Positions 1-64,000 of a DNA stretch of 64,000 nt are shown here, in pieces. Position 1 is the first letter of the stretch. Each line of letters starts with the position of its first letter. The notes beneath the pieces were generated by a model. The model was not told the origin of the DNA. It made no database searches and saw only the letters and a program-made list of their open reading frames with translations. The position numbers were made by a program, and so were the translations under genes. The DNA is from Chloroflexota bacterium. GTDB taxonomy: Bacteria > Chloroflexota > Dehalococcoidia > Lucifugimonadales > UBA3495. The DNA is taken from contig VXOH01000131.1 of NCBI GenBank assembly GCA_009840135.1, positions 3,608-67,607 on the forward strand, read 5' to 3'.

Positions 1-441
1 GTGGCTGAGGCAGTTGTCCAGGAAGTAGATCATGGCCGGGTCCTTGGAGATTTCGATCAACAGTTCCCGGAAGTTGCCCATGCCATTGGCCCGCAGCATA
101 TCCAGCTCGGCCTGGGAGGTCACATAGCTCTGGGTCTTGCTGTCGGCGGTGCAGAGAATACCGTGCCAGAACAGCACCATCTTCTCTTCCAGTTGGTTCC
201 TGGAGTTGATCATGCGCCACATGATGTATTCGGGCACGCAGCGAATAAAGTGGTTCCATTCCAGGAAGCTGCGCTCGTTCAGGTCCAGATCCATGCCGTG
301 GTTGTCGTCGGTAGGGTTAAGCAACTCTTCCACAGTTGCCTCGTAACCCTTCTCGGCGCGCTCGACGATTTCGTCGTACTGGGCGCCGAACCCGGCTCGC
401 CGCATCAGGTGAGCCATCAAGGCAATATCGTTATCGGCCAT
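1..441 (-). CDS. DUF1800 domain-containing protein (N-terminal part; gene runs off the left edge)
   Basis: Reverse-strand translation from ATG at 439-441 reads MADNDIALMAHLMRRAGFGAQYDEIVERAEKGYEATVEELLNP...MVLFWHGILCT, which carries the RRAGFGA signature of DUF1800. GGGGAGGAG Shine-Dalgarno lies 5 nt upstream. It is absent from the ORF track because it has no stop in the window; the + ORF 1..528 is its antisense shadow. Confidence 0.7.
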   Translation of the reverse strand, partial: MADNDIALMAHLMRRAGFGAQYDEIVERAEKGYEATVEELLNPTDDNHGMDLDLNERSFLEWNHFIRCVPEYIMWRMINSRNQLEEKMVLFWHGILCTADSKTQSYVTSQAELDMLRANGMGNFRELLIEISKDPAMIYFLDNCLSH

Positions 442-658
442 CCGTACTCCTCCCCAACCAAGTTTGAGGCAAACATAGCTGGGCAAATAATAGCATTATC
501 GCTGCTGTCAATCAAGTTTGAAGGATAGAATCCACAAACGTTTTGGCAAATACTGTCTTCTAACTGGCAAGCCCATTACCCAAATGAACCTGTCTGCCAT
601 TCCTGCTAGAATCGTCAAGGCTAACCATTACAAATCTGCTACGCCGGAGGCTGCCGAT

Positions 659-1369
659 ATGCCGTCCTTCTGGGAGAAAATCCAGGTAGAAGACCGTGAA
701 ATGGATCTGTACGCCAGCGTCCCTTCAGGCGCCGGACCCTTTCCGGCGGTGGTCGTGGCCCATCCGGCCAGCGGGGTGGGAGAGTTTACCCAAAGCATCG
801 CCGACCGACTGGCGGCGGAAGGCTACGCCGCCGTGGCGCCAAACCGGTTTCACCGAATACCGGAAGAGGCGATAGCCAGCCGCACCGCGGGACAGTACCT
901 GAACGATCCGGAGACCGTGCTGGACATGAACGCCACGGTGGATTTTGTGCGGACCCACCCGGCCATTGACGGGGAACGCATCGGCATCATCGGCTTCTGT
1001 TCCGGGGGGCGCATCGCATGGCTGTCCGCCGCCACCAATCCTTACTACCGGGCCGTCGTGCCCTTCTACGGCGGCAACATCATGGCCACCATAGGCTCGG
1101 CCACCCAGTCTCCCTTCGAACTGGCGGAGGGAATCAACTGTCCCATGCTGTTCCACTTCGGGGAGATAGACGACAATCCCTCCCAGGAGGACATGCGCAA
1201 GCTGGGCGCAGAGTTGACCAGGCTGGGCAAGGAGCACCGTTTCATTACGCATCCTGGCGCCGGCCACGCCTTCCTGGACCAGACGGGGAATCGGTACCAC
1301 GAAGGGGCAGCAACAGCAGCGTGGCCGCAAACGGTGGAGTTTTTGGCTGAGCAGCTAAAGAGCAATTGA
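659..1369 (+). CDS. dienelactone hydrolase family protein
   Basis: Reads PFPAVVVAHPASG...GIIGFCSGG (Cys nucleophile elbow typical of DLH)...HPGAGHAF. I prefer the ATG at 659 (GGAGG 8 nt upstream) over the ORF-track start at 518. Confidence 0.8.
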   Translation: MPSFWEKIQVEDREMDLYASVPSGAGPFPAVVVAHPASGVGEFTQSIADRLAAEGYAAVAPNRFHRIPEEAIASRTAGQYLNDPETVLDMNATVDFVRTHPAIDGERIGIIGFCSGGRIAWLSAATNPYYRAVVPFYGGNIMATIGSATQSPFELAEGINCPMLFHFGEIDDNPSQEDMRKLGAELTRLGKEHRFITHPGAGHAFLDQTGNRYHEGAATAAWPQTVEFLAEQLKSN

Positions 1370-1400
1370 AGGTATTTGCCCAAGGGTGTCGTCAAATTGT

Positions 1401-1479
1401 CCATTTCGTCTTGCCGGCGAAGGCCGGAATCTTGACTTCAGCCGGCGAGGTTCCCGCCTTCGCGGGAACGACGAAATGG
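1401..1479. repeat. intergenic hairpin element, family D (core gttcccgccttcgcgggaac)
   Basis: Outer arms ccatttcgtc / gacgaaatgg enclose two inner hairpins. The core recurs at 14057-14076 and 31108-31127. It lies between convergent genes. Confidence 0.7.
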
Positions 1480-1516
1480 ACGCTGGGATACTTCCTCCTT
1501 CAATTTGACGGCAGGC

Positions 1517-1987
1517 CTAACCCTCAACCTCTACGATCATTTCGATTTCCACGGGCATGGACCCGGGAAGGGTGCTCATGCCCACGGCGGAGCGGGCGTG
1601 GCGGCCCCGGTCTCCGAAGAGGCTGACCAACAGGTCGGAGGCCCCGTTGGCCACGCGGGGCGTTTCGGTGAAATCCGGGTCCGCGTTGATCATGCACAGC
1701 AGTTTGACGATCCTGGTTACCTTGTCCAGGTCGCCGATTTCACCCTTGAGGTTGGACAGCAGGTTGAGCATGGTAAGCCGGGCGCAGTCGTAACCCTGGT
1801 CAATGGTGACCCCGGCGCCCAGTTTGCCAACGTGGAGAAATCCGCCCTCGGGCAGGCCGGGGCCCGTTCCGGCCAGGAACACCAGGTTGCCGGTCCGTAC
1901 TGCCGGGACGAAGTTGCCCACGGCGGAGCGACGGGGTTCGGTGAGCTGGTAGCCCATTTCGTTCAGTTTGTTCTCGATTTCAGGCAT
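1517..1987 (-). CDS. RidA family protein (YjgF/endoribonuclease L-PSP fold)
   Basis: 156 aa; reads NLVFLAGTGP...ARSAVGMSTLPGSMPVEIEMIVEV, typical RidA length and C-terminal motif. Confidence 0.85.
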   Translation of the reverse strand: MPEIENKLNEMGYQLTEPRRSAVGNFVPAVRTGNLVFLAGTGPGLPEGGFLHVGKLGAGVTIDQGYDCARLTMLNLLSNLKGEIGDLDKVTRIVKLLCMINADPDFTETPRVANGASDLLVSLFGDRGRHARSAVGMSTLPGSMPVEIEMIVEVEG

Positions 1988-2068
1988 AAGTTATTCCACC
2001 TTCCAGTTTGTCGGGGCGACGTTTTTTGTTTGGGCAATGTTCCCATGGGCGATACCCAGGCGATTTCC

Positions 2069-2094
2069 AGGGCAGCCACAAGGGCTGCCCCTAC
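2069..2094. repeat. intergenic hairpin, family C (gtaggggcagcc-N-ggctgcccctac type)
   Basis: agggcagccacaagggctgcccctac. Related copies at 10757-10776, 10866-10890, 18634-18661 and 22739-22761; degenerate copy at 4801-4826. Confidence 0.7.
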
Positions 2095-2111
2095 AAAAAA
2101 ACGCTGCGTCA

Positions 2112-3131
2112 TCAAGACAGTTCTACGAGGGAAATCCAGGCGGGGCGGTTGCCCAGGGGAGTCGTGGCCACCCGGTTTAGCTGGCCCGTTTCCCCGTCGA
2201 TGCCAAAGGTGGCCATGTTTCCCGACTCCACCCCGGCGGAGTACAGGAACTTCTCACCCGGGCCCACGGCCAGGGCGTTGGGAATGGCCTCGGCGTCCAC
2301 TATACCGTTGGCGGCCAGTTCTCCCGTAGCCGAATCGACGGTAAAGCAGGCAATGCTGTTGTGTCCCCGGTTGGGGGCGTACAGAAAACGCCCCGAAGGG
2401 GTGATCTGTATCTGGGAGCAGGTATTACGCTCGGTGAAGTCCTCGGGGATGGTGGGCACCGTCTGGAATTGGGTCAGCGTACCGTTCCCCGTATCCAGCC
2501 GGTAGGCACCCACGCTGCATCCCTGCTCGTTGGAGAAGTACAGCACGTCCAGAGACGGGTGGAAGCAGAAATGGCGTGGGCCGTGAAAGCCTTCGGGCTC
2601 CACCTGAGCCGGTGAGTTGGGTTCAATCTGCCCCGTATTCTCATCAAAGCGGAACTGGTAGATGCGGTTGGGGCCGTTTCCGGCGATGTGGGGGACGAAG
2701 GCATACCGGTTGGTGGGGTCGGTCTGCATGGCGTGGGCGCCGGTGGCCGTCTCCAGCCATACCACCGGATCGCCTCCCACCGAACCGTCATCGCCAATGG
2801 GGTGGACACCCACGTGCGCGCCCTGGTAATAGGCGGAGAGGACGTATCCGCCCTTGCGGTCGGCGCCGATGTAGGTGGGGTTGAATTCCAGCGCCACCCT
2901 TCCGGTGCGGGACAACTCACCGTTGGAAGGGTCAATATCGTAGCTGATGAGCTGCGGGTCTTCGCGGCAGCCAACGTAGAGGTGGGCGCCGCTGGGGCTG
3001 ACGGCCATGGTAAAGGGACCGCCGGCCACCGCCAGGTCTCGCTGGTGGGCCAGCCCTCCCGTGTCCGGGTCCACTACGAAGGTGGATATCCTGTCGTCTT
3101 CCTGAACTGCCACGTACATGTAGTGGGGCAT
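2112..3131 (-). CDS. lactonase, 7-bladed beta-propeller family
   Basis: Reads MPHYMYVAVQEDDRISTFVVDPDTGGL... with periodic propeller repeats. Start moved to the ATG at 3129-3131, which has AAGGAGAGG upstream. Confidence 0.75.
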   Translation of the reverse strand: MPHYMYVAVQEDDRISTFVVDPDTGGLAHQRDLAVAGGPFTMAVSPSGAHLYVGCREDPQLISYDIDPSNGELSRTGRVALEFNPTYIGADRKGGYVLSAYYQGAHVGVHPIGDDGSVGGDPVVWLETATGAHAMQTDPTNRYAFVPHIAGNGPNRIYQFRFDENTGQIEPNSPAQVEPEGFHGPRHFCFHPSLDVLYFSNEQGCSVGAYRLDTGNGTLTQFQTVPTIPEDFTERNTCSQIQITPSGRFLYAPNRGHNSIACFTVDSATGELAANGIVDAEAIPNALAVGPGEKFLYSAGVESGNMATFGIDGETGQLNRVATTPLGNRPAWISLVELS

Positions 3132-3202
3132 AGTATCCTCTCCTTTACTGTTGTGGTTTCGGAAGGGCTCTACTGCCACCTGCTTAGCCCCCAGACTTCC
3201 GT

Positions 3203-3772
3203 TCAGCTCTGCTGGAAGGGCGGGCGGCTGAAGATGCGTTGCACCAGGGGCACAAAGAACTCCAGCGGCAGGGACTCATACCCGGGATCGAAGGAGGACT
3301 GGTCCCAGCGGTGGCAGAAGTCCACGGTGTCCTGGTACCAAGGATGGTCGCGATAGGCGTCGCGGGCATTGCGGTCGCCGCCCGAGTGGTGGGCGTAGTA
3401 ATAGCTTTGGAACAGGCCATGGTGGCGAACAATCCAGTGAGTCCGCTCCGATACGTAGGGCCGCAGCACGGCAGCCGCCAGTTCGCTGTGGTTGAAGGGC
3501 GACAACAGGTCTCCGATGTCATGCAGCAGGGCCGCCACCACCATCTCCTCATCGGCCCCGTCCCGATGGGCGCGGGTAGCGCACTGGAGAGAGTGCTCCA
3601 AACGGTCAACCTGGTAGCCCGATAGCGAACCGGACAGGTCCTGCAGCATGGCCAGCACCCGGTCTGCCGTACCCTCGGCAAACTCCGCCTCCAGCCGTTC
3701 CAGAAGCTCGTAGTCCTCTCTAGTACCTTCGGCCATGCTGGTGAAGGTTACCGTGTCCATCGCATCCGCCAT
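3203..3772 (-). CDS. HD domain-containing protein (metal-dependent phosphohydrolase/oxygenase superfamily)
   Basis: Has the LLHDIGD HD motif plus downstream His residues (HWIVRHHGLF); 189 aa. Confidence 0.75.
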   Translation of the reverse strand: MADAMDTVTFTSMAEGTREDYELLERLEAEFAEGTADRVLAMLQDLSGSLSGYQVDRLEHSLQCATRAHRDGADEEMVVAALLHDIGDLLSPFNHSELAAAVLRPYVSERTHWIVRHHGLFQSYYYAHHSGGDRNARDAYRDHPWYQDTVDFCHRWDQSSFDPGYESLPLEFFVPLVQRIFSRPPFQQS

Positions 3773-3884
3773 CGTATCGCTCCACGCTCCGCCAGGTACG
3801 GAGCCAGGGGGTGTAGAATGGGCCTAGTTTAACATCCCAAGACACGCCCGGCACGCGGGATGGAGTCTGGTGGGGGGCAGGTAA

Positions 3885-4784
3885 ATGGCTGACGGTGACA
3901 TTAGGGAGAGACGGCTGGAAGGACGCGTTGCCCTCATTACCGGCGGGGGACGGGGCATCGGTCGAGCCATAGCCCGGGCCTATGCGGCTGAGGGGGCGCG
4001 GCTGGCCCTGGTATCCCGCACCGCCGCAGAACTGGAGGAAACGGCCCGGCTGGTGGGGGAAGAGTCCAACGCCGAGGCTATAACCCTCACCGCCGACGTT
4101 GCCAGCCGGGAGCAGGTGGGCCAGGCCGTGGCCCAGGTTTTGGATCACTACGGCGTCATTGACGTCCTGGTCAACAACGCCGGAAACATCGGCCCGGTAA
4201 ACACGGTGTGGAACAGCGACCCGGAGGAATGGGCGCGCACCATCGCGGTACACCTGATGGGAGTGTTCTACGGCTGCCATGCCGTTCTGCCCGCCATGCT
4301 GGAGCGCGGCAGCGGACGCATCGTCAATATGTCCGGCGTGGGCGGCCCCAACACCACGGCCTATGACGCGGCCAAGACCGGCATTGTCAACTTGACGGAA
4401 AACCTGGCCCTGGAACTGCAGGATACCCCCATTACGGTGAATGCCATCAGCCCCGGTTCCATACACACCCGCATGTGGGAGGAGACCAGGGACCTGTCGC
4501 TGGCCATCGGCGACATGGCAACCTATGAAAGGGGCGTCCAGGTGACCTCCGGGGAGGGCGCGTCCATCGAGCGGGCGGCTCAATTGGCGGTATTCCTGGG
4601 CAGCGACGACTGCGGCTCGCTTTCGGGCCGCCTGATTCGGGCCTTCGCCGACCGCTTTGAGGATTTCCCCAGGACTGTGGACGAGATAATGGCGTCGGAG
4701 GCCTACCTGCTGCGGCGAGTGGACCCCTACCGACCCTTTCCCACATCCCAAGCCTACCCGGACCTGCCCATAGCTGATCCCTGA
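3885..4784 (+). CDS. SDR family oxidoreductase
   Basis: Has the ITGGGRGIGRAIA Rossmann motif, NNAG, and a YDAAK catalytic Tyr/Lys. Confidence 0.85.
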   Translation: MADGDIRERRLEGRVALITGGGRGIGRAIARAYAAEGARLALVSRTAAELEETARLVGEESNAEAITLTADVASREQVGQAVAQVLDHYGVIDVLVNNAGNIGPVNTVWNSDPEEWARTIAVHLMGVFYGCHAVLPAMLERGSGRIVNMSGVGGPNTTAYDAAKTGIVNLTENLALELQDTPITVNAISPGSIHTRMWEETRDLSLAIGDMATYERGVQVTSGEGASIERAAQLAVFLGSDDCGSLSGRLIRAFADRFEDFPRTVDEIMASEAYLLRRVDPYRPFPTSQAYPDLPIADP

Positions 4785-4882
4785 GCGATAATTCGTGCCC
4801 GTAAGGGCAGTTCGCGACCCCCCTACGGGAGCAGGGACTATACTACCGGCAGTTCCTCATTTGCGAGAAAGGAGATGCTCGA

Positions 4883-5656
4883 ATGACCTTCAAGCCAGGC
4901 ATCATAACAACGGTAGCCGGCACAGGAGAACGGGGGTTCAGCGGTGACGGCGGCCCGGCTGCCGCTGCCGGACTGAGCGAACCCTTCATGTGCGCCTTCG
5001 ACACCGCCGGGAACATGTACATCGCTGAGGCAACCAACCACTGCATACGGCGGGTGGACCGGGAAAGCGGTGTCATCGTTACCATCGCCGGCACCGGTGA
5101 ATCAGGGTATTCGGGCGACGGCGGCGCCGCCACCGGGGCCACCTTCAACCATTCCTATTCATTACAGGTGGACACCAACGGGGACGTTTACGTGGTTGAC
5201 CGCCTGGACCACGTTATAAGGAAGATTGAGGCAGCCACGGGCATCGTATCCACCGTGGCCGGGACCGGAGAGCAGAACTACGGGGGCGATGGCGGTCCGG
5301 CGACGGCAGCCCGGTTTCGCGAGCCCAACGACTGTTTCCTGGACGGTCGGGGCAGCCTGCTGATAACCGACATCCAGGACCAGCGGGTGCGCCGCCTGAA
5401 CCTGGCGACGGGCAACATCAGCACCTTTGCCGGCAATGGGGTCAAGGAACGGGCAGGGGACGGCCTGCCAGCTTTGGAAGCCAGCATCCTGGGCGCGCGG
5501 GCCGTGTGCATGGACGGCGCAGGCAACACCTATATCGCCGAGCGGGAGGGCAACGGCATCCGCATGGTGGACGCCCAGGGGATTATGCACACCCTGGCCG
5601 GCACGGGGGAGTTCGGCTACAGCGGCGACGGCGGGCCGGCCCTGGACGCCACCTAG
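4883..5656 (+). CDS. NHL repeat-containing protein (blades 1-5; ends at an in-frame TAG)
   Basis: Five repeats of TxAGTGExGYSGDGGPA...GN(M/I)Y(I/V)A(E/D)..NH.IRR(V/I)D. AAGGAG RBS before the ATG. Confidence 0.8.
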   Translation: MTFKPGIITTVAGTGERGFSGDGGPAAAAGLSEPFMCAFDTAGNMYIAEATNHCIRRVDRESGVIVTIAGTGESGYSGDGGAATGATFNHSYSLQVDTNGDVYVVDRLDHVIRKIEAATGIVSTVAGTGEQNYGGDGGPATAARFREPNDCFLDGRGSLLITDIQDQRVRRLNLATGNISTFAGNGVKERAGDGLPALEASILGARAVCMDGAGNTYIAEREGNGIRMVDAQGIMHTLAGTGEFGYSGDGGPALDAT

Positions 5657-5701
5657 GGCGCGCCCAAAGCCATTCGGTGCGACCGGGCAAGTAACCTTCT
5701 G

Positions 5702-5914
5702 GTGGTGGACACCGAGAACCATGCCATCCGGCGCATTGATGCCGATACCCGAATCGTCACTACCATCGCCGGGGGCCGCCTGGGCGGGGAAGGTGACGGA
5801 GGGGCAGCCATTGCAGCAGGCATGGACCGTCCCCACGGCCTGGACCTGGATGCCAAGGACAATATCTACATTGCCGACAGCAACAACCACCGGGTGCGGG
5901 TGGTGGGAGCCTAG
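5702..5914 (+). CDS. NHL repeat fragment (blade 6; same frame as 4883..5656)
   Basis: The frame continues directly after the TAG at 5654-5656: GAPKAIRCDRASNLLVVDTENHAIRRID...NIYIADSNNHRVRVVGA. It is probably one gene broken by the stop. Confidence 0.6.
   Translation: MVDTENHAIRRIDADTRIVTTIAGGRLGGEGDGGAAIAAGMDRPHGLDLDAKDNIYIADSNNHRVRVVGA
5861..5912 (+). repeat. 52-bp perfect direct repeat, copy 1 (3' end of NHL gene)
   Basis: aatatctacattgccgacagcaacaaccaccgggtgcgggtggtgggagcct is identical to 6508-6559. Confidence 0.95.
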
Positions 5915-6176
5915 GGGTCAGCCTTTCCCGAGGACAAGCGTTCCCGATAGTACATTGACTGGTGTCTATGTGGCGCTCCTAGACGGTGTCTCCGGGGCGT
6001 ACCACCTGCTTCCACTAACCGAAGAAGGAATCGCCCCTACTGCTACCGACCTGAGACACGATCCGGAGTTGCCGTGCTAGTAGTCTTCCACGGCCAATTG
6101 TTTGGCCTTTTCCAGGATTATACCCTCTTCCTGCGACCTGCCACGTCTTCCCCCACTACCCTTTAGGAGCAAGACT

Positions 6177-6371
6177 ATGGTCTTAGGTGCTTTCACAGTT
6201 CTCTTCTTATTTCTAGGAGCCCCAATGGTTGCGGCGGGGCTTTGGCTCATCTCCAAGAAGGAAAATCAGCACCTTAGAGTAATGGGAATGGGTATGTTCC
6301 TTATCGGGTTGTCCCCTTTGCTGTTATGGCTGATCTTCCTGGCCTGGTGGGTATATTATGCTGAAGGCTAA
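6177..6371 (+). CDS. small two-TM membrane protein, hypothetical
   Basis: Reads MVLGAFTVLFLFLGAPMVAAGLWLISKKENQHLRVMGMGMFLIGLSPLLLWLIFLAWWVYYAEG. TAGGAG lies 6 nt upstream. It sits in the AT-richer insert between the 52-bp repeats. Confidence 0.4.
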   Translation: MVLGAFTVLFLFLGAPMVAAGLWLISKKENQHLRVMGMGMFLIGLSPLLLWLIFLAWWVYYAEG

Positions 6372-6507
6372 GGGTGAGGCGGCCTTCCTGATAAAGGGAT
6401 CTGCGCTCGTTACGGAAGTGCTGAGGGAGTGCTACGCCTTCCATTTGCGAGCCGAAAGGTCTGCGGTGGTTCGCATTCTACGCACGGCGGCTTTTGTGTC
6501 GGCGGGA

Positions 6508-6559
6508 AATATCTACATTGCCGACAGCAACAACCACCGGGTGCGGGTGGTGGGAGCCT
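6508..6559 (+). repeat. 52-bp perfect direct repeat, copy 2
   Basis: Identical to 5861-5912; followed by TGA instead of TAG. Confidence 0.95.
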
Positions 6560-6612
6560 GAGGAATCGGCGGCGGCTTGCGTTCCACCAGCCAAAACATG
6601 AGAAGCGAAAGA

Positions 6613-8310
6613 TCAGGCCCTACCCCGGTTGAGGACCAGTTCCAGCACGTCGTAACTGGTCAGCGCCCCCACAAATTTGCCGGATTTCCGCTCCAGGACA
6701 GGGATGGCCGTCAAATTGCTTTCGGTCATCCGCTGCAACACATCCTCCACGTGCTCGTCGAGCCAGGCCACCGGCGGGTCGGGCCGCACCAGTTGGCCGA
6801 GTTCGGTCCTTGACCAGGCTTCCGCGGGCAAGTATCGGAACATACCTATAGACAGGATGCCAGGTACGGAGTCATCATCCAGCACAACGTAATCATGCTG
6901 GTGGGGCGTGGCCCAGTTGGAAGTAAAGGCCCTTACCGACATGGAGGACTGGGGATGGGGCCGCAACCTGTCCAGTATGTCCCCCACCGTAATGTCCTGG
7001 AGCACAAACCGGAAGATGCCCCGGGGAATATCGTCGGGCGCCGGCTGGGAAGCCTGGCTCCGGCTGGCCCGGGCAGCCGAGAAGCTGATGACCGAAGGCA
7101 TGAGCAGGATGTAACAGAACATCACCAGGACCAGGAAGGAGAACACCACCTCGTCAATTATCCCCAGTTCCCTCAGGACCAGCAGGAGGGCTATTTCGGC
7201 CACGCCTTTCCCCATTAGCCCGGATGCTACTGCGTAGGGAACCCTCAGCCGCGAGACGTAAGCGCCCAGGAAAGCCCCCGCGAAGTTGCCAAACAGGGGA
7301 ATAAGGGCGAGGACCGCCATAATCCACCAGGGCATGGTCACGAAGGTGAAACTGAAGTAAAGACCCGCGGAGGCGAAGAACAGGGGCACGAAGAAGCCTT
7401 CGGCAACGCTGCGGAGACCCGGCATCATTTCAGACCGGACCTGGTAGGAAAGACCGGACAGGGAAGCGCCGAAGAGGAGGGCGCCCAGGGTACCGTGCAG
7501 TCCGAAGAACTCGGCCGCGTCCACCATGAGGAACAGGACGCCCAGCAGCAGCCCCAGGGAGAGCTGAGGCACCTGTATCACCCGCTGGAGCAGGCCCACC
7601 AGCGGGGGAAGCACCCGGGACGACAGCAGCCAGGCCAAGGCGGCAAAGCCGGCGATCTTTCCTATAAGGATTAGCAGGTCGGACACCGAAAACTCGCGGC
7701 TGTGCTCACCAATGCTGAAGCCGATTACCAGCAGGGTAAGCAGTTCGGCAATGACCACGACCGTGAAGATCTGGAGGCCGACGGGTTCCCGCAGTCGCCC
7801 TTCGTCCGCCAGCACCTTGGCCACAATTCCCAGGCTGCTCATGGACAGGATTCCGGCCAGGGCCAGGGCCTCCTGGAAGGTGAGGTCAATTCCAATGTCC
7901 AGGACCGTGCCGCTGGTAACCAGCACGGACACGCCGAGGGAGAAAAGCACCGACACGATGGCGGCGAGGAAGTAGTGGCCCCGCAGGGTTGCCACAAAGC
8001 TGGATATGTCAATTTCGTCCAGCCCGATGAGGAAGAAGAAGATGAAAATCCCCAGGGTCAGCAGCAGGTCTATGTGGCCGGTGGGCTGAATTGACCAGCC
8101 TGTAAGTACCTGCAGCACCGGGCCCAGCAGGATGCCCGCCGAAGCGTAGGCCAGGATGGAGTTCAGATGGAGGCGGCGGAAGACTCCCTCGGCCAGCTTG
8201 GCGACTATGATGAGCAGCCCCAGGGCCAGCAACGACTGCCGGATGTCGCCGCCCTCGGTGGAAAAACTCGCCATGTCGGCAAGGGGGGACAGGGAAATCT
8301 CACCGAACAT
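6613..8310 (-). CDS. cation:proton antiporter (CPA2/Kef-type) with C-terminal CBS pair
   Basis: About 12 TM helices in a Na+/H+ exchanger-like layout (LLIIVAKLAEGVFRRLHL...). The C-terminus has two CBS-like units (ITVGDILD..., TAIPVLERKSGKFVGALTSYDVLE). Confidence 0.85.
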   Translation of the reverse strand: MFGEISLSPLADMASFSTEGGDIRQSLLALGLLIIVAKLAEGVFRRLHLNSILAYASAGILLGPVLQVLTGWSIQPTGHIDLLLTLGIFIFFFLIGLDEIDISSFVATLRGHYFLAAIVSVLFSLGVSVLVTSGTVLDIGIDLTFQEALALAGILSMSSLGIVAKVLADEGRLREPVGLQIFTVVVIAELLTLLVIGFSIGEHSREFSVSDLLILIGKIAGFAALAWLLSSRVLPPLVGLLQRVIQVPQLSLGLLLGVLFLMVDAAEFFGLHGTLGALLFGASLSGLSYQVRSEMMPGLRSVAEGFFVPLFFASAGLYFSFTFVTMPWWIMAVLALIPLFGNFAGAFLGAYVSRLRVPYAVASGLMGKGVAEIALLLVLRELGIIDEVVFSFLVLVMFCYILLMPSVISFSAARASRSQASQPAPDDIPRGIFRFVLQDITVGDILDRLRPHPQSSMSVRAFTSNWATPHQHDYVVLDDDSVPGILSIGMFRYLPAEAWSRTELGQLVRPDPPVAWLDEHVEDVLQRMTESNLTAIPVLERKSGKFVGALTSYDVLELVLNRGRA

Positions 8311-8580
8311 TATTCAAAAAGCTCCTCCGTCTTCGAAGGCAGCGCCTATTATATTTGCAACGGCAGCGCATGGTATTTTCCTACATTACAGCCTCGATAG
8401 TCACCCCACATAGCGCCAATATTTGCGGCAATTCCCGCCGTGGAGTCGGCAGAGTAGGCATTATCAATGCGGGACTGGCTCGAGGTCGGCAGTCCGGCCC
8501 GTGTTTCCCGTCCCTGCCTCCGGGACTGGCCTCCGGAACCTGGTATTCCAACTCTGTTGGATTGACGGATAAGCCTGAAA

Positions 8581-8649
8581 TCCGCTCGTGGTGAGCTTGT
8601 CGAATCCGCCTGAGGCGGACGGCCCTTCGACAAGCTCAGGGTGAGCGGA
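8581..8649 (+). repeat. about 70-nt palindromic element, family A (tccgctc..gtgagcttgtcgaa ... ttcgacaagctcagggtgagcgga)
   Basis: The 24-nt arms are mutually complementary. Same-orientation copies at 25917-25981 and 27872-27943. Confidence 0.85.
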
Positions 8650-8705
8650 GAAAACACCCATCAAGCCAGTTGCGGCAACTGCCAGGGCCTCACCAGGCCC
8701 GCCAG

Positions 8706-9587
8706 CTAATCATACTCCGACAGGCCACCGGAAAGTCTCTCGCTCAACTCCCACAACTCAGCGGCCAGCCCGGTATCGTAGCTGAGACGAGAAGACGGCA
8801 CGGGTTGGCAGTCCATGAAAAATTTGCCGGTAACCCCTTCCACATCGGGCGAAGAAGCCAGGTAAACCGAAGTTTCGGCGCCCCTGGTTACGTCAATGCC
8901 CCGTACACCGATGGAGAAGTTGGCAATCCGGCCCAGAATGCCGTTGTTCAAGGCGATGCTGGTGCGCACCAGCCCGGGATGGAGGGCATTAACCGTAACT
9001 CCGCTGCCTTCCAGGCGGCGGGCCAGTTCGTAGGTGAACAATACGTTGCAAAGCTTGGAGCGGCCGTAGGCCTTGTATCCGCTACCTCGCCCGGGTGAGG
9101 CCAGGTCCTCCAGGGGCAGGGTCCGGGGAGAAAAATGGGAACTGGACGAAACGTTGACAACCCGCGCCGGGGCGGAGGCCTTCAGCAGGTCCAGCAGCAG
9201 CGTGGTCAGAAGAAAGTAGCCCAGGTGGTTGAGGGCAAAGGTCATCTCGATGCCGTCAACGGACTGCCGCCGGGAGAGAAAAATCGCCCCGGCGTTGTTA
9301 AGCAGCACGTCCAGTCCGGTCAGCTGTTCCTTTACCTGCTGGGCCAGCTTCCGCACTTCTTGCTGCGACGACAGATCGGCCAGCAGGAAGCGCACAGAGG
9401 AATTGCCAGTCTCGCTGACGATACGCGCCACGGCGGCTTCGGTTTTGGCGGCGTTGCGGCCCACGACTATGGTTTCTGCACCGAGGCGGGCCAATTCCAG
9501 GGCGGCGGCATAGCCGATGCCGTCGCTGGCTCCGGTAACCAGGCAAGTCTTGCCTTCCATCATCTGCGTTATCCCGGATTGCATCAT
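8706..9587 (-). CDS. SDR family oxidoreductase (retinol-dehydrogenase-like)
   Basis: Has VTGASDGIGYAAALELA, NNAG, and YGRSK. I prefer the start at MMQSGITQMMEGK (9585-9587); the ORF-track start at 9707 would overlap the upstream gene. Confidence 0.8.
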   Translation of the reverse strand: MMQSGITQMMEGKTCLVTGASDGIGYAAALELARLGAETIVVGRNAAKTEAAVARIVSETGNSSVRFLLADLSSQQEVRKLAQQVKEQLTGLDVLLNNAGAIFLSRRQSVDGIEMTFALNHLGYFLLTTLLLDLLKASAPARVVNVSSSSHFSPRTLPLEDLASPGRGSGYKAYGRSKLCNVLFTYELARRLEGSGVTVNALHPGLVRTSIALNNGILGRIANFSIGVRGIDVTRGAETSVYLASSPDVEGVTGKFFMDCQPVPSSRLSYDTGLAAELWELSERLSGGLSEYD

Positions 9588-9660
9588 TGAGTTACCAGGA
9601 CGGGAACTGCGGGTCAGCCTGTGTGCCAGCCCTGGAGACATTCTGATAGTAAGTCCCCAG

Positions 9661-10620
9661 TTAGGCCGAGGGACGCACGCTTTCAAAATACCTTCGGGGG
9701 TTTTCAATCATCATGCGGTCTATGACCTTCTGCGACACGCCGGCATCCATAAGCCGGGGAATGACGGCGCGGCTGAGCCACAGGTAGCCGTCCGGATTCT
9801 GTTCCCGTGTGGGCATACCCGGGGAACCGATGCGGGAAAGGACGATGTTCCAGTCGTGGGACAGCATCATGTGGGAGGCCAGCCCCTCGTCCAGCCGTTC
9901 TTTAAGGTAGTCGGTGCGGTCCTGCCAGGACGGCAGGTTGGGCCGCCCGAAGGGGTTGTTGATGTCCCAGCCCAGCCACACGCCCAGGCGGGCCAGTTCG
10001 TGGTGGTAGTCCGGGTCCAGGGTGTTGTTGATGTGGCCTACGTAGATATTGTGGGGCTCCACGCCCTCTTCCTTGAGGATGCGTACCTGTTCCTCGCCAA
10101 TGCGCGATTCGGCGGGGGTATGGGTGGTGACGGGAACACCGGTACGCAGGTGGGTGCGGGCCGAGGCGCGGAGCATCAGCTCTTCCTGCTCGGTGATGGG
10201 GTCGCTGGTGGCGACCTTGATGATGCCGGCCCTGATTCCGGTCCCCTCGATGCCCTGCTCGATTTCCCGCACCCACAGGTCGGCGATGAAGTCCTTGTCC
10301 CGGCCCCAGAAGCTGCGGGGAACGTCCAGCCAGCAGCCGGTGCAGCAGATGAACTGCACTCCCGTTCGCTCCGACACCTCTTTCATCAGTACCACGTCGC
10401 GACCCAGGTCCAATGGAGAGACTTCGACAACGGTGTCCACGCCGCCCTGCTTTGCCTGGTTGAAAGACTCCAGGGCCATATCCAGAGCCTGATCTCGAAA
10501 TTCCAGCTCGGAATAGGTCTGCCTTATGCCGGCGGAGGAATCAATCAGGTGTTCGTGGGGCAGGGTGAAACCGAGATCCGCCGTATCCAATGGCCCCAGC
10601 ACCGAGTTAATGGTTGCCAT
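9661..10620 (-). CDS. phosphotriesterase-related (PTE family) amidohydrolase
   Basis: Reads MATINSVLGPLDTADLGFTLPHEHL (HxH metal motif) with TIM-barrel length. GGGAGGTG RBS. Confidence 0.85.
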   Translation of the reverse strand: MATINSVLGPLDTADLGFTLPHEHLIDSSAGIRQTYSELEFRDQALDMALESFNQAKQGGVDTVVEVSPLDLGRDVVLMKEVSERTGVQFICCTGCWLDVPRSFWGRDKDFIADLWVREIEQGIEGTGIRAGIIKVATSDPITEQEELMLRASARTHLRTGVPVTTHTPAESRIGEEQVRILKEEGVEPHNIYVGHINNTLDPDYHHELARLGVWLGWDINNPFGRPNLPSWQDRTDYLKERLDEGLASHMMLSHDWNIVLSRIGSPGMPTREQNPDGYLWLSRAVIPRLMDAGVSQKVIDRMMIENPRRYFESVRPSA

Positions 10621-10756
10621 GGCACACCTCCCAAGTGGCCCGGACTTGAGCCGGGCAGTCTGGATTGCGGGATATGTTTGACGGGATTATACAACCACGG
10701 GCCTTCTGCCGGGGGCTCCTGTCGACCGGTTCCGGTCAGTGCAAAGGTAGCCCCCG

Positions 10757-10890
10757 ACAGCCCTTGTGGCTGCCCTGGATTAAACCATCCGACCAGGACG
10801 GCGCATGTCAACATTCAGAGGTAGCGGCCAGGGTTTCGCTTTAGCGGGTTTCGTTTGTGAAACCAGGGCGGGCACAAGGGCCGCCCCTAC
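10757..10890. repeat. two family-C hairpins in a divergent intergenic region
   Basis: acagcccttgtggctgcc at 10757-10776 and gggcgggcacaagggccgcccctac at 10866-10890. Confidence 0.6.
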
Positions 10891-10996
10891 ATATCCAGGT
10901 TGCTTAACTCCTGAAGAGAGGCGCTACCTGCTAGAATCAGCAAAGTGTTTCAATCGAAACAAACCATCAATGACAACCAACGTCAGGAGGTAGGAA

Positions 10997-12148
10997 ATGC
11001 CTCTTCATTTCAGCGAGCAGGAACTGGCCGAGAGAAGAGAGAATGTCATAGCGGAGCTCAACTCCAGGGGCCTGGCGGCCCTGCTGCTGTTCCGGCAGGA
11101 GAGCATGTACTACCTGACCGGGTACGACACCACCGGCTATTCCCAGTTCCAGTGCCTTTACCTGGGCTCCGATGGCAGGCTGGTCCTGCTCACCAGGTCG
11201 GCCGATCTGCGGCAGGCCCGGCTGACCTCCGTAATTGAGGACATCCGCATCTGGGTGGACAGCGCCGACAGCAACCCTGGAGAGGACCTGTGGCAAATCC
11301 TGGAAGAACAGGGATGCCAAGGGAGTAGTGTAGGTGTTGAACTGGAAGCCTGGTGCCTGACCGGCGCCCGCTGGGAGTATGTTAAGGCCGCAGCAAAGGG
11401 CCGGTGCGAGTTTGAGGACTGCTCGGAACTGGTAAGCCAATTTCGCCTGGTCAAGAGCGACGCCGAACTGGCGTACGTCCGAAGGGCCGCAGCGCTGGCC
11501 GACGATGCCCTGGCGGCGGCGCAGCGGCTGGCAAGGCCGGGAGCGCCGGAACAGGAAGTGCTGGCCGGGATGCATTCGGCGGTCTTCCAGGGTGGCGGCG
11601 ACTACGCAGCCTCCCGATACATAATCGGGTCCGGCGAGAACGCCCTGATGGTGCGCAACTTTACCGGCTACCGGATCCTGGAGGCCAACGACCAGCTGCA
11701 GCTGGAGTTCGGCGGCGCTTACCGCCACTACCACTCCTGCCTGATGCGGACGATTCTTACCGGCCAACCCGGCCGGCAGCAACTGGCCATGCACGCAGCC
11801 TGCCGCGAAGCTCTCGAGGCCTGCAAGGAGGCCGCCCGGCCCGGCGGAACCTTCGGCGATATTTTCTCCGCCCACGCCGATGCCCTGGACCGCTCCGGTT
11901 TCGGGGAACACCGGCTGAACGCCTGCGGCTACAGCCTGGGGGCGTTGTACCCGCCCACCTGGATGGACTGGCCCATGATTTACCGGGACAACCCGGTGAA
12001 GATCCAGCCAAACATGGTCATTTTCATGCACATGATCCTGCTGGACTGGGACCGTCGGCTGGCCATGTCCCTGGGAGACACGGTGCTGGTTACCCCGGAT
12101 GGATGCGAGACTTTGACCCGGATGGGTACGGACCTGGTGGTGAACTGA
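10997..12148 (+). CDS. M24 family metallopeptidase (Xaa-Pro peptidase / creatinase-like)
   Basis: Has a creatinase-type N-domain (LLLFRQESMYYLTGYDT) and a pita-bread C-domain (HSCLMRTI..., GYSLG...). Confidence 0.8.
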   Translation: MPLHFSEQELAERRENVIAELNSRGLAALLLFRQESMYYLTGYDTTGYSQFQCLYLGSDGRLVLLTRSADLRQARLTSVIEDIRIWVDSADSNPGEDLWQILEEQGCQGSSVGVELEAWCLTGARWEYVKAAAKGRCEFEDCSELVSQFRLVKSDAELAYVRRAAALADDALAAAQRLARPGAPEQEVLAGMHSAVFQGGGDYAASRYIIGSGENALMVRNFTGYRILEANDQLQLEFGGAYRHYHSCLMRTILTGQPGRQQLAMHAACREALEACKEAARPGGTFGDIFSAHADALDRSGFGEHRLNACGYSLGALYPPTWMDWPMIYRDNPVKIQPNMVIFMHMILLDWDRRLAMSLGDTVLVTPDGCETLTRMGTDLVVN

Positions 12149-12185
12149 CCCGCCGGCACGCAAGGAATATCGCATTGTCGAGCCA

Positions 12186-12315
12186 AAATCCCCTTCCCCC
12201 TTGATGGGGGAAGGCTGGGATGGGGGTGGGGTCCGGGTCGTTTTAAGCAACACCCCCTCACCCTGACCCTCTCCCGCCAGGCGGAACGCCCGCCTATGGC
12301 GGGGGAGAGGGGACT
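12186..12315. repeat. inverted pair of family-B elements (tcccct.ccccc-loop-ggggga.gg..gggtgggggtg type)
   Basis: 12186-12235 is in + orientation and 12251-12315 is inverted, about 15 bp apart, with no ORF between them. Confidence 0.7.
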
Positions 12316-12425
12316 TTGCAATCTTCCCGCCCCCACACGGCTGTCTCTGACAGCGCTCCCTGCGCGGGATATAATTGATTGAGGTGGGCTACAGCCGCTC
12401 TAGAGGGGGCTTTTGCGGAGACGGC

Positions 12426-14033
12426 ATGGACGTAATCGGCTCGAACCTGAGAACCGGTGACGGTAATTTCCTGGACAACCAGGCCCGTATGGGGGCCATG
12501 GTCAAGGAGTTGAAAGACCGGTTGGGGCAGGCGCGGCTGGGCGGCGGGCAGCGGACGGTGGACCTGCACCGCAGCCGGGGCAAGCTGCTGGCCCGGGAAC
12601 GAATTGACCGGCTGGTTGATGTCAACACCCCCTTCCTGGAACTGAGTCCCCTGGCCGCGTGGGACATGTACGACGGCGAGGTTGCTTCGGCCGGAATCGT
12701 CACGGGCATCGGCGTGGTCCACGGGAAAGAGGTGGTTATCGTCGCCAACGACGCCACGGTCAAAGGCGGCACATACTTCCCCATAACCGTCAAGAAGCAC
12801 CTGCGGGCCCAGGAAATAGCGCTGGAAAACCATTTGCCCTGCATTTACCTGGTGGATTCGGGAGGAGCGTACCTGCCCCTGCAGGCCGAGGTCTTTCCGG
12901 ACCGCGACCACTTCGGGCGCATTTTCTACAACCAGGCGCAAATGTCCGCGCTGGGTATTCCCCAGGTGGCGGTGGTCATGGGTTCCTGCACCGCCGGCGG
13001 CGCCTACATCCCGGCCATGAGCGACGAGGTGGTGATGGTGCGGCAGCAGGGAACCATTTTCCTGGGCGGCCCGCCCCTGGTGCGGGCGGCCACGGGAGAG
13101 GAGGTGGACCCGGAATCCCTGGGCGGCGCGGAAGTCCATACCCGCACATCGGGGGTGGCCGACCACCTGGCAGGGGACGATGTGGATGCCCTGGCCATCA
13201 CCCGCAACATTGTGGAGAATTTTGTAAGGCGGCGCGACCTTCCTTTCGAAGTCACCACCGCCGAACCGCCGGCCCACGACCCGGCGGAGCTTTACGGTAT
13301 CGTGTCTCCCGACAACCGGCGGCAGTACGACGTGCGGGAAGTAATCGCCCGCATCGTGGACGGCAGCCGCTTCCACGAGTTCAAGGCCGGCTATGGAGAA
13401 ACCCTGGTCTGCGGCTTTTCCCGCATCTGGGGCTATCCGGTGGGCGTGGTCGCCAACAACGGCGTGCTGTTCTCCGAAAGCGCTCTCAAGGGCACGCAGT
13501 TCGTGGAACTGTGCAGCCAGCGGGGAATTCCCCTGCTGTTCCTGCAGAACATTACCGGCTTCATGGTGGGCCGCCAGTACGAGGCCGGGGGCATAGCCAA
13601 GGACGGCGCCAAGATGGTCATGGCCGTTAGCAACGCCGCGGTACCCAAGTTTACCGTCATCATTGGCAGTTCCTTCGGCGCGGGAAACTACGGCATGTGC
13701 GGCAGGGCCTACCAGCCCCGCTTTCTTTGGGCATGGCCCAACGCCCGAATCTCGGTCATGGGCGGCCAGCAGGCGGCCGAGGTGCTGCTGACGGTGCGGC
13801 TGCAACAACTGGAGCGAGAGGGCCGCACCATGGAACAGGAGGAGAGGGACGCCCTGCAGGCCCCCATCCTGGAAAAGTACGAGGAAGAGAGCGATCCCTA
13901 CTACAGCACCGCCCGCCTCTGGGACGACGGCATTATAGATCCGGTGGACACCCGGGACATGGTGGGCCTGGGCATAGCGGCTTCCCTCAACGCTCCCTTC
14001 CCGGAACGGAAGCAGGGCGTATTCCGGATGTGA
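12426..14033 (+). CDS. acyl-CoA carboxylase carboxyltransferase subunit (methylcrotonyl-CoA carboxylase beta type)
   Basis: Reads [15 protein letters not shown]...[43 protein letters not shown]...[14 protein letters not shown]. Start taken at MDVIGS. Confidence 0.9.
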
Positions 14034-14056
14034 TGGCAAGCGCTACACTTACCTTC

Positions 14057-14142
14057 GTTCCGGCGCAGGCGGGAACCTCGATGGCTACGAAAGGGCACCA
14101 TCAACCCAATCCTAACCTTCCCCCGTCAAGGGGAAAGGGACT
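14057..14142. repeat. family-D hairpin (14057-14076) plus family-B element (14111-14142)
   Basis: gttccggcgcaggcgggaac and cctaaccttcccccgtcaaggggaaagggact, in the gap between the CT and BC genes. Confidence 0.6.
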
Positions 14143-14187
14143 TGTTCAGCGGTTGCCCAAGGCAGCACTGGCACATCTCGTGAGGAC

Positions 14188-15702
14188 ATGCACCAGCCCA
14201 TGTTCACCAAAGTCCTGGTAGCCAATCGCGGCGAGATAGCCGTCCGCATTAACCAGAGCCTGCGGGCGATGGGAATCGCACCCATCGCAGTCTATTCCGA
14301 TGCGGATGCCGGAGCTCCTCACGTGGCGTCGGCTGACTACTCCGTGGCCCTGCCCGGTAACACCGCCGAAGAAACCTACCTGAACATCCCCGTGATAGTA
14401 AAGGCGGCCTTGGACTGCGGCGCAGACGCCATTCATCCGGGCTACGGCTTCCTTTCCGAAAATCCCGAGTTTGCGCGGGCCTGCCATGAGGCCGGCATGA
14501 CCTTCATTGGCCCAACCCCGGAAAGCATGGAAGCCCTGGGAGACAAAGTCCGTTCCAAGGAAATCGCCCAGCGCGCCGGGGTACCGGTGGTGCCGAGTTC
14601 GCCTGTCTGCCGTCCGAGAGACAATGCGACCAGGGAATTCGCGGAACAGTGGGGCTATCCGTTGATGGTTAAGGCCGCTGCCGGGGGTGGCGGCCGGGGT
14701 ATGCGTCTGGTGCAGGACCGCCAGGACCTGGACAGGGCCGTCGAATCCGCCGGGCGGGAGGCGCTGGCCGCTTTTGGGGACGGGAGGGTATTCCTGGAGC
14801 GATACATCGCCAACCCCCGCCACGTGGAGGTGCAGGTAATGGCCGACAGCTTCGGTCATACCATCAACCTGGGCGAACGGGAATGCAGCATCCAGCGCCG
14901 CCACCAGAAGATAATAGAAGAAACACCTTCGCCGGCCGTTACCCCGGAATTGCGCCGCAGAATGGGCGAGGCGGCCGTGGCTATAGCCCGAGAAGCCGGC
15001 TACGTAAACGCCGGTACGGCCGAGTTTCTGCTGGACCCGCAGAGCGGCGAGTATTTCTTCCTGGAAATGAACGCCCGCCTTCAGGTGGAGCACCCCATCA
15101 CCGAGGCCGTCCTGGGACTGGACATGGTGGAGTGGCAAATCCGCATCGCCAGCGGCGAACCGCTGACGCTGAGGCAGGAAGAGATTCAGCCCAGAGGCCA
15201 TGCCATAGAATGCCGCATTTACGCCGAAGACCCTTACCGCGACTTCGCTCCCTCCACGGGAACGCTGCTGCGCTGGCGTCCGCCCAGCGGAGCCGGCCTG
15301 CGCCTGGACAGCGGCGTGGCCGAGGGCCAGGAGGTCTCCATCTACTACGACCCCATGCTGGCGAAGCTGATAGCCTGGGCGCCGAACCGTGACTTGAGCC
15401 TGCGCCGCATGGAGGTTGCCCTGTCCCAGTTCCAGGCACTGGGTGTCATCACCAACATACCCGTGTTGCGGGCGGTGGTGAACCACCCCCAGTTTCAGGC
15501 GGGAGCATACGACACGGGCTTCCTGGAGTGGAATCCGGCGGTGACGGCACCCCTCATCGCCGAGGATACCCAAACGCTAGCCCGGACACTGGCGGCGTGG
15601 TCCGCCACTCGGCCCGTTGCCACGACTTCTCCGGAAGCGGGAACCGACATCAGGGCCGGCCGTCGTCCCTGGCAGTCGGTCGGCCAGCGGACGCTGCCAT
15701 GA
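14188..15702 (+). CDS. biotin carboxylase subunit of acyl-CoA carboxylase (alpha subunit, BC part)
   Basis: Reads KVLVANRGEIAVRI..., ATP-grasp MVKAAAGGGGRGMRLV, EMNARLQVEHPITE. It stops where the BT/BCCP region would begin. Confidence 0.9.
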   Translation: MHQPMFTKVLVANRGEIAVRINQSLRAMGIAPIAVYSDADAGAPHVASADYSVALPGNTAEETYLNIPVIVKAALDCGADAIHPGYGFLSENPEFARACHEAGMTFIGPTPESMEALGDKVRSKEIAQRAGVPVVPSSPVCRPRDNATREFAEQWGYPLMVKAAAGGGGRGMRLVQDRQDLDRAVESAGREALAAFGDGRVFLERYIANPRHVEVQVMADSFGHTINLGERECSIQRRHQKIIEETPSPAVTPELRRRMGEAAVAIAREAGYVNAGTAEFLLDPQSGEYFFLEMNARLQVEHPITEAVLGLDMVEWQIRIASGEPLTLRQEEIQPRGHAIECRIYAEDPYRDFAPSTGTLLRWRPPSGAGLRLDSGVAEGQEVSIYYDPMLAKLIAWAPNRDLSLRRMEVALSQFQALGVITNIPVLRAVVNHPQFQAGAYDTGFLEWNPAVTAPLIAEDTQTLARTLAAWSATRPVATTSPEAGTDIRAGRRPWQSVGQRTLP

Positions 15703-16238
15703 CCTCCACCGATGGACACATGCGCGAGGTATATCCGGTTGGTGGAGAGTCCTACCGCTACCGGATTGCGGATATGGACGGCCTGTTCACCATTGAGGTG
15801 GAAGGAGAAGGGCCGACGGGGCCGAAAGCAGAGATTACGATTGGCATTGAGTCCCGGCAGGCTGGGGAAGGGCTGTGCCGTACCCAGTCGGGCCGGACGC
15901 ACCCCTTTGCCTGGGCCTGGGTGGGAACAGAGTTGCATTTGTGGCTGGACGGCCAGCTGTTCGTGTTCGAAAGAGCGGAGACCCGGCGGCGGGGTGGCGC
16001 TGAAAACAATGAGGCCTCCGGGGACATAGTGGCCCCCATGCCCGGGGCTGTGCTGGAGGTGCTGGTCGGTGAAGGAGAACGGGTGGAGGCCGGCCAGACC
16101 ATACTTCTGCTGGAGTCCATGAAGATGGAACTGGCCATCACCGCCCCCCGCAGCGGTGTGGTGCGCCGGGTGGCGGTACAACCTGGCCAGCAGGTGGAAC
16201 GGGGAATGCGGTTGGTGGAACTGGAAGGGGAGGGGTGA
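15699..16238 (+). CDS. biotin/lipoyl-attachment (BCCP) protein, C-terminal part of the carboxylase alpha subunit
   Basis: The ATG overlaps the upstream TGA (ATGA at 15699-15702). Reads APMPGAVLEVLVGEGERVEAGQTILLLESMKMELAI, with the biotinyl Lys at 16122-16124. Confidence 0.8.
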   Translation: MTSTDGHMREVYPVGGESYRYRIADMDGLFTIEVEGEGPTGPKAEITIGIESRQAGEGLCRTQSGRTHPFAWAWVGTELHLWLDGQLFVFERAETRRRGGAENNEASGDIVAPMPGAVLEVLVGEGERVEAGQTILLLESMKMELAITAPRSGVVRRVAVQPGQQVERGMRLVELEGEG

Positions 16239-16248
16239 CATTCTGCCA

Positions 16249-16277
16249 TAGTAAACGAATTGGCGAAGGGCTATAAT
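16249..16277 (+). promoter_or_regulatory. possible promoter with perfect TATAAT (16272-16277) 8 nt from the ATG (leaderless candidate)
   Basis: Perfect TATAAT; weak -35 (tagtaa) at 17-nt spacing; no Shine-Dalgarno before the ATG at 16286. Confidence 0.25.
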
Positions 16278-16285
16278 CGCCAAAT

Positions 16286-16801
16286 ATGACGGAATTCTGG
16301 ACCACCAATTGGGGCGATGCGGCCACGGCCCTTGGAATTTTAGTATCCCTTATCGGCCTCGGTTGGGCCATCAGGGAAGCCCACGGCGCCAGGTCGGCTG
16401 CCCAGGCAGCGCAAATTGCGGCAAACGAGGCCAGGGACCGGATGGCCCGCCACTTGCAGGCGGTAGATCTCCAGCGCGGCATCGGGCTGATAGGGCGCAT
16501 CAAAGACCTGCACGCCAATAACAGGTGGGAGGCGGCCACGGAGCATTACCAGACTTTGAGGGAAATGCTTTCGGATGTTATCGTGCGTTGTCCTGAGGAA
16601 AAGACAGAGTTTCGCCAAAAGCTGGCAATAGCTAGATCTAACATTACCGCGATGGACAACCGGGTTCGAGAGCGTGGCGCCGAAGGCGTCTCTGAAGATG
16701 ACCGTTCGCAATTTGGTCAAGGCCTCAACGACATTCAAAGTGATTTAGAAGAACTGGCGAGCGACCTTGGATTTGGCGATGCCCCAGGAGGCACAGCATG
16801 A
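16286..16801 (+). CDS. hypothetical protein, N-terminal TM helix plus helical region
   Basis: 171 aa with a TM segment ATALGILVSLIGLGWAI. No family recognised. AT-richer than the flanks. Confidence 0.55.
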   Translation: MTEFWTTNWGDAATALGILVSLIGLGWAIREAHGARSAAQAAQIAANEARDRMARHLQAVDLQRGIGLIGRIKDLHANNRWEAATEHYQTLREMLSDVIVRCPEEKTEFRQKLAIARSNITAMDNRVRERGAEGVSEDDRSQFGQGLNDIQSDLEELASDLGFGDAPGGTA

Positions 16802-17127
16802 CTGATTTGGGACATATCCTGGCAGGTCTGGTTCAACGAACCGATGAAGGCAGCTTGAAGTGGAACCGTACCGTCCAGAATAATCAATTCGTTACTGCCC
16901 TGGATGCAATAGTAATTGCGGTCGTTGAGTATGAAGCAGACTGGGGCAAGCGCAGGTATCGCCTCGACATATTTGATGAAGCTGGGGAACTGGCTGACTC
17001 CTTCGATTTCCGAGATACGACTCCAGAGCAGGTATCACAGTTGGAACGTCTTTTCGTCCTTGCCCGACGTTCGGCAAACAAAGTCGATTCAACATTGCAG
17101 AAAATAGCCAGGGCGCTCGAGATATAG
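16798..17127 (+). CDS. hypothetical soluble protein
   Basis: 109 aa; the ATG overlaps the upstream TGA (ATGA). No family recognised. Markedly AT-richer. Confidence 0.55.
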   Translation: MTDLGHILAGLVQRTDEGSLKWNRTVQNNQFVTALDAIVIAVVEYEADWGKRRYRLDIFDEAGELADSFDFRDTTPEQVSQLERLFVLARRSANKVDSTLQKIARALEI

Positions 17128-17247
17128 TTAGTTTCTAGCATAAGAGGTCCATCTCCTTTGACCCCTTCGCGATACGAAAATAGGCTCAAATTACCTGGTA
17201 ACTCAGTCGCTGGGCCGAGTCTATGCTCAAGATTCTGAGGACAAACC

Positions 17248-18108
17248 ATGGCTGAAATCTATACCCTGGGCGCTGGGACTCCCACGCCTACGCCCACCCG
17301 CTTCGGCAGTTCCCACGTGCTCAGGCTCGGCGGCCAACTGTTGATGTTTGACTGCGGGCCGGCCACCACCCACAAGCTGGTCAAGGCTGGGCTCTTTCCC
17401 ACCCGGGTGGACTACCTGTTCTTCACCCACCACCACTTTGACCACGACATTGATTATCCCTGCTTCCTGCTGTGCCGCTGGGACCAGAGCATCGGCAAGG
17501 AGAACCGGTTGCAGGTCTTCGGCCCAGACCTCACGGAAAAGATTACGGAGGGCATTCTGGGCGAAAACGGCCTCTTCTCCCACGACTGGAAGGCCCGGGT
17601 CAACCACCCCCTCAGCCAGCAGGTCTTCGTAAACCGGGGCGGCACCCTGCCCCGGCCCGCTCCGTCGGTGGACGCAAAGGACGTGGGACCGGGCAAGGTG
17701 TTCAACGGGCCCGACTGGGAGGTTACCTCCGCCCCCGCCGAGCACGTTCAGCCTTACCTGGACTCCCTGGCCTACCGGGTGGACTCCTCCGAGGGAAGCG
17801 TCATATTCACCGGCGACACCCAGCCCTGCGATTCCGTGACCGAACTGGCACGGGGCGCGGACATGATGCTTTGCATGTGCTGGGATGACCAGGCGGTGAT
17901 GGACGCCAACGGGGAATACACCGGCCAGTGCGGCACCACTGGCGCGGCCCGCATGGCCCAGGCCGCCGGGGTGAAGAAACTGGTGCTGGTCCACGTGGGG
18001 CCTCATCTGTCCTCACACGGTCCCATGGAGCAGGGTATTGGGGACGTGAGCAGAATTTACGACGGCGAGATAGTCTTCTCGGAAGAATTGATGCGCATTT
18101 CGTTGTAA
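17248..18108 (+). CDS. MBL fold metallo-hydrolase
   Basis: Has the THHHFDHD (HxHxDH) motif; GAGGA RBS. Confidence 0.85.
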   Translation: MAEIYTLGAGTPTPTPTRFGSSHVLRLGGQLLMFDCGPATTHKLVKAGLFPTRVDYLFFTHHHFDHDIDYPCFLLCRWDQSIGKENRLQVFGPDLTEKITEGILGENGLFSHDWKARVNHPLSQQVFVNRGGTLPRPAPSVDAKDVGPGKVFNGPDWEVTSAPAEHVQPYLDSLAYRVDSSEGSVIFTGDTQPCDSVTELARGADMMLCMCWDDQAVMDANGEYTGQCGTTGAARMAQAAGVKKLVLVHVGPHLSSHGPMEQGIGDVSRIYDGEIVFSEELMRISL

Positions 18109-18188
18109 AATGGCCGAGACGACTTGTTAGCAAACTCGGCGCCCTTCACCCAAGCAGCCCTGGCAAGCCTCAACAAGGAGCAGATGAC

Positions 18189-18584
18189 ATGACTACCACT
18201 GAACAGCAGTCCGGCCTCAAGCCCTACGTGGTACACGCCGTGGGCGACGCCTCGGAAACCACCCAGACGCCTGGCATGGTACGCCAGCCGGCGGTGATGC
18301 CCGAAAAGGGCGATACCACCAAGATCTGGATGGGCAAGGTCACCGCCGCGCCCATGGAAAAGGGCCCTCCCCACACCCACCTGGAAGCCGAAACCGCGGC
18401 CTATGTGCTCCAGGGCCGGGTAAGGGTATTGTTCGGAAAGGACTTCGAGGAGTGGATAGAGGCAGGGCCCGGCGACTTCCTTTTCGTGCCGGCCCATACC
18501 GCCCACATAGAGGAAAATCCCTACGACGAGGAAATGGTTGCCATCCTGTGCCGGGCGCCGGACAACATCGTACAGAATCTTTAG
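18189..18584 (+). CDS. cupin domain-containing protein
   Basis: Reads GPPHTHLEAETAAYVLQG...GDFLFVPAHTAH (two cupin motifs). Start taken at MTTTEQQ with AAGGAG upstream. Confidence 0.75.
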   Translation: MTTTEQQSGLKPYVVHAVGDASETTQTPGMVRQPAVMPEKGDTTKIWMGKVTAAPMEKGPPHTHLEAETAAYVLQGRVRVLFGKDFEEWIEAGPGDFLFVPAHTAHIEENPYDEEMVAILCRAPDNIVQNL

Positions 18585-18633
18585 CCCGGTGCCTCGCTTG
18601 TCACTCGGCGCAGAGTATGAAGCTCCTTTTACT

Positions 18634-18661
18634 GTAGGGGCGCTTCGCGAAGCGCCCCTAC
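18634..18661. repeat. 28-nt perfect palindrome (family C variant), terminator-like
   Basis: gtaggggcgcttcgcgaagcgcccctac, 50 nt after the cupin stop; no T-run. Confidence 0.6.
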
Positions 18662-18847
18662 GGGTATGACCAACAAAGGGCGGCCCTTTGACAGGCACAG
18701 GGTGAGCAGAATAATCACTCTCCGTTTCGGTCAAGTCCGCCCAGCCTTGTCCCACCCCTACCGCCGGGGTATCATACCCTCCGAAACCAGGGTTTCCCGA
18801 CTCGCCGATAGGACAGTCCTGCCGGCGCATGGTTAAAGGGGTGAGCG

Positions 18848-20446
18848 ATGCCAAGGAAGAGCTTCTGGGCCTGGGGTATGGAGGCCGACGAACCCACCGA
18901 GGCGCAGCGCCGGGAACTGGCCGCCAGCCTCTCCGCCAAGTATGGCGTTTCCATAGATGTGCCACCGGTGCCCACCAGCAACGCCCTGGAGCTGCGGAAG
19001 CCCCGCATCAGCGTCCCAGATTCGCTGGCGGCCATCTGCTCCACCGACACCCATGAAAGAGCCGTACACACCTACGGCCGCAACTACGAAGACCGCATCC
19101 GAGCCTTTAACCTGCAATTCCCCAACCCACCCGACGTGGTGGCCTTCCCCAGGAACGAGGACGACGTGGTAGCCCTGCTGGACTGGTGCTCCGACCGGGG
19201 TTACTGCGCCATACCCTACGGCGGCGGCAGTTCGGTAGTTGGCGGGGTGGAACCGCCGGAGGGGTATGACGGCACAGTTTCCATAGACCTGGGCGGACTG
19301 GACCAGGTGCTGGAGATAGACGATGTTTCCCGTGCCGCCCGCATCCAGGCCGGGGTTTACGGTCCGGCGCTGGAAGAACAGCTCCGGCCCCACGGATTTA
19401 CCCTGCGCCACTATCCCCAGAGCTTCGAGTTTTCCACCCTGGGCGGCTGGATAGCCACCCGTTCCGGGGGCCACTACGCCACCAACCAGACCCATATTGA
19501 CGATTTTGTCGAGTCGGTGCGGATGGTCACTCCCCAGGGTATCTGGGAGTCCCGCCGTCTCCCCGGCAGCGGCGCCGGCCCCAGTCCCGACCGCATGATC
19601 CTGGGCAGCGAAGGAGCGCTGGGCATAATCACCGAGGCCTGGATGCGGATTCAGGCCAGGCCCCGGTTTCGGGCGTCCGCCGCCGTTGCCTTCCCCACCT
19701 TTGAAACGGGAGGTGAAGCCGTTCGGCAGATTGTCCAGACCAAGCTGTGGCCGGCCAACTGCCGCCTGCTGGACCCGGGCGAGGCGGAGGATGCACTGGG
19801 CACCGACGGCGCCAACGCCATCCTGGTACTGGGCTTTGAGTCCGCCGAACTGCCCCAGGGCGAGCAGATGCGGCAGGTGATAGACATCGCCCGCGAGTGC
19901 GGTGGTTCAGTAAGCGATGACCAGATAAGGATAGTTGACGGGAGCGGCGAGGAGGCCCGCCGTCCCGAGGCGGTAGGGGCCTGGCGCAACGCCTTCATCA
20001 ACGCTCCCTACCAGCGCAACGCCTCCATGGGTATGGGCCTGGTAGCCGAGACCCTGGAGACCTCCATTACCTGGGACCGGTGGCACGAGATGGACGGTGC
20101 GGTGCGCAACGCCCTGCAGGACGCCCTGGACCGGGTTTGCGGCGGCGGGCGGGTAACCTGTCGCTTCACCCACGTCTATCCCGACGGGCCGGCCCCCTAC
20201 TTCACCTTCGAGGGCATGGGACGGCCGGGGGCCGAAATCGAGATGCACGAAGAGATAAAGCGAGTCGCCTCCGACGCCATCATGGAGGCTGGCGGCACCA
20301 TCACCCACCACCACGCCGTGGGGAGAGTCCACCGTCCCTGGTACGACCAGCAGCGCCCGGACCCCTTCGCCGCCGCCCTGCGCGCCGCCAAGTCCGCCGT
20401 GGACCCCAACTGGGTGCTGAACCCGGGGATATTGGTTGACAGGTAG
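18848..20446 (+). CDS. FAD-binding oxidoreductase (alkyl-DHAP-synthase-like FAD-linked oxidase)
   Basis: Reads PDVVAFPRNEDDVVALLDWC...IPYGGGSSVVGG (PCMH-type FAD domain). C-terminal HHHAVGRVH. Confidence 0.85.
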   Translation: MPRKSFWAWGMEADEPTEAQRRELAASLSAKYGVSIDVPPVPTSNALELRKPRISVPDSLAAICSTDTHERAVHTYGRNYEDRIRAFNLQFPNPPDVVAFPRNEDDVVALLDWCSDRGYCAIPYGGGSSVVGGVEPPEGYDGTVSIDLGGLDQVLEIDDVSRAARIQAGVYGPALEEQLRPHGFTLRHYPQSFEFSTLGGWIATRSGGHYATNQTHIDDFVESVRMVTPQGIWESRRLPGSGAGPSPDRMILGSEGALGIITEAWMRIQARPRFRASAAVAFPTFETGGEAVRQIVQTKLWPANCRLLDPGEAEDALGTDGANAILVLGFESAELPQGEQMRQVIDIARECGGSVSDDQIRIVDGSGEEARRPEAVGAWRNAFINAPYQRNASMGMGLVAETLETSITWDRWHEMDGAVRNALQDALDRVCGGGRVTCRFTHVYPDGPAPYFTFEGMGRPGAEIEMHEEIKRVASDAIMEAGGTITHHHAVGRVHRPWYDQQRPDPFAAALRAAKSAVDPNWVLNPGILVDR

Positions 20447-20502
20447 GCGGTGCAGTATAATCCCTTCCCCTATGATCTGGGCGGTTAAGATGGAGCAAAA
20501 AA

Positions 20503-20541
20503 TCCCCTCCCCCTTGATGGGGGAGGGTTAGGGTGGGGGTG
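20503..20541 (+). repeat. 39-bp terminal inverted repeat, left arm (family B)
   Basis: tcccctcccccttgatgggggagggttagggtgggggtg is the exact reverse complement of 20890-20928. Confidence 0.9.
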
Positions 20542-20627
20542 TTGGCATCCATACAAACACTACCGTTACCAGGGCAAGGCATCTAAGAAGAAACCCCACG
20601 GCTGCCGAACGAAAGCTATGGAGCACG

Positions 20628-20903
20628 TTGCGCACTCGCCAATTGCTGGGGCGCAGGTTTCGTAGGCAGGCCTCTATTGGCCCATATATCGTTGACTTCG
20701 TTAGTTTTGATGAGAAACTGATCATCGAAGTGGATGGCAGTCAACACATGGAGCAGAATGACTCTGATGCCGTACGTACGGCCTGGCTGGAGTCTCAGGG
20801 TTTTAGGGTGATTCGTTTCTGGAATAATCAGGTATTGCTAGAAATCGGGTCCGTGCAGGAATCAATAATATCGGCCCTGCGAGGCACTTCACCCCCACCC
20901 TAA
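20628..20903 (+). CDS. DUF559 (Vsr-like) endonuclease domain protein, possibly N-terminally defective
   Basis: Reads GRRFRRQASIGPYIVDFVSFDEKLIIEVDGSQH...GFRVIRFWNNQV. The conserved HLRRNPTAAERKLW lies in frame upstream (from 20580), but no ATG/GTG/TTG occurs before the TTG at 20628. Confidence 0.65.
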   Translation: MRTRQLLGRRFRRQASIGPYIVDFVSFDEKLIIEVDGSQHMEQNDSDAVRTAWLESQGFRVIRFWNNQVLLEIGSVQESIISALRGTSPPP

Positions 20904-20928
20904 CCCTCCCCCATCAAGGGGGAGGGGA
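20890..20928 (-). repeat. 39-bp terminal inverted repeat, right arm (family B)
   Basis: Exact reverse complement of 20503-20541; contains the DUF559 stop codon. Confidence 0.9.
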
Positions 20929-20958
20929 CTATTGGGCGAGATGGTTTCGAGCGTTCCA

Positions 20959-21030
20959 GGCACTTCACCCCCATTCCGCCAAGGGCGGACGTGGCCGCCT
21001 AACCCTCCCCCATCAAGGGGGAGGAGACTA
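20959..21030 (-). repeat. additional family-B element with an extra internal hairpin
   Basis: ggcacttcaccccca...ccgccaagggcgg...taaccctcccccatcaagggggaggagact, in tandem to the right TIR. Confidence 0.7.
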
Positions 21031-21075
21031 CATAGTTCGAGACTCTTAGCTTAATTTATTGCACAAGGAGGCCAC

Positions 21076-21276
21076 ATGCCTATTTCCAAGGAAACCATGC
21101 AAGCCATCATCCGCGAGTACGGGGGCTTTGAGCTTTCCGACGAGGAGCTGGACCTGGTGCAGCCGGAAGTTGACGGCTACCTGGAAGCCATGGCCGGAAC
21201 AGCGAACCTGGACCTTTCCGACGTAATGTCCAGCCGCTTGCTTCGCGTCGCCGAAGGAGGTGGCGAAAATGCCTAA
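21076..21276 (+). CDS. small acidic protein upstream of the amidase (GatC/AtzG-like accessory subunit candidate)
   Basis: 66 aa with AAGGAGG RBS. The 3' end overlaps the amidase start by 8 nt. Confidence 0.5.
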   Translation: MPISKETMQAIIREYGGFELSDEELDLVQPEVDGYLEAMAGTANLDLSDVMSSRLLRVAEGGGENA

Positions 21277-22690
21277 CGATGCTCTTCTGGATCTGACCAT
21301 TGCCGAACTTGCTCCGAAGATTGCCTCCAGAGAAGTTTCCCCGGTAGAGGTCACCGAGGCTGCCCTGGCCCGGGCGGACCGGCTCCAGCCCAGCCTCAAT
21401 TCCTTCATCACCCTACTCCACGATAGGGCCATGGAACGCGCCCGGGAATTGGAGGCGGAACTGGCCGCCGGGAAGAATCGCGGGCCCCTGCACGGAATTC
21501 CCATCGGCATCAAGGACAACATCGAGACCAAGGGAATACGCTCCACCGTCGGTTCGCTGGTGCTGGGCGACAATGTGCCCGACGAGGACGCCCGGGTGGT
21601 TACCCTGTGCGAAGAGGCCGGGGCCATTGTGCTGGGCAAGGAAAACCTGGAGGAGTTCGCCGCCGGCGCCACCTCCAACAACCCTCACTACGGCGCCGTC
21701 CATAACCCCTGGAACCTGGACCACATTCCCGGGGGTTCCAGCGGCGGCGGCGGGGCCAACGTAGCCGCCTGCGTTACCTTCGCGTCCCTGGGCACCGACC
21801 TGGGCGGCTCGGTGCGGCTGCCAGGCACCTTCTGTGGAGTGGTGGGACTCAAGCAGACTTTTGGGCGCGTGAGCCAGCGGGGCCTGATGGTCACCAGTTT
21901 TAACGGCGACCATATCGGCCCCATGACCCGATCCGTCGCCGACAGCGCCTTGGTGCTCCAGGCCATCGCCGGCTACGATCCCCTGGACCCCAGCACCGTT
22001 CCCGTCCCTGTTCCCGACTACTCGGAAGGCCTGGGTGGCGATCTCTCCGGCATGACGGCCGGCATCCCTTCCAACTACTTCTTTGAAGAGGTAGATTCCG
22101 AAGTTGAGGCCTCCGTGCGAAACGCCATTGCCGCCCTGCAGGAGTTGGGTGTGGAGGTGAGGGAAGTGAGCCTGCCCAGCATGGAGTACGTGGGCGCACT
22201 GCGGGCCGCCAGCCTGTCCGACGGCGTGGTGACCCACGAGCCTTATTTGAGCAGCGACCGGGACAAGTACGGGCCCAACGTCATTTACCGCACCCTGGCC
22301 GGCCAGTTCGTCCTGGGCAGGGACTACTCAAAAGCCATGAAGGTCCAGCGCATCATCAAGGAGGAATACGCCCGGGTTTTGCAGGACGTGGACTTCCTGG
22401 TAACGCCCACGGCTCCGATTCCCGCTCCCCGAATAGATGCGGTGGAGGTTGACCTGAACGGGGCAACCCACCGGGTGAGGGGGCCGGCTTCGGGTTTCAT
22501 CTCCCGCAACACCAGCCCCATGAACGGCAATGGCCTTCCGGCCATCACGGTACCCTGCGGTTTCAGCGGCGGGGGACTGCCCATCGGCGTCCAGTTTATC
22601 GGTCGCCCCTTCGAGGAAGGACTGATTTTCCAGGTGGCGTCAGGCTACGAGCAGGTCTCGCCCAGCCAGGGTGTCCGGCCTCCTTTGTGA
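21269..22690 (+). CDS. amidase (amidase-signature family, GatA/AtzE-like)
   Basis: Has GIPIGIKDNI and GGSSGGGGA (Ser-cisSer-Lys signature). ATG at 21269 with GAAGGAGG upstream. Confidence 0.9.
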   Translation: MPNDALLDLTIAELAPKIASREVSPVEVTEAALARADRLQPSLNSFITLLHDRAMERARELEAELAAGKNRGPLHGIPIGIKDNIETKGIRSTVGSLVLGDNVPDEDARVVTLCEEAGAIVLGKENLEEFAAGATSNNPHYGAVHNPWNLDHIPGGSSGGGGANVAACVTFASLGTDLGGSVRLPGTFCGVVGLKQTFGRVSQRGLMVTSFNGDHIGPMTRSVADSALVLQAIAGYDPLDPSTVPVPVPDYSEGLGGDLSGMTAGIPSNYFFEEVDSEVEASVRNAIAALQELGVEVREVSLPSMEYVGALRAASLSDGVVTHEPYLSSDRDKYGPNVIYRTLAGQFVLGRDYSKAMKVQRIIKEEYARVLQDVDFLVTPTAPIPAPRIDAVEVDLNGATHRVRGPASGFISRNTSPMNGNGLPAITVPCGFSGGGLPIGVQFIGRPFEEGLIFQVASGYEQVSPSQGVRPPL

Positions 22691-22738
22691 CGGGCAGCGT
22701 GTCCGGCCTGGCTTAAACAGATACGGTAGGGGCAGCCC

Positions 22739-22775
22739 TTGTGGCTGCCCCACTTTCATTTTTTCGTTACTAACA
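22739..22775 (+). terminator. rho-independent terminator after the amidase (family-C hairpin plus T-run)
   Basis: ggggcagcc-cttgt-ggctgcccc (9-bp stem) followed by actttcattttttcg. Confidence 0.7.
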
Positions 22776-22806
22776 CGCTTGCCAATCGGTATCGCGCTGC
22801 TCCACG

Positions 22807-24594
22807 CTATGCATTGGCCCAGGGCCGTGACTTTGCAATGTTCTGGACCTCCCGCGTGGTGGTTAGGGGAGCGAGGCACCGTTCTCCCATGCAAGCGTAC
22901 AGGGCCGCCGCCCTGTTGGCAGGGAAACCTAGAACGCGGACTCGCTCCGAGTCCCGTTCCAGGTCCAGGGGAAGCACTGCCCGGTGGGGCGCATAGGTGC
23001 GCAGGGCAGCCCGGTGGAGACTGCGATACCCGGCGGTGGTTGAATCACCAACCAGCACCAGACGCACCGTTCCGTGGACCAACATATCCTGGGCCCGGCC
23101 CCAAGCCGACCCAGCCGGCAGGAAAAGGGCTTCCTCATCCTCTTCCATCCGGCGGGAGGGGTGGCTGCCCAGGTAGCTTTTTCCCGGGACTAACGGCTCA
23201 TGAATCTTGAGAGTTGCAGCCGCCCGGTCCAGGTACCCACTGTCGCCGGTCAGTTCGGCCAGGACCATCAGCGATTCCGCCCACAGGCTGTTGTCCAGAA
23301 CCGGCTGTTCCCGGGGAAGAAGCCGGGCTTCAAAAGTCAAGGAGGGGACGGTATCGAAGCAGCCACCCTCCGGCGCGCCGAACAGCCGCTGGATGCTGCC
23401 TGCCACCTCGACAGCCCGCCCCAGATGTTCCGGTAGTCCGGTTGCCTGGTACATCTCCAGCCAGGCCCGCAGGAAGTTGACCTGGTCGCTTAGGATGGCA
23501 GCAGCGCCCTGGGCCTCTCCCGCCCGTCGCGCTAACCCGCCGGTCGCGGACCAGGCATCACTCCAGAGCCTGTCCAGGATGTCGGCGCCCCGCCGCCGGT
23601 AGTACTGCCGGCCCAGTACTCCAGCCGCCCGCACCAGGGCCAATGCGGCCAGGGCGTTCCAACCGGCGTAGAAGGTCCGGTCTATGGGCGGCGGCGCGGC
23701 GGCGGCCCTGTCCTTCCACGACATCTGATAATAGGGCTCGTCGGCGTCCTGGCTGGCGTAGAACAGCCCCGCATCCCCGTCAAACAGGGTGGCGGACAGG
23801 TACTGGAGAATACCCTGGGCGGCCTGCCGGTAACCGGCCTTGCGGGTTACCTGGTAAGCCTCCAGGTAGGCCATCAACAGGCTGGCATTGCTGACCAGCA
23901 TCTTCTCGTAATGAGGCACCTTCCAGTCCCGGCTTACGGAGTAGCGGAAAAAGCCCTGGTCCTTCCGGTCATAAATGCCCTGCCACATTCCCTCCAGGGT
24001 AGTTTCAACCATCTTCAAGACAGACCGGTCGCCGGTCAGGCCGTGGTGGGCGGTGAGAAAATGCAATGCTTCCCAGGGGGGCTGCTTGGGCTCAACCCCG
24101 AATCCGCCGAACTGGTCATCGTAGAGTTCCGTCAGCCGTTCCAGCACCGCGTCGGCGGACTGACGCCCCGACCTGGCTCCCGCCCTTCCGGTGGCCGAAA
24201 GCGGTCCGGCTTGGGTGGGCACGGCGGGCAACTCGCCGCTGGCAACCTGGGCCAGCAGGGCAACCATCTCGTCCGGCGGGGTATAGGGACGACCGGCCAG
24301 GAACCGGCCATCGCCCGCTATGAACGCCACCGAGGGGAAACCACCCTGGTTGTAGCGCAGGGAAATGTCGGGCCGCCGGTCAACATCCACCCGCACCGGA
24401 ATGAACCGGGCGTTGACCAGTTCAATCACCCTCGGGTCCGCGTAGGCCTGCTCGTCCATAACGTGGCACCAGTGGCACCAGGTCGCCCCCAGGGTGAGGA
24501 GTACCGGCTTATCCTCGGCCCTGGCCGCCTCGAAAGCAGCCTCGTTCCACTCCCGCCAGGCTATGGTGTCGCTGTGCCCCTCCGCTGGAGTCAT
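22807..24594 (-). CDS. thioredoxin domain-containing protein (DUF255 / YyaL-like, with six-hairpin glycosidase-like C-domain)
   Basis: Reads KPVLLTLGATWCHWCHVMDEQAY...GGFPS. Start taken at MTPAEGH (24592-24594) with GGAGGG upstream. Confidence 0.85.
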   Translation of the reverse strand: MTPAEGHSDTIAWREWNEAAFEAARAEDKPVLLTLGATWCHWCHVMDEQAYADPRVIELVNARFIPVRVDVDRRPDISLRYNQGGFPSVAFIAGDGRFLAGRPYTPPDEMVALLAQVASGELPAVPTQAGPLSATGRAGARSGRQSADAVLERLTELYDDQFGGFGVEPKQPPWEALHFLTAHHGLTGDRSVLKMVETTLEGMWQGIYDRKDQGFFRYSVSRDWKVPHYEKMLVSNASLLMAYLEAYQVTRKAGYRQAAQGILQYLSATLFDGDAGLFYASQDADEPYYQMSWKDRAAAAPPPIDRTFYAGWNALAALALVRAAGVLGRQYYRRRGADILDRLWSDAWSATGGLARRAGEAQGAAAILSDQVNFLRAWLEMYQATGLPEHLGRAVEVAGSIQRLFGAPEGGCFDTVPSLTFEARLLPREQPVLDNSLWAESLMVLAELTGDSGYLDRAAATLKIHEPLVPGKSYLGSHPSRRMEEDEEALFLPAGSAWGRAQDMLVHGTVRLVLVGDSTTAGYRSLHRAALRTYAPHRAVLPLDLERDSERVRVLGFPANRAAALYACMGERCLAPLTTTREVQNIAKSRPWANA

Positions 24595-24834
24595 GCCCTT
24601 AACCCTCCTAACCATGATGGCACCTGACTGTTGCACAGGTATGGCTGTGCATGTGCATGTGCATTGTACCGTCCCGTCAATGCCCCCACATCAACCGCAG
24701 GCCAATGTGGGAATGTGCAATTCACCTGATGAGTATTTGCAACCCAACTTTACGCGTATCCGTATTGACGGGGCCGCCTTAGGCACGTAACCTTAGCGCA
24801 ACCTGGGTCACAAATATCCAGCAAGGAGTTTGGC

Positions 24835-25707
24835 ATGACGTTAAGCAAACAGACTACGTACGAGGTTGAAATTACGGATGTGGAGTACCTCCGGCACGGA
24901 GATAAGCCCTTCCTGGCGAAGGTGTTCAGGCCCAAGGGCAGCGGACCCTTCCCGGTAATGATCGAGCTGCACGGCGGCGCGTGGGTGAACGGCACCCGCG
25001 AAAACGGCAACGCCGGCAACGAAGCCCTGGCCAGCAACGGCATCATCGTGGCAGCCTTGGACTTCCGCGTACCGCCGGAAGCCTCATATCCCGCGTCCCT
25101 GGCCGATATCCACTACGGAATCCGCTGGGCCAAGACCCAGGCCGCGTCCTGGAACGGCATTACCGGCAAGATTGGCGCCATGGGCACCTCCAGCGGCGCC
25201 CACCAGGCCATGCTCCTGGGCATGAGGCCCACCGATGCCCGCTACTCTGCGCTGTCCATGACCAATGGCGCCGCCGCCGCGGATGGCTCGCTGGACTGCG
25301 TGATTATGGTCTCGCCGGTCATAGACCCCCTGGGCCGCTATCACTACGCCAAGGGCATTCGCGACGACATCAAGCCCCCCGAGTCGGTGGGTGAGCGCAC
25401 CGTTGCCATGCACGATATGTACTGGGTTACGGAAGAAGCCATGGCCGAAGCAGCACCGGCACGGATCTTGGACCGGGGCGAAAAGACCGAGTTGCCGCCC
25501 ACCCTGTGCCTTGCGCGCAACTACGAAGCGGCGCATCCCCGCCCGGACCTGGACGAATTCATCAGCCAGTACCGCAAGGCTGGCGGCCAGATTGACGTCA
25601 CCATTTTCGAAGAGGAAGGCGACGGCGTTTTGCGGGACCTCTCCACGGACGTGGCCCAGCGCGCGCTGGACCAGATGACCGCCTTCATCCGCCAGCACGT
25701 CGGCTAG
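24835..25707 (+). CDS. alpha/beta hydrolase (esterase/lipase, fold-3 type)
   Basis: Has the HGGAW oxyanion motif and a GTSSGA nucleophile elbow. Confidence 0.85.
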   Translation: MTLSKQTTYEVEITDVEYLRHGDKPFLAKVFRPKGSGPFPVMIELHGGAWVNGTRENGNAGNEALASNGIIVAALDFRVPPEASYPASLADIHYGIRWAKTQAASWNGITGKIGAMGTSSGAHQAMLLGMRPTDARYSALSMTNGAAAADGSLDCVIMVSPVIDPLGRYHYAKGIRDDIKPPESVGERTVAMHDMYWVTEEAMAEAAPARILDRGEKTELPPTLCLARNYEAAHPRPDLDEFISQYRKAGGQIDVTIFEEEGDGVLRDLSTDVAQRALDQMTAFIRQHVG

Positions 25708-25738
25708 ACAGGAAACCTGGCAACAACTGGACCCATAC

Positions 25739-25776
25739 GCGGCGGGGGCTTCATTGGCTCCCGCCGCCGTCTTTTT
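25739..25776 (+). terminator. rho-independent terminator after the esterase
   Basis: gcggcgggggc-ttcattg-gctcccgccgc (11-bp stem with one G-U) followed by cgtcttttt. Confidence 0.75.
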
Positions 25777-25916
25777 CCTGTTTCCTTACAGACATTGCCT
25801 CTTAAAGGCCCGCGGTTGTGCCCCTGTTCATGCTTGCCCATGGCCTGCACCGGAAGTATTCGATTTTAGTGGTGTGCCATTTTCGGATTGATGAATGGCC
25901 CGTGAGTCCGTTCGTG

Positions 25917-25981
25917 GTGAGCCTGTCGAACCATGAACCGGCGGCCCTTCGACAGGCTCAGGGCGAGCGGAATATAACCCA
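25917..25981 (+). repeat. family-A palindromic element
   Basis: tccgttcgtggtgagcctgtcgaaccatgaaccggcggcccttcgacaggctcagggcgagcgga. Confidence 0.85.
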
Positions 25982-26117
25982 TCATGTCAAAGTTGTTCGT
26001 TTGCCAGATGGTATCGCACAGGCGGAAGGACCGAGATGTAGCCAGGGCGGGTTTGAAGCCCGCCTCTACCTGCTATAGGCCTCCTGAATTGCAACGCTAC
26101 CACCGGCACGCCAGCCA

Positions 26118-26146
26118 TTGACTGCTACCAATATTTTTGTTAGCAT
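26118..26146 (+). promoter_or_regulatory. candidate sigma70-type promoter for the inositol-phosphate synthase gene
   Basis: TTGACT, 17 nt, TAGCAT; 60 nt upstream of the ATG in an AT-rich patch. Confidence 0.35.
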
Positions 26147-26205
26147 TGTCCCCGATCATACATAGAGCAATCAGGCCGCGACAAATTGTGCAGGGGCCGT
26201 AGCTC

Positions 26206-27756
26206 ATGTCAACTCGCAAAAACATCAAAAATATTGGTGAGGAATTAACCTTGAATAACGCCAGAAGCATTATTGAACGATTCGGCGGACAATCAGCCCT
26301 GGCCGCACTGCTGGGCAAGCGGCAGAGTACCGTGCAGCACTGGGCCAGGACCGGCAGAATACCTTCCCAGTGGCACTCCACATTGATGGAGCTGGCGGTG
26401 CAGCAGGGCGTTGCCCTGGAGCCCCGGGATTTCGTAACCTCCGAAGGTACCAGCATTGCCCCCGCCACCGGCAAGCTGGGCGTTCTGCTGGTGGGCATGG
26501 GCGCGGTATCCTCCACCTTCGTGGCCGGCGTTGAACACATCCGGCGCGGCACCGGGCAGCCGGTGGGCTCCGTGTCGCAGATGTCCACCATTCGCCTGGG
26601 CAAGCGCACCGAGCACCGCTCCCCGTTGATTCGCGACTTTGTCCCCCTGGCGGAACTGGATGATATGGTTTTCGGGGCGTGGGACCCCATTCCGGACAGC
26701 GCCTACGACGCCGCCGTAAAGGCCGGCGTGCTGGACCGGTACGAGCAGATCGAACCCGTCTCCGACTTTCTCAAGTCCGTCAACCCCATGCCGGCGGTGT
26801 TCGATAACGACTACGTAAAGCGCATCAACGGCACCAACACCCGGATGGTGGACTCCAAGCTGGGCGCGGCCGAATCCCTGCGGGAGGACATCCGGCGATT
26901 CAAGGAAGAGAACGGCTGCGACCGCCTGGTAATGATCTGGTGCGCCTCCACCGAGAAGTTCATTACCGAATCGGCGGCCCACCAGGACCTGGAAAACTTT
27001 GTCGGCGCGCTGCACGACAACAATGAAGCCATCGCCCCATCCATGATCTACGCCTATGCCGCGCTGATGGAAGGCGTTCCCTTCATCAACGGCGCCCCCA
27101 ACCTGACGGTGGACATTCCCTCCATGGAAAGGCTGGCCGCCGACCAGGGAGTGCCCATCTGCGGCAAGGACTTCAAGACGGGCCAGACCCTGGTCAAGAC
27201 CGTTATAGGGCCCATGCTCAAGGCCCGGATGCTGGGAATGGATGGCTGGTTCTCCACCAACATCCTGGGCAACCGCGACGGCGAGGTGCTGGACGAGCCC
27301 GAAAACTTCAGGACCAAGGAAGAGTCCAAGCTGGGCGTGCTGGAATACATACTGCAGCCCGACCTGTACCCCGACCTTTATTCTGACGCCTACCACAAGG
27401 TGCGTATCAACTACTACCCTCCCCGGGGCGACAACAAGGAAGGCTGGGACAACATAGACATTTTCGGCTGGCTGGGCCGGCGCATGCAGCTGAAGATTGA
27501 CTTCCTCTGCTCCGACTCCATCCTGGCCGCTCCCCTGGTGCTGGACCTGGTGCTGTTCATGGACCTGGCGAAACGGGCCGGCCTCTCGGGCATCCAGGAG
27601 TGGCTCTCCTTCTATTTCAAGAGCCCGCACCACGCCCCCAGCGTATATCCGGAACACGACCTGTTCATCCAGCAGACCAAGCTGAAGAACACCCTGCGGT
27701 GGCTGATGGGCGAGGACCAGATAACTCACCTGGGCATGGAGTACTACCGGGAGTAA
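26206..27756 (+). CDS. inositol-3-phosphate synthase with an N-terminal Cro/YdaS-like HTH extension
   Basis: Core reads KLGVLLVGMGAVSSTFVAG...NGAPNLTVD...WFSTNILGNRDGEVL...KEGWDNIDIFGWLG...FLCSDSILAAPLVLDL. The first roughly 75 aa read GGQSALAALLGKRQSTVQHWARTGRIPSQW. Confidence 0.9.
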   Translation: MSTRKNIKNIGEELTLNNARSIIERFGGQSALAALLGKRQSTVQHWARTGRIPSQWHSTLMELAVQQGVALEPRDFVTSEGTSIAPATGKLGVLLVGMGAVSSTFVAGVEHIRRGTGQPVGSVSQMSTIRLGKRTEHRSPLIRDFVPLAELDDMVFGAWDPIPDSAYDAAVKAGVLDRYEQIEPVSDFLKSVNPMPAVFDNDYVKRINGTNTRMVDSKLGAAESLREDIRRFKEENGCDRLVMIWCASTEKFITESAAHQDLENFVGALHDNNEAIAPSMIYAYAALMEGVPFINGAPNLTVDIPSMERLAADQGVPICGKDFKTGQTLVKTVIGPMLKARMLGMDGWFSTNILGNRDGEVLDEPENFRTKEESKLGVLEYILQPDLYPDLYSDAYHKVRINYYPPRGDNKEGWDNIDIFGWLGRRMQLKIDFLCSDSILAAPLVLDLVLFMDLAKRAGLSGIQEWLSFYFKSPHHAPSVYPEHDLFIQQTKLKNTLRWLMGEDQITHLGMEYYRE

Positions 27757-27871
27757 GGTGCTTGGCCAGTAAGCAGCATTGCCCAAGGGAAAGAGGACTC
27801 ATTCAGAGAGTTTCCTGGGAAACAGCGCCATCATCCCTCTCATCGCAGGACGATTGCAAAGCATTCATTGA

Positions 27872-27943
27872 ACCGCTCATGGCGAGCTTGTCGAACCATC
27901 CCGCGTTTTGGGGGCGTCCTTCGACAAGCTCAGGATGAGCGGA
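27872..27943 (+). repeat. family-A palindromic element
   Basis: accgctcatggcgagcttgtcgaaccatcccgcgttttgggggcgtccttcgacaagctcaggatgagcgga. Confidence 0.85.
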
Positions 27944-28441
27944 CAGGCCGGTTTACCGGTTGAAATCGCTGGCAATTTGAGCAGCCAACCCTGGTCGGGA
28001 GTCCGTTAGTGCCAGGACCTCCTTCGGTGACTTCCTGGCCCGTCGCGCCAGGCCCGCGCTCTACTCGGGAGGCAGCGCATTATGTTATTGACAGCACGAT
28101 TTTCCCGGTGTTAATCTCCCCAGTGCTCAATATCAGGACAGGTGGACATGATACTCTCCCATAACCCGGGAAACGGTTACCGGTGGAGCCGCGCGAAGAG
28201 CGTTGGCATGTTTGTCGTTGTCTTTCGAAAGCATTGGGAGGGAAATCATTCCTGAGCTGGAGTCTTCAAATGGACCAGGTCGCCGCAACGGCGGGAAGCT
28301 CTTTCAGGAATCGGGCTTCCCGCCGATTTATTTTTGAGAGAGAACCCCTTCCTTTGTTTGAAATTTCCCTTCCCCGGAGAGAAGGGAAACAGAGCTACCG
28401 AACAGCCATTGAGAATGGAGCAGGAATAGGCGGCAATTGAT

Positions 28442-29221
28442 ATGGGCGATATCTACGCGTTCAAGAGCGCCTTTGTTGAGCAGCTCAAGAACGACATGCA
28501 CTGGGACGAGCTCTCGTTGTTCGTAATTACCCATGTTCCACTGGCTGCGGTGCTGGCCTGGATTGCCAGCAAGGGCTCCAGTTCCGTTCCCATTGATTAC
28601 CTCTTCGTGGGCGTCCTCCTGATGTCTATATGGAACCGGGTTTCAATCAGGGTAGGGTGGGCCATCACCGGGGACATACTGGTGGGCACTTACGATTACG
28701 TAGTAACTGCCCGCACTCCCCTGGTGGTGATCATCTTCGCCAGGGCATTGGCCCTTTCAGTGCTGGGCATCTTCTCCGGGCTGGTCCCACTCCTGGTGAT
28801 CGTATGGATTTCGGGACAGTTTATTCAAGCGTCAGAACCCGTCTTACTGGTTTTCGGCATCGTGGTAGGGGCGTTCAGCGTGCTCTCTGTGGCTGTTGTG
28901 TTCGCGCCCCTGTTCCTGCTGGTTCGGGGACGGGAGGGTTTCTTCAACGTAATCCGGCCATTGGGCGTGGTGCTGGGAGGCTTCCTCTATCCCGTGGCGT
29001 TTCTCGCCCCTGGTCTCGAAATCGTGGCTCGGGCCTTTCCGGCGGCCTGGGCCATGGATGCGGTGATCCTCGGCCTGGACTCCCAGGGAAGCCTGATGGA
29101 GGGTGCTCGGGACCTGGGCATCTGCCTGTTGATATCGCTGGCATACCTGTCCCTCACTTATGTGCTTCTGAAGAAAGTTGAGCGCCGTGTCCGCGTTGAC
29201 GGCAACATGAGGGCTTTCTAG
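28442..29221 (+). CDS. ABC-2 type transporter permease
   Basis: 259 aa, about 6 TM helices, followed by a paralogous permease and a DrrA-like ATPase. Confidence 0.75.
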   Translation: MGDIYAFKSAFVEQLKNDMHWDELSLFVITHVPLAAVLAWIASKGSSSVPIDYLFVGVLLMSIWNRVSIRVGWAITGDILVGTYDYVVTARTPLVVIIFARALALSVLGIFSGLVPLLVIVWISGQFIQASEPVLLVFGIVVGAFSVLSVAVVFAPLFLLVRGREGFFNVIRPLGVVLGGFLYPVAFLAPGLEIVARAFPAAWAMDAVILGLDSQGSLMEGARDLGICLLISLAYLSLTYVLLKKVERRVRVDGNMRAF

Positions 29222-29229
29222 GAGACGCA

Positions 29230-30015
29230 GTGACGAATTTCTTCATCCAGTCCTACCTGACCTACCGCGCCCTGTTCTTCTGGCTTAACTGGCCGTCCTA
29301 CATCGGCAACGTGTTCCTGGTACCCGTCCTCTACATAACCATGCTGCTGCTGACGGGCAGGTTCGCCAACAGCCCGCTGGACTCGGAATTCTACGTCCTG
29401 GGCATGGCGGCCTATTCCACCCCTTTCATTCTTATCTGGGGCATAACCCAGTGCAATTACTACGAACGGGTTACGGGGACCCTGGCCCACGTTCTCGGCT
29501 CCTCGGGGAACCGGTGGCTGATTTTCTGGAGCAAAGGCACGATGCATTTTCCCAACGGCCTGTTCACCGTCACCAGCAGCCTGCTGTTCGCCTGGGCCTT
29601 CATAGGCCTGGACTTTACCAATCTCAACTGGGTTACCCTGGTGGTTTCCGTTCTGTTGTTCGCCCTTTCCTGCACCGCCTTTTCGCTGTGCATCGGAATC
29701 TTCGCTATCGTCATGCGGTCATGGCTTACATTGAGCGCCACGGCATCCGGACTGCTCATTCTTTTAACCGGCGTGGTCATACCGCTGGAGGATCTACCCT
29801 TTTTCCTGCACTACGTCGGCAATGTTCTGCCCCTGACCAACGGGGTGACCGCCTTCAGGGCGGCGTTCGACGGAGCGGGGCCCATGTCCGTTGGGGACCA
29901 CCTGATATGGGAACTGGGTGTGGGAATCTCCTACGGCGTTTTGGGTTACCTGTTCTTTCTGTTTGTAGAGGCGGATGCCCGGCGCCGGGGAGCCTACGAT
30001 ACGTCCATTCTGTAG
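29230..30015 (+). CDS. ABC-2 type transporter permease
   Basis: 261 aa, about 6 TM helices. GTG start with AGGAG 5 nt upstream. Confidence 0.75.
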   Translation: MTNFFIQSYLTYRALFFWLNWPSYIGNVFLVPVLYITMLLLTGRFANSPLDSEFYVLGMAAYSTPFILIWGITQCNYYERVTGTLAHVLGSSGNRWLIFWSKGTMHFPNGLFTVTSSLLFAWAFIGLDFTNLNWVTLVVSVLLFALSCTAFSLCIGIFAIVMRSWLTLSATASGLLILLTGVVIPLEDLPFFLHYVGNVLPLTNGVTAFRAAFDGAGPMSVGDHLIWELGVGISYGVLGYLFFLFVEADARRRGAYDTSIL

Positions 30016-31011
30016 ATGCTTGAAGTTTGGAGAGAGATAGTGGTTGCTGACAGCATTAATGCCGTAGAGTGCGTCAATCTGGGCCGGGTATATTCCTCCC
30101 GCAGCGCCCTGGGACGGAGACGGGATGTAGAAGCCCTGAAAGACCTCAACCTGGAAATTCCCAAAGGATCCGTCTTTGGCCTGCTGGGACCCAACGGCGC
30201 CGGCAAGACCACCACCGTGCGCATCCTGTCCACCCTCTTGACTCCCACCTCGGGCAGAGCGCGAGTCCTGGGCTATGATGTGGAAGCGCAGGCCAAGCAG
30301 GTGCGCAGGAATACCGGGTTTATCCTCGGGGGCGAGCGGGGGCTCTATGGCCGCATCACCGGCGAGCAGAATATGCATTTCTTCGCCGCTCTGAATCACA
30401 TCAACCCCCGAGACGCCAAGCGGCGCACCCGGCAACTGCTGGAACGCGTAGGACTGGCGGAAAACGCCGGGATGGCGGTGGAGAACTACTCCAGGGGCAT
30501 GAAACAACGGCTGCACATCGCGCGAGGTCTGCTGACCGACCCTCCCGTACTCTTCATGGACGAGCCCACCATCGGCATTGACCCCGTTGGCGCCCAGGAA
30601 CTGAGGAACTACGTTCCCGAACTGGCCAGCGAGGGCAAGACCATTCTGCTCACCACCCACTACATGGCCGAGGCCGACATGCTGTGCGACACCATTGCCA
30701 TTATTGACCGGGGAGAGCTGGCGGCGGTGGGTACTCCCGGAGAAATCAAGCGCCGCTTCAGCCGGATCGGAATAGTCGAACTTACCGTCAACCGGCCCCG
30801 GGAGGAACTGGCCGGGGAAATCCTGGACCTGGAAGCCGTGGAACGAGTGGAATCAATAGCGGAAGGACCCTTTCAAAAATTGACCGTTTCCCTCCGGTTC
30901 GGGGAAGACCTTACCGACAAAATTGTGGAAATTGTCGGCACAGACAACATCGAGAGCCTGGTGTCGCGGGACCCCACCCTGGAGGAGGCGTACATCAACA
31001 TAATTCGGTGA
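30016..31011 (+). CDS. ABC transporter ATP-binding protein (DrrA/ABC-2 exporter type)
   Basis: Has Walker A GPNGAGKTT, the signature YSRGMKQRL, and Walker B VLFMDEPT. An alternative GTG start at 30040 has a GGAGAG RBS. Confidence 0.9.
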   Translation: MLEVWREIVVADSINAVECVNLGRVYSSRSALGRRRDVEALKDLNLEIPKGSVFGLLGPNGAGKTTTVRILSTLLTPTSGRARVLGYDVEAQAKQVRRNTGFILGGERGLYGRITGEQNMHFFAALNHINPRDAKRRTRQLLERVGLAENAGMAVENYSRGMKQRLHIARGLLTDPPVLFMDEPTIGIDPVGAQELRNYVPELASEGKTILLTTHYMAEADMLCDTIAIIDRGELAAVGTPGEIKRRFSRIGIVELTVNRPREELAGEILDLEAVERVESIAEGPFQKLTVSLRFGEDLTDKIVEIVGTDNIESLVSRDPTLEEAYINIIR

Positions 31012-31107
31012 TTGCCTCCAAGCGATTGGCAGAGCAAACGCATTCTCCTCCCAAACCATACTTTCTGGGCTTCCACGAGGGGAAATGCGTTACCCGCCAA
31101 GTTCGAG

Positions 31108-31127
31108 GTTCCTGCCTTCGCAGGAAC
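31108..31127. repeat. family-D hairpin
   Basis: gttcctgccttcgcaggaac. Confidence 0.6.
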
Positions 31128-31309
31128 GACGGTATTGCCCGAAGCTAAAATCCGTTTGCCTCCGAACGACCGGCCTTATAGCGGAAGCCATTCTCCTGAT
31201 CCTTCCGTGGCTCACTAAGCTCCCCGAAGGATGTTTACACTGCGCCCCCCTAGGCCTGGCGAACCTGAAGCATTCACCGGGAGGGCCGGGCTTGGCACGG
31301 CTTCAATCC

Positions 31310-31337
31310 TTGACAACCAACATCCCCAAGTTACAAT
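31310..31337 (+). promoter_or_regulatory. candidate sigma70-type promoter
   Basis: TTGACA, 16 nt, TACAAT; 43 nt upstream of the ATG at 31380. Confidence 0.45.
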
Positions 31338-31379
31338 TGCGTGAAGCTGAGAAAATCAGGTAACAAAGGAGAAACAGCT

Positions 31380-32138
31380 ATGCCGTTTTACGAGAGAGGC
31401 GATGTCCGAATCCACTACGATGAGGTCGGTTCCGGTTTCCCGCTGCTGGTGACCCCGGGCGGCGGCCTTAACTCCATCATGAGCGGCTGGCCCCGCCAGG
31501 TGTTCAATGCCATGGAGGTTTTCAAGGACGACTTCCGCTGCATCACCATGGACCAGCGCAACGCCAACGGTGGCGAGTCCACCGGGCCGGTCCAGGTGGA
31601 TGATCCCTGGGGCGCTTTCGCCGACGACCAGCTGGGGCTGATGGACCACCTGGGCATCCGGGAGTTCTTCTTCATGGGCTACTGCATCGGCGGCCCCTTT
31701 GCCATGAAGCTGATAGAGAGGGCCCCGGAGCGGGTGCTGGCGGCAGTCCTGTGCCAGCCCGTGGGTCATTCCGACAAGACACCGGACTCCATGTATGACT
31801 CGGGCACGGACATCTGGGCCCCCGAGCTCATCGCCAAGCGGCCCGACGTGACCATGGAGATTGTGGAGCAGTACCTGCATAATCTTTACCGCGTGCAGCC
31901 CGATTTCATGTACTGCGTTTCCCGGGACTTCGCCCGCAACTGCCAGACGCCGCTGCTGGTGATGCCCGACGACACTCCCTCCCATTCCTACGAAGCCGCC
32001 ATGGCCATGGCGGAACTGGCTCCCAGGGCCCAGGTAACTGCCTACCCCTGGAAGGAAGACGAGACCCTTTTCCGCGAAACCATCAACCAGGTACGCGACT
32101 TCCTCCAGGCTCACCAGCCCACCGCCGCCGCCCGCTAG
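31380..32138 (+). CDS. alpha/beta hydrolase with Cys in the nucleophile elbow
   Basis: Reads MPFYERGDVRIHYDEVGSGFPLLVTPGGG...FFFMGYCIGGPFA (G-Y-C-I-G-G, Cys codon 31683-31685). AAAGGAG RBS. Confidence 0.8.
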   Translation: MPFYERGDVRIHYDEVGSGFPLLVTPGGGLNSIMSGWPRQVFNAMEVFKDDFRCITMDQRNANGGESTGPVQVDDPWGAFADDQLGLMDHLGIREFFFMGYCIGGPFAMKLIERAPERVLAAVLCQPVGHSDKTPDSMYDSGTDIWAPELIAKRPDVTMEIVEQYLHNLYRVQPDFMYCVSRDFARNCQTPLLVMPDDTPSHSYEAAMAMAELAPRAQVTAYPWKEDETLFRETINQVRDFLQAHQPTAAAR

Positions 32139-32767
32139 ATACCGACTTCATCCCCGGGCCAGCATCACCGGCCCGGGGATATCCCCGTTGACCCCCCGAT
32201 TCTTCTTGAGGGCGCATCTGCGTCGCCACGTCGAAGGTCATCTACCTGGCCACCTCCCTTTCCCTTGCCTGGCGTTACAGAGTCGCAGGGCGCCCGATTC
32301 CATTCAACGTTTCAACGCCCAGCCAAAACATGGCGGCAACGATGTGGAGTCGTCAGCGTTAGTGCAGACGGATTGTAAAGCCGCCATCCTCGCCTTACCA
32401 TAGAATGCACGGTTCATATTATTTGGGCCGCTTCCAGGCGGCTCACAAATAACCGCACTAGCGATGTAGCCTCGAGGGGCAAAGCTGGTTCTGGGTTCTA
32501 TTGCCATTCGGGCTACCTATTAAAACATCCCTTCCGGCGCATTGTTGTATTGATAGTTCTGGCAGGGGCGGGGACCGGCGAGGGTCGAGCCAGGTTCCGG
32601 AAGCAGCTGTTTCGGTTCTCCTGCCCCCTGACGGTCATATAACTTTGAACCAATTACTTGATTGCTAGACATATGCAGCTCTTCAACCCTCGTCCAGAGC
32701 AGGCTCCGGTTTGAATTGTTGCCGGCCTCATTCCCATCACAACGGAAGCAGGTACAGGAGAAAATAG

Positions 32768-35700
32768 ATGGCCACAAAGCCCAATTCGGTTTCCAGTCGC
32801 GGGGCGCAGAGCTTCCCGGGAGGCGGTGAGCCCATAGCAATTGTTGGAATGGCGTGCCGGTTCCCTGGCGCTCCGGACCTGGGCTCATTCTGGCGTTTGC
32901 TAGTAGAGGGGAAAAACTCCGTCACCGAAGCCGACCCCAATTCAGGCGTGGGTCGCATGGGTGAGCTTTTCGGTGACAGCCAGGTCAATAACCAGGCGTG
33001 CCGCTTCGGCGCCTTTGTGGATGACCTCGATCTGTTTGATGCTTCGTTCTTCCGCATTTCCCCCGTCGAGGCCGAACTCCTGGACCCGCAGCAGCGCATG
33101 ATGCTGGAGGTAAGCTGGCAGGCCCTTGAAGATGCAGGCATTGATCCCGCCCGGCTGCGGGGGAGCCGCACCGGGGTTTATACGGGAATAAGCAACGACG
33201 AATACCGGATGCTGGTGGTGGATTCCAGTAAACCCTCCGAGGCGGCTGCCTGCCTATATGCCCTGAGCGGCACCAATTTGAACGGGACCAGTGGGAGGGT
33301 ATCCTTCGTATTGGGCCTGATGGGGCCGGCAAAAGCGGTAGATGCCGCCTGTGCATCATCCCTGGTTTCCGTCCACGACGCCGTGGCAGACCTTCAGCAG
33401 GGCAAGGCGGACCTGGCCATCGCCGGCGGCGTCCAGGCGATTCTGAACGGCCGAATCTACGAACTCCGCGCCGACTCGATGATGCTGTCGCCCGATGGGC
33501 AATGCAAGGCCTTCGACGCTTCCGCCAACGGCTACGTGAGGGGCGAGGGCTGCGGCGTAGTCATCTTGAAGCGGCTCAGCGAGGCGGAGGCCGACGGCGA
33601 CCGCATCTGGGCCGTCATCCGGGGCGCGGCGGTAAATCACGGCGGGACGGGCGTGGGCCTGACCGTGCCCAACACGCCGGGCCTGGAACAGGTGATGGAA
33701 GCGGCTCTTGCCGACGCCGGCATTGAGCCCCTGGAGGTTGACTATATCGAAGCCCACGGGACCGGCACAACCGTTGGCGACCCGATCGAACTCAACGCCG
33801 TGAACGCCGTCTATGGACAGGGGAGGAACCCCAGCGAACCGCTGTTGGTGGCCTCGGTGAAGACCAACGTGGGACACCTGGAGTCCGCAGCGGGCATCGC
33901 CGGGCTGATGAAGGCAGCCCTGGTGGTAAACCAGGGCCTGATTCCCAGGCACCTGCACTTCCTAGACCCCAATCCCAGCCTGGACTGGGAAGGCCTGCCC
34001 TTGCTGGTGCCAACTGAAACGGTTGACTGGCCCGACGACCGCCAGCGACCGCGACTGGTCGGAGTCAACTCCTTCGGCATTTCCGGAACCAACTCCCACA
34101 TCCTGGTGGGGCAGCACATCTACGACGGGCAAGGGACTGACCACAAGATTTCAACCCTGGGACCCGCCAGCACGGTAAAAATCAAGCTGCCCGAAACCTT
34201 TTCCCAAGAGTCTCCGTCCAATGAGGAAGTCTTCCCGCGCCCAAAGCGAGTGCTGCCGCTGTCGGGCAAGTCGGGGGGCGCGTTGCAGGAGCTTGCCCAG
34301 CGCTACCTGGCGTGGCTCGATGATGATTCCCCGGACCAATTGAAGGACGGCCTGGCCCTTCTCGAAAAACTTTCGGACATGGCATGGACGGCGAGTATCG
34401 GCCGCAGCCACTTCGACTATCGTTCCGGCCTGGTTTACCAGGACGTTCCGGCGCTGCGGGAGGGACTCAAGGCGCTGGCCGAAACCGGTCAGACCGGCCA
34501 GACCGGCCAGCCGCCGCGGGCAGCCAGGGTGGCATTCCTCTACACCGGACAGGGAAGCCAGTGGGTCGGCATGGGACAGGCCCTCTACGAGACTGAACCG
34601 GTTGCCCGAGCCGTAATGGACGATTGCGACAGGATAGTGATGGAGGTGAGAGGCGTTTCCCTGCTGGACGTCATGTTCGGGCGGGACGAGACTGCCGGAG
34701 ACCTGGGCGACACGGCATGGGAACAGCCGGCCCTCTATGCGCTGGAGTGCGCCCTTACCGCCCTTTGGGAAAGCGTTGGAGTCCGGCCCGGCGCGGTTAT
34801 GGGACACAGCGTGGGCGAACTGGCCGCTGCCCAGGCGGCCGGCGTCTTCAGCCTGCGGGACGGCATGCGGTTTGCATTGGCCCGTGGCTCCCTGCTGTCG
34901 GCTACTGAGGCAGGGGCCATGGCCGCGGTCTTCGCCCCGAAATCCAGGGTGGCAGAGGCGGTCGAAAGGGTGAACGCCGCCTCCGGCAGCGTTGGACTCA
35001 GCGTGTCCGCCGACAACGGGCCCCAACAGGTGGTCAGCGGCCCGGCGGCGGACATCGAGGCCGTTTCCCGCCTGTTCGAGTCAGAGGGAATCCGGGCAAT
35101 CCGCCTGAACACTTCCTGGGGCTTCCACAGCGCCCTGCTGGACCCGGCCCTGGACGGTTTGGAAGCCGCCCTGGATGGGGTTCCCATACAGCACCCTTCA
35201 ATTCCCTTGGTCAGCAACCTGACGGGTCGCCAGGTGGAAGCTTCAATGGCCATGGACGGGGCCTACTGGCGGCAGCATGCCCGGCAACAGGTGGCCTTTG
35301 CCGGAGGAATCGGAACGCTGGCCGAAATGGGAATGGACCTGGTAATCGAGCTTGGCCCCCACTCGGTGCTGGGTCCCATGTCAATGCAGGCCTGGCCGGA
35401 GTCCGCCGGAGAACGGCGACTTGAGGGAGGCCCGATTGCCCTGGCAAGTCTGCGCCGGCCGCCCCGGGACGGCTCAACGCCGGAGCCGGAAAGCAGCTTC
35501 ATTGATGCGGTGGCGCAGGCCTACGAGGCCGGCCTGGACATTACTTTCGAAGGACTGTTCGCCGGCGAGGAACGCCGCCGGATTTCCCTGCCGGGTTATC
35601 CCTTCCAGCGCGAACGTTACTGGCTGCAGGGGGCCAGGAGGCGTCGGAGCGGCGGCGGGCATCCCCTGCTGGGAGAACGCCACGACTCAGCGCGGGGGGA

Positions 35701-38700
35701 GATTGCTTTCGAGACGGAGGTTTTTCCTTCCGACCCTGACTGGCTGAAGGACCACCGGGTCTTCGGCCACCTTGTAGCCCCGGGAGCCCTCTACGGGGCC
35801 ATGGCGGCAACTGCATCATTGCTCGAAGGCGACTGCCCGGTGGTATTGGACGACATCCAGCTGCATAGTCCGTTGGTCTTCACGGAACCGGACTCGGGAG
35901 AGGCCCCAGGCGCCGGAGGCCGAAAGCTACAGGCGTTCCTGGAAGATTCCGGGGAAGGATCGGAGCGCCTGGTTCAGATTTTCAGCCGCGGCCCCGAAAG
36001 CGGCTGGACGATGCACGTAGAGGGCCGCGTGGTTTCGAACGCCGCCTTGCAGGACGCGGAGGAGCGGGCAGACCTTGATGGCCTGAAGTCCCGCCTTGCC
36101 CCGGCAAACGTGCCCGCCTACTACCGGGCCAAGGCTGCCACCAGCATTGACCTGGGGCCGGCCTTCCGCACCCTGGGCAGGGTCTGGACCGGCCCTGGCG
36201 AGGCTCTCGGCGAGGTGTCCCTGCCGGAAGCCCTGGGCCTGAACGACCTGGAAATAAACCCGCTGGTTCTGGACGGCTGCTTCCAGGTGGTGGGGATGGC
36301 GCGCAACATGACCGGCTCACCGGACGAGCCCACCTACCTGCCCTTCGGCTGGGAGAGAATGTGGCTGACCGGAAAACTTCCGGACCGGGTGGTCTGCCAT
36401 GTGCTGATGAGTGAATCCGGCCGGGTATCAGACCCTGATGCTGACGATCATCCGGAGGCGCTGAGCGGGGAAATTCGCATCTATGACCTCGACGGAGCGC
36501 TCATCGGGGGGTTGAGCGGCTACACGGTAAAGCGGGCAACCCAGGCGGCCCTCCTTGCAGCAGTGGAAGGGGCAGAAGGTATAGACGACCTCCTTTACGA
36601 GGTAATCTGGCGCGACCGGCCCCTGGAATCGGCGTTGAAACCTGCAGGTTTCTTCCCCGCCCCGACAACTGTCGCAGCAGGAACCAGGCTGTTTCCCGAC
36701 TACCTCGTCGAGGCCGGGGTTGACCCCAAGGACAGGAACGCCCTGCTGGCCGACCTGGAAAGATGGTCCCACTCCTACGCTCTCCTCACCCTGGAAAAAC
36801 TGGGGTGGCAGCGAGCTCAAGGGGAGAAGGTAGTAGCAGAGGAACTCAGGCAACGCCTGAACGTTCTGCCAGTACACGAGCGCCTGTTCCGGCGGCTGCT
36901 GGAAATGCTGGCCCGCTCGGGCGTGGTTGAGGAGAATGACGGAGGATTTACCGTTCTGGTTGGAGACGGGGATACGTTGCCGGAATCCCTTCCCAGTGAT
37001 CCCGTGAACTTCGACCAGCAGATGCTAGCCAGGTATTCCCACGGCCTCACCGAAATCGGCCTCTTCCGCCGATCGGCCGCCGCCCTCGTTGATGTGCTGC
37101 GCGGGGAGCAGGATCCGCTGACCCTTTTGTTCAGCAGCGGCGAACCGACTGCCGCAGACCTTTACCTCAAAGCCCCGGTGGCCCGGGCCGCCAACGGGTT
37201 GCTGGCCGACACCGTACGGGCCCTGTTAGCCGACCTGCCCGACGACCGCCGGCTGCGGGTATTGGAGGTAGGGGCCGGCACCGGGTCGGCGACCGCCTCC
37301 GTGCTGCCGGAGCTACCCGCAGGCAGATTCGACTACGTCTATACCGATATTTCCGCCGGTTTCTTTGCCGAGGCGGAGGAGCGATTCGGCAACCAGGGTA
37401 TCGAATACCGCCCACTGGACATCGAAAAGGATCCTGTTTCCCAGGGCTTTAACTCCCACGGGTACGACCTGATCATCGCCTCCAACGTGCTGCACGCCAC
37501 TCAATACCTGTCGGAGACCCTGGGGCACTGCCGTGATTTGCTGGCCCCTTCAGGCCAACTCGTGGCCCTGGAAAACCTGCGCGGGCTGGGCTGGATGGAC
37601 CTGACCTTCGGCCAACTGGACGGCTGGTGGCGCTTCGCCGACTCATACCGCCCCCACCATGCCCTGGCTACTCCCGCAATTTGGCGTCAAGCTCTCACCG
37701 AATCGGGATTCGAGGACGCAACGGTATTGGGTGTGGACGATTCGTTCCCGTACGAATCACTGGATAAGGGAGTAATCGTGGCCCAGGGCCCCGCCCTGGT
37801 CAAGGAGGCCCAGGGCCTGTGGGTCATCCTGGGTGACCGGGAGGGCGAAGCTGGTGAGCTGGCGGCCGAACTGGCGGCCAGAAACCAGGCCATACTGCTG
37901 GCAGGCGTCAAAGAGGTAACCACCGGTGCTGAAGAGCCCTGCGTAACCGAAGAGTCCCGCATCCAGGGCGTTCAGGAGGTTGCCATAGACCCGGCCAGCC
38001 GCGAGGATTGGCAGTCAATTCTCAGAGAACTGCCCGGCGATGTGCCCTTCGGCGGTGTGGTACACCTTCAGAGCCTGGACGGTCATGGGAACCGGTCAAC
38101 GGCCAGGGAACTCGACGAGGACGTAAGCCATGCGGGGGAAAGCGCCCTGGTTCTGGTACAGGGTTTGCTTGACACGGATGTAACGCCGGAGAAGGGTGTT
38201 TGGTTTGTTACCCGGGGCGCCCAGGTATTGGAACGGGAGAATACCGGGGAACTGTCCGGTTCCGTACTGTGGGGATTGGGAAAGGCGATAGCCCTGGAGG
38301 CCCCCCATCTTCAGCCCCGCATGCTGGATTTGGACCCCTCCTCCCCAACAACGGCGTCCGACCTCGCCGGGGAACTGCTCTACCCCGATGAAGAGAATCA
38401 TCTTGCCTACCGGCTGGGTCGTCGACGGGCGGCTCGCCTGGTCCGGTTCGCCGCCGGAGCCGAGGAGTCCGGACGCCTGGCCCTGCCCGAAGAGACGGAG
38501 TGGGTGCTGGCCCCCGACCGGGGCGGCGTCTTCGATCAGCCCGAGGTCAAACTGCTCCCTTCCCAGCCCCTGGAACCCAGGGAGGTAAGGGTCGCGGTTG
38601 AGGCCGCAGGAATAAACTTCTGGGATGTCTTCAGGTCGCTGGGTTTCATCGAGGAAGGCGACCTGGGACGGGAATTTTGCGGTTACGTGATGGCCGTGGG

Positions 38701-41700
38701 CTCTGACGTTTCAAATGCATCCGTGGGCGATCACGTTGTTGGGTTGGGTTTTGGCGCCTTTGCCCCGGAAATGGTTACCCACGAGGAATTGGTGGCTCCC
38801 GCTCCGGAAGAAATCCCCGTTTCCGGGCTTGCCACCATTCCCAGCGCCTTCGTGTCCGCCGACCTGTCCTACCGGATGTCGGGGTTGAAGGCCGGCGATC
38901 GAGTGCTGATTCACGCCGGAGCCGGCGGCGTTGGCCTGGCCGCCATTCAACTGGCCCAGGCAGCGGGGGCAGAGGTATATGCCACTGCCAGCGCACCCAA
39001 GCAGGAATACCTCCGATCCCTGGGCGTAAAGCACATTTTCGACAGCCGCCAGACCCGGTTCGGGCAGGAAATCCTTGAGACCACCGGAGGCGAGGGTGTT
39101 GACGTAGTGCTGAACAGCCTCACCAGCGAAGGCTTCATTGACGCCAGCCTGTCCTGCCTGGCCCGGGGCGGCCGCTTCGTCGAGCTGGCCCGAAGGGATA
39201 TTCTCAGCCATGAAGAGATGGCGGCGGTACGCCCGGACGTGTCCTACTCTATCCTGGAGCTGGACGTGCTGAAGAAGACCGAGCCCGACAACGTGGGCGT
39301 CGTGCTGAGGGAAATAATGCGGCGGGTCGCCGGGGGCGAACTGGAACCCCTGATCCACAGCCGATGGCCGATGGCCCAGGCCGGGTCCGCATTGAGTTTC
39401 ATGCGCTCGGCCCGTCACATCGGAAAGATCGTGCTTACCAACCAGCCCCTGGTGCGAGGCAGCTTGCGGCAGGACCGCTCCTACCTGATAACCGGCGGAC
39501 TGGGCGGCATCGGCTGCGCTGTCGCCGGGTGGCTGGCCGACCACGGCGCCGGAACCATCGTGCTTAACGGCCGTCGCGACCCTGACCCCGAAGCTGTTAT
39601 GGCCATTGAGGAATTGCGACAAAAGGGCGCAAGAGTGGAGGTGGAACTCGCGGACGTAACGGACACCGCGGCCATAGACGCGATGCTGGCCCGTATAGAC
39701 ACTAACCTGCCGCCCCTGGCCGGGGTCATCCACAGCGTTGGAGTGTTGTCAGACGCCGCCCTGACCAACCAGACATGGGAGACCTTCCAGCAGGTCCTCA
39801 GGCCCAAGATTATGGGAGCCTGGCACCTGCACCGCGCCACCATGCAGCGCGACCTGGACCTGTTCGTCCTCTTCTCCAGCCGGGTGGGCGTAATGGGCAA
39901 TCCCGGCCAGGCGAACCATGCCGCGGCCAACGCCTTTTTGGACCAACTGGCCGGCCATCGCCGCGCCCTGGGCCTTCCCGGCCAGGCCATGGCCTGGGGA
40001 GCCTGGTCGGAAATCGGAGAAGCGGCTGAGCAGCGGGAGAGGATCGAAAGGCGCAGGTCTGCCCTTGGCGGCCGTTGGTTCACACCCCGCCAGGGCCTTC
40101 GCGCCCTCGAGAAACTGGTGTGCCAGGACACCACAACCTCCGTGGTGATGTCCATGGACTGGTCAGTATTCGAGGACGCAGTCGAATCCCGACCCTCTTT
40201 CCTGGAAGACCTGCTTACCTCGGGCGGCGGCCAGGAGACCACGGACGCGGGGACGTCGGAAGACCTCCTTTCCCAACTTCGTGGCGTTCCCTCTGCTGCC
40301 CCCCAGGACCTCCTTACCACCTTTCTCCAGCAGCAAGTCCAGGCCGTGCTGCGGCTATCATCGGCGCCCTCACCGACCGTTGGCTTCTTTGACCTGGGGA
40401 TGGACTCATTGATGGCGGTGGAGCTGCGAAATCGCCTTAACCGGGCCTTTGCCGGCCAGTACACCGCCTCCAACACCGTTGTATTTGACTACCCGGACAT
40501 CGCCAGCCTGTCGCGCCATTTGGCAGAGGAGCTTGGACAAGCCCAGGAAAGCGGCAATGCTCCGGAACTGGCGGAACCGGCGGCCCAGGAACCGGGGCAG
40601 GCGGCCACGACCGCAGATGACGGAATTGCGGTCGTGGGAATGGCCTGCCGATTCCCCGGGGCCGGTAACCTGGACGAGTTCTGGAAATTGCTGGAGGAAG
40701 GGCGCGAAGCAATCACCGACGGTCGCCAGGACGGCGGTTCCTGGACTGGCGCCGTGGGAGACCCCAATGCCGAGGACATCGCTCACCGGCGGGGCGGATT
40801 CCTGGACGGCATTGACCAGTTCGACTCCCGTTTCTTCCGAATCCAGCCCATCGAGGCTCGCATGATGGACCCCCGGCAGAGGGTGCTGCTGGAAACTACC
40901 TGGACCGCACTCGAAGATGCCGGCCTCGACCCGGACCAACTGCGGGGCAGCCGCACGGGAATCTACGCCGGACTTGGCGGCAGCGAATACCGAGACCTGA
41001 TCCAGTCCGGCGACCAGACCCATACCTACCTGGGAACCACCGGCAGTGTAACCGTGGGCCGTATCGCTTTCGCGCTGGGCCTGGAAGGGCCCGCCATGCC
41101 CGTGGACATGGCATGCGCCTCGTCCCTGGCTGCGGTGCATCAGGCGGTGGTTGCCCTGCAAAGGGGAGAGGTGGATATGGCTCTCGCCGGCGGGGCAAAC
41201 ATGGTACTGTCACCCGCAGTCTCCAGATTCATGATGGACGTGGGCATGCTGTCCCCCACCGGCCAATGCCGGCCCTTCGACGCCTCCGCCAATGGCTACG
41301 TGCGCGGTGAGGGCTGCGGGATAGTGGTGCTGAAACGCCTGAGCGACGCCGAGGCCGATGGCGACCGGATATGGGCAGTTGTTCGAGGGTCGGCGGTAAA
41401 CCAGAACGGAGCCAGCGCCGGCCTTACGGTGCCCAATGGCCAGGCGCAGGTGCGGGTAATGGAAGACGCCGTCACCCGGGCGGGAATATCGCCCTCCGAG
41501 GTGGACTACCTGGAGGCCCACGCGGTCGGCTCCCAGTTGGGTGACCCGATTGAATTAAACGCGGTGGCTTCGGTTTACGGCAAAGACCGGGAACAGGAAA
41601 AACCGCTGCTCATTGGCTCCATAAAGTCGAACATCGGGCACGTGGAGTGGGCCGCCGGGATTTCCGCCTTCATTAAGGCGGTCTTGTCCATCTCCAATGG

Positions 41701-43147
41701 CGTCATACCCGGAATTCCCAGCCTGGAGAAACTCAATCCCAACGTCGCCTGGGACCAGACCTCCCTTCGCGTAACCGCCAACAAGATGGACTGGCCGGCA
41801 GCTACCGGTCGGCAGCCGATGGCCGGTGTCAGCGCCTTTGGTCTCTCCGGCGCCAACGCGCACGTATTGGTGGAAGGGTACAGCGGCGCCGCATACAGTC
41901 CGGCAGTAACCGATGGCGCAGCTCTGCCGGCGGGACTGCCAAAACCGGTTTCCGCAAACCTGCCTGATCCATTAGGCGGGCTGCAAAACCTCGACAAGAA
42001 CTCGCCGGAGCGAACGGGCCGCCTGTTGCCGATTTCCGGTAAATCGCCCGGAGCCTTGCGGGAATTGGCGGAGCGATACCTGAACTGGCTGGATGCCAGG
42101 CACCTCTCTGCCGATAGCGAAGACCTAGCCGACCTGGCCTGGACTGCCAGCGCTGGCCGCGCTCACTTCCCGCACCGGGCAGGGCTGGTATTCAACAGCC
42201 AGGACCAGCTTCGTCAAGAGCTGATGTCGCTGTCCCAAGCCGAATCGGTCACCGGAGGGTCAACACCCCGTGAATCTGCAAGGGTGGCGTTTCTGTTTGC
42301 TGGTCAGGAAAGCCCCTGGGACGGCCTGGGCGCGGACCTGTGCCAGGAAGAACCCGTTGCGCGGGCGGTGCTTGACCAGTGCGGTGAACAATTCAGGGCC
42401 GCCCGCGGCGTCTCCCTGCTGGATGTGATGTTCGGGCGGTCCGTTATCGACCCTGGCGAAAATGGTCCTGAATGGGAACTGCCGGCCCGGTACGCGCTGC
42501 AATGCGCGTTAACCGCCCAGTGGGCAAGCCTGGGAATACGGCCCAGCGCAATAGTGGCCGATGGTTTCGGATGGCTTGCGGCAGCGCAGGCAGCCGGCGT
42601 GTGCGGCCTGGAAGACGGCCTGCGATTCGCGGCAGCCCTTGGGGACATAAAGAATCTTCAGCCAGGGCAAGACCTGGCATCGGCGCAAAGAGACCTGGAA
42701 GACGCCCTCGCCGCGCTGAATCCCGGATTGTCATCCGTACCCCTGGTGGATTGTTCCAGCGGGCTGCGGCAGGATACCGTCGGAATGGCTGAGATTACCC
42801 GCTGGCTTCAGCAGGGCCAGGAGTCCATTGACTACACCGGCTGCGCAAACTTTTTGGCCGACCTGGAGGTGAATGCGGTTATAGAGGTCGGGTCCACCTC
42901 GGCAACAGGGAAAAAGATTGGCAGTAACTGGCCGGACACCTCAGAGGCGCCCCTGGTAGTGGCTGACATGACCAATTCCACCGATGGCAGCGGATCCGGC
43001 GATTCCGATGGCGGTTTCCTGAGGGCCGCAGCCAGCCTTTATGAGGCCGGAGTGGATATTACCTTCGAAGGATTGTTTGCCGGGGAGACCCGGCGGAGAA
43101 TTTCTGTCCCGACCTATCCCTTCCAGCGAAGGAGGTATTGGTTTTAG
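32768..43147 (+). CDS. type I polyketide synthase, KS-AT-DH-cMT-ER-KR-ACP-KS-(degenerate AT)
   Basis: Approximate domain spans: KS1 32831-34110 (DAACASS, EAHGTGT, NVGHLE). AT1 34529-35623 (GQGSQ, GHSVG, GFHS). DH 35660-36545 (HRVFGHLVAP, DGCFQ). cMT about 36990-37700 (LEVGAGTGS). ER about 38470-39440 (HAGAGGVGLAA). KR 39481-40020 (ITGGLGGIG). ACP about 40300-40530 (GMDSL). KS2 40623-41878 (DMACASS, EAH, NIGHVE). AT-like 42284-43141 (ADGFG instead of GHSxG). Confidence 0.95.
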   Translation: MATKPNSVSSRGAQSFPGGGEPIAIVGMACRFPGAPDLGSFWRLLVEGKNSVTEADPNSGVGRMGELFGDSQVNNQACRFGAFVDDLDLFDASFFRISPVEAELLDPQQRMMLEVSWQALEDAGIDPARLRGSRTGVYTGISNDEYRMLVVDSSKPSEAAACLYALSGTNLNGTSGRVSFVLGLMGPAKAVDAACASSLVSVHDAVADLQQGKADLAIAGGVQAILNGRIYELRADSMMLSPDGQCKAFDASANGYVRGEGCGVVILKRLSEAEADGDRIWAVIRGAAVNHGGTGVGLTVPNTPGLEQVMEAALADAGIEPLEVDYIEAHGTGTTVGDPIELNAVNAVYGQGRNPSEPLLVASVKTNVGHLESAAGIAGLMKAALVVNQGLIPRHLHFLDPNPSLDWEGLPLLVPTETVDWPDDRQRPRLVGVNSFGISGTNSHILVGQHIYDGQGTDHKISTLGPASTVKIKLPETFSQESPSNEEVFPRPKRVLPLSGKSGGALQELAQRYLAWLDDDSPDQLKDGLALLEKLSDMAWTASIGRSHFDYRSGLVYQDVPALREGLKALAETGQTGQTGQPPRAARVAFLYTGQGSQWVGMGQALYETEPVARAVMDDCDRIVMEVRGVSLLDVMFGRDETAGDLGDTAWEQPALYALECALTALWESVGVRPGAVMGHSVGELAAAQAAGVFSLRDGMRFALARGSLLSATEAGAMAAVFAPKSRVAEAVERVNAASGSVGLSVSADNGPQQVVSGPAADIEAVSRLFESEGIRAIRLNTSWGFHSALLDPALDGLEAALDGVPIQHPSIPLVSNLTGRQVEASMAMDGAYWRQHARQQVAFAGGIGTLAEMGMDLVIELGPHSVLGPMSMQAWPESAGERRLEGGPIALASLRRPPRDGSTPEPESSFIDAVAQAYEAGLDITFEGLFAGEERRRISLPGYPFQRERYWLQGARRRRSGGGHPLLGERHDSARGEIAFETEVFPSDPDWLKDHRVFGHLVAPGALYGAMAATASLLEGDCPVVLDDIQLHSPLVFTEPDSGEAPGAGGRKLQAFLEDSGEGSERLVQIFSRGPESGWTMHVEGRVVSNAALQDAEERADLDGLKSRLAPANVPAYYRAKAATSIDLGPAFRTLGRVWTGPGEALGEVSLPEALGLNDLEINPLVLDGCFQVVGMARNMTGSPDEPTYLPFGWERMWLTGKLPDRVVCHVLMSESGRVSDPDADDHPEALSGEIRIYDLDGALIGGLSGYTVKRATQAALLAAVEGAEGIDDLLYEVIWRDRPLESALKPAGFFPAPTTVAAGTRLFPDYLVEAGVDPKDRNALLADLERWSHSYALLTLEKLGWQRAQGEKVVAEELRQRLNVLPVHERLFRRLLEMLARSGVVEENDGGFTVLVGDGDTLPESLPSDPVNFDQQMLARYSHGLTEIGLFRRSAAALVDVLRGEQDPLTLLFSSGEPTAADLYLKAPVARAANGLLADTVRALLADLPDDRRLRVLEVGAGTGSATASVLPELPAGRFDYVYTDISAGFFAEAEERFGNQGIEYRPLDIEKDPVSQGFNSHGYDLIIASNVLHATQYLSETLGHCRDLLAPSGQLVALENLRGLGWMDLTFGQLDGWWRFADSYRPHHALATPAIWRQALTESGFEDATVLGVDDSFPYESLDKGVIVAQGPALVKEAQGLWVILGDREGEAGELAAELAARNQAILLAGVKEVTTGAEEPCVTEESRIQGVQEVAIDPASREDWQSILRELPGDVPFGGVVHLQSLDGHGNRSTARELDEDVSHAGESALVLVQGLLDTDVTPEKGVWFVTRGAQVLERENTGELSGSVLWGLGKAIALEAPHLQPRMLDLDPSSPTTASDLAGELLYPDEENHLAYRLGRRRAARLVRFAAGAEESGRLALPEETEWVLAPDRGGVFDQPEVKLLPSQPLEPREVRVAVEAAGINFWDVFRSLGFIEEGDLGREFCGYVMAVGSDVSNASVGDHVVGLGFGAFAPEMVTHEELVAPAPEEIPVSGLATIPSAFVSADLSYRMSGLKAGDRVLIHAGAGGVGLAAIQLAQAAGAEVYATASAPKQEYLRSLGVKHIFDSRQTRFGQEILETTGGEGVDVVLNSLTSEGFIDASLSCLARGGRFVELARRDILSHEEMAAVRPDVSYSILELDVLKKTEPDNVGVVLREIMRRVAGGELEPLIHSRWPMAQAGSALSFMRSARHIGKIVLTNQPLVRGSLRQDRSYLITGGLGGIGCAVAGWLADHGAGTIVLNGRRDPDPEAVMAIEELRQKGARVEVELADVTDTAAIDAMLARIDTNLPPLAGVIHSVGVLSDAALTNQTWETFQQVLRPKIMGAWHLHRATMQRDLDLFVLFSSRVGVMGNPGQANHAAANAFLDQLAGHRRALGLPGQAMAWGAWSEIGEAAEQRERIERRRSALGGRWFTPRQGLRALEKLVCQDTTTSVVMSMDWSVFEDAVESRPSFLEDLLTSGGGQETTDAGTSEDLLSQLRGVPSAAPQDLLTTFLQQQVQAVLRLSSAPSPTVGFFDLGMDSLMAVELRNRLNRAFAGQYTASNTVVFDYPDIASLSRHLAEELGQAQESGNAPELAEPAAQEPGQAATTADDGIAVVGMACRFPGAGNLDEFWKLLEEGREAITDGRQDGGSWTGAVGDPNAEDIAHRRGGFLDGIDQFDSRFFRIQPIEARMMDPRQRVLLETTWTALEDAGLDPDQLRGSRTGIYAGLGGSEYRDLIQSGDQTHTYLGTTGSVTVGRIAFALGLEGPAMPVDMACASSLAAVHQAVVALQRGEVDMALAGGANMVLSPAVSRFMMDVGMLSPTGQCRPFDASANGYVRGEGCGIVVLKRLSDAEADGDRIWAVVRGSAVNQNGASAGLTVPNGQAQVRVMEDAVTRAGISPSEVDYLEAHAVGSQLGDPIELNAVASVYGKDREQEKPLLIGSIKSNIGHVEWAAGISAFIKAVLSISNGVIPGIPSLEKLNPNVAWDQTSLRVTANKMDWPAATGRQPMAGVSAFGLSGANAHVLVEGYSGAAYSPAVTDGAALPAGLPKPVSANLPDPLGGLQNLDKNSPERTGRLLPISGKSPGALRELAERYLNWLDARHLSADSEDLADLAWTASAGRAHFPHRAGLVFNSQDQLRQELMSLSQAESVTGGSTPRESARVAFLFAGQESPWDGLGADLCQEEPVARAVLDQCGEQFRAARGVSLLDVMFGRSVIDPGENGPEWELPARYALQCALTAQWASLGIRPSAIVADGFGWLAAAQAAGVCGLEDGLRFAAALGDIKNLQPGQDLASAQRDLEDALAALNPGLSSVPLVDCSSGLRQDTVGMAEITRWLQQGQESIDYTGCANFLADLEVNAVIEVGSTSATGKKIGSNWPDTSEAPLVVADMTNSTDGSGSGDSDGGFLRAAASLYEAGVDITFEGLFAGETRRRISVPTYPFQRRRYWF

Positions 43148-43735
43148 CGCCAAATTCACGGGACAGGGGTGAGGGAGACTTGGGAGATCCTGGGACGATG
43201 CCCCTGCCCTTCCCCGAGAGTCCATACGGTGAAAATCCCTGGACGCGGGGGATGGGCTTGCTGTTGGTGACCGCCCGTTTCCGTGGGGCAGGTTCTGCCA
43301 AACCACAGCCCGGATCGCAACGCTCATAAAGCCAACCGGGATGGGGTCAGAGAAGAGGCCCACGCGATCAGTGCCAGGCGAGGAAAGAAGCGGTCCAGCA
43401 GAAGTTGAGCCCATATCCGACCATAACTCGGTCCTTTTCAATCTACACAGCGACAGGAACAACATTAGTTCGATACCCCTGCTTTCAAAGCAAGCGTTAT
43501 GGGAAAGGGTGAGTCGAAACCTGGCCTGGCGGCGGCGCCGTCAGAAGTTCGGACCGCCCCGAACTTACAAAAGCATACTCTTTCCTGTTGAATGAAAGTA
43601 GTCCTTATTAATGGTTGACGCAGGTAAGCATTAAGTATTGGTTTAAGTCAACACTTAATGCAAAAGCCGGAATTGATTCTGGCGAAAAGTTATCACTATT
43701 AGTCGGCTCCTGGGCCGCTCGCCAACCGTCTCACT

Positions 43736-45097
43736 TTACGCACTCTGCAATTGGGTTGGAAATTGACCAGGGAGGTCCGCTGTCCTTTTTGCCAATCGGT
43801 CAGAGCGGCCGCGGCCGACACCTGCGTAGTCAAACCCCAGTTCCGCCATAACCTCAGGCTCCAGCGCGTTTCTCCCGTCGAAAACATACCTGGGCGTCCG
43901 CATTATCCCGGCTATGCCGGCCCAGTCGGCGCCGACAATTTCGTCCCATTCCGTCAAGAGCGCCAGGGCCTGGGCTCCGGTGGCAGCCGACTCAGGGCTG
44001 CCAGAAAAGGCCACGCAGGCGGGCAGCTTCTTCCTTGCAGCGTGGTTGGCCTGGGGGTCAAAAGCCGCGACGTCCGCTCCTTCCTGCACCAGGGCTTCTA
44101 TCAGGTCTACAGCGGGGGCTTCGCGAATGTCGCTGGTGCCAGGCTTGAAGGCCAGCCCCAGCACGCCAACACGGACACCGGCCAGTCCCCCGGGAAAGCG
44201 GGAGCGCAACCGGGCCAGCGGCAGCATTCGCTGGCGGGCGTTCACGGATGCCACGGAACCAAGCAGGTCCATCTGGACTCCTTTGGCATGGGCCAAATAC
44301 TGAAGGGCCAAAATGTCCTTTGGGAAGCAGGACCCGCCGTATCCTATGCCGGGGTGGATTTGCTGGCCCGTCCTTGCATCCATGGCCAGCCCCAGGCTGA
44401 CCGCGTCTATGGACGCCCCAACCTCCTCACACAGTGCAGCCATCTCGTTGATAAAAGAAATTCGTGCGGCCAGGAAAGCGTTGCTGGCGTATTTGAGCAT
44501 TTCAGCGCTGGTGACGTCTGTGACCAGGTAGGGGGCTTCTATCGTGGCGTACATTTTCTTGACCACCGCGACGGCCCATTGGGAACACCGGTCAGCGCCC
44601 ACCACGATCCGGTCCGGGTGCATCCAGTCCTGTAATGCCCGCCCTTCCCTCAGGAATTCGGGATTGCTTACATAAGCCACATCCAGCCCTCTTAGCTCCC
44701 GTTGGGCAAAGGCGCTTCCGGAACCTGGCGGCACCGTACTCTTCATTACGATGGCGGTGTTTCCTGGCTGCAGGCTTCTGATCCAATGTAAGGCGGAAAG
44801 GACCTGGCTCAAGTCGGCCTCTCCCCCTTCACTGGCGGGAGTGCCCGTAGCCACCAGCGCCACTTCTCCCAGATTGCCGGAGAACTCTTCAGTGTCAAGG
44901 AAACACAGATTGCCCCTGCCCAGGCCTTCCTCCAGCCATGCCTCCAGACCGGGTTCGTGAAGAGCAGGCTTCCCCTGCTTCAGCCCTTCAATCCTGAACC
45001 TGTCAACATCTACTCCGGTGACGTGATGCCCCGCCCTGGCGAGGGCGCTGGCCGCCACCACCCCCAGGTGTCCCATACCAACGACCGTAATTCGCAA
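43736..45097 (-). CDS. UDP-glucose/GDP-mannose dehydrogenase family protein (UDP-glucose 6-dehydrogenase-like)
   Basis: Reads RITVVGMGHLGVVAASALARAGHHVTGVD, catalytic GGSCFPKD. TTG start with GGGGAGG upstream. Confidence 0.9.
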   Translation of the reverse strand: MRITVVGMGHLGVVAASALARAGHHVTGVDVDRFRIEGLKQGKPALHEPGLEAWLEEGLGRGNLCFLDTEEFSGNLGEVALVATGTPASEGGEADLSQVLSALHWIRSLQPGNTAIVMKSTVPPGSGSAFAQRELRGLDVAYVSNPEFLREGRALQDWMHPDRIVVGADRCSQWAVAVVKKMYATIEAPYLVTDVTSAEMLKYASNAFLAARISFINEMAALCEEVGASIDAVSLGLAMDARTGQQIHPGIGYGGSCFPKDILALQYLAHAKGVQMDLLGSVASVNARQRMLPLARLRSRFPGGLAGVRVGVLGLAFKPGTSDIREAPAVDLIEALVQEGADVAAFDPQANHAARKKLPACVAFSGSPESAATGAQALALLTEWDEIVGADWAGIAGIMRTPRYVFDGRNALEPEVMAELGFDYAGVGRGRSDRLAKRTADLPGQFPTQLQSA

Positions 45098-45224
45098 TTG
45101 ACAAGTCCTCCCCGGTGTTCGCGAGACTGATGGCTAAAGGAGGCACAATACCACCTTAGTTCTGTTTCCACCAATATACATTGAATGTACACAAGTCATA
45201 ATTGATGTCGTGTAACATGGGATA

Positions 45225-45253
45225 TTGACTTATAGAAATCTTACTGTTATAAG
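45225..45253 (+). promoter_or_regulatory. candidate sigma70-type promoter for the 45314-54034 gene string
   Basis: TTGACT, 17 nt, TATAAG inside a strongly AT-rich divergent intergenic region; 60 nt before the ATG at 45314. Confidence 0.45.
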
Positions 45254-45313
45254 TATACACGTTTTACAAAAATAATCTACACTGTTGCATACTTATAGGC
45301 AATACGTAAATAT

Positions 45314-48300
45314 ATGAACACTGGCAACACAACCGTAAATGCAGCCTCAATAGACGAAGCGCAATCTGTTTCTGCTCTGGGGGCGACTGGGCGCCCACCA
45401 ATCTCGATATTCAGGGTCCTGGTATCTGTGGCGGCGCTGGTGGTGGCCCTGGTTACCGTGGGCCTCCTCGCCGATTGGCCGCTGCTGGCCGAGGCTCTGA
45501 GGGAACTGGGGAAGCAGCCGTATCTTGTGCCTGTCCTGGTCATTGTGTACTCCTCCGCTTTCCTGCTGAGGGCCATAGCCTGGAAGGCGCTAATGGTCTC
45601 CGGCGGGAACACGTTCAAGCTGCTGGGGGCGTTGCAGGCAGCGTTGCTGGTCAATCACCTGGCGCCCCTGAAACTGGGCGAGTTTGTTCGCCCCCTGGCA
45701 GCAGCCAGGGCAGGCGTCCCACTGGCCGAGGCGGCAACCACCACGGCGGTGGCGCGGGTCCTGGACTTTGTGGCTTTGCTGGTAATTGCGGCCAGCGTAG
45801 GGTCTTTTGTTTCTTTGTCCGCCGGCGAGGGGCGCTGGCTCCAGGGACTGGCCCTGCCGGCGGTGGTGATTGCCGGAATCTGTGGACTGCTGCTGGTCCT
45901 GCGGTGGCGCCGGCTGCATGATTGGCTTCCGGAACTGCTGCGTACTCGCTTCGACATTATGCAGTCCCAGCTGAGGCAGGTGTCGGGACGGCGACTGGCT
46001 ACGGCCGCCGCCTGGACTTTACCCAGCTGGATTCTGGAAGCCGTGGTCATTATCGTGGCGGCCAGAGCCCTCGGGATCGAACTTTCCCTGGCTGCGGCAA
46101 TTTCGGTAACTGCCTTCACGATCCTGTTCCAGGCCTTCCATATCACTCCCGGCGGCATCGGCGTTTACGAAGCGGTTATGACGGGCGCCCTGTTTGCCCA
46201 CGGCATACCCTGGGAGGAAGGGCTCGCCCTGGCCGTGGCTACCCACGGTCTAAAGTTCGCCTACTCCTACACCATTGCCCTGGCCTTCTCCTTCACCGCC
46301 CTGGTCGGCCTCAGGCGGATGCCGTCGCTGAACCCGCTGAATCATCTGCGAGGTTCGTCAGACGGCGCCAAGTCGGCCTCCAGCTTCGAGGTTGTCGCGG
46401 CGCGCCTTTGGAACGTCCTCAATGAGGGCAAACCCTTTACACCGGTATTCACCCTGGGCATCATCGCCCTGCTGAGTGTCCCGCACCTGGGCGACGGCGG
46501 CTATTGGCTCCGCGCGGCAGGCGCGCTCCTTGCCCTGGTTCCCCTTTTCGTCGTGTTCTACCGCTTCGACTTCCCCCTGCGGCTTCGGGTGACCCTGTGG
46601 ATATACGTGGGCGTTTTCCTGGCCGTTTTCCGGTTCGCCGACCTGACGGCCATGGCCCTTATCCTGGGCATCTACCTGACTTTCACCATATTCCTGTGGG
46701 GCACGGTGTACTACCACCTGCGTATCGGCACTTCCTGGCTTAACTTTACCCGATTCTGGCGCCTGGTCCTGGAGAATCCGGACCCCACCAGCGGCAACTT
46801 CCTGGAGCAGATTCCCAAGCTGACGCTGCTGGTCCTCGCCTTCCAGATACTGGTTGCCCGACCCACGCCGGTGACGTATTTGGCGGTGGAAGGCTTTGTG
46901 CTGCTGTTGGCCATTACCGCGCTCCTGCTGCACCAGTGGTTCTTCACCTGGCCGCCCGCGCCATCCATGGTGCCTACGACCAAGCGCGCCATTAACGGCG
47001 AACGCATTTCCCGCCGCTTCATCACCATCGTCATCGACGGTTGCCGGGCCGACCGCCTGCTGGAGGCCAACACTCCGTACATAGACCGGCTGCGCAGTGA
47101 GGGCGTCGACTACATAGATACTTCGACAGTTTACCCGGCCCGCACGGTATCCGGTTTCAGCTCAATGTTCACGGGGGCGCCCCCGACCGTTCACGGCATG
47201 ACCAGCAACTTCGTGCCCAGCCTGGGCGTGAAGTGCGAGTCCATATTTGATGCTCTGCGGAAGGAAGGCTTGAACGGCAAGCTGGTGGGCATAGCTCACC
47301 TCATTGATGCCTTCGGCCACAACGACGTTGAAACGGTGACGGCGGTTACCAACAACGACGATATAGACAACGCGCTGACCGCCCGCGCCCAGGCGGTAAT
47401 ACAGCGGGACGACCCGGACCTGCTGATTCTGCAATTGTTAAGCGTTGACCAGACCGGCCACGCCCGGGGCAGCTACAACTCTGAGTACCTGGAAAAGATC
47501 GAGGAATCGGACCGGATAATCCAGCGTTTTCTGGAGTGGTGCGACTCCATCGGCTATCTGGACGAAGCCACAGTTGTGATTACCGCCGACCACGGCCAGG
47601 GCATCGGCATTGGCGGACACGGGCACATGAGCCCCACCGAACGGTACGTGCCGTGCATTCTGTGGGGCCACGGCGTGGAAACCCGGGGAGTTATCGCTGA
47701 GCCCCATTCGGTGATGGACGTTACCGCCACCATCGCCTACTTCCTGGGTGTTGCCCCTCCCGAACAGTCGGTGGGGCAGGTGCTGGGCATTGCCGAGAGC
47801 GAAGCGGATGTTGCTTCGCGTCCGGTCGCCGTAATCATTCCCGCCTACAACGAAACGGAGAACCTGCCTGACACGCTGGCGCGAATACCCCGCCGCCAAT
47901 TTCCCAACCTGAAGGTCATCGTCGTGGACGACGGTTCAACCGATGGTACGGCCCGGCTGGCCCGGGACCACGGCGCCGACGTGGTGATATCCCACACCCT
48001 TAACCGGGGTCTGGGCGCGGCCCTCCGAACGGGCCTGGCGGCTGCCAACGAACTGAATGCCAGGGCCGCGGTTTACGTGGATGCCGATGGCGAATATCCA
48101 CCGGAACAGATTCCCGACCTGCTGGAGCCCATATTGCAGGGTGAAGCCGACTACGTTCTCGGTTCACGCTACCTGGGCAAGAGACAGGGCCAGAGAGCGG
48201 TCCGCCTGCTGGGCAACCTGGTCTTTACCGGCTTGCTGTGCCTGGCGACGGGCCGGCGAATTACCGACGGACAGACAGGCTTCCGCGCCTTCTCGCGGCG

Positions 48301-48496
48301 GGCCCTGGAATGCGCCGAGATCATTCACGACTACAACTATGCCCAGGTTTTGACTCTTGACCTGCTCAAGAAGGGCATGCGGATGCGGGAGGTTCCCATT
48401 TCATACTCGCGCCGCACCCGGGGCAGGTCATTTATTGGCCCAAAGTACCTCTGGCGGGTCCCGGTAAGGATGCTGCAAGAGATGCTCAGCAAATAG
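45314..48496 (+). CDS. multidomain membrane protein: flippase-like (UPF0104/LPG-synthase-TM) + extra TM block + alkaline-phosphatase-superfamily phosphodiesterase + GT2 glycosyltransferase
   Basis: The N-terminal roughly 330 aa are polytopic, UPF0104-like. About 47021-47760: IVIDGCRADRL...YPARTVSGFSSMFTG..HGM...ITADHGQG..GGHGH (NPP/PglZ-type metal and nucleophile motifs). 47826-48493: VIIPAYNETENL...VVDDGSTDGT...DADGEY (DPM1-like GT2). Confidence 0.85.
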   Translation: MNTGNTTVNAASIDEAQSVSALGATGRPPISIFRVLVSVAALVVALVTVGLLADWPLLAEALRELGKQPYLVPVLVIVYSSAFLLRAIAWKALMVSGGNTFKLLGALQAALLVNHLAPLKLGEFVRPLAAARAGVPLAEAATTTAVARVLDFVALLVIAASVGSFVSLSAGEGRWLQGLALPAVVIAGICGLLLVLRWRRLHDWLPELLRTRFDIMQSQLRQVSGRRLATAAAWTLPSWILEAVVIIVAARALGIELSLAAAISVTAFTILFQAFHITPGGIGVYEAVMTGALFAHGIPWEEGLALAVATHGLKFAYSYTIALAFSFTALVGLRRMPSLNPLNHLRGSSDGAKSASSFEVVAARLWNVLNEGKPFTPVFTLGIIALLSVPHLGDGGYWLRAAGALLALVPLFVVFYRFDFPLRLRVTLWIYVGVFLAVFRFADLTAMALILGIYLTFTIFLWGTVYYHLRIGTSWLNFTRFWRLVLENPDPTSGNFLEQIPKLTLLVLAFQILVARPTPVTYLAVEGFVLLLAITALLLHQWFFTWPPAPSMVPTTKRAINGERISRRFITIVIDGCRADRLLEANTPYIDRLRSEGVDYIDTSTVYPARTVSGFSSMFTGAPPTVHGMTSNFVPSLGVKCESIFDALRKEGLNGKLVGIAHLIDAFGHNDVETVTAVTNNDDIDNALTARAQAVIQRDDPDLLILQLLSVDQTGHARGSYNSEYLEKIEESDRIIQRFLEWCDSIGYLDEATVVITADHGQGIGIGGHGHMSPTERYVPCILWGHGVETRGVIAEPHSVMDVTATIAYFLGVAPPEQSVGQVLGIAESEADVASRPVAVIIPAYNETENLPDTLARIPRRQFPNLKVIVVDDGSTDGTARLARDHGADVVISHTLNRGLGAALRTGLAAANELNARAAVYVDADGEYPPEQIPDLLEPILQGEADYVLGSRYLGKRQGQRAVRLLGNLVFTGLLCLATGRRITDGQTGFRAFSRRALECAEIIHDYNYAQVLTLDLLKKGMRMREVPISYSRRTRGRSFIGPKYLWRVPVRMLQEMLSK

Positions 48497-48535
48497 AACA
48501 CCATCCGCCTCTGGCGGACCAGGAGGAGTGCTATC

Positions 48536-51127
48536 GTGCAAGACCACACAGGAACACTGGGAATGTTTACCAGGCGATATCATTGGCTTGCCGGTCTGGC
48601 GTTGGCCATGTTGATGGTGCTGACGCTGGCCTGCTCGCAACAGGAGCCTGCCCCCGCAACGCAGGTAGTTGAGGTGGACTCGGGCGCCACGGCAGCCGCC
48701 GCGCAGGCCGTGGCAGCGGCGGAACAGGCCCTGGCCGCAGCCCAGCAGGCCCAGGCGGCGGCGCAGACCCAGGCCGGGTCGGCGGAAGCCGTTGCCGCCC
48801 AGGCCAGCGCGTCGGCGGAACAAGCCCTGGCGGCGGCGCAGATGGCCCAGGCGGCGGCGGAGACGCCTCGCCGGGGTGAAGACCGTCCCACCATAACCGT
48901 CATCGGTGGCGGTGGCGGCACGGCCTCGGTATCCGGCACCGGTACAGGTACCGGAACGGGCTCAGTCTCAGGTATCGGCACGGGAACTGGGACCGGTTCA
49001 GTCTCCGGCATCGGCCACCATCACGGGCACGGCACGGGCACCGGTACGGGTTCAGTATCTGGCGCCATGGCCATGATGGACAAAGGGGTGTCCGGTGGAG
49101 TTATGATCCCCACCAACCTCAGCTATGAGACCAGCGGCCCCACCAAGTCCGATGGCTACTACACTCCTACCACCAACCGGGAAATTTACCAGAAGATTTC
49201 CACGGACTACCAGGAAATTCTGAAGCTGACCAACGTGATCAAGGAAGGCAAGCCCCTGCCTGCGGCGGAGATATGGTTGCTTTATGAGGCCGGGCCCCAC
49301 ACTAGACTCGGGCCCCAGAGCCGTACCCTTCGGAGCTTTGCGACAGGGTCCACGCCTTCAACCTATTACCCTGAGTCGGCCGAGTTCTACGGGTCAGACA
49401 CCTTTCTTGACGACCCCATCGAAAATGCGGTTCGGGGCCGTGGAGAGGCAGCGGAGTACACGGATGCCCAGAAGCGCCAGGCCATAGGCAAGGGCCTGCT
49501 CAGGATTGTCTATCACTGGGCCAAGTTTTACATGATAATCGGCCAGGACCGGATGAGTTCCCGCCTGATAGACGAGGCCTGGGCCGTTTACGTGGGCGAA
49601 GAAGTAAACGGGGACTACCCTAACTCCCTCTCGGGGGTAGCCCGTTCCCGTGAAGGCAACTTCGGCCGTGAAGGGACCATTGACATACCGCTGCGCCAGG
49701 CCATGGACCGGGCCAGGCGGGCTGCAGATGACGGAAACGCCGCGGCATTGGAGACGGCAACCAACGAGGTCTTTTCCCGATTTAACGCCATCTTCTACCT
49801 GGCCACGGTAAGGTACATGGGACGGGTATTCGATGACGCCCAGGCCGGTAACCGCGACGCGCTGGGAACCCACCAGGTGGAGGCCCTGGCCTTCTACCAG
49901 TCCATCCAGCCCGATGTGGCCAAGGCGAACGCGTCAGCCGATGAGACAATCATGGCCTACCTGACCGCGGAACCCAGCCACGTTACAGCTGCGTCGCGGG
50001 ACAGGGCGTTGGCCGCCCTTAATGGGACGGCTTCCGCCCTTATGCTGATGCCGAGCGACCTGGTCACCGCGTACACCGACGATACCGGCGACGGCTCCAG
50101 CAGCGCGCCGTCTCCGGCCACGGGTGAGCTGGACCTTTCCTCCAGCGTATTCATTCCGGTTAACCTTCCCCACGAGACCGACCGCAGCGTCCCCAGCCCG
50201 TCCGACGGTTACTACCACGCCACAACCAACCGGGAGCATTACCAGAAGATTCCTTCCGACTACCAGGAAATTGTCAAGCTGGCCAACGTAATCAAAGAGG
50301 GCCATCCCCTGCCCGTGGCTGACATATTCCTGCTGTACGAGGTAGGGATGCATACCCGTATCGGCGTCCGCAGCAAGACCCTGCGGGGCTTCGCTCGCGA
50401 CCCGGAACGATCTGAGGAGTTCCCACTGGCCACGGAATTCTACGGATCCGGCAGCTTCCTTGACTCGTCAATAAGCAATGTTGTTCGTGGGCGCGGCGCA
50501 GCAGAAAACTGGACCGATGCCCAAAAGCGGCAGGCCATCAACAAGGGCATTCTCAGAATCCTCTATCACTGGTCAAAGCATTACGTGATTGGGGGCTGTG
50601 CAGACCTCGACTCGGGAGATGTTGATGAGGGATGGGGTATCTATGTGGGGCTGCCGGGAAGTGATGGCAACTATCCCTATTCACTCTCCGCCCTGGCGCG
50701 AAGTCGGGAAGGCAACTTTGGCCGGGAGGGCGCCATAGACGTTCCCCTGCGCGAGGCCTTTGAGCGGGTCCGGCAGGCAGCGGAGAACGGTGATGCCGCC
50801 GCCTGTGCTGCCGCGGCTCAAGAGGTCTATTCCCGTTACAACGCTCTCTTCTACCTGGCAACCGTGCGGTACATAGGCGTCTCATACAATGACGTGGCGG
50901 AAGGGAAAGACCCGGGCACCCACCAGGTTGAGGCGCTGGCCTTCTACCAGTCCATTCAGCCGGAAGTGGCAAACGCCAACCCTGACGCTGATGCTACCAT
51001 CGTGGCTTTCCTCGAGTCTGCACCGGACCAGGTTACCGCTCAGTCCCGGGATGCGGCCCTGGCGGCCCTCAACAGTGTCGCCGACGCACTGCTGTTGACC
51101 CAGGCTGACCTGGTGACGGGTTACTAG
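48536..51127 (+). CDS. lipoprotein with Ala/Gln-rich and Gly/Thr/His-rich linkers and two tandem copies of a roughly 320-aa domain of unknown function
   Basis: Signal plus lipobox-like LMVLTLAC. Domain copies at 49105-50075 and 50152-51124 share long collinear strings (TTNRE.YQKI.SDYQEI.KL.NVIKEG.PLP, DAQKRQAI.KG.LRI.YHW.K.Y, ARSREGNFGREG.ID.PLR, THQVEALAFYQSIQP). GTG start with GGAGGAG RBS. Confidence 0.8.
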   Translation: MQDHTGTLGMFTRRYHWLAGLALAMLMVLTLACSQQEPAPATQVVEVDSGATAAAAQAVAAAEQALAAAQQAQAAAQTQAGSAEAVAAQASASAEQALAAAQMAQAAAETPRRGEDRPTITVIGGGGGTASVSGTGTGTGTGSVSGIGTGTGTGSVSGIGHHHGHGTGTGTGSVSGAMAMMDKGVSGGVMIPTNLSYETSGPTKSDGYYTPTTNREIYQKISTDYQEILKLTNVIKEGKPLPAAEIWLLYEAGPHTRLGPQSRTLRSFATGSTPSTYYPESAEFYGSDTFLDDPIENAVRGRGEAAEYTDAQKRQAIGKGLLRIVYHWAKFYMIIGQDRMSSRLIDEAWAVYVGEEVNGDYPNSLSGVARSREGNFGREGTIDIPLRQAMDRARRAADDGNAAALETATNEVFSRFNAIFYLATVRYMGRVFDDAQAGNRDALGTHQVEALAFYQSIQPDVAKANASADETIMAYLTAEPSHVTAASRDRALAALNGTASALMLMPSDLVTAYTDDTGDGSSSAPSPATGELDLSSSVFIPVNLPHETDRSVPSPSDGYYHATTNREHYQKIPSDYQEIVKLANVIKEGHPLPVADIFLLYEVGMHTRIGVRSKTLRGFARDPERSEEFPLATEFYGSGSFLDSSISNVVRGRGAAENWTDAQKRQAINKGILRILYHWSKHYVIGGCADLDSGDVDEGWGIYVGLPGSDGNYPYSLSALARSREGNFGREGAIDVPLREAFERVRQAAENGDAAACAAAAQEVYSRYNALFYLATVRYIGVSYNDVAEGKDPGTHQVEALAFYQSIQPEVANANPDADATIVAFLESAPDQVTAQSRDAALAALNSVADALLLTQADLVTGY
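48925..49063 (+). repeat. in-frame 36-nt tandem repeat (SVSG[T/I]GTGTGTG x3) with a GHHHGH insertion
   Basis: Three units read directly; the third carries the His-rich insertion at about 49023-49045. Confidence 0.85.
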
Positions 51128-51166
51128 CCGGCTGCTGACCGGGCCCTTGGCTTCATGATGCCTGAT

Positions 51167-51207
51167 GCGCCTACAACCATCTCCTTGAAGGAGATGGTTG
51201 TAGGCGC
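51167..51207. other. perfect 18-bp-stem hairpin (gcgcctacaaccatctcc-ttgaa-ggagatggttgtaggcgc)
   Basis: Inverted repeat read directly. It lies between the lipoprotein stop and the binding-protein start. No T-run. Confidence 0.8.
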
Positions 51208-51254
51208 AGATTATACCCAATGCGGACCAATCTAAAATGGTATAGGGGAAAACT

Positions 51255-52562
51255 ATGACAAGGACTTGTCGCCGGAACACTCCCGGGGCTCTGTTGACCT
51301 TCGTGGGTATGTTCCTTGCGCTTACCCTGGCCCTGGCAGGCTGCGGAGGAGGGGCGCAATCCCCTGCTCAGGCCCCTGCTCAGGCGGTTACGTCGCCGGC
51401 CCCACAGACGGGAGTCTCTACCTCGGCAGCGGCGCCCACTACTGCGCCGCCGGCCGCTGCCGCCGATGGCATGTCGTCCAGCTCCGGAACTGCCGCCGAG
51501 CCGGCTTCGCCCGCGGCCGCGGCTTCACCGGCGGGCGCGCCCAGCCCTGTGGCCCAGCCGACCCAGGCTCCACCGACCCAGGCTCCGCCGGCTCCTCCCG
51601 TCGCTCCAACGGAGCCGGCAGTGGAATACGACACTCTGACCGTTTACTCGGGGCGTTCGCAGACCCTGGTCCATCCGTTGCTGTTGGCCTTCGGCGAATA
51701 CCTGGGGGTGGATATAGAAGTACGGTACGGCGGCAGTTCGTCAACCGCCGCGACTCTCCTCGAAGAGGGTGACAACACACCGGCGGACGTGGTGTTCCTA
51801 CAGGACCCCGGTTCACTGGGTAGCCTGGCGGGCGAGGGAATGCTGGGCGAATTGCCCCAGGAGACCCTGGACAAGGTTGACCCCAGGCTGCGGGACCCTA
51901 ACGGGCGCTGGATTGGAACATCGGGTCGGGCGCGGACCGTTATATACAATACCGACCTGATAGACCCGGCAACGGACCTGCCGGATTCCATCCTCGACTT
52001 CACAGACGAGGAATGGAAGGGTAGAGTGGGATGGGCTCCCTGGAACGGCTCCTTCCAGGCCTTCGTCACTGCGTTACGATTGACCAAGGGTGACGACGCA
52101 GCAAGGGACTGGCTGGAAGGTATGAGGGACAACGAGGCACGGGACTATCCCAACAATGTCTCTATCGTGCAGGCCGCCGCCAATGGCGAGGTGGAAGTGG
52201 GATTCGTCAACCACTACTACCTGGAACGCTTCCTGGCCGAATACGGACCCGACTTCAAGGCCCGCAATTATTACATAGGCAATGGGGATCCGGGGGCGCT
52301 GGTCCTGGTGGCCGGCGCCGGTATCCTGGAGGTATCGGACAACCAGCACACCGCCCAGGAGTTCGTGGACTTCCTGCTCTCCGAACCTGCTCAGCAGTAT
52401 TTCACCTCGGAGATAAAGGAATATCCGGTGGCCGCCGGTGTAGTACCTGAAGGCGATTTGCCTCCAATAGACTCTCTTAATCCTCCCGACGTTGATCTGG
52501 GCAACCTGACGGACCTGGAGGGAACACTTGATTTGCTCAGGGATGTGGGCGTTGTGCCGTGA
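51255..52562 (+). CDS. Fe3+-type ABC transporter substrate-binding lipoprotein (FbpA/AfuA-like), no cognate permease/ATPase nearby
   Basis: Lipobox LALAGC, then a roughly 90-aa Pro/Ala/Thr tether, then LTVYSGRSQTLVHPLL..F....G..IEVRYGGSS......EEG...PADVVFLQD.... Confidence 0.8.
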   Translation: MTRTCRRNTPGALLTFVGMFLALTLALAGCGGGAQSPAQAPAQAVTSPAPQTGVSTSAAAPTTAPPAAAADGMSSSSGTAAEPASPAAAASPAGAPSPVAQPTQAPPTQAPPAPPVAPTEPAVEYDTLTVYSGRSQTLVHPLLLAFGEYLGVDIEVRYGGSSSTAATLLEEGDNTPADVVFLQDPGSLGSLAGEGMLGELPQETLDKVDPRLRDPNGRWIGTSGRARTVIYNTDLIDPATDLPDSILDFTDEEWKGRVGWAPWNGSFQAFVTALRLTKGDDAARDWLEGMRDNEARDYPNNVSIVQAAANGEVEVGFVNHYYLERFLAEYGPDFKARNYYIGNGDPGALVLVAGAGILEVSDNQHTAQEFVDFLLSEPAQQYFTSEIKEYPVAAGVVPEGDLPPIDSLNPPDVDLGNLTDLEGTLDLLRDVGVVP

Positions 52563-54034
52563 TACTGAAGCTGGACTCCCTGGCTGTGTCGAGCCGGATT
52601 AAGGAAAACGAGCTGCCGCTCCTGGCGGTGGCTCTTTTCCTTTTACTTGCTACTGCCTACCTATGGTCAGTGGACATACGGGCCACCCGGGGAGCGTCCA
52701 TTACCGGCGACGAGCCTTTCTACCTGCTGACCACTCAGAGTCTGCTGGCCGACGGCGACTTCGACCTGACGAATCAGTACGAAAGCAGGTCCTACACGTC
52801 CTTCTTTGATCATCCGGACGGCCTGTGGTTCCAATCTGTTACGCGGGAAGACGGCAGCCTGCTAAGCCCTCACAATCCAGGGTTGTCCTTTCTGGTTATC
52901 CCTGGGTTCGCCCTGGGAGGCCTGCTGGGCGTCCAGGTTCAACTTCTGTTGCTGGCATCCACCACCCTGGCGCTTGCTTTTGTGCTGGCCGACCGGCTGA
53001 CCGGCCATCGCCTGACCAGCTGGGTAGTAACGCTGGGCGTGGGTTTGACCGCCACTGCCTTCATCTATTCCACGGAAATATATCCGGAATTCCCTGCCGC
53101 TCTGGCGTTGATGGTGGCGTTGCTGCTGGTCACCCGGCGGACCCGGCTGGGAGTATCCGACGGGCTGTGGCTGGCCGCTACACTCACCGTCATGTGCTGG
53201 CTGGGTATCAAGTACGCGCCCCTGGCCTTGATTGTATCCACCTACTTCCTGCTGAAAACTGACCGGACGGGGCGTATTGCCCTGGTGTCGGCAGGGACTG
53301 TGTCAGCAGTGATCTTCGCCGGGATTCACCTTTACCTCTTCGGCGGCCTGACCCCCTACGGCAATAATGCGGTTTATGCCCAGTGGAACACAGTGGAGAT
53401 TCTGGCGGGACATATTGAATTTGGGGAGAGGTACTACCGGGTGTGGGGCATATTTATAGACCGCCAGTTTGGAGTTGGCCGTTGGGCGCCCCTGCTGCTG
53501 GCGGCAGTGCCCGGCCTGGCGCTGCTGGCAGTGGGCAAAGGGGCCATGAAGCTGGTCCTGGCCCTGGCTCTGGCCCAGTTGCTCATGGCAACCTTCGTAG
53601 CCATCACGATGATGGGGTGGTGGTTCGCCGGACGCACCATGCTGACGGTCCTGCCCCTGTTCGCCGTGCCCATTACGCTAGTCGCCGCGAGAAGCCCCCT
53701 GTGGGGAAGGGTTGGCGTTGCGTTGCTGGGATGCTACTCCCTGGCAATTACCGTGGGTCTGGCCTCGGCCGCCCATGCCGGGGAAGTCACCATCGCCGTG
53801 GACCCCTTCGACATGGCCTTCCCACCCTTCCAGGGGCTGGCGGGACTGTTCCCCCTGTACACATTGTGGACTACGGAGACCTGGTGGTTGACCTTCTTCT
53901 GGCTGACCCTGGCATTGCTGGCAACCGGAAGCATGGTATGGAAAGACATCTCTTCAAGAGTGGCAAGGGTTAACTTGCGAGAGTGGCGACGACCCCGACG
54001 CGCTCTTAACTTTCGCGGCAACACCATCACCTGA
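52559..54034 (+). CDS. polytopic membrane protein, putative GT-C fold (ArnT/PMT-like) glycosyltransferase
   Basis: More than 10 TM helices. The first extracytoplasmic loop has ITGDEPFYLLTTQSLLADGDFDLTNQY (acidic DE/DxD-type loop). GTG overlaps the upstream TGA. Confidence 0.6.
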   Translation: MILKLDSLAVSSRIKENELPLLAVALFLLLATAYLWSVDIRATRGASITGDEPFYLLTTQSLLADGDFDLTNQYESRSYTSFFDHPDGLWFQSVTREDGSLLSPHNPGLSFLVIPGFALGGLLGVQVQLLLLASTTLALAFVLADRLTGHRLTSWVVTLGVGLTATAFIYSTEIYPEFPAALALMVALLLVTRRTRLGVSDGLWLAATLTVMCWLGIKYAPLALIVSTYFLLKTDRTGRIALVSAGTVSAVIFAGIHLYLFGGLTPYGNNAVYAQWNTVEILAGHIEFGERYYRVWGIFIDRQFGVGRWAPLLLAAVPGLALLAVGKGAMKLVLALALAQLLMATFVAITMMGWWFAGRTMLTVLPLFAVPITLVAARSPLWGRVGVALLGCYSLAITVGLASAAHAGEVTIAVDPFDMAFPPFQGLAGLFPLYTLWTTETWWLTFFWLTLALLATGSMVWKDISSRVARVNLREWRRPRRALNFRGNTIT

Positions 54035-54035
54035 A

Positions 54036-54959
54036 CTACGGCCGCGCCAGCCCCTCGCTGGCCAGCAGGCCTTTCATCCCCTGGGCGAAGGGAATCCGGG
54101 GCTGCCACCCGATAAGCTCCCTGGCCCTGGAGTTATCGGCAGACTTGCGAAACTCCTCATAATCGCCCCTGGGGTTGGGGAGAATATGCGCTACCGGGCC
54201 TCCAATAATGGCAGCTATGTCGTTAACCGACGTTTCTTCTACCGGCCCAATATGCAGCGCGATATGCTGGCCCGTGGGCAGTTCAGCGGCGGCGGCGAGA
54301 AGATTGGCCTCGACCACATCGGACACGTGGGTATAACCGCGGGTCTGGTTCCCGTCGCCGTAGATCGTGAGGGGCTCTTTCAGTCGCCGCATATGCAGGA
54401 ACTTGGGAATTACCAACGGGTATGCACCGCCGGCACGCTGCCGTGGCCCGTACACGTTGAAGTAACGCAGGGAGATAATCCGCATATCGAAGAGCCTGGC
54501 GTACATTTCGGCATACCGCTCACCGACCAGCTTCTGCACCGCGTAGGGAGACAGGGGATTGGGTCTCATGTCCTCGCGCATGATGTGGCATTGCCCCTGG
54601 TGGCCATAGACGCTGGAAGAGGAGGAATTAACTACCCTGCTGACCCCGTTGAGGCGAGCCGCCTGGAGAACATTGAGGGTTCCGGTGACATTCACATGGT
54701 GGGTGCCCACCGGGTCGCTGACCGAGCGCTCCACCCGGGCCCAGGCCGCCGTATGGAATAACCATTCCGCCCCCTTGGTGGCCGATATCAGCATCTCCAG
54801 GTCAGTTACGGTTCCCTCCAACAGGGAGACCTGTGGATTCAGGAAGGAATTATCACCGGTAGAAAGGTCGTCCACCACCACTTCGTGCCCGAGTTGGACC
54901 AGTCGGTCAGCCAGGTGGGAACCAATAAAGCCACAGCCGCCGGTTACAACACACTTCAT
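54036..54959 (-). CDS. NAD-dependent epimerase/dehydratase (UDP-sugar epimerase or UDP-glucuronate decarboxylase-like)
   Basis: Reads VTGGCGFIGSHLADRL, catalytic SPYAVQK (YxxxK), FNVYGPRQ. Confidence 0.9.
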   Translation of the reverse strand: MKCVVTGGCGFIGSHLADRLVQLGHEVVVDDLSTGDNSFLNPQVSLLEGTVTDLEMLISATKGAEWLFHTAAWARVERSVSDPVGTHHVNVTGTLNVLQAARLNGVSRVVNSSSSSVYGHQGQCHIMREDMRPNPLSPYAVQKLVGERYAEMYARLFDMRIISLRYFNVYGPRQRAGGAYPLVIPKFLHMRRLKEPLTIYGDGNQTRGYTHVSDVVEANLLAAAAELPTGQHIALHIGPVEETSVNDIAAIIGGPVAHILPNPRGDYEEFRKSADNSRARELIGWQPRIPFAQGMKGLLASEGLARP

Positions 54960-55159
54960 TTTTCGGTAGTCCCTTTGAGAAACCTGGGAAGCTCGAATTG
55001 CTTGAAATTACGGGAGCGCCAAGCCGGAAGCAATGCCGGTTTATGTTATTAGACTGCCACAGCCGGTGGCGGTTCGGATAATCCTCCTCCCGGGTTCTCT
55101 GCAGCTGGATTTTATAGCATTTATTTTCCAACAAAGTATACAGCTAGTCAAACATACTG

Positions 55160-55188
55160 TTGACACTTAAAACCAATAAGTATATATT
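55160..55188 (+). promoter_or_regulatory. candidate sigma70-type promoter with about 270-nt leader
   Basis: TTGACA, 17 nt, TATATT in an AT-rich patch upstream of 55458. Confidence 0.4.
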
Positions 55189-55457
55189 AACTCCATACTT
55201 ACTAATGTCCATTATGCACCTTAGGCAGCATTACAATTTCAACCTTGCTGTGCCGTTCGCGATCCCGTTACCTCCTGTTCGGGAAACGCGGACACAGTCA
55301 CTGCGGCAGGCGCGCCTTCTCCCACCTCCCCAGAGGAGGCGCGTTTGACCGAATCCAGGACTCCACCCAGCGGAGAGTCTGCCAGATTGATTATTCCTGA
55401 ACCTCGGAAGTAGATGCGTCAACCCCAGCCCTGGGCGGCGCCCTTAAAGGAGAAATT

Positions 55458-55979
55458 ATGGTACCGGTTTATCCCTATCTCATTCGCCGCAGCAACAGCG
55501 GCGACGGCGGAGAGATGCTACTGAGCCTGCGAGACCGCAAAACCGCTATGGTCCTGCAACTTACCATGGACCAGTCCAGGATGCTGGCTGTGGAAATGCG
55601 GGGGCTGGCCACCGATCACTGCTCGTTGCACCACCTGGTGATGGCCGTCTCAAAATCCCTGGGGGCCGAGTTATCCCTGGTCATGATCAAGGGCGCGGGA
55701 CACGGCCAGGTTACCGGGTCCATTCGGCTGGACTGCGAGGACCGCCAACTGGACGTGAACGTGGACGTTGCGGCGGCCCTGGCCATCGCCATGCACCTGG
55801 GGCTACCCATTTACATGGAGAGCTCGGCCATCCACGGAGAGGACCAACTGGAGCCCGTTGCAGCCACCCCTGACACGCACGGCCCCTCGCCAATACCGGA
55901 GGCATTTCGCGAGGTAATTGAGAATCTGGACCTTCCCACTTCAGCGGAGGGCGAAGATCGAGAAGAGAGGGAGAGCTAA
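55458..55979 (+). CDS. bifunctional nuclease family (DUF151/BFN) protein
   Basis: Has the DUF151-like layout MVLQLTMDQSRMLAVEMRG...DVNVDVAAALAIAMHLGLPIYMES and an acidic tail. AAGGAG RBS. Confidence 0.65.
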   Translation: MVPVYPYLIRRSNSGDGGEMLLSLRDRKTAMVLQLTMDQSRMLAVEMRGLATDHCSLHHLVMAVSKSLGAELSLVMIKGAGHGQVTGSIRLDCEDRQLDVNVDVAAALAIAMHLGLPIYMESSAIHGEDQLEPVAATPDTHGPSPIPEAFREVIENLDLPTSAEGEDREERES

Positions 55980-56596
55980 TGACCAATAAGGAAGAGTCCC
56001 GCGTGGCAAACAGGTTGACCCCGGAATCGGTGGAGATACCCGCTACGGATCTTTCCGTTTACGAGGCCCTCTACCGCCGCCGAATGGCCTGGCGCTTCAA
56101 AGATGCTCCTGTTAAGCGGGAGGCCATAAATCGGATGCTGGATACCGCCGTCTGGGCCCCTAACCACAGGCTGACCGAGCCCTGGCGGTTCTTCGTTCTG
56201 GAAAAGGACACCGAGGCCCGGCGGCAGGCTGCGGAGGCGGCCTACGAATACTCGTTGGAAGACGGCAACCGGGGCAGGGCTGAGGCCGCCTGCCAAAAGG
56301 TTCTGGAGCCTCCCGTTTTGATTTTCGTCTATAGCCAGCCAGGCGACAACGATGGGGTCACCAGGGAAAACTACGCATCCGTTTGTTGCGCCGTTCAGAA
56401 CATATCCCTGGCCGCCGTGGCCGAAGGTCTGACCGTCACCTGGGAAACGGGACGGATCACACGCAGCCCGGAACTGACGAAAATTCTTGGGTCCGAGAAA
56501 GAATGGCAGATGGTGGGCGCCCTCTCAGTCGGCGTTCCCGATGAAGAGCTCAACCCTCCCAGAACACCGGCTGCCGAGTTCACCACCTGGCTGTAG
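55979..56596 (+). CDS. nitroreductase family protein
   Basis: Reads RRRMAWRFKDAPV...AVWAPNHRLTEPWRFFVL...CCAVQNISLAAVAEGL. Start overlaps the upstream stop (TAATG). Confidence 0.85.
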   Translation: MTNKEESRVANRLTPESVEIPATDLSVYEALYRRRMAWRFKDAPVKREAINRMLDTAVWAPNHRLTEPWRFFVLEKDTEARRQAAEAAYEYSLEDGNRGRAEAACQKVLEPPVLIFVYSQPGDNDGVTRENYASVCCAVQNISLAAVAEGLTVTWETGRITRSPELTKILGSEKEWQMVGALSVGVPDEELNPPRTPAAEFTTWL

Positions 56597-56974
56597 GCCG
56601 GTGTATTGCGCGACCCTCAGAGGCTGGATTTTTGGACTGACCGCTTCCAGAGAGAATGGGGCGGGCGCCGGTGAACGCCTCCTCCCAGGCCTTCCTGGCC
56701 GCCTTCAGGCTGAAGTGCGGTGACGAAGCGGCACGGGCCTGGCTGCGGGAGATGCAGGCCAACAACATATGAGGGCATCCCGATAACTCGATCATCGTAG
56801 CGGCGGCTGCCCGGCGGGAAGTTGACATGGGCTTGGTGACCCGCTCTTAGCTGCAGCCCTTCCTGCAATAAGAAAGCGAGGGGTTCGAAGCCCGCACCCA
56901 CTTCCACAAGGCTGGAAACCCGGGCGCGACGGCGCCGTCTGCCGGGCCGGGTCCATTTCCTAACTTCGGTATGC

Positions 56975-57703
56975 CTACTCCGGTTCTTCCACCGCCGCGG
57001 AGCCAAACCTGGCGATGAAGAGCCGCTCCACCCTTCCGGTAAAGAGCATAAAGCCTATTGCCGCCAGCCACAGGACAAAGGCCACGCCACTGAAGCGATG
57101 CAGATAAGTCAGAGCATCAATCCAAATCAGGAGCATGGCGGCGCCGATGATGACCGACAAGGGCGATATGAACCGCAACGCCCCTCCTGCCATCCACTGG
57201 TACCGGGCGGCCACCAGCAAAGCCAGTCCGGCGGCGGTGAAGCCCAGCTTGCCGGTAAACCAGCGAAGGAAGGCGGTAATCTCCGTGAAGGCTCCGGGAT
57301 CCGCGGAGTTCGTCGCTACCACTGCCAGTACCGCCGCGCCGAGGCCGGACACGGCCGTGAATATGCCTGAGGCCATGAATAGCCACGGGACCATCGGGGT
57401 CGCTCGGCGCTGGCGGATTATCCAGGTCGCCAGCAAGAGCCAGGCGCCCGCAAGCAGCGTCACTCCCGACACCAAGCGGGCAATACCGCTCAGGCCGTAG
57501 GAAATCCGGCTTTCCGCGATGGCCGGCAGGGATTCCACCAGAGTTGGCTGGTCGGCGTCAGCCATAACGCGGGCAGCCACCATGAGCAACGTAACCACCG
57601 CCGTGGCGATCAACAGCAGGCCGGCATAGCGGGCAGCCGAATCGCCCGGCCGTTCCGGAACCGCATTTGAGAAGTTTTGGGGTTCAGGCGCTGATTCCTG
57701 CAT
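56975..57703 (-). CDS. hypothetical multi-pass membrane protein (last gene of the imelysin/HTTM operon)
   Basis: 242 aa, about 6 TM helices. The start lies 7 nt after the HTTM stop. Confidence 0.7.
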   Translation of the reverse strand: MQESAPEPQNFSNAVPERPGDSAARYAGLLLIATAVVTLLMVAARVMADADQPTLVESLPAIAESRISYGLSGIARLVSGVTLLAGAWLLLATWIIRQRRATPMVPWLFMASGIFTAVSGLGAAVLAVVATNSADPGAFTEITAFLRWFTGKLGFTAAGLALLVAARYQWMAGGALRFISPLSVIIGAAMLLIWIDALTYLHRFSGVAFVLWLAAIGFMLFTGRVERLFIARFGSAAVEEPE

Positions 57704-57709
57704 TTAAAG

Positions 57710-59158
57710 TTACCCCCGTTTTTCAGGATAGGGCAATATCCAGGCTCTGGGACCAATACCTGGCTGAACGGTTGCCAGGTCTACAGTCGGGTCAATCAGG
57801 CGAGCCGCAGGTCTGCCGTTGTAGCTGACGTAGGCATCTGCCCGGACCTGCGCTCGCCCATAACCCTGGTTGGCCAAGTCATCCCTTACCAGGTGGGCCG
57901 TGGCCAGTATCAGATCGGGCTGATGGGACATTCGCTCAACCTGCGCCGGTGTCAGGTACTCGTCCGGGTAAACCAGAGTTGCCCTGGCGTCGGGGTCGCT
58001 GCTGACCCGGTAAACCACCTGCCCCGTCTTTTCCGTAAGCATCATTCGCCAGGCGAAAGAGTAGCCTTCCTCGGTCCAGCGCACGTTACCGGGGTAGGCA
58101 TAGTGACGCAGGGGCACAGCCACCTGGATCAGCAGGAATATTGCGGCGGTTGCGATAGCGGCTGTGATCTGCCAGTCCGGGCTTTCGTTTAATGGGGGGC
58201 GACGGCGAAACTCCACAGGAGCTTGCCGCAAGTTCACATGCTGCCGCACCCGCTTTATCAACTTCAGCGGCCAGTCGGGAGCGAAGAAAATCAGCGTAAC
58301 GCCCATCATGATCCAGGGGAACATGCCCAGCGCGGGAAAGAGCAGGGCCGTGGCAAGGTGGAATAACACCAACACCCCATAAGCCCAGGGCCGGGTCCTC
58401 CGCCACAACAGCCAGCTTACTATGGTCAGGTCAAAGACTGCTCCTCCCCAACTCATGGCATAGGCTACCCACTCCTCCCGCAACAGGCCGCCTATCAGGG
58501 GGACGTCGCCGGCGTTGTACAGCCAGATGCGCAGTGGTTGGGCATGGAACAGCCAGTCGGGATTCAGCTTGGCCAGGCCCCCGAACACGTAAACCAGGCC
58601 AACCTGGGCCATCAGCAACCACAGGATGCCCCTGGGTATCACTGGCGAGTCGTGGGCCTTGGGGCTTCCTAGCGCGTCAAGGGAAGCCACCCGGTTCAGG
58701 GGCAGGAAAATCATGATGAAGCTGAGCAGGCTGACCAGGTAGTAGTGGTTGAGGTAGGTAGTCCGGTCAATCAGCTCAACATAGGTGAAAAGGAGAAAGA
58801 AGGCAGTAATGGACAACCGGTAGCGGTATCCCAGCATTACGCCCAGGCAGGCCAGGCCCAACAGCGCAAAGTGCAGGTACATTCCCCAGGCGGGCCAGGC
58901 CTGCACCCAACTGAACCCGTAGTAGCTGAAGTGGTGGACCGGTTCCAGGTAAAGCTGGGAAATCCACCCATTTAAGGCAAAACGGACAACTGCCACCAGC
59001 CCAAGAAGGCCGAAAACGATACGGAATGCAGCCGCCGAATAGGGCGAAACCGGGTGCAGGACGGACCTGATTAGACGACTGGTCAGCCTCTCAAAGCCCC
59101 CGGGGACGCGGCCAAGGGCCAGGGATGCAATGGAAGTGGCTTGGGCAGACAAGGGCAA
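57710..59158 (-). CDS. HTTM domain protein (vitamin K-dependent gamma-carboxylase-like)
   Basis: Reads AAAFRIVFGLLGLVAVVRF...HFSYYGFSW...YVELIDRTTYLNHYYLVSLL. The C-terminal part FAWRMMLTEKTG...YLTPAQVERMSHQPDLIL is like the carboxylase lumenal region. TTG start. Confidence 0.85.
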   Translation of the reverse strand: MPLSAQATSIASLALGRVPGGFERLTSRLIRSVLHPVSPYSAAAFRIVFGLLGLVAVVRFALNGWISQLYLEPVHHFSYYGFSWVQAWPAWGMYLHFALLGLACLGVMLGYRYRLSITAFFLLFTYVELIDRTTYLNHYYLVSLLSFIMIFLPLNRVASLDALGSPKAHDSPVIPRGILWLLMAQVGLVYVFGGLAKLNPDWLFHAQPLRIWLYNAGDVPLIGGLLREEWVAYAMSWGGAVFDLTIVSWLLWRRTRPWAYGVLVLFHLATALLFPALGMFPWIMMGVTLIFFAPDWPLKLIKRVRQHVNLRQAPVEFRRRPPLNESPDWQITAAIATAAIFLLIQVAVPLRHYAYPGNVRWTEEGYSFAWRMMLTEKTGQVVYRVSSDPDARATLVYPDEYLTPAQVERMSHQPDLILATAHLVRDDLANQGYGRAQVRADAYVSYNGRPAARLIDPTVDLATVQPGIGPRAWILPYPEKRG

Positions 59159-59165
59159 CGCCTTT

Positions 59166-60290
59166 TTACCGCAGGGTGTCGCCGTCGGTGTCGGAGAAGC
59201 CTACCGACACTCCCAGCAGGCTGACCACCTCGGTGGCCAGGGTCAACTGTATATCGGCAAGCCGGTCGTAGAGAGCATGTACCTGCTCGGGCCGCTCTTC
59301 AATGGCGACCCTCAGTGGTCCATCCACATCATCAACGGCTTTGATGGCAGCTGCCAGTTGCTCCCTCAGGCGCTGGTCCGTCTCCTCGGACAGGGGCCGG
59401 ACCAAGTCCGAAATGCCGAGGGAATCGGCTCCTGACCCCTCGTAAACCCTCTGCATGCCAATCAGCTCATTTCGCAGGTCGGCCAGGCCATTGTCCGCGG
59501 CATTGCCCGGAATAGCGGTCAAGTCGGTTCCGTCGCCCCGGAGCCCCAGGGCCGTGGCCATGCGCATGTGAACAATGTCCCTGATCAGAAATACCTGGGT
59601 ACGGACCACTTCCTCCACCGCGTCGCCCGAAACAAGGGACAGGCTTGCCCGGTCAGTAAAGTAGTCCCGGTAAGGGGTTCCCAGTTCGCCGCCCTCGGTC
59701 CAGTCAGCGAAGATTGCCTCCGTTTCTTCGCGACCAAGCTGGGTCAAGGCAATAAGATATTGGCAATACCCAAGGGAACCGGAGACCGTCGCCACGGCAT
59801 CATCGCGGAACAAGAGGTGCTCGATGGAGCCGAAACCCCGGCGGCTGGCCGAGTAGGAGTTCCGGACCTGGTCGGCGTCTGTGGAGAAGCCAGTGTCGGC
59901 TACGGACTCGTCAATTGCCGCTGTATCGGTGGGGGACCAGTCCAGCAGGCTTTCGGACCGCCGGTCCATCACCGGCCCGAAGGACATTGCGCTGGTCTGA
60001 AGCCAGGAAGCGCGAGCCGAGCGCCACGCCTGACGCGTGTCCTCCAGCGCCGCTTCCGAGGGAGCACTGCAGAGGGCGGTCGCTTTACTGTCCAGCTCCG
60101 CGGAGTCGCCAGCCAGCTGCCGGTATGCCGGCGCCACCACCTCGTCCGTCAGGTCGATTAAGACTTCCTTGTCGGAAGGTGCGCCGCCCAGGCACGCCGC
60201 GGCGGCCAGCAGCAAGGCCGCCAGGATGGGAGCCAATCTTACCGCAGCATGCAGCAATTTAGAGGGAACCAAGGAATTTAAGAAGAGCAT
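59166..60290 (-). CDS. imelysin-like (peptidase M75 fold) lipoprotein
   Basis: Lipobox LAAAAC; AWRSARASWLQTSAMSFGP, GFGSIEHLLF; C-terminal GFSDTDGD. Confidence 0.7.
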   Translation of the reverse strand: MLFLNSLVPSKLLHAAVRLAPILAALLLAAAACLGGAPSDKEVLIDLTDEVVAPAYRQLAGDSAELDSKATALCSAPSEAALEDTRQAWRSARASWLQTSAMSFGPVMDRRSESLLDWSPTDTAAIDESVADTGFSTDADQVRNSYSASRRGFGSIEHLLFRDDAVATVSGSLGYCQYLIALTQLGREETEAIFADWTEGGELGTPYRDYFTDRASLSLVSGDAVEEVVRTQVFLIRDIVHMRMATALGLRGDGTDLTAIPGNAADNGLADLRNELIGMQRVYEGSGADSLGISDLVRPLSEETDQRLREQLAAAIKAVDDVDGPLRVAIEERPEQVHALYDRLADIQLTLATEVVSLLGVSVGFSDTDGDTLR

Positions 60291-61680
60291 TTCTTTCTTC
60301 GAGAGTTAGGCCCATAAAGTTGTCGCGGGACTCTTTAGCTTCGCCGTCGTGCCAGAGAATAGCTTCTTCCAGGCTGCGGGCCCTGCCGTCGTGCAAGAAG
60401 AAGGTGTGCCCATTTACGACTTCAACCAGTCCAATGCCCCACAGGGGCGGCGTACGCCACTCGGTACCGCTCGCCAACCCGTCAGGCCGGTGGTCGGCCA
60501 GCCCCTCTCCCATGTCGTGCAACAGCAGGTCGGTATAAGGATAGATTACCTGTCCCCGCAGAGGTTCCAAAGGGTGAGTGTTTCCGGTTTCGTGCCTGGG
60601 GGTGTGGCAGGCCGAACACTGGGACTGGACGAACAGCCTCGCCCCCTGTTTGACCTCATCGTCTTCAGTATTCCGCATAGCGGGAACGGCAAGGGTCTGC
60701 GTGTATATAGTCACCTTCTCCAGGCGGGCCTCCGTCAATTCGGGCTCGCCGCCGTTGGGGGCCTGGGCGCAGGCTGATTGGGCTTGGGGACAATTCTGAT
60801 CGGGCAGCAGGCTGGAGGTGATTCCGATGTCTCCCAGGAATGCGCCCGCAGCCTGCTGCTCCACCGTGGGCTGGTTGGCCTTCCAGCCAAAACGCCCGAG
60901 GGACAACTTATCATTGCGGATATCCCAGACATAGTTGGCGCGGCCTGAGATGCCGTCGTTATTGGCGTCATCCGGGTCTGCCAAGGCCAACATATCCTCC
61001 CCGGGTATGGCTTCCAGCAGGCCCATCCCGATGGTGGACGGGGCGATACGGGGCGAAATCATCACCTCCGGGTGGACCAGTCCAAAGGCCGGGTCTTCAA
61101 TGCCGTACGTGGGACGACGCAGACTGTATTCCGTTCCGTCAGGGTAATTGCCGGAGATGTCCGTGTAGATAATCCCTATCCGGCCCTCCGGCGGAACCCC
61201 CAGGATGGAGCGGTCCTGCAACTGGTCGCCGTAAACGGGCTCGGCAACGGGGCCGTCGGGTCCCGGAATGCTCAATCTCAGCAGCAGGCCCCTCACCGGG
61301 TCCTCCGCATTCTCCGGAGGCCGGGCTCGACCATCGTGGCTGTGGCAGGAGGAACAGGACAGGGCGTTCATCGTGGGTCCCAGCCCGTCTCTGGCCTTGG
61401 TGCTGGCCGGGGCAGTGACCCAGTTCTGCTCAAAAAAGCTGTCTCCCACCTCAAAGGCCCGGCGCAACGGCGTGTCCAAATTGCGGGCGGAGAGTTCGAA
61501 GGCGCTCTTGCCATCCGTGAAGGCCGTGGTATCTCCACCCAGGCGCTCGTCATACACTTCCCGCAGGTCAATGCCCCGCTGATAGAATTGGCAACCCATC
61601 ACAAGGATAGTCAAGACCGCCAGCAGCAAGGCTGCCGACGGTCTGGCCAGATGTTTCAGGATCGGGCAGGGACGGGGCAT
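60259..61680 (-). CDS. di-haem oxidoreductase / putative peroxidase (DUF1111 family) lipoprotein
   Basis: Two CxxCH motifs (CSSCHSHDGR, CSACHTP); lipobox LVMGC. Confidence 0.85.
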   Translation of the reverse strand: MPRPCPILKHLARPSAALLLAVLTILVMGCQFYQRGIDLREVYDERLGGDTTAFTDGKSAFELSARNLDTPLRRAFEVGDSFFEQNWVTAPASTKARDGLGPTMNALSCSSCHSHDGRARPPENAEDPVRGLLLRLSIPGPDGPVAEPVYGDQLQDRSILGVPPEGRIGIIYTDISGNYPDGTEYSLRRPTYGIEDPAFGLVHPEVMISPRIAPSTIGMGLLEAIPGEDMLALADPDDANNDGISGRANYVWDIRNDKLSLGRFGWKANQPTVEQQAAGAFLGDIGITSSLLPDQNCPQAQSACAQAPNGGEPELTEARLEKVTIYTQTLAVPAMRNTEDDEVKQGARLFVQSQCSACHTPRHETGNTHPLEPLRGQVIYPYTDLLLHDMGEGLADHRPDGLASGTEWRTPPLWGIGLVEVVNGHTFFLHDGRARSLEEAILWHDGEAKESRDNFMGLTLEERNALLKFLGSL

Positions 61681-61690
61681 AGCGAGGTTT

Positions 61691-62857
61691 CTAGCTGACG
61701 CTTATGGTAATTCCCACTCCCTGGGCCGCGCTGACGATAGTGTCAGTCTGGGCCTCGAGAGCCTCAATAGTCTCCAGGACTGCCCGGCGATTGGGGGCGG
61801 CATCGGATATACCCTCCAGCAACGCGCCGTCGAAGGGGGCAGGAATGGAGCGGGCCAGGTAAACTGAGCGGTTTATCTCAGCCGCAAGCCTATCGGCCAG
61901 CGCCTGGTCCTGCGCCGCTATCAATTCCCTGATACCGGGGCCGGAGACTGAACCATAGTCCCCAAAGTACACCCGCTGGATTCCGGCGGCGTTTGCCACT
62001 ATGTCCGAGATCGTGTTATCCGAGAAGCACGAGTGTTCGTCTTCCTGGGACCGGGCATCGTAGGCCACGGTCATGCGCTCACCGGCAAGTTCGCCACGGC
62101 TCATTTCGCCGATTCCGGTAATGATGTCGGTGATGGCATCATCGGAGTCCTTGGAGACGAACTGAGCCCGGTAGTTGCTCTGACCGGGAGCCCAGGCGTT
62201 CACCATGTCCTGGAGGTGGGACAGAAGCAGGTCGGATGAGACCGCCAGGTAGGTAGCGCGGCGGTCCGCGTTGTCCGCGGTAGTGTAGTCGGAGACGGGG
62301 CGATAGCCGGGGCCGTCCTCATTCAGGTCCTGCCCCCACAGCAGGAACTCGATGGCGTGCCAGCCCGTGGAGATATTCGCCTCGCCGCCCTCTTCGTTGA
62401 GGGATACCAACAGGTCGGCGTCAATAGTCGGATACTCTTCCGGCATATTGATTATGCCGGAGTTCGCGTTGCCTTCCACGTAGTCCACGTAGGACTCGTC
62501 CATGGGCCAGGCATTGATCAACCCTTCGGGGCCATCGGCTTCGTTATCGATGGGACCTTCGTAGAACCGGTAAATCTCGGTCACTCCGTAATCGTCCCGG
62601 GCCAAAAGCCAAGCCCGCTTGGCGGCATCCAGGCGAACCTGAGAAGGCTCCGCCAGGAAGTTATCTATTGCCACATCCATGGCCTGTGCGGAAGCCAGGC
62701 TGCGGGAATAGGACGCATGAGCGCCGGATGCGTAATTCTCGACCACCGAGGTTTTCAGTTCATCGGTGGGTCCCCGGGAAGCGCAGGCGGCCAATGAAGC
62801 CAGCGCCAGCAGGGTTACTGCCAGTGTTATAAGGACCTTTTTTGCCATGACAACCAT
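61691..62857 (-). CDS. imelysin family lipoprotein (iron-regulated protein A-like)
   Basis: Has GWHAIEFLLWGQDLNEDGPGYRP and lipobox LASLAAC. Start taken at MVVMAKK (62855-62857) with AGGAG 6 nt upstream. Confidence 0.8.
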   Translation of the reverse strand: MVVMAKKVLITLAVTLLALASLAACASRGPTDELKTSVVENYASGAHASYSRSLASAQAMDVAIDNFLAEPSQVRLDAAKRAWLLARDDYGVTEIYRFYEGPIDNEADGPEGLINAWPMDESYVDYVEGNANSGIINMPEEYPTIDADLLVSLNEEGGEANISTGWHAIEFLLWGQDLNEDGPGYRPVSDYTTADNADRRATYLAVSSDLLLSHLQDMVNAWAPGQSNYRAQFVSKDSDDAITDIITGIGEMSRGELAGERMTVAYDARSQEDEHSCFSDNTISDIVANAAGIQRVYFGDYGSVSGPGIRELIAAQDQALADRLAAEINRSVYLARSIPAPFDGALLEGISDAAPNRRAVLETIEALEAQTDTIVSAAQGVGITISVS

Positions 62858-63065
62858 GTTCAACTCCTTTACCTCGTTTAACCTGAATCTACATACCCAG
62901 GCACGCAAAACCTGGATTTTCATACACCGCTATAACGATGCCAGTAAATACCATGGCCAGCTCGGATACAGTCCAAAGACCTCTCCGCTTCAAATCCTGG
63001 ACGCATCAATTCGGTTAACATCACATAGCACAGTTGGCATATCAATTTCTATTGTGAATGTAAAA

Positions 63066-63133
63066 ATATATCATTTATCATTAGTGCAAGAATCTTAAAC
63101 AGTATATGCACTATTGTCAATGGCATATTGACA
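63066..63133 (-). promoter_or_regulatory. candidate promoter of the imelysin operon with overlapping palindrome and Fur-like box
   Basis: On the minus strand: TTGACA (63115-63120), 17 nt, TAAGAT (63092-63097). The palindrome TGTCAAT-N5-ATTGACA (63115-63133) overlaps the -35. CTAATGATAAATGATATAT (63084-63066) has TAATGATAA identical to the Fur consensus core. Confidence 0.35.
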
Positions 63134-63359
63134 CATGCTTAATTCAGTGTTTTAACTAACTGTTCTTTGTCGTCTTAACTTTTAGATAGACTAATTGGGC
63201 ATACTCGCTGTTCGGGACATAGGGAAGAAAGGCTCTTGGCCGCCCAGCGTGCAGTAATGGACGAGGCCTGTGGTGGGCCCGGAATTTCGGACCGGTAGCA
63301 AAGTGAGAGTCCCGCTCCTGAACCGAGGGCAGCGTTGCTGTGGGAAGGAGCAGCAAATG

Positions 63360-63788
63360 TCACAAGGACGCAGGAAACACACCGGCTTTCAAGGCAAGGG
63401 TGGCGCCTGAGGCGTTGAAGGGCCAGGAGGTCGCGCCGTGAATGCTAACCCTTTGGCTCGTGCAGGGTGTGGTTTGCGCGTTAACGCCGGGCGTAATTAT
63501 CCCGACAATGATCTCTATGCCGGTCAGGTCCAGATTGTCCAGAGAGGATCCCAGAGATGACCCCAGGGGGCAGGCGGCGCCGGGGAAACCCATCCTTACC
63601 TCCGGCCGCGCTCCCGCTTCTTCCAGGGCCGATGCGGGAAGCAGAGTGGACACCGTAGCTTCGGTATGGAGTTCGTCGAAGAACAGCATGTGGTGCTGGC
63701 CAGTCCGTCGGTCGAACGGGTTGCCGGAGACCGGTCCATGCCGCTCTTGTCCGGTGTTAGAGGGATTCTGCGTCGGCTTTTCGACCAT
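63360..63788 (-). CDS. hypothetical protein
   Basis: ORF with GC-rich third positions and a plausible start at MVEKPTQNP. No family recognised. The overlapping + ORF 63442..63804 looks like its shadow. Confidence 0.4.
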   Translation of the reverse strand: MVEKPTQNPSNTGQERHGPVSGNPFDRRTGQHHMLFFDELHTEATVSTLLPASALEEAGARPEVRMGFPGAACPLGSSLGSSLDNLDLTGIEIIVGIITPGVNAQTTPCTSQRVSIHGATSWPFNASGATLALKAGVFPASL

Positions 63789-64000
63789 GGCTGAAGCCGG
63801 GTAGGTATTGCCGACGCCATGAACACAGGGACGGAAGCGGATTGACAAGCGCCGAAGACCGGCAATAAGCTCCAACTACCCTGTTCGGAACCTGCCGGTT
63901 GGCCGATATGGAGAGTGCCGGTTTATAATCGGAAAAATCCCGGCACGTCCTGTTCTCAGCGGAATCAGTTGAAGCCAGGAAATCCTGTGTTAGAAGAAGA

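Follow-up and report, generated by a model that had tools for sequence, protein, structure and literature searches.

The imelysin-like lipoprotein gene imelB and the HTTM gene form a pair that is the conserved core of an iron-associated type of gene cluster, which we analyzed in a 64,000-nucleotide stretch of a Chloroflexota contig (the window, hereafter). Beside the same acid-tailed imelB, HTTM and the DUF1513 propeller are mutually exclusive alternatives, never observed together. According to alignment and a predicted structure, HTTM corresponds to the core of human GGCX, i.e. its membrane domain, linker and first lumenal subdomain. An iron-associated cluster is joined, in the window as in at least seven phyla, to a stripped-down GGCX relative with its catalytic site kept. 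We found no description of the HTTM-imelysin pairing in the literature. For bacterial homologues of the vitamin K-dependent carboxylase, the sole natural target that we found described is the malonomycin intermediate of MloH. The pairing, strict across phyla, offers the bacterial GGCX family a testable protein partner, along with a candidate site and organisms that can be cultivated, and so makes ordinary experiments of two questions: what these homologues do, and how the widespread imelysin/DUF1111 iron clusters work.

The cluster and the imelB-HTTM pair

The five genes proposed in a previous sequence-only reading are all present as open reading frames on the minus strand where that reading had placed them (Table 1), with the same gaps of 10, -32, 7 and 6 nt, and the identities it gave them (an imelysin, a DUF1111 protein with two CxxCH motifs, a second imelysin-like lipoprotein and HTTM) agree with Pfam matches and motifs. 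Gene-caller output for close relatives contains the identical five genes with the identical 32-nt overlap. The product of imelA also gave a partial match to the NCBIfam imelysin LruB (E 1.2e-44), under the family cut-off. DHOR has its haem motifs at residues 109 (CSSCH) and 355 (CSACH), and an N-terminal hydrophobic signal with Cys30. The imelB motif GFGSIE corresponds to GxxxxE without His; the protein, whose end reads GFSDTDGDTLR, aligns with IPPA (PDB 3pf0), C-terminal ...TDGD included, and its AlphaFold2 model has a pLDDT of 93.1.

Table 1. Features of the cluster, with positions in the window.
Feature	Positions	Strand	Description
imelA	61691..62857	-	Canonical imelysin lipoprotein; PF09375, E 2.9e-70; GxHxxE motif GWHAIE; lipobox LAAC
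DHOR/DUF1111	60259..61680	-	Di-haem protein; PF06537, E 2.3e-103
imelB	59166..60290	-	IPPA-type imelysin-like lipoprotein; PF09375, E 8.4e-40; lipobox AAAC
imelB acidic motif D367-T-D-G-D371	59178..59192	-	Followed by a TLR extension typical of Dehalococcoidia
HTTM	57710..59158	-	GGCX-core homologue (by alignment and model), 482 residues; PF05090, E 1.9e-78; PF22777 VKGC_lumenal_dom, E 4.7e-43
Candidate catalytic Lys197 of HTTM	58568-58570	-	Equivalent of human K218
TM6	56975..57703	-	Polytopic membrane protein, DUF998-like; lineage-specific accessory
Candidate operon promoter	63092..63120	-	TTGACA, 17 nt, TAAGAT; consensus scan, 10/12 matches

HTTM had been viewed as an extension of the imelysin operon; instead, the pair with imelB is what is conserved. 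Among 68 loci from Chloroflexota, Myxococcota, Deinococcota, Bacteroidota, Verrucomicrobiota, Acidobacteriota and Binatia, imelB lies directly beside HTTM in about 60. Intact HTTM-lumenal and DHOR genes occur in exactly the same four of 151 Chloroflexota genomes, at most 2 kb apart, and in 101 Myxococcota genomes an imelysin-like gene adjoins HTTM in 31 of the 36 places that could be assessed. Conservation of the HTTM adjacency, set beforehand as a test, was thus found in seven or more phyla, and the idea of HTTM as a local add-on was rejected by these three censuses. Every imelysin-linked HTTM falls in one supported clade (96), while three HTTM copies without an imelysin neighbor fall outside it; an HTTM with 37% identity on a Paracoccus albus plasmid also has no imelysin neighbor. 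A sister group of 15 Dehalococcoidia genomes keeps HTTM next to the imelysin genes but in convergent orientation, so the association does not depend on co-transcription. The pairing is very probably functional.

As the sequence-only reading had recognized, the first three genes are, in families, order and motifs, the known iron-associated imelysin/DUF1111/imelysin-like cluster. Fur-regulated imelysin operons have been described in Pseudomonadota, namely PA4370-PA4373 of P. aeruginosa and VC1264-VC1266 of V. cholerae (Xu et al. 2011, PMC3143127). The PA4370-PA4373 type has the same order in its first three genes (an imelysin lipoprotein with GxHxxE, then a di-haem protein of the DUF1111/DHOR family, then an IPPA-type protein with GxxxxE that ends in ...DGD), but its fourth gene encodes a periplasmic DUF1513 propeller and not, as here, a membrane enzyme homologue. 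Iron regulation has been published for operons of that type (PMC3143127). That DUF1513 is the proteobacterial fourth gene, as the sequence-only reading had it, was borne out by Roseivivax (imelysin-DHOR-imelysin-DUF1513) and by S. meliloti, where corA is inserted into an otherwise identical set. Neither the genome of the window nor five other HTTM-type genomes yielded DUF1513, there was no credible match to it in the 68 HTTM loci, and its matches on plasmids all came from Pseudomonadota. Marginal propeller-like matches in Chloroflexota (E about 1e-4) were taken as noise, all but one being under the family cut-off and the exception passing only with its neighbors in frame. The mutual replacement of HTTM and DUF1513 suggests two solutions to one step, the choice between them possibly depending on the quinone type of the organism.

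A further architecture is the Bacteroidota-type cassette DUF4856 - imelysin-like - HTTM - TonB-dependent receptor (Riemerella RAYM_09779-09794, PMC5609570), in which HTTM of the same subfamily is likewise paired with an acid-tailed imelysin-like lipoprotein, but where an outer-membrane receptor and DUF4856 are found instead of DHOR and the first imelysin. The TonB receptor, the 'vitamin K-dependent gamma-carboxylase' and the imelysin of Riemerella are induced by low iron and by deletion of fur (PMC5609570, Table 4). The imelB-HTTM pair hence persists in cassettes without DHOR and the first imelysin, in both Bacteroidota and Myxococcota. Myxococcota have both cassette types, the DUF4856 type (type B) carrying there a ...GDND tail, and Chondrinema litorale combines the two in one arrangement (imelysin-DHOR-imelysin-HTTM-TonB receptor). 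The ferrous-iron uptake system EfeUOB likewise couples an imelysin-like (M75) binding protein with a haem peroxidase-type enzyme for extracytoplasmic iron, but its Ftr1-type permease EfeU, the DyP-type EfeB and the cupredoxin domain are missing from the five-gene cluster. With regard to neighboring genes, relatives have genes for Fe3+-type binding proteins on the flanks of the operon, and in four Dehalococcoidia loci HTTM has a siderophore-interacting ferric-reductase-type gene immediately upstream. Over 88 loci, HTTM has no recurrent biosynthetic neighbors.

HTTM, human GGCX and the imelB tail

Residues 27-465 of HTTM align with residues 49-492 of human GGCX (E 1e-39, 26% identity). Its AlphaFold2 model (pLDDT 91.3) retrieved only GGCX structures in a Foldseek search, with TM-scores of 0.78-0.82, and the membrane domain and lumenal-type region previously ascribed to it are both matched, by PF05090 and PF22777. 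HTTM carries these two domains only, with no DCC1-like thiol-disulfide domain, and none of its four neighbors matches SdpA or DUF5819, which sets it apart from the SdpB, DCC-fused and DUF5819-partnered bacterial HTTM types. Whereas human GGCX has 758 residues, HTTM ends near human residue 492, and therefore lacks the second lumenal subdomain (the propeptide clamp) and the C-terminal domain; the C99-C450 disulfide is also missing and K217 is replaced by Ala.

The roles of individual GGCX residues were taken from 10.1101/2025.02.09.637231 and PMC12647623. According to these sources, K218 is the catalytic base, F286, F294 and F299 are in the naphthoquinone and CO2 pocket, where F299 is the CO2 trap and F294 the 'hole-in-the-wall', and the glutamate pocket comprises N159, H160, Y395 and R436, with Tyr395 hydrogen-bonding the substrate carboxylate. 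K197, W202, D243, F266, F274 and F280 of HTTM correspond to human K218, W223, D263, F286, F294 and F299, and the equivalents of all these, together with those of H287, N159, H160 and W399, are invariant in 55-64 HTTM relatives. The invariance of catalytic and cofactor-pocket residues over seven or more phyla, in a family with a mean identity of about 45%, argues for retained chemistry, and HTTM is probably a working quinol-dependent enzyme. The position of Y395 is Tyr in the HTTM of the window and Tyr or Phe across the family (34/26), and that of R436 is not conserved.

The phyla with HTTM-type loci are menaquinone users in general chemotaxonomy. A menaquinone-pathway marker of the MqnA/MqnD family is present in the host genome, and the marker was found in 6/6 HTTM-type genomes tested. 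The host also has three haem-copper oxidases (oxygen reductases). VKOR (PF07884) was not found in the genome of the window, which is 93% complete, so any epoxide would be left without a known recycling route.

The acidic tail of imelB contains the only invariant acidic residues of the protein (DxDGD), D369, G370 and D371 belonging to the small number of columns that are invariant or almost so in an alignment of 48 sequences with 32% mean column identity. A tail of the form [FY]xDxDGD is present in about 60 loci, and residues 368-374 are modelled as disordered (pLDDT <50). Since three residues come after DGD, the tail is not C-terminal in the lineage of the window. The DGD tail is equally conserved in DUF1513-type operons without an adjacent HTTM, as in IPPA (3pf0), Roseivivax and S. 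meliloti, so it must have a function independent of HTTM and cannot exist solely as its substrate; the proposal that the tail marks HTTM substrates was rejected as stated.

Candidate roles of HTTM

The explanation that we regard as the best overall, and put forward tentatively, is that of an iron-type module of the cell envelope in which HTTM aims quinol-driven carboxylation chemistry at imelB. The module would be of the iron-associated imelysin type, and all its soluble parts would be lipoproteins on the outside of the cytoplasmic membrane. HTTM would most likely bind menaquinol, which Lys197 (human K218) could deprotonate, and the deprotonated menaquinol would with O2 enter the strong-base/epoxide chemistry of vitamin K-dependent carboxylases. 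imelB may present the target of this chemistry, a residue with a carboxylate group, for which an Asp in the disordered, invariant DxDGD tail is the best candidate; once carboxylated, this Asp would be a malonate-like chelator for Fe or Ca, while DHOR and imelA could contribute the redox and binding steps for iron that are known from related operons. The analysis shows the gene identities, the conserved pairing, the intact catalytic residues, the GGCX fold and, in the host, the menaquinone-pathway marker and oxygen reductases; from these we infer that HTTM depends on quinol, that it targets imelB at the tail, that the reaction is a carboxylation and that the module is regulated by iron in this lineage. 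On the iron side, the induction in Riemerella, the ferric-reductase-type gene by HTTM and the flanking Fe3+-type binding-protein genes were counted for this explanation.

Taken separately, carboxylation of imelB by HTTM is rather unlikely, and it is distinctly doubtful that HTTM is a menaquinone-dependent protein carboxylase turning an Asp of the DxDGD tail, or another acidic residue of imelB, into beta-carboxy-aspartate for iron capture. The conserved pairing, the invariant catalytic residues, the GGCX fold, the disordered invariant tail, the MloH precedent and the menaquinone marker and three haem-copper oxidases of the host were likewise counted for the overall explanation. Counted against it were the occurrence of the tail in DUF1513 operons, the Tyr/Phe variation at Tyr395, the lack of conservation at Arg436, the missing clamp and disulfide and the failure to find VKOR, as well as the position of the tail away from the C-terminus in the window's lineage. 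To our knowledge, neither Gla nor carboxy-Asp has been reported in any imelysin. The Leptospira HTTM orthologue, reportedly the only bacterial one assayed, is said to have epoxidised vitamin K with no carboxylation. MloH, an HTTM-type GGCX orthologue of malonomycin biosynthesis, has been shown to carboxylate an aspartyl residue (Law et al. 2018, cited in PMC12647623, 10.64898/2026.08.19.745780); it is a bacterial GGCX orthologue like HTTM and a precedent for Asp as target, but its substrate is a polyketide-peptide intermediate within a biosynthetic cluster, whereas HTTM here has no recurring biosynthetic neighbors. If carboxylation were true, a protein substrate would be known for the first time for a vitamin K-dependent carboxylase of bacteria, and Gla chemistry may have its evolutionary origin in metal acquisition, beta-carboxy-aspartate being a Gla-like metal-chelating residue.

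There is a modest chance that HTTM is instead a quinol-driven redox partner that works without carboxylation, reducing or releasing Fe(III) held by the tail or feeding electrons towards DHOR. HTTM would then connect iron handling outside the cytoplasm with the quinone pool of the membrane, with DUF1513 as its equivalent in ubiquinone-using Pseudomonadota. This would agree with the mutual exclusion of HTTM and DUF1513, the restriction of plasmid DUF1513 matches to Pseudomonadota, the menaquinone use of the HTTM phyla and their marker, the VKOR result and the ferric-reductase-type gene adjoining HTTM in four loci, and a tail common to both system types fits a shared iron-carrying handle. However, a plain reductase would not need the CO2-trap Phe299 and 'hole-in-the-wall' Phe294 equivalents, which are invariant, and the correlation with quinone type is confounded by phylogeny. 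We know of no GGCX-family member that acts as an electron donor.

An epoxidase or strong-base enzyme acting on a non-protein substrate (a lipid, a quinone-derived molecule or a small chelator), with imelB only binding or delivering the molecule or its iron complex, is improbable. The small-molecule intermediate that MloH acts on, the reported epoxidase-only activity in Leptospira, the absence of the propeptide clamp for protein substrates and the TonB-dependent receptors of the DUF4856-type cassette, which imply an imported ligand, would be in line with it, but the 88 loci lack recurring biosynthetic genes, the equivalents of N159 and H160, which bind the carboxylate, do not vary, and action of protein on protein explains more easily the strict pairing with one protein family. 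It is quite improbable that HTTM serves, without catalysis, as a membrane receptor, anchor or channel that docks imelB through its tail, e.g. for iron hand-over to the cytoplasmic membrane: HTTM is the sole widely conserved integral membrane protein of a module that has no permease, and docking motifs are typically disordered and conserved, as the tail is, but the catalytic and cofactor-pocket residues tested are all invariant at that degree of family divergence. That HTTM hitch-hikes beside imelysin genes without functional meaning, as its convergent transcription in one Dehalococcoidia subgroup and the solitary P. albus copy might suggest, is hardly credible, since the adjacency survives inversion, two cassette architectures and inter-phylum transfer and the presence and absence of HTTM and DHOR agree perfectly over the 151 Chloroflexota genomes.

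TM6 and the upstream region

The fifth gene, described previously as encoding a six-TM protein, does encode a membrane protein, with a number of helices that is five or six, since a crude hydropathy scan gave five clear hydrophobic segments. TM6 had no match in a Pfam search; the one homologue with a name comes from a Dehalococcoidia MAG, and PF06197 is present in a few of its homologues. It adjoins HTTM downstream in four loci (L004 and L077-L079) and upstream in two (L009 and L020), and is missing from the others; with this distribution, restricted to near relatives and two further Dehalococcoidia loci, it was rejected as a core component.

No terminator-like hairpin was found in any intergenic gap of the operon, the number of hairpins being that expected from shuffling. 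Five Fur-family genes are present in the host genome. A Fur-like box in the window matches the E. coli consensus at 12/19 positions; the genome has 316 sites that match at 13/19 or better, so that the box does not stand out from background and Fur control is not claimed for this lineage, and a scan with the same consensus upstream of 21 related loci detected no conserved Fur box. An AT-rich leader, about 230 nt long, comes after the candidate promoter, whose -35 and -10 blocks align in the four relatives that have TM6 downstream (HTTM identity 78-87%).

The imelysin operon and its flanks

The five packed genes described in the sequence-only reading were borne out by minus-strand ORFs at 56975-62857, with intergenic distances of 10, -32, 7 and 6 nt, and its gene identities (imelysin, DHOR/DUF1111, imelysin, and HTTM with a VKGC lumenal domain) by the Pfam matches listed in the table. 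No terminator-like hairpins were found in the gaps of the operon, and in contigs with 78-87% HTTM identity gene callers yield the identical five-gene set, including the 32-nt overlap. The window belongs to contig C123 of a 190-contig genome, 93% complete, from a sponge-associated Chloroflexota host. When one genome per species was scanned, its nearest named relatives proved to be MAGs of Dehalococcoidia and Chloroflexota.

A candidate promoter (TTGACA-17-TAAGAT) upstream of the operon is kept in relatives. It is followed by a leader of about 230 nt with short relative-shared blocks, e.g. TTCAnnATnGnAnATTG, which may constitute an operator or leader element. E. coli-type matches to a Fur-like box in the window did not rise above genome background. 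In two relatives, L078 and L079, the DNA immediately upstream of the operon has a DDE transposase and a PdxA fragment, so the window does not share this flank. At the other end, L077-L079 carry an intact gene (344 aa), convergent to the operon, for an Fe3+-type solute-binding protein; in the window this gene has decayed and lies between TM6 and a nitroreductase gene.

Features of the operon, its flanks and related loci
Feature	Position	Strand	Match	Remarks
imelA	within 56975-62857	-	imelysin family (Pfam), 2.9e-70	motif GWHAIE, lipobox LAAC
DHOR/DUF1111	within 56975-62857	-	Pfam, 2.3e-103	haem motifs CSSCH and CSACH
imelB	within 56975-62857	-	imelysin (Pfam), 8.4e-40	GFGSIE, a His-less GxxxxE form; lipobox AAAC
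HTTM	within 56975-62857	-	Pfam HTTM, 1.9e-78; VKGC lumenal domain, 4.7e-43	
TM6 (last gene)	within 56975-62857	-	no Pfam family	five clear hydrophobic segments
Leader	62858-63200	-		
Solute-binding protein remnant	56653-56910	+	63% identical to residues 166-251	86 residues
DDE transposase and PdxA fragment	L078 and L079, 1576-3378			
Siderophore-interacting gene	L013, about 8768-9832		PF04954 and PF08021	
VKGC lumenal domain fragment	G047:C1:2350560-2350817			two TGA stops, one TAG stop
HTTM of Paracoccus albus plasmid p1	L074, 6968-8359		37% identical to the window's HTTM	lumenal domain present

Association of HTTM with imelysin-like genes

The scan of one genome per species gave 68 loci with HTTM proteins 33-79% identical to that of the window, and their six-frame ORFs were searched with the window's five proteins. 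The proposed link between HTTM and imelysin genes held in these relatives, imelB being directly adjacent to HTTM in about 60 of the 68 loci. The complete imelA-DHOR-imelB-HTTM order is present in Chloroflexota, Myxococcota, Deinococcota, Verrucomicrobiota, Acidobacteriota, Binatia and some Bacteroidota. Of 151 evenly sampled Chloroflexota genomes, four have an intact lumenal-type HTTM and a fifth has a stop-codon remnant; DHOR was present in exactly those four genomes, always less than 2 kb from HTTM. The VKGC fragment of G047, a Chloroflexota genome without DHOR, appears to be the residue of a degenerate cassette.

In Myxococcota, 38 HTTM places were located across 101 genomes, 15 of them with DHOR within 3 kb. 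Of the remainder, 20 were examined and an imelysin-like gene directly adjoined HTTM in 16, usually together with a TonB-dependent receptor gene and often with DUF4856, an arrangement that corresponds to the Bacteroidota-type cassette. Overall, HTTM was paired with an imelysin-like gene at 31 of 36 assessable places in this phylum, and 14 of the best 18 DHOR matches adjoin HTTM. A second, paralogous imelysin-like/HTTM pair, accompanied by a TonB-dependent receptor, often by DUF4856 and sometimes by TonB, was observed at loci L081-L098 (genomes G151-G255), and several Myxococcota genomes carry both the TonB-receptor and the DHOR-type cassettes. Chondrinema litorale WSW3-B12 has the order imelysin-DHOR-imelysin-HTTM-TonB receptor; this organism, Imperialibacter sp. 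EC-SDR9 (L038) and laboratory Flavobacterium with the Bacteroidota-type cassette would be harmless carriers that can be cultivated.

In a FastTree phylogeny of 83 HTTM proteins, three copies that lack imelysin neighbours have long branches and fall outside a supported clade (96) formed by all others. Copies from Dehalococcoidia group together (99), with two Myxococcota copies beside them, and two Anaerolineae copies are located elsewhere, which indicates that the cassette reached the phylum Chloroflexota more than once. Six loci of this Dehalococcoidia group, the window among them, are co-directional. Their sister group comprises 15 loci where HTTM is convergent but has kept its adjacency, and the association is therefore independent of co-transcription.

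The DUF1513 alternative and the imelB tail

DUF1513 had been named as the fourth gene in proteobacterial versions, in agreement with a Roseivivax plasmid carrying TonB/ExbBD followed by imelysin-DHOR-imelysin-DUF1513, and with the same set in S. meliloti, where corA is inserted. A tblastn search of plasmids with DUF1513 returned 33 records, all from Pseudomonadota. No DUF1513 turned up at any of the 68 HTTM loci or in five HTTM-type genomes, from as many phyla, that were searched whole, and the 151 Chloroflexota genomes gave no credible match: HTTM and DUF1513 exclude each other. Neither of them adjoins the two-gene imelysin-DHOR sets, devoid of imelB, of Thermus pTT27 and Pseudoalteromonas.

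The imelB proteins of about 60 loci end in [FY]xDxDGD, with three further residues in Dehalococcoidia (TLR in the window). In an alignment of 48 sequences with 32% mean column identity, no more than ten columns are invariant or nearly so, and D369, G370 and D371 belong to them. The imelB model has a pLDDT of 93.1, with values below 50 for residues 368-374, so the tail is probably a disordered linear motif. A tail of the same type terminates IPPA from Psychrobacter (3pf0) as well as imelB in the DUF1513-type operons of Roseivivax and S. meliloti, so it characterizes the imelysin-like family at large and is not confined to HTTM-linked members. The imelysin-like partners in the Bacteroidota-type cassettes of Myxococcota end in GDND, related to but unlike DNDGD.

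A literature search for HTTM linked with imelysin yielded no paper, and a table on Riemerella (PMC5609570) gives the genes without comment. New here are the perfect presence/absence match of HTTM and DHOR in Chloroflexota, the coexistence of both cassette types in Myxococcota, the mutual exclusion of HTTM and DUF1513, and the finding that DUF1513 systems share the acidic imelB tail.

HTTM as a carboxylase core and its possible role

By alignment and predicted structure, HTTM is the core of human vitamin K-dependent carboxylase (GGCX). Its residues 27-465 align with human 49-492 (E 1e-39), and an AlphaFold2 model built from 55 sequences (pLDDT 91.3, pTM 0.89) matched GGCX structures only, with TM-scores of 0.78-0.82. 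Catalytic residues defined in two structural papers were transferred through the human alignment (human numbering in brackets): K197 (K218, the base), W202 (W223), D243 (D263), F266 (F286), H267, F274 (F294), F280 (F299, CO2 trap), W370 (W399), and N137 and H138 of the carboxylate pocket (N159 and H160). None of these varies among 55-64 family members, which span at least seven phyla. In contrast, the equivalent of Y395 is Tyr or Phe (34/26) across the family, K217 is replaced by Ala and R436 is not conserved. C99 corresponds to Phe, so the C99-C450 disulfide is absent, and since HTTM stops at the end of the first lumenal subdomain, the propeptide clamp and C-terminal domain of GGCX are missing.

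The host genome has an MqnA/MqnD-family gene, which marks the futalosine pathway of menaquinone synthesis, and three haem-copper oxidases, so that cofactor and oxygen are available; MqnA/D or MenA was present in all five other HTTM-type genomes tested. Searches of the 93%-complete host genome gave no MenA model match and no VKOR; the absence of VKOR would leave any epoxide without a known recycling enzyme. Most assayed bacterial VKOR homologues lack epoxide reductase activity (PMC4555120).

With respect to iron, Fur regulation has been published for the imelysin operons of P. aeruginosa and V. cholerae (PMC3143127). For Riemerella, Table 4 of PMC5609570 gives a 2-3-fold rise of a TonB receptor, a 'vitamin K-dependent gamma-carboxylase', an imelysin and the upstream gene, both without iron and when fur is mutated. 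In four Dehalococcoidia loci (L013, L015, L017, L022), from the subgroup with HTTM convergent to the imelysin genes, the gene immediately upstream of HTTM, on its strand, encodes a siderophore-interacting protein of the ferric-reductase type. Relatives also have genes for Fe3+-type binding proteins on the flanks of the operon.

The best-supported reading, from sequence and models, is that imelB and HTTM cooperate on the outer side of the cytoplasmic membrane, with HTTM retaining GGCX-type chemistry. HTTM would consume menaquinol and O2, and its target would be an imelB residue that bears a carboxylate, most likely one in the tail. Asp carboxylation is the favoured reaction, because the CO2-trap residue is invariant and MloH (described in PMC12647623) offers a precedent. 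Both carboxy-Asp and Gla decarboxylate in acid. Even so, we consider carboxylation of imelB by HTTM rather unlikely, given the tail in HTTM-less systems, the variable Tyr395 position, the missing clamp, the lack of VKOR and a Leptospira orthologue that is reportedly an epoxidase only. Nearly as likely is that HTTM serves in quinol-driven iron reduction or release, which would account more naturally for its replacement by DUF1513 in Pseudomonadota, many of which use ubiquinone, although the correlation of quinone type with HTTM or DUF1513 is confounded by phylogeny.

The HTTM family was also observed in another Pseudomonadota context: the copy on Paracoccus albus plasmid p1, without an imelysin neighbour, is divergent to a DUF393/DCC gene.
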